Source: Candidatus Methylomirabilales bacterium
Lineage (GTDB): Bacteria; Methylomirabilota; Methylomirabilia; Methylomirabilales; CSP1-5
Length of the DNA stretch: 13,898 bases
NCBI GenBank assembly: GCA_046758505.1
Contig: JBHIAH010000069.1
Location: 1 to 13,898, forward strand
Direction of reading: 5' to 3'
Position numbers and translations under genes: made by a program. Below, piece after piece: positions 1 through 13,898 of the stretch (within the stretch, counting starts at the first letter, position 1; each line of letters opens with the position of its first letter). Under the pieces are notes generated by a model. It did no database searches, was not told the DNA's origin, and was given only the letters and a program-made list of their open reading frames with translations.

Positions 1-1044
1 CACCCGGATGATATTGTTCTCCGGCTGCTGGGCGGTGAGGGTCACCCCGGCTGTCTGCGTGTGAAACCGGAGCATCCACGACTGGGGATGCTTGGCGCCG
101 AACCGCTCCCGCATGAGGAAGGCCCAGAGGCGTCGCGCGGCCCGGAATTTTGCCACCTCCTCGAAGAAATTGTTGTGGCAGGCGAAAAAGAAGGAGAGCT
201 GAGACGCAAAGGCATCCACATCCAGACCCGCCTTGACCGCAGCCTCGACGTAGGCCACGCCATCGGCCAGGGTGAAGCTGAGCTCCTGGGCCGCCGTCGC
301 CCCCGCCTCCCGGATGTGGTAGCCGCTGATACTGATCGGATGCCAGCGGGGCATCCGTTCGGCGCAGAAAGCAAAGAGATCGGTGATGAGGCGCATGGAG
401 GGGGCCGGCGGGAAGATGTACGTCCCCCGGGCGATGTACTCTTTCAGGATGTCGTTTTGCACGGTTCCGCCAAGTTTCTCCGGCGCGACCCCCTGCTTCT
501 CCCCCACCGCCGCGTACATGCTCAGCAGAATCGCGGCGGTGGCGTTGATCGTCATCGACGTGGTGACCCGCTCCAGGGGGATGTCGTCCAAGAGGCGCTC
601 CATATCCTCGAGCGAATCGATGGCGACCCCCACCTTGCCCACCTCGCCGTGCGCCTCGGGCGCATCCGAGTCATACCCGATCTGGGTGGGGAGGTCGAAG
701 GCCACGCTCAGGCCGGTCTGGCCCTGCTCCAAGAGATACCGAAACCGGCGATTGGTCTCCTCCGCCGTCCCGAAGCCGGCGTACTGCCGCATGGTCCAGA
801 GACGACCCCGATACATGGTGGGCTGGACCCCCCGGGTGAACGGGTATTCCCCGGGAAAGCCGAGCTTCGTTCGATAGTCCCACTCGGCGAGATCGAGCGG
901 AGTGTAGAGGCGCTCGACCGGAATTCCCGAATGCGTCTCAAAGGCCTCCCGGCGCTCCGGGGCCTTCGCCACACTCTTCTTCAGCGTCTCCGCCTCCCAG
1001 GCTCTCAACGCCTTTCGAAGCCGTTCCTGATCTTTAGTGGACAT
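1..1044 (-). CDS. mcmA: Methylmalonyl-CoA mutase, substrate-binding (N-terminal) domain/large subunit; 3' end lies outside the window
   Basis: Translated by hand from ATG at 1044 (MSTKDQERL...), with SD-like GAGGAG upstream. Contains [89 protein letters not shown] and LRFHTQTAG, all acyl-CoA mutase signatures. Open to base 1. The 61..1062 + ORF in the track is its antisense shadow. Confidence 0.95.
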
Positions 1045-1072
1045 TATCTGACTCCTCGTTGATCCATAGGGA

Positions 1073-1136
1073 GGTTCACGGTTCAGAGTTGACAGTTCAC
1101 AGATGGAGATCCTGAACTTACCGTGAACTGTGAACC
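1073..1136. repeat. Inverted heptamer tandem-repeat element A (RGTTCAN x4 ... NTGAACY x3)
   Basis: ggttcac-ggttcag-agttgac-agttcac (1073-1100) faces ctgaact (1112-1118) and gtgaact-gtgaacc (1123-1136). Confidence 0.85.
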
Positions 1137-1147
1137 GAGTCGTCGGC

Positions 1148-1657
1148 TTATTCAATGAGCACGAGGCCCTGACCTCCTCCCACCGCCTCCCCTTCATTGA
1201 CCCGTATCTCTCGGACCGTTCCGGCGCCCGACGCGCGGAGCTCGTTCTCCATCTTCATGGCCTCGACCACGACGACCCCATCGCCGGGGCCCACCTGATC
1301 CCCCACCGCCACCAGCAGACGCACCACCTTGCTCGGCATCGGGGCGGCGATCAGCTGCCGTCCCTCCTGTCCCGCTGTCGCCTTACGGCTGACCGCCTTC
1401 AGGCGTCGCTCCCGTTCGGTGAGGATGTCCACATCGTGGACCTCCCCCTTGATTCCCACTGCATAAGGATTCACGCCTTTGATGATATCCACGTCAAAGG
1501 AGGTTCCATCCAGAAGAAGCGAGTAGTTGTGATCGGAGATCTTGATGCAGTCGACCTGCCAGCTCACCCCGTCCACGGAGAGACGGAAGAGGGAGCCTTC
1601 CGGATCTCCAACCTCAATCCGGTACTCCTGCCCGCCACTCTGCGCACTAAATTGCAC
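1148..1657 (-). CDS. accB: Biotin carboxyl carrier protein of an acyl-CoA (propionyl/acetyl-CoA) carboxylase
   Basis: C-terminal biotinyl domain with APMP and the EAMKMENEL biotinylation motif. GTG start preceded by GGAGGTGG SD. Confidence 0.93.
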
Positions 1658-1676
1658 GAACCACCTCCGGTGTCCC

Positions 1677-1804
1677 GGTTCATGGTTGATGGTTCATGGT
1701 TCATGGTTAGCGATTCTGGACGAGCGTTGAGGTGAGATCTCCAGATCGCTGCCCTCCCTATGACCGCATCAAAACTCTGAACCCTGAACTATGAACCATG
1801 AACG
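1677..1804. repeat. Inverted heptamer tandem-repeat element B (GGTTCAT x4-5 ... ATGAACC x4)
   Basis: ggttcat-ggttgat-ggttcat-ggttcat-ggttagc (1677-1711) and ctgaacc-ctgaact-atgaacc-atgaacg (1777-1804). Confidence 0.9.
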
Positions 1805-1809
1805 ATCTT

Positions 1810-3312
1810 TTAGCTTCTTCTCAGGGCGTCGTGGCGGGCCGCCATGGTCCACGCCGAGCCGGCGGCGGTGCCACCCGTCGGAGCCGCCGGCTTCCGCTCC
1901 CGCTCCATGCGGTAGGTATGGATCGCGGCCGCCACAACCGCGACGTCGCGGTACCGAGGCTCGCCGACCCCCTTCTGCTGCAAGAAGGTGTCGATGAACG
2001 TGGTGTCCGCGTCTCCCTCGAGGAACCGCGGATCCGCCATGACCTCAACGAGGAAGGAGACGCTGGTCTTGATGCCGGCAATGAGGTAATCCTGCAGGGC
2101 CCGCCGCACCCGGCTGATGGCTTCGTGCCGATCCTTTCCCCAGGCAACGAGCTTGGAGATGAGCGGATCGTAATAGATCGGCACCTCGAACCCTTCGTAG
2201 ACCCCGGTGTCATCCCGAATGCCCGGCCCCCCGGGGGGACGATAGAGGGTGATCCCCCCGGGGAAGGGGGCAAAGTTGTTGCTCCGGTCCTCGGCGTAGA
2301 TTCGACACTCGATCGCGTGGCCGTGCGTCTTGAGTTCTTCCTGGCGGAGGGTGAGACGCTCCCCGGCGGCGATCCGGATCTGATTCTTGACCAGGTCGAT
2401 CCCGGTGGTGAGCTCGGTCACCGGATGCTCCACCTGCAGCCGCGCGTTGATCTCGAGGAAATAAAAATTCCGGTCGGCATCAACCAGGAACTCGATGGTC
2501 CCCGCATTCCGGTACCCGCACCCGCGGGCGAGGGCCACGGCGGCTTCCCCCATCTGCTTGCGGAGCTCAGGCGTCATGAAGGGAGAGGGGGCCTCTTCCA
2601 CCACCTTCTGATGGCGGCGCTGCAGCGAACACTCGCGCTCGCCCAGGTAGAGGGTGTGGCCGGTGGGATCGGCCAGGACCTGCATCTCGATATGCCGTGG
2701 ACGGATCAGGTATTTCTCGAGGAAGACGGCGGCATCCCCGAAGGAGGACTGGCCCTCCGAGCGCGCGGCGCGGATGGCCGATTGAAGCTCGACCGGGTCT
2801 TGCACCACCCGCATCCCTTTCCCTCCGCCCCCTGCCGCTGCCTTGACGAGGAGGGGAAAGCCGATCTCGGGCGCCCGGCGGAGGATCTCTTCATCGCTCA
2901 GATCCTCGTCAGTCCCGGGGACGGTGGGGACCCCAACCTGCTTGGCCAGACGCCGCGAAGCTGTCTTGGACCCGCTCAACCGCAGGGTTTCAGAGGAGGG
3001 ACCGATGAAGACGACCCCCGCCCGTTCGCAGGCCTCGGCAAACGTCGGGTTCTCAGCGAGGAAGCCATAGCCGGGATGAATGGCCTCGGCCTGGCTCTGC
3101 CGGGCCACCTCGAGGATCCGGTCTACCCGGAGGTAGCTCTCGGCCGAGGGAGGGGGACCCACCCGGTAGGCCTCATCCGCCTTCCGCACGTGAAGGGCCG
3201 AGCGGTCGGCGTCGGAGTAGATCGCCACCGTCCGGACCCCCATCTCGCGGCAGGCCCGGATCACTCGCACCGCGATCTCCCCACGATTGGCGATCAGAAT
3301 CTTGTTAAACAT
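1810..3312 (-). CDS. accC: Biotin carboxylase subunit of acyl-CoA carboxylase
   Basis: MFNKILIANRGEIAVR start, HPGYGFLAEN, KAAAGGGGKGMR ATP-grasp loop, ERECSLQRRHQK, FLEINARLQVEHPVTE, ECRIYAED and YYDPLISKL. Confidence 0.97.
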   Translation of the reverse strand: MFNKILIANRGEIAVRVIRACREMGVRTVAIYSDADRSALHVRKADEAYRVGPPPSAESYLRVDRILEVARQSQAEAIHPGYGFLAENPTFAEACERAGVVFIGPSSETLRLSGSKTASRRLAKQVGVPTVPGTDEDLSDEEILRRAPEIGFPLLVKAAAGGGGKGMRVVQDPVELQSAIRAARSEGQSSFGDAAVFLEKYLIRPRHIEMQVLADPTGHTLYLGERECSLQRRHQKVVEEAPSPFMTPELRKQMGEAAVALARGCGYRNAGTIEFLVDADRNFYFLEINARLQVEHPVTELTTGIDLVKNQIRIAAGERLTLRQEELKTHGHAIECRIYAEDRSNNFAPFPGGITLYRPPGGPGIRDDTGVYEGFEVPIYYDPLISKLVAWGKDRHEAISRVRRALQDYLIAGIKTSVSFLVEVMADPRFLEGDADTTFIDTFLQQKGVGEPRYRDVAVVAAAIHTYRMERERKPAAPTGGTAAGSAWTMAARHDALRRS

Positions 3313-3460
3313 CGTTCATGGTTGATGGTTCATGGTTCACAGAGAAAGACCGGATCCCTTCTGTTCTGCAGCACCATCGCATCTCGTCCCCTCACACTCT
3401 CCTACGCCCACATCGCGCGCTTTTCCGCCACCGTGAACTGTGAACTATGAACGGTGAACG
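3313..3460. repeat. Inverted heptamer tandem-repeat element C
   Basis: cgttcat-ggttgat-ggttcat-ggttcac (3313-3340) and gtgaact-gtgaact-atgaacg-gtgaacg (3433-3460). Confidence 0.9.
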
Positions 3461-3475
3461 AGCGCGCGGAGGGCG

Positions 3476-5029
3476 CTAGAGGGGGATGTTGCCGTGCTTC
3501 TTGGGGGGGTTGGTGTCCCGCTTGGTGGCCGTCATCCGCAGGGCATTGATCAGCCGGGGGCGGGTCTCCTTTGGCTCGATGACCTCGTCGATGTATCCTC
3601 GCTCTGCCGCCACGTACGGGTTTGCAAATTTGTCCTTGAATTCATTGACCCGCTCGGCCCGGAAGGCCTCGACGTCCGTCGCCTTCCCCAACTCGCGGCG
3701 ATACAGGATGTTCACCGCCCCCTCGGGCCCCATCACCGCGATCTCCGCCGTCGGATAGGCGAGATTGTAATCGGCCCGCATGTGCTTGGATCCCATGACG
3801 CAGTAGGCGCCCCCATAGGACTTGCGGGCGATGACCGTCAGTTTCGGCACCGTGGCCTCGCCGTAGGCGAAGAGGAGCTTGGCCCCGTGCTTGATGATGC
3901 CGCCGTGTTCCTGGGCCGTCCCGGGAAGATACCCCGGAACGTCCTCGAAGGTGATGATGGGGATGTTAAAGCAGTCGCAGAAGCGGATGAAGCGGGCGGC
4001 CTTGATCGACGAGTTGATATCGAGGCAGCCGGCCAACACCATCGGCTGGTTGGCCACGATGCCCACCGGTCGACCGTCCAGCCGGGCGAAGCCGATGACG
4101 ATGTTTTGGGCGAGATGTTCCTGCACCTCGAAGAAGTCACCGTCATCCACGACCAGCTGGATCAGCGCCTTCATGTCGTACGGCTTGTTGGGATTGTCGG
4201 GGACCAACGTGTTGAGGGCTTCCTCCATCCGGTGGGGATTGTCGGTCGGCTGTCGCCGCGGCGGGTCGTCCAGGTTGTTCTGCGGGAGAAAGCTGAGGAG
4301 CTCCCGGATCGTGAGGACGCACTCTTCTCCAGAATCCACGGCGAAGTGGGCTACCCCCGAGGTGGCATTGTGGGTCATCGCCCCCCCGAGCTCCTCAAAG
4401 GTCACCTCTTCTTGGAGGACCGTCTTGATCACGTCGGGGCCGGTCACAAACATGTAGCTTTTCCCCTTCACCATGACGACAAAGTCCATCAGGGCGGGCG
4501 AATAGACGGCCCCTCCCGCGCAGGGTCCCATGATCGCCGTAATCTGGGGGATCACCCCGGAGGCCAGCACGTTTCGCAAGAAGATGTCGGCATACCCGGC
4601 CAGGGAGTCCACCCCCTCCTGGATCCTGGCCCCGCCCGAGTCGTTGAGGCTGATGAGCGGAACGCCCATCTTCACCGCCAGGTCCATGACCTTGCAGATC
4701 TTCTCGGAGTTCGCCAGGCTTAAGGTCCCCCCAAAGCTGGTGAAGTCCTGGGCAAAGACGTAGACCGCCCGGCCGTCGATCGTGCCGTACCCGGTGACCA
4801 CCCCGTCTCCCGGGATCCTCTGCTGTTCCATCCCAAAGTCGGTGCAGCGGTGGGTGACCAACATGTCCAGTTCGGTGAAACTTCCGGGATCGAGGAGGAG
4901 ATCCAACCGTTCGCGCGCGGTGAGTTTGCCGGCCTGGTGCTGCCGCTCGATCCGCTCCGGACCTCCACCAGCGAGCGCCGCTTCCTTTCGCCGCCGAAGC
5001 TCTTTGAGTCTGTCTTCGAGAGACATCAC
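3476..5029 (-). CDS. pccB: Propionyl-CoA carboxylase beta chain / acyl-CoA carboxyltransferase
   Basis: [64 protein letters not shown] and C-terminal [10 protein letters not shown]. Start is GTG 5029 or ATG 5026, with GGGGAGGG SD upstream. Confidence 0.96.
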
Positions 5030-5066
5030 CGCTCGGCCCTCCCCTTCAAAAGAAAACAGGGTTTCC

Positions 5067-5095
5067 TACTTATCAGCCCGCCGAATAAAAGTCAA
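5067..5095 (-). promoter_or_regulatory. Possible sigma-70 promoter of the pccB-accC-accB-mcm operon
   Basis: Minus strand TTGACT (5095-5090), 17 nt, then TAAGTA (5072-5067) preceded by TGA (extended -10-like), in an AT-rich patch. The -10 match is weak. Confidence 0.4.
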
Positions 5096-5137
5096 CGGGA
5101 TATTTCCTCCCGGTCGGCGGAGGAGCAAGAATGCGTG

Positions 5138-5153
5138 TGGCATAACTGTTGCA
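5138..5153 (+). promoter_or_regulatory. Sigma-54 (RpoN) -24/-12 promoter
   Basis: TGGCAT-AACTG-TTGCA matches TGGCAY-N5-TTGCW with exact GG-N10-GC spacing, 41 nt upstream of the response regulator ATG. Confidence 0.75.
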
Positions 5154-5194
5154 AACGCCGTCAAAGGACGTGGAGGCACGAGGAAGCAAAGGAC

Positions 5195-5572
5195 ATGGCG
5201 ACCATATTAGTCGTCGAAGACAATCCCATGAATCTCGAGCTGGCCCGGGATGTTCTCGAAGCCAGGGGATACCGGGTGCGGGGGACCGCCTCGGCGGCAG
5301 AGGCGCTGGACGTCCTGAAAGACACCTTGCCGGATCTCATCCTCATGGACGTGCAGCTCCCCGGGCTCGATGGGCTCGAGCTCACGCGGACCTTGAAACA
5401 AGACCCGCGCACGCGGGACATCATCGTCCTCGCCCTGACCGCCCACGCGATGAAGGGAGACCGGGAGCGGATCCTCCGGGCCGGCTGCAGCGGCTATATC
5501 GCGAAGCCGATCGACATCCAGGTCCTCTGCCGGGAGGTGGCACGATACCTGCCGCTGCCCGACGACGGCTGA
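5195..5572 (+). CDS. Single-domain response regulator receiver (DivK/CheY-like), 125 aa
   Basis: ILVVEDNPMN acidic pocket, PDLILMDVQLPGLDG (phospho-Asp52), ALTAHAMKGD and GYIAKPI. ATG 5195 with AAAGGA SD. The track's 4850 start overlaps pccB and is rejected. Confidence 0.93.
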   Translation: MATILVVEDNPMNLELARDVLEARGYRVRGTASAAEALDVLKDTLPDLILMDVQLPGLDGLELTRTLKQDPRTRDIIVLALTAHAMKGDRERILRAGCSGYIAKPIDIQVLCREVARYLPLPDDG

Positions 5573-5574
5573 TC

Positions 5575-5722
5575 CGTTCATGGTTCATCGTTCATGGTGC
5601 AGGGCGATGCGCATACCCGGGCCTCTCGGCTCTGAACCCCGACCCGCTTTCTATGAGCGGTCAGCGCATTCGAGCGGCTGACCGCCGACTCCTCACCGCG
5701 TGCCGACACCCGATAGCCGATT
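5575..5722. repeat. Degenerate heptamer-repeat element D (GGTTCAT family followed by GCYGANN family)
   Basis: cgttcat-ggttcat-cgttcat-ggtgcag (5575-5602). Weak right arm ctgaacc-ccgaccc..atgagcg (5632-5659). Then gctgacc-gccgact-cctcacc..gccgaca-cccgata-gccgatt (5677-5722). Confidence 0.7.
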
Positions 5723-5748
5723 GCGCGCTGCTGTTGCCGATTTTCCCG

Positions 5749-5776
5749 TTGACATCCCCACCTTCGAGCCTACAAT
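5749..5776 (+). promoter_or_regulatory. Sigma-70 promoter of tRNA-Leu
   Basis: TTGACA (5749-5754), 16 nt, TACAAT (5771-5776), ending 9 nt before the tRNA 5' end. Confidence 0.85.
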
Positions 5777-5785
5777 AAAAAAGAT

Positions 5786-5870
<85 letters not shown>

Positions 5871-6416
5871 GGGTGTTTGGTCTCCCGCGTGACTCTTCCC
5901 CGGTCTTGCCTCCATCCCTGTTGAAGCCGCGGCGCACATACGAGCCCGGGATGCACAGGCGGGAGACGCGTCAGACAGGGCCTCTTCCCCGGATGCCCGA
6001 CGAGCAGACGAACCGCCGTTCGCCGAAGGGTATCTCTCGCCGGGACGGGCCGCCGGTCACGAATGACCGAAGATCCCTGAGCACCCGGGAATTTCCCGGC
6101 AGCGGCGCATGTTTACAGATATAGACACCGCTAGGTGGGATGTAACCCGTGCAATCGAGGTCCTCTTCCTCCACCGACACCGTAAACGCCGCGGGACGGG
6201 GAATAAAGCCCTCGTGGACCCGTCCAACCGGGTAGGAAGTGTCGGATGCAATCCGAGAGCGGATGGGGCCAGCAGAGAAACAGCGCCCAGGGGGATGGAG
6301 TCCCATCTCGGCCACAGCCGCCCTCGGACAGCACGGGTTCGCCACCGGTAGCGGGGGGGTCTCTTCAGTCCACCCCAGGCCGGCGGCTAGGGAAACAGGA
6401 GAAGGAGGAAAACGTC

Positions 6417-7037
6417 ATGCGGAAACTCACGACGCTTATCGCCGCGGTTGCCTTGCTCGGCGCCTGCGCCAGCCAGCGACCCCTCTCCACGAGAGAACAA
6501 GGGGCCGTGACCGGAGCCGTCCTGGGGGCGGGGACGGGCGCGCTCATCGGAGGTGCTACGGGCGGCAATGCCGGGACGGGCGCCGCGATCGGGGCAGGCC
6601 TTGGCCTGCTGACCGGAGCCGTCGTCGGTGGAGCCATTGAGAACCAGCGTGGGGAGACGGCGTACCCGCCTCCTGGCGCGGTATCGCCGCAGCCAACCGT
6701 GGCGCCACCCCCCGGTCAGCCCCGGGCCGCCACCCCGCCGCCGAGCGGCGCCACCGTCGACCCGACCAAGGGACAGTTCGTCAACGGCACCCGATGGCGG
6801 GTGGAGGTTTTTGTTGACGCCGAGCCGCAGGGTCTGCAAAGCGCATCCCCGATCATGTTGCACCCCCAGGAGGCCCAGCCGTATAACCTCGACCTCGGCC
6901 CCCACCGCGTGATCGCCAGGGCCGTCGTGGACACCCAGTTTGGCACGCGCGCGGTCGGGCGATATGATCGCAGTATCCGAGTGGACCCTCGGGGCAGCGG
7001 GTGGACCCTGCGTTTCACCGAGGCCGACTTCCGGTAA
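6417..7037 (+). CDS. Lipoprotein with glycine-zipper (YMGG-like) region, Pro-rich linker and beta-rich C-terminal domain of unknown function, 206 aa
   Basis: ATG 6417 after AGGAGG (6403-6408). Lipobox LLGA-C17. GAVTGAVLGAGTGALIG...GAAIGAGLGLLTGAVVG GxxxG repeats. Confidence 0.88.
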   Translation: MRKLTTLIAAVALLGACASQRPLSTREQGAVTGAVLGAGTGALIGGATGGNAGTGAAIGAGLGLLTGAVVGGAIENQRGETAYPPPGAVSPQPTVAPPPGQPRAATPPPSGATVDPTKGQFVNGTRWRVEVFVDAEPQGLQSASPIMLHPQEAQPYNLDLGPHRVIARAVVDTQFGTRAVGRYDRSIRVDPRGSGWTLRFTEADFR

Positions 7038-7050
7038 GGGAGTGCCGGCG

Positions 7051-8265
7051 ATGCGAGGCGGGCAGAAGAGCACCGAGGGCATCCGCCGCATCGGAGACAA
7101 GCTGGCAGGGAGCCTCGAGCCCTGGCTTCACGCATGGGAGCGGAGCCGGATCCTGGCGGCCTACACCCAACTCCGCCACCGACTCTCGGGACCTCCGGTT
7201 CCCGGCATGCCCCCGATGACCAACCTAGATCCCTTTGTCGCGGTCTCGCTCGGCCTGCATCTTTTGGTGGCGCTCCTGATTTACCTCTTGGCCGCCCAGG
7301 CGCTCCCCTTGGCCGCGCGGCCCCCCATCAGCGTCCGCATTCTCGAGACCAAGGCGCAAGCCCCCGCCCCCGCGCGCGAACAGAAACCGATTCGCCGCGC
7401 GCGGAAGCGGAAGACCACGAAGAGGCCCCGGCAGCAGGCCAAACCGAGGCCTGCCCCTCCGAAGGTTCAGCCCAAGCCCCGGCCCACTCCACCGAAGCCG
7501 GTGCAGAAGCCCGTGCCGAAGCCGATCTTTACGCCGAAGGCCATCCCCCGCGTGGCACAGGTGGCGCCCCGCGTCCCCAGCCGGCTCCCCCAACCGTTGC
7601 CTAAAGTGGCCGTCGCTCCCCCGAAGGCGAGAGCCCCTTCCCCGAATCTCTTGCTGGCGCAAAAGGCGCTCCCACCGACGCCGGTGAAGCCCTTCGAGGC
7701 AGAAGCCCCACCCGCAGGGGCTCCGAGCGAGATCCCACGGTCACTCGCGACCCCCCCGCCCTCGCCGGCGGCAGCGGCCCCTGCCGAGATCGCGCCGCTC
7801 CCGGCCCCGAGCACGACCCCCTCGGAGACATCCCACGCCTCGGTCCCAAAAGAGTTGAGTAAAGCGACGCTCGAAGGATTCCAGCAGCCCACCGGCCCCG
7901 TGGTCGTCCCCGAGCGGTTTCTGAAGGGGGGAAAGCCGCAGACGACGGCGGGAGCAGCCGTGGCGCTCATCGATACCAGCGACCCGGACTTTACGGAATA
8001 TTTCGAGCTGATCAAGCGTCGGGTCTATGCCGCCTGGCGTTATCCCAAAGGGGTCCGCGGGGTCTACAAGGTCTCGGTGCGGTTCAACCTGGACCGGGCG
8101 GGGGCCGCCCACCAGGTCAAGGTGGTCCGCTCGACCAACGCGCGGCTGAACCAAAGCGCAGCCGAGGCCATGGACCGGGCATCCCCCTTTCCGCCGATCC
8201 CCGAGAAGTTCCGAGCCCTGGTCGGGCACCCCCTGACCCTCATCTTCACGGTGACGATCCAATGA
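7051..8265 (+). CDS. tonB: TonB/TolA-family energy transducer, about 404 aa
   Basis: ATG 7051 after GGGAG. Single TM helix with S-x3-H (VSLGLHLL), long Pro/Lys-rich spacer, and C-terminal YFELIKRRVYAAWRYP...VRFNLDRAG...ASPFPPIP TonB-C/TolA-like domain. Exact start uncertain. Confidence 0.88.
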   Translation: MRGGQKSTEGIRRIGDKLAGSLEPWLHAWERSRILAAYTQLRHRLSGPPVPGMPPMTNLDPFVAVSLGLHLLVALLIYLLAAQALPLAARPPISVRILETKAQAPAPAREQKPIRRARKRKTTKRPRQQAKPRPAPPKVQPKPRPTPPKPVQKPVPKPIFTPKAIPRVAQVAPRVPSRLPQPLPKVAVAPPKARAPSPNLLLAQKALPPTPVKPFEAEAPPAGAPSEIPRSLATPPPSPAAAAPAEIAPLPAPSTTPSETSHASVPKELSKATLEGFQQPTGPVVVPERFLKGGKPQTTAGAAVALIDTSDPDFTEYFELIKRRVYAAWRYPKGVRGVYKVSVRFNLDRAGAAHQVKVVRSTNARLNQSAAEAMDRASPFPPIPEKFRALVGHPLTLIFTVTIQ

Positions 8266-8293
8266 GCGCATGGACGTGAACCCCGGGTGACGC

Positions 8294-9601
8294 ATGCACA
8301 GGATGTGGTCGATAGTTCCGGTGCCGATCCTCCTCGTGGCGGTGGGCACGAGTTGGGCGGGGCCCCCCAAGCCCAAGGCGATCTTTTATTATGACGCACA
8401 GGGCAAGGTGGCCCGCCAGGAGCTCGACACCAACAGCGACGGCACAATCGACGTCCGGATCTTCTACGCCAAGGGCCAGATCGACCGCCAGGAAGAGGAC
8501 CGCGACTTCGACGGACGGGTCGATATGTGGTCGTTCTATCTCGGCGGGAAGCTCGACAAACAGCGAGTGGACACCAACAAGGATGGCAAACCCGATGCCT
8601 GGTACTTCCTCGGCCCCGACGGACAGGTGAACCGGGCCTGGAAGGACACCGACTTTGACGGCCACGTGGACTTCTGGGGGTATTACCGTGGCCAGCAACC
8701 GGAGCGGTACGAACAGGACCTGAACAAGGATGGCAAACCGGACCGGTTCCTCTTTTTTGTGCAGGGCACGCTCGCCCGCATGGAAGAGGCGGGGAACCGG
8801 GACGGCAAGATCACCCTGCGGGTATCCTATGACGCGCACGGCGTGGTCACCCGGAAGGAAGAGTTTCGCGGACGGAGGAGCACCCCCCACCTGGTGAGCA
8901 TTTACGAGGGAGGCACCCTCGCCCGCCAGGAAGAAGACAAAAACGGCGATGGCCGGATCGACCTGTGGCTCTACTACGACCGGCAGGAGCAGCTCGTCCG
9001 GCGGGAGGTCGACGGCAACGGGGATGGCAAGCCGGACCTGTGGGCCCATTACAGCAACGGTGAGGTCGTCCGGCAAGCCGAAGACCCCAAGGGGACCGGA
9101 CGGCCTACGCTGATCTACCACTTCGAGGGCGGAAAGCTCGTTCGGCGAGAAGAGGATCGCCAGGGGCGGGGGAAGCCGGACCTGATCGCATATTACGACC
9201 ACGGCACGATTCGGAAGCAGGTGGAGTTCCGCCACGCCGGATCCGAGCCAGACGTCATCACCGAGTTCGAGAACGGCAAGTCGGTCCGCCAGGATATCTC
9301 CACCAAGTCGAACGGCGTCCGGGATCTCCGCCGGATTTTCAAAGGCGATCAGGTCTTGCGGGAGGAGGCCGATACCAACGGCGACCGAAGGCCGGATGTG
9401 TGGGTCTTTTACAGGCAGGGGGTCAAGGTCACCCAAGAGGAGGACTCGAACTTCGACGGGCAGCCTGACGTCCGGTACCGCTTCCAGCGGGGGCGGGTGA
9501 CCGCAAAGGAGATTTTAACCGACCAGGGATCGGAGGCAACCCCTCAACGGACGATAGGGGAAAGGGGTCAACAATCAGCGGTCAGCACGCAGCAACAGTA
9601 A
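8294..9601 (+). CDS. Exported protein made of about 15 repeats of ~24 aa with Dx[DN]xDGxxD (putative Ca-binding) loops
   Basis: Signal peptide (…ILLVAVGTSWA|G). Repeats DTNSDGTID, DRDFDGRVD, DTNKDGKPD, DTDFDGHVD, DLNKDGKPD, DKNGDGRID, DGNGDGKPD and DSNFDGQPD, plus degenerate copies, each followed by xWxxYxxGxxxRxE-like strands. Start is 8294 or 8303. Confidence 0.87.
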   Translation: MHRMWSIVPVPILLVAVGTSWAGPPKPKAIFYYDAQGKVARQELDTNSDGTIDVRIFYAKGQIDRQEEDRDFDGRVDMWSFYLGGKLDKQRVDTNKDGKPDAWYFLGPDGQVNRAWKDTDFDGHVDFWGYYRGQQPERYEQDLNKDGKPDRFLFFVQGTLARMEEAGNRDGKITLRVSYDAHGVVTRKEEFRGRRSTPHLVSIYEGGTLARQEEDKNGDGRIDLWLYYDRQEQLVRREVDGNGDGKPDLWAHYSNGEVVRQAEDPKGTGRPTLIYHFEGGKLVRREEDRQGRGKPDLIAYYDHGTIRKQVEFRHAGSEPDVITEFENGKSVRQDISTKSNGVRDLRRIFKGDQVLREEADTNGDRRPDVWVFYRQGVKVTQEEDSNFDGQPDVRYRFQRGRVTAKEILTDQGSEATPQRTIGERGQQSAVSTQQQ

Positions 9602-9776
9602 CGCTTTCAGCTATCAGCAGTCAGCTGTCAGTAATCATAGGCCAACAGCGAGAAGGCCGGAAAGCGAGAACGCGAGGAGGCTGAGAGGATTATCAGCCCT
9701 TGGCCTTCCAGCCTGCTAGCCTCCCAGCATTCCAGCGGCTGATTGCTGACCGCTCAGTCATTGCTGACGGCTGATA
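9566..9776. repeat. Nested inverted tandem-repeat element E (outer NNTCAGC/GCTGANN heptamers, inner GCNRGAAG/CTTCCAGC-like octamers)
   Basis: Outer left arm 9566-9632, inner left 9648-9687, inner right 9705-9736, outer right 9738-9776. Confidence 0.85.
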
Positions 9777-9798
9777 TAGGGGCCAGCGGGGGAGTTCG

Positions 9799-11316
9799 AT
9801 GCCGAAGGGTCACTACATAGCGTTCCTGGTGATCGTGGGGCTCCTGATTTCAGGATGCGCCACCACGACAGGCACCGGGACGGCGCAGACCCCACCGTCT
9901 CACGGGGGCCGGTCGTCGGTGGGGCTCGGCGTCAGCGGGGGGACCGGGGGCTTCGGCGTCTCGTCCGGCGTGGCGATCTCCCCCAACCAGGATCCCGTCG
10001 CGAATTCTGCCATGATGGGAGCGGCCATCGGGGCCCTCGGCGGGCCGATCGGCCTCGGGGTGGGGGCGCTCTTGGGATACTTCCACGGGCTGAACGCGCG
10101 GAAACGGATGGAGAAACAAGCCCGGTCAGAGATGCTCCGACAAGAGCAGATCGACAAGATGCTCGAGCAGCAGATCGAGGCCAAGCGGCAAGGAGGGAGC
10201 AGCGGGATCATCCTCCTCGAGGATCACCTGGCGCCGGAGCGTTCCGTCGCTCAGACCGCGCCAGCCGGTGCTTCTTCCTCATCATCCGGAGAGGGGCTCA
10301 TCGAGCTAACCGATCACCTCACCCCGCCCAAGCCCCAAAGCGCATCCGTCGCGGCTCAACAGACCCCGAGGCCGGCGCCGGCAGGCGCAGTGCAGGCCCC
10401 CGGAAGCGCAACGGGATTGGCGGTTTCCAAAGAGGAGGACGAGGCAACGCGGAGGCTCGAAGCGGAGATCGCGGCTGCCCGGGAGCGGAAGCGAAAGCTG
10501 GTCGCTCACCTCAAGAGTGCTCCGGCCGGTGGGGATCCGGCGCGGAGCGCGGGCAGTCCCGCTCCCCCGCCGCTCCCGGCGATCGACCCGGAAGGATTCC
10601 GGCCGATATACGCGGGGGGGACGCTCATCCGGAAGGAACGGGATGTGAACGGGGATGGCAAGCCGGACATCCTTCGATACTATGACGGAACCGGGAAGCT
10701 CCTCCGCCAGGAAGAGGACAGCCGTCTCACGGGTCACATCGACACCCGGACTTTTTATGAGGCCGGCCACCCGGTCCGCAAGGAATCCGATACCAACGGA
10801 GACGGAAGGGTCGATCTCTGGGCCTTCTATGACGCGGCGGGGGACCTCGTCCGTACCGAGGCCGACACCGACCACGATGGCCGGCGAGATCGCGTAATTC
10901 GATACGCCAAAGGAGAGATGGAAGAAGAGGAGCGCTACAGCGCAGACCTCGATTCCCCCCAGATGGTCATCACCTATGCCAAGGGTCACCCGGCCCGCAA
11001 GACAGAGGACACGGACAAAGACGGCCGCATCGATCGGGTGACCGAGTACGACGGGGCGGGCCATGTCACCAAGGTCTCCCGGAACCCCTCCGGAGACGGC
11101 ACCTTGACCCTCTTTGCGTACTACCAGCCGGAGACCGGAGACGTCCTGCGGGAAGAGGAGGATCTGAACGGGGACCGCAGGATTGATGTGATCTCGTATT
11201 ACGAAGGGGGCCGCCTCGTCCGGCGGGAGTTCTTTGAGCTTCCCGAGGTCGCCGCGCTCAAACCGCGCCTCTCGATTCCACACTTGCCGTCGAATGCGGA
11301 GCAACAGCAACCATGA
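9799..11316 (+). CDS. Lipoprotein with glycine zipper, predicted coiled coils and about 8 C-terminal Dx[DN]xDGxxD repeats, 505 aa
   Basis: GGGGAG SD; lipobox LISG-C20; GAAIGALGGPIGLGVGALLG; repeats DVNGDGKPD, DTNGDGRVD, DTDHDGRRD, DTDKDGRID, DLNGDRRID and degenerate copies. Confidence 0.88.
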   Translation: MPKGHYIAFLVIVGLLISGCATTTGTGTAQTPPSHGGRSSVGLGVSGGTGGFGVSSGVAISPNQDPVANSAMMGAAIGALGGPIGLGVGALLGYFHGLNARKRMEKQARSEMLRQEQIDKMLEQQIEAKRQGGSSGIILLEDHLAPERSVAQTAPAGASSSSSGEGLIELTDHLTPPKPQSASVAAQQTPRPAPAGAVQAPGSATGLAVSKEEDEATRRLEAEIAAARERKRKLVAHLKSAPAGGDPARSAGSPAPPPLPAIDPEGFRPIYAGGTLIRKERDVNGDGKPDILRYYDGTGKLLRQEEDSRLTGHIDTRTFYEAGHPVRKESDTNGDGRVDLWAFYDAAGDLVRTEADTDHDGRRDRVIRYAKGEMEEEERYSADLDSPQMVITYAKGHPARKTEDTDKDGRIDRVTEYDGAGHVTKVSRNPSGDGTLTLFAYYQPETGDVLREEEDLNGDRRIDVISYYEGGRLVRREFFELPEVAALKPRLSIPHLPSNAEQQQP

Positions 11317-12524
11317 GTCGGCCCACCATCTTCGCCCTGTGTTTCTCGTGCGTCGTCCTCGGCCTCACCCCCGCCTGGGGCGTCGAGACGGGCACGCGCG
11401 TCACGATCGGTATCGAGGCCCCAGACGACGGGGCAACCATTACCGGACCGAGCCAGGTCACCATACGCGGCCAGGCCCGCGCCTCGCGGGACTACAGGCC
11501 GGCCCAGTTCGACCTCATGCTGATTCTGGACACCTCGGGAAGCACCCGGGCCCCAGCCGGGGTGCAGACCGTGGGCGGGTTCGGCAACAACGCGTCGATC
11601 CTGGCGGCAGAAGTGACCGCAGCGGAGCGCCTCCTCGAAAGGCTGGATCCCAGGAGCACCCTGGTCGGGATCATCACCTTCGCCGGTGCCTATAACCACT
11701 TCACCGGCCAGGGGATCCCCAACAGTCCCGGCGCGTTCCTGGACCAGCCCCTGACGGCGAATTACCAGGATGTCCGGATGGCGCTTCGGCGCGTCCTCCG
11801 CCGCGGGCCCGAGGGGGGGACGAATATGGCGGCCGGCGTCCGCCTGGCCGTTCGAGAGCTGGCGGCCCTTGACGGGGCCATCAGCCATCCCCGACCGGAG
11901 AGCCGGAAGGTGGCCCTCCTTCTCAGTGACGGCTTCCCCACCCTGCCCTTCGGCCACGTGAATAGCATGGACCCGAGCGACGTGGAGGTGGCGATCCGCG
12001 CAGCCAGTGTCGCCTCCAGGGGCGAGATCACCATTCACACCTTCGCCCTGGGGATCGAGGCCCTCTCCGCGCCCTACGCCATGACGCAGACCGCCCGCAT
12101 GACGGGGGGGACGTTCACGCCGCTTCAAAGACCGGGAGAAATTATCGAGGTCTTGCCCAAGACCTCCTTTGCCGACCTCGATATGGTCCTCGTCACCAAT
12201 GCGACGACCGGCCAACCGGCCAGCGATGTGGCGGTCAATCCCGATGGCCGCTTTCAGGCCACGGTTCCCCTCACGTCCGGTGTCAACCAGATCGCCGTGA
12301 CCGTCCTTGCCACGGACGGGACGAAGGGCTCCGCCTCGGTGCGGGTGCGGTACACCAAGGGGGAGTCGCTGCACCTCGAGGTGCAACAGGAAGAGAAAGA
12401 CTTGGAGCTTCAGCTCCGCCAGCTCAAGGAGGAAAATCGCAAACTCGAAGAGGCCGTAAAGCAGAAACAGGCGGAAGAAGCGCGCAAGAAAGCCTTAGAG
12501 CTCGAGATCGGCCTCGACCGCTGA
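11313..12524 (+). CDS. Secreted von Willebrand factor A (VWA) domain protein with Ig-like segments and C-terminal coiled coil, 403 aa
   Basis: ATGA overlap with the upstream stop. Signal peptide (…LTPAWG|V). MIDAS DTSGS (D73), GGTNMAAG, LLLSDG, ITIHTFALG and ARMTGG. Glu/Lys/Leu-rich helical tail. Confidence 0.92.
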   Translation: MSRPTIFALCFSCVVLGLTPAWGVETGTRVTIGIEAPDDGATITGPSQVTIRGQARASRDYRPAQFDLMLILDTSGSTRAPAGVQTVGGFGNNASILAAEVTAAERLLERLDPRSTLVGIITFAGAYNHFTGQGIPNSPGAFLDQPLTANYQDVRMALRRVLRRGPEGGTNMAAGVRLAVRELAALDGAISHPRPESRKVALLLSDGFPTLPFGHVNSMDPSDVEVAIRAASVASRGEITIHTFALGIEALSAPYAMTQTARMTGGTFTPLQRPGEIIEVLPKTSFADLDMVLVTNATTGQPASDVAVNPDGRFQATVPLTSGVNQIAVTVLATDGTKGSASVRVRYTKGESLHLEVQQEEKDLELQLRQLKEENRKLEEAVKQKQAEEARKKALELEIGLDR

Positions 12525-12542
12525 GAGAGAGGAGGAGTCGTC

Positions 12543-13433
12543 GTGGTCACACGCCTATCGCGTCTCGGACGGGTCGTCATCATCGTCCTCCCGCTCCTGG
12601 TGCTACCGGTCGTGGGGTGGGGACAGAAGCCGCCCGCGCAGGTACCCGCACCGGCACAGCAGGGGCTCGTGCTGGGCACCCGCGACACCGTGTTCAGCCT
12701 CTACCTCAAGGGAGGTGTGGTGATGCACTTCATCACCCTCTGCTCCGTCTTGGCACTGGGGGTTTTTCTCGAGCGGCTGACCAACCTCCGCAAGCGGAAG
12801 ATTATCTCTCCCCAATTCCTCGAGGAGATCCGCCGCCACTGGTACCGCCGGGAGATCACAGAAGCCATCGCGGTCTGCAAGTCGTATAACATCGCCATGG
12901 CCCGGATCCTCCGGGCCGGCCTGCTCCGGTTTGCCCAGGGGATGAAGGAGGTCGAGCATGCCATCCAGGACGCCGGGCGGCGGGAGGCCACCCTCCTCCG
13001 CAAGAACCTCGGGCTCCTCGCCTTCCTGGCCAATATGGCCCCCATGCTCGGCCTCTTCGGGACGGTCCTCGGGATGATCAAGTCCTTCGACGCCATCGCC
13101 ATCTACGGCCAGCAGGGCAACGTGAAATTCGTGGCCGGCGGCATTGCCGAGGCCCTGATCACCACCGCATGGGGGCTCATGGTGGGGATTCCGGCGCTGG
13201 GCCTCTACTACTATTTTCGACGAAAGATCGAACTGCGGGTCACGGAAATGGAGGCGGTCTGCGTGAGCTTTCTGGAGGATCTGGCCGTCCACCAGGCGCA
13301 GGCGCCCTCGCCGGTGCGGGAACGAGCACCGGTGATGGCACCCACCCGCGCCCGGCCGACCGAGCGACGGGGGAATCAGCCTGAAAAGCGATGGGACGGG
13401 GCCCCAGGCTTTAAACCACTCTCGTCAGAGTGA
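12543..13433 (+). CDS. exbB: MotA/TolQ/ExbB proton channel protein
   Basis: GTG after AGGAGG. KGGVVMHFITLCSVLALGVFLER TM1, APMLGLFGTVLGMIKSF and GGIAEALITTAWGLMVGIPA. Confidence 0.94.
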   Translation: MVTRLSRLGRVVIIVLPLLVLPVVGWGQKPPAQVPAPAQQGLVLGTRDTVFSLYLKGGVVMHFITLCSVLALGVFLERLTNLRKRKIISPQFLEEIRRHWYRREITEAIAVCKSYNIAMARILRAGLLRFAQGMKEVEHAIQDAGRREATLLRKNLGLLAFLANMAPMLGLFGTVLGMIKSFDAIAIYGQQGNVKFVAGGIAEALITTAWGLMVGIPALGLYYYFRRKIELRVTEMEAVCVSFLEDLAVHQAQAPSPVRERAPVMAPTRARPTERRGNQPEKRWDGAPGFKPLSSE

Positions 13434-13450
13434 GGGGGAGGAGGTCCACG

Positions 13451-13846
13451 ATGCAGTTCGAAGAGCCGGACGAGGAGCAGGCAGGGATCAGCCTGACATC
13501 GTTGATCGACGTCGTCTTCCTCCTCCTCATCTTCTTTATGGTCACGTCGTCCTTCATCCAGTTCCAGCGAAAGCTGGACCTCGAGCTGCCGGAAGCCAAG
13601 GCGGCCGACGTGCAGCGGAAGGAGCGGAAGCCGATCACGATCGAGATGGACAGGGGGGGACGGATCACGCTGGACGGACAGGTGGTGAGCCTCCGGACGT
13701 TGGAGACGAGGCTCAAGCGATTTCAGGGGAAGCGCACCGCCGCCATCGTCCGGGCTGACCGACGCCTGACCCACGGGAAGGTCACGGCCGTCCTGGGGCT
13801 CTCCCGGGATGCCGGGATCCGCGATATCGCCATCGCGGTGAAATGA
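13451..13846 (+). CDS. exbD: ExbD/TolR biopolymer transport protein, 131 aa
   Basis: ISLTSLIDVVFLLLIFFMVT TM with the conserved Asp, LPEA and IVRADRRLTHGKV. ATG 13451 after GGAGG is preferred over GTG 13430. Confidence 0.94.
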   Translation: MQFEEPDEEQAGISLTSLIDVVFLLLIFFMVTSSFIQFQRKLDLELPEAKAADVQRKERKPITIEMDRGGRITLDGQVVSLRTLETRLKRFQGKRTAAIVRADRRLTHGKVTAVLGLSRDAGIRDIAIAVK

Positions 13847-13898
13847 CCGGACCGGGGGACCCCCGCGAGGAGCATCCGCGCACGAGGAAGGGCTGGGA
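13843..13898 (+). CDS. Possible start of next operon gene (partial, MTGPGDPREEHPRTRKGW…)
   Basis: ATGA overlap with the exbD stop and open to the window end. Too short to identify. Confidence 0.4.
   Translation, partial: MTGPGDPREEHPRTRKGW

Follow-up and report, generated by a model that had tools for sequence, protein, structure and literature searches.

In the window, by which we mean the whole stretch of 13,898 nucleotides analysed here, a complete MIDAS VWA domain splits a single bacterial Ig-like domain into two halves, and the VWA subfamily to which this protein belongs co-occurs in three lineages with ExbB, ExbD, a TonB-like arm and DxNxDG repeat proteins. Since the split-Ig/VWA topology is already known from integrins, bacterial pilus adhesins and ITIH1, it carries little weight alone, and the new element is the gene context: a VWA subfamily with its own ExbB/ExbD motor, TonB-like arm and two repeat proteins. 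Judged from sequence, this cassette points to an undescribed cell-envelope machine, and it forms a compact candidate which outlasts gene-order shuffling across the three lineages, whose members are abundant and mostly uncultured soil and groundwater bacteria. Motors of the ExbBD/TolQR kind are known to drive import, outer-membrane tethering and gliding. A 2025 survey states, in the portion available, that other outputs of these motors are still to be found (PMC12204202). The open-access literature yielded no description of the cassette or of the VWA family, and the supplements of that survey could list such loci.

The VWA protein and its split Ig-like domain

The VWA gene (11313..12524, on the forward strand, as are all features given below) encodes a chain of 403 residues, defined from the open reading frame, Pfam matches and an AlphaFold2 model, for which 665 cluster representatives were retrieved at E<=1e-30. 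An N-terminus resembling a signal peptide (residues 1-23; 11313..11381), recognised from sequence and family heuristics and carrying no conserved lipobox, is followed by the N-terminal half of the Ig-like domain (residues 29-58; 11397..11486; Big_7 match and model; strands labelled A, A' and B), the VWA domain with its full MIDAS (residues 66-283; 11508..12161; Pfam VWA_2, E 3.4e-9), the five-stranded C-terminal half of the Ig-like domain (residues 289-348; 12177..12356) and a helical tail (12366..12521). According to the family heuristics, an N-terminal hydrophobic stretch occurs in 166 of 240 homologs and a lipobox pattern in 7; a C-terminal TM helix was found in 1/240 and an SxxxH pattern in 4/240. 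The only cysteines lie at positions 10 and 13, and the mature chain is cysteine-free. The protein shows an export-type N-terminus and is predicted to be soluble, with no membrane anchor. It gave no match to NCBIfam, and database labels such as 'Mg-chelatase subunit ChlD' were set aside as generic VWA names.

The MIDAS comprises D73-x-S75-x-S77 (11529-11543), T170 (11820-11822) and D206 (11928-11930), and across 240 homologs DxSxS is kept in 231 (8 are gapped) and the threonine and the aspartate in 239 each; the intact MIDAS and the D73 numbering of an earlier, sequence-only reading are both correct in the 403-residue translation. That reading had also found the ADMIDAS-type acidic pair after DxSxS to be missing, and none of 226 VWA homologs carries one at +7/+8, the position we presume from integrin beta-3 numbering. 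The protein is best read as a putative metal-dependent ligand binder. An EF-hand-like DxNxDG loop lies 12 residues past the MIDAS aspartate in 160/226 VWA homologs and is missing from the query and from 87 of 88 Methylomirabilota and Binatia members.

Insertion of the VWA domain into a split Ig-like domain had been proposed from the sequence, and complementary profile halves, conserved flanks, predicted strands and joint structural alignments agree on this arrangement. When searched alone against Pfam, the N-flank matched Big_7 over positions 2-28 of its 70 at E 0.0046, short of the cut-off, and Gmad2 over 2-25 of 86 at E 0.07, and the C-flank passed the cut-off with Glucodextran_B (E 2.4e-7, positions 28-80 of 83) and also matched Big_9 over 35-87 of 89 and Cadherin-like over 37-79 of 89; the Glucodextran_B match recurs at E<=0.1 in 81 of 92 homologs. 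Of 240 homologs, 214 have both flanks (N-flank 222, C-flank 227), and their near-invariant residues are P37 (kept in 217/240), G53 (224/240), N296, G312, G323 and N325. The AlphaFold2 model (92 sequences, mean pLDDT 84.8, pTM 0.67) has ordered strands at 29-36, 41-44 and 48-58 before the VWA domain and at 289-296, 304-308, 313-319, 323-333 and 338-348 after it; the flanks of the earlier proposal are thus real, although their residue numbers were off by 2-4 (V30-A55, and a start at M291). With VIA-align, a single alignment took in both flanks for each of SpaC (Z 21.7, 262 aligned residues, rmsd 4.6, model 34-348), PitA (Z 20.7, 279 aligned, rmsd 5.8, model 32-349), RrgA (Z 17.1, 273 aligned, rmsd 6.2, model 33-348) and 4FX5 (Z 23.3, 257 aligned, rmsd 12.3, model 28-348), as against about 170-200 aligned residues for matches to the VWA domain only. 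Pairing of the strands of both halves in one sandwich is deduced from these alignments of the predicted model rather than read directly from contacts. Covariation lends weak backing to a single sandwich, with 5 of the top 60 pairs joining the N- and C-flanks against 2.4 expected and 1 joining the N-flank to the VWA domain against 8.4 expected, both counts being noisy (Meff 162).

The exit linker from helix alpha-7 to the Ig-like domain is of fixed length (P274 to N296 is 22 in 210/218 homologs) and the entry linker into the VWA domain is variable (13 in 135/221). A spliced-flank profile run against the genome and the fetched loci, a small set, retrieved no unsplit homolog (best independent E 0.42), and the Atlas gave only unnamed Myxococcota clusters at 0.97 and, for the C-flank, nothing at 0.9 or above. 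A likeness of the C-flank to TolB (phmmer E 2.7e-5) was rejected as a sum of short (S/N)PDG matches, no stretch of which was significant alone.

The tail (model helix 352-402, conserved in 38 close homologs) is a charged helix with leucine-zipper-like heptads, carrying L364, L371 and L378 at d and L368, N375 and V382 at a, and it ends in a K-x-L-E-L-E-I motif conserved among the same 38. This pattern of Leu at d and Asn at a suggests self-dimerisation, and the protein is probably dimeric. The tail had been proposed to connect the protein to the motor; a connection stands as gene neighbourhood but is unsupported via the tail, because of the zipper pattern, the short tail of the Rokubacteria-type clade and the presence of a separate TonB-like arm.

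The integrin-like topology cannot be claimed as a novelty, as the sequence-only reading had framed it, since RrgA/GBS104 and human ITIH1 are published and bacterial structures match both flanks best. The pilus tip adhesins RrgA, GBS104, SpaC and PitA (PDB 2WW8, 6M48, 7W6B) likewise hold a MIDAS-VWA within a split Ig-like domain; for RrgA/GBS104 the accessible text of PMC7893114 describes D1/D2 as split and D3 as inserted. They differ in their length of 800-900 residues, their sortase anchoring and their additional nested domains and arms (11-16% identity), whereas the present protein has a single Ig of Big_7/Glucodextran_B type, a zipper tail and a diderm motor cassette, and lacks both the sorting signal with TM helix and the multi-domain stalk of the sortase pilus adhesins. 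Another bacterial protein, the VWA protein 4FX5 of Catenulispora acidiphila, led the hits of all three fold searches (E 1.4e-14; model 28-348 aligned with chain 5-336) at 17-20% identity, and its rmsd of 12.3 A indicates a different relative placement of the domains.

The gene cassette and its distribution

The first cassette gene, lipoGZ (6417..7037), encodes a glycine-zipper lipoprotein recognised by Pfam Gly-zipper and its conserved position, with a start codon picked by the RBS. It is followed by a TonB/TolA-like transducer (7051..8265; Pfam, TIGR01352 and a motif in the translation), which has a TM helix with S-L-G-L-H (SxxxH), a Pro-rich linker and a conserved TonB_2/TonB_C C-terminal domain. 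Then come rep1 (8294..9601), an exported DxNxDG beta-hairpin repeat protein matching the Lsa25.6 family below cut-off, and rep2 (9799..11316), a lipoprotein (ISG-C20; alignment A6) built of a glycine zipper, a helical linker and C-terminal DxNxDG beta-hairpin repeats; both carry many EF-hand-like DxNxDG loops. The model of rep1 (pLDDT 86.1, about 32 short strands) predicts a long beta-meander, and Foldseek returned Rhs/YD shells and the single-layer OspA at low TM. The ATG of the VWA gene overlaps the rep2 stop codon (ATGA), and downstream lie genes for an ExbB/TolQ-like motor subunit (12543..13433; PF01618, E 9.6e-31; TIGR02796 and TIGR02797 matched below cut-off) and an ExbD/TolR-like subunit with a TM aspartate (LIDVVF; 13451..13846; PF02472, E 5.4e-27). 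The contig stops 52 bases past exbD and carries no TonB-dependent receptor, TolB or OmpA/Pal, genome matches to the last two lying on contig C1 and elsewhere; the cassette holds no outer-membrane barrel. An integrin-alpha analog among the neighbours was rejected, rep1 being a predicted beta-hairpin meander and no propeller; FG-GAP matches among the neighbours stayed below cut-off, and rep2 shares the repeat of rep1.

Cassette order is conserved across 10 Methylomirabilota loci, and rep2 lies immediately 5' of the VWA gene in 10/10 loci of this phylum with a full VWA gene. Among 80 Binatia-type loci (Ca. Binatia), which come from one query and are close kin, two different gene orders occur, with ExbD in 68, ExbB in 63, TonB in 49 and a repeat protein in 39, these counts being limited by short contigs. 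In Myxococcota the cassette is split over two loci: ExbB, TonB and a long rep1 occur together in 5/5 Myxococcota-type genomes, and in 4/5 a VWA paralog and a rep2-like gene are neighbours in tail-to-tail orientation, four of the six Myxococcota VWA regions having been chosen since the repeat gene was already visible alongside. Moreover, a glycine-zipper/OmpA lipoprotein (a Pal-like anchor) lies upstream of the VWA gene in both Myxococcota genes scanned.

A tree of 170 loci has a 94-member side, with a cassette gene in 82 (35/36 among loci of at least 9 kb), and a 76-member side (support 1.0), with a cassette gene in one (1/64 among loci of at least 9 kb). The latter is a group of stand-alone paralogs, many of them fused with a trypsin-like domain, and because it makes up about 45% of the tree loci (76/170) the VWA-in-Ig fold evidently works without a neighbouring motor. 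The designation of 76 of 78 loci as distant homologs without motor genes was withdrawn, these being mostly another paralog group, with the cassette-type paralog in the same genomes.

Three genomes of the same genus (92-99% complete) have no VWA, no rep1 and one ExbD match, and seven that carry the cassette have 2-4 ExbD matches. The genome's own tolQ-tolR-tolA-tolB-pal is separate, on contig C1, and a B12-cluster (BtuB-type) receptor with its own TonB-like gene lies on contig C9; no ExbBD is among the ORFs listed beside the genome's single receptor. In three relatives a gene with a secretin domain (E 7e-6, narrowly under the cut-off) lies 3' of ExbD. In family f2, rep1 occurs without a VWA gene in 15 of 18 genomes and, in the two regions read, follows a receptor and a TonB-like gene within a PQQ methanol dehydrogenase cluster.

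Possible functions of the cassette

The VWA protein is probably a component of the cassette motor system. As a whole explanation we favour, at slightly less than an even chance, that it serves as ligand-binding subunit in a dedicated trans-envelope system of Tol/Ton type, acting as a periplasmic clamp by a mechanism which is tentative and somewhat more apt to be wrong than right. Proton flow through the ExbB/ExbD motor would pull on the TonB-like arm, and the partner most likely to be engaged would be rep1, proposed because its gene directly follows the TonB-like gene in most loci. The VWA dimer, joined by its zipper tail, may grip an acidic side chain through Mg or Mn at the MIDAS. The likeliest candidate ligand is rep2, an outer-membrane lipoprotein translated together with the VWA protein. 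As happens in other I/A domains, a pull via the Ig-like domain to helix alpha-7 could toggle the VWA protein between holding and letting go. Overall, the system would provide either a tether to the outer membrane that is energised and can be released, or a step of envelope remodelling, resembling TolA-TolB-Pal with different parts.

Like Tol-Pal/Ton, the cassette brings together in one cluster an ExbB/ExbD-type motor, an SxxxH arm, a periplasmic beta protein and outer-membrane lipoproteins, but it has no TolB, Pal or receptor, the canonical tol-pal and a receptor-TonB pair lying elsewhere in the genome. The vWA-headed force transducers described in the available part of PMC12204202, of unknown function, are likewise syntenic with tolQR-like motor genes; they are tethered to the inner membrane, through either an SHLS or a transpore helix, and stand in for TonB or ExbD, whereas the present protein is predicted to be soluble, is Ig-inserted and coexists with TonB and ExbD. 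That the cassette is a further ExbBD/TolQR-powered machine, in which the TonB-like arm works a beta-integrin-like clamp and the Ig pull moves alpha-7 to switch MIDAS affinity, is improbable. If true, inside-out activation of the integrin type would have evolved independently here, with the proton motive force as its direct driver, in a system of seven genes that is compact enough to be reconstituted and is common to Methylomirabilota, Binatia and uncultured Myxococcota.

Mechanical regulation of the VWA protein is plausible by analogy; a force-gated Ig/VWA hinge is rather unlikely. Alternatively, the insertion could be a compact mount of the VWA head on a stalk, with the Ig as a rigid spacer of no allosteric role, which we judge unlikely, though not markedly so. 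Such nesting arises easily, as its recurrence in pilins, ITIH1, Sec23/24 and ArnB indicates, and both the absent ADMIDAS and the single conformation of the one model agree with a spacer. However, bacterial nested VWAs can switch, since open and closed forms of the GBS104 VWA differ in binding, according to the accessible text of PMC7893114, and a SpaC PDB entry is labelled 'open conformation'; the tight conservation of the exit linker also argues against a passive mount. A fixed exit-linker length would be expected from plain folding constraints as well, which counts against the hinge argument. The protein provides a single-chain, cysteine-free, 380-residue test case for the repeated origin of beta-I/hybrid-type allostery.

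The sequence-only reading had called the protein an adhesin, and it might serve as the surface adhesin of a minimal Agl-Glt-like adhesion/gliding machine, its exposed VWA coupling the motor to the substratum like CglB/CglD, a reading we consider distinctly unlikely. A proton motor, TonB/TolA-like arms and MIDAS-VWA proteins form the Myxococcus parts list in the available portions of PMC9946355 and bioRxiv 2023.10.19.562135, where CglD ('beta-integrin-like') also has DxDxDG Ca loops; over both flanks, the structures that match best are pilus tip adhesins, rep1 has a likeness below cut-off to the Lsa25.6 adhesin family of NCBIfam, and the near-cut-off secretin-domain gene would fit. However, CglB and CglD are described there as cysteine-rich lipoproteins held by GltABH barrels, and neither feature accompanies the VWA protein, whose N-terminus resembles a signal peptide and in which lipobox, TM helix and any other surface anchor are lacking. 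The cassette has one ExbD, not two, and no barrel, and the VWA protein matches nothing in NCBIfam. Nor does the genome have an OMP_myx_plus match over cut-off, the family to which we take GltA/B/H to belong. TIGR04565 gave one weak match below cut-off, with no positive control among 14 genomes.

An accessory role in TonB-dependent import of Ca or lanthanide ions or of protein cargo, in which the motor would power a receptor not linked to the cassette and cargo would be captured or passed on in the periplasm by the repeat and VWA proteins, seems about as doubtful as the adhesin. It draws on the abundant EF-hand-like loops of rep1 and rep2, the extra loop after the MIDAS aspartate and the single receptor with no adjacent ExbBD among the listed ORFs; the receptor-linked rep1 of family f2 points to import rather than tethering and counts against the trans-envelope system that we favour. 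Against import, the loci read contain no cassette-linked receptor, the extra loop is missing in the query and nearly all Methylomirabilota/Binatia members, and the three same-genus genomes without the cassette keep the receptor and one ExbD/TolR, which argues that the receptor is independent of the cassette motor.

The integrin resemblance is analogy, not homology, because ADMIDAS, PSI/EGF/TM parts and a propeller partner are all absent, and the caution of the sequence-only reading on this point was well placed. Integrin beta headpieces and ITIH1 (VWA in hybrid-1, PDB 6FPY) are alike in having the insertion after two main strands and a full MIDAS, and their helix alpha-7 runs into the sandwich as in our model (PMC7170535, from the sections available). 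The PSI domain, cysteine-rich EGF legs, TM helix and NPxY tail, given as hallmarks of integrin beta in the accessible part of PMC2784866, do not occur in the 403-residue protein, which also has no cytoplasmic tail or alpha-chain propeller. True homology to the integrin beta headpiece, by ancestry or transfer, is very improbable: the Foldseek top 50 includes many beta chains (385-433 alignment columns) and the insertion past the second main strand resembles the hybrid-1 layout of ITIH1/ITGB3 (PMC7170535, same sections), but identity in those Foldseek matches is 9-12%, with TM 0.31-0.38 and rmsd 13-15 A, rigid VIA-align alignment spans essentially only the beta-3 VWA core (178 and 174 residues) yet both pilin flanks, the mature chain lacks cysteines, and no integrin beta chain is among the 50 PDB sequences matching the family profile at E<=1. 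The Ig halves fall in ordinary bacterial Ig families, and the comparisons suggest that both they and the VWA domain side with bacterial families rather than with beta-I/hybrid.

A VWA domain within a split Ig-like domain

In the 403-aa VWA protein (11313-12524), Pfam places the VWA domain at residues 67-236 and Glucodextran_B at residues 286-345, the latter match being confined to positions 27-79 of the 83-position profile. On its own, the N-flank (residues 25-64) matched bacterial Ig profiles over their first third (Big_7 2-28/70, E 0.0046; Gmad2 2-25/86, E 0.07), while the C-flank matched the other two thirds (Glucodextran_B 28-80/83, E 2.4e-7; Big_9 35-87/89). Both flanks are kept in 214 of 240 distinct family proteins, drawn from 92 homologs and the 150 best of 665 cluster representatives (profile search, E<=1e-30). 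The AlphaFold2 model, based on the 92-sequence alignment (mean pLDDT 84.8, pTM 0.67), shows three strands ahead of the VWA domain, five behind and a long C-terminal helix. When compared by VIA-align with 48,161 chains, both flanks fell within single alignments for the top hit, Catenulispora 4FX5 (257 residues, rmsd 12.3), and for SpaC (262, 4.6), PitA (279, 5.8), RrgA (273, 6.2) and Sec23/24 (263, 11.0), with about 170-200 residues aligned for VWA-only matches and 178 and 174 for integrin beta-3 chains. Foldseek ranked the same bacterial entries on top, followed by ArnB, ITIH1 and many integrin beta chains (9-12% identity, rmsd 13-15 A). The complementary profile parts, the retained flanks and the joint-flank alignments bear out the sequence-only reading of a VWA domain inserted in a split Ig-like domain. 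From these alignments, we infer that the two halves pair with each other in one Ig-like domain; covariation is weakly consistent with this.

The MIDAS is highly conserved, with DxSxS in 231/240 homologs (eight gapped, one AxSxS) and the Thr and the Asp each in 239/240. The linker leading from helix alpha-7 to the Ig-like domain is of equal length in 210/218, and the entry linker in 135/221. Homologs P0078 and P0143 carry tandem VWA domains. A seeming VWA-ExbB fusion, P0045 (606 aa), has a junction that looks out of frame and is thus probably a frameshift artefact.

The resemblance to the integrin topology is real, though the topology was already known. In RrgA and GBS104, domains D1 and D2 are non-contiguous, with the vWA domain D3 inserted between the halves, and open and closed forms are stated for GBS104 D3, according to a review (PMC7893114); Myxococcus CglD is already termed beta-integrin-like in a preprint (bioRxiv 2023.10.19.562135). 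The split domain with an inserted VWA is thus a recurring design. Membership of the integrins is ruled out by the cysteine-free mature chain, the lack of a TM helix and the absence of the ADMIDAS-type acidic pair which, noted earlier for this protein, extends to all homologs compared (0/226). Nor is any integrin beta chain present in the 50 PDB sequences that the family profile matched. At exactly +12 from the MIDAS Asp, about where the ADMIDAS sits in integrins, 160/226 homologs (e.g. P0050, P0062, P0074) have an EF-hand-like Dx[DN]xDG loop, possibly an ADMIDAS analog; the query lacks this loop and it is lost in 87/88 Methylomirabilota/Binatia members.

The N-terminus reads, by eye, as a cleavable signal peptide. 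Of the 240 homologs, crude patterns flagged 7 with a lipobox, one with a C-terminal TM and 4 with SxxxH. In the tail heptads, position d is Leu (364, 371, 378) and position a is Leu, Asn and Val in turn (368, 375, 382), a pattern kept in 38 close homologs; Leu at d with Asn at a favours parallel dimers. Members of the Rokubacteria-type clade have a shorter tail. A terminal K-x-L-E-L-E-I-like motif, present in 134/240, could be a TonB-box-like strand.

The cassette and its distribution

The VWA gene is the fifth of seven co-oriented genes (6417-13846, +), encoding a glycine-zipper lipoprotein, a TonB-like arm, rep1, rep2, VWA, ExbB and ExbD, and its start overlaps the rep2 stop. The rep1 model (pLDDT 86.1, from 8 sequences) is a hairpin meander of about 32 short strands; a propeller fold was rejected, the matches being instead Rhs/YD shells and single-layer OspA at low TM-score. 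The rep2 (9799-11316) linker carries twice a conserved G-[LV]-I-x-[VL]-x-D-H-L-A-P-like motif, a candidate partner-binding or MIDAS-ligand site. By eye, the upstream genes (1148-5029, -; 5149-5572, +) resemble those for a biotin carboxyl carrier, a biotin carboxylase, a carboxyltransferase and a single-domain response regulator, and what is probably a tRNA gene or a pair of them (about 5693-5860) precedes the cassette. The source genome is 96.8% complete; a tolQ-tolR-tolA-tolB-pal operon lies apart from the cassette on contig C1, and a single receptor barrel on contig C9, beside cobalamin-type genes and then its own TonB-like gene (C9 neighbours named by eye from translations).

Close homologs of the VWA protein are labelled Ca. 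Methylomirabilales/NC10. Among 151 genomes of the phylum, the VWA profile matched in 13 (12 full length, one fragment) and rep1 in 27, namely the same 12 and 15/18 of family f2. Eleven regions were fetched; rep2 lies directly 5' of the VWA gene in all ten with the full gene, and ExbB-ExbD directly 3' in nine, occurring earlier in the cassette in the tenth. Seven VWA-gene carriers yielded 2-4 ExbD matches; three same-genus genomes lacking the VWA gene yielded one each and keep the receptor. Cassettes keep an ExbB/ExbD pair, but the pairs come from two subfamilies, one having an N-terminal extension and the other not, and lie at different positions (loci L107, at G035:C209, and L112/L180 versus L165/L189), which suggests motor replacement. 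In three relatives exbD is followed by the gene for an exported protein of 217 aa that weakly matches a secretin domain (L014:4260-4913, L015:11648-12304, L108:1551-2207), and in some a TRAP T-component gene comes next.

Eighty metagenome loci represent a second clade, for which NCBI cluster members give the labels Ca. Binatia or Deltaproteobacteria. Within the locus, ExbD occurs in 68 of them, ExbB in 63, TonB in 49 and a repeat gene in 39, the cassette genes falling into two arrangements. One or two exported coiled-coil genes, with no family named, lie head-to-head with the VWA gene in 63 of these (L165:5107-5898, L180:4121-5827).

A first GTDB contig scan gave 78 loci, 76 of them Myxococcota-type without a cassette neighbour. 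This spoke against a motor link but was reversed by whole-genome searches of five such genomes, which carry 2-6 VWA matches each; all five have ExbB, TonB and a 1,000-1,150-aa rep1 side by side and an ExbD match next to them, and in four a VWA paralog of about 440 aa faces a rep2-like gene. In a FastTree phylogeny of 170/182 loci (12 without a long VWA match were left out, and one duplicate locus was dropped beforehand), a cassette gene accompanies 82 of 94 members on one side, and the other side, of 76, has one weak hit. This linkage is a pattern rather than a statistical test, since related loci do not count as independent and the choice of four Myxococcota regions was guided by their neighbours. 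Stand-alone Myxococcota paralogs (L025-L102; P0062, P0064, P0095, P0098) are often some 700 aa long, the Ig-VWA-coil unit being fused to a trypsin-like domain at the N-terminus; they neighbour rph, a Ham1-family gene and an amidase, and are present twice at some loci. Nearby lies a conserved lipoprotein-like ORF of 237 aa without a Pfam match (L035:10299-11012, -; homologs in 41/78 loci).

A putative energised link to the outer membrane

What the data show is that the genes are linked, how the domains are laid out and that the motifs are conserved; we infer each further step of the mechanism that we consider most likely. The motor would pull the TonB-like arm, which would engage rep1, and the soluble, probably dimeric VWA protein would clamp an acidic partner in a Mg/Mn-dependent way, that partner probably being the lipoprotein rep2. 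The outcome would be an energised connection to the outer membrane that can be released, comparable in its working to TolA-TolB-Pal, yet distinct from Tol-Pal. The nearest described motor-vWA systems, as presented in PMC12204202, are membrane-tethered vWA transducers replacing TonB or ExbD, whereas the cassette VWA protein accompanies both. No account of the VWA-protein family or the cassette was found in the open-access literature searched. What is new is the cassette, a variant among proton-motor envelope systems, for which the function proposed here is putative.

Among rival explanations, the cassette as an import accessory draws support from family f2, where a methanol dehydrogenase cluster contains rep1 in a receptor-TonB-rep1 block. 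Alternatively, the VWA protein could be a surface adhesin, as in Agl-Glt (PMC9946355), or the Ig-VWA unit a rigid, non-allosteric stalk.

The f2 block, read in L105:806-17716 (G008:C1:107000-126000) and L106, runs in the order TonB-dependent receptor, TonB-like gene, rep1 homolog, FG-GAP/FlgT-like protein, PQQ dehydrogenase, SBP_bac_3 protein and cytochrome c, the last three of which we take to be xoxF-J-G-like. With its many DxNxDG loops, this rep1 homolog is a candidate for binding Ca or lanthanides.
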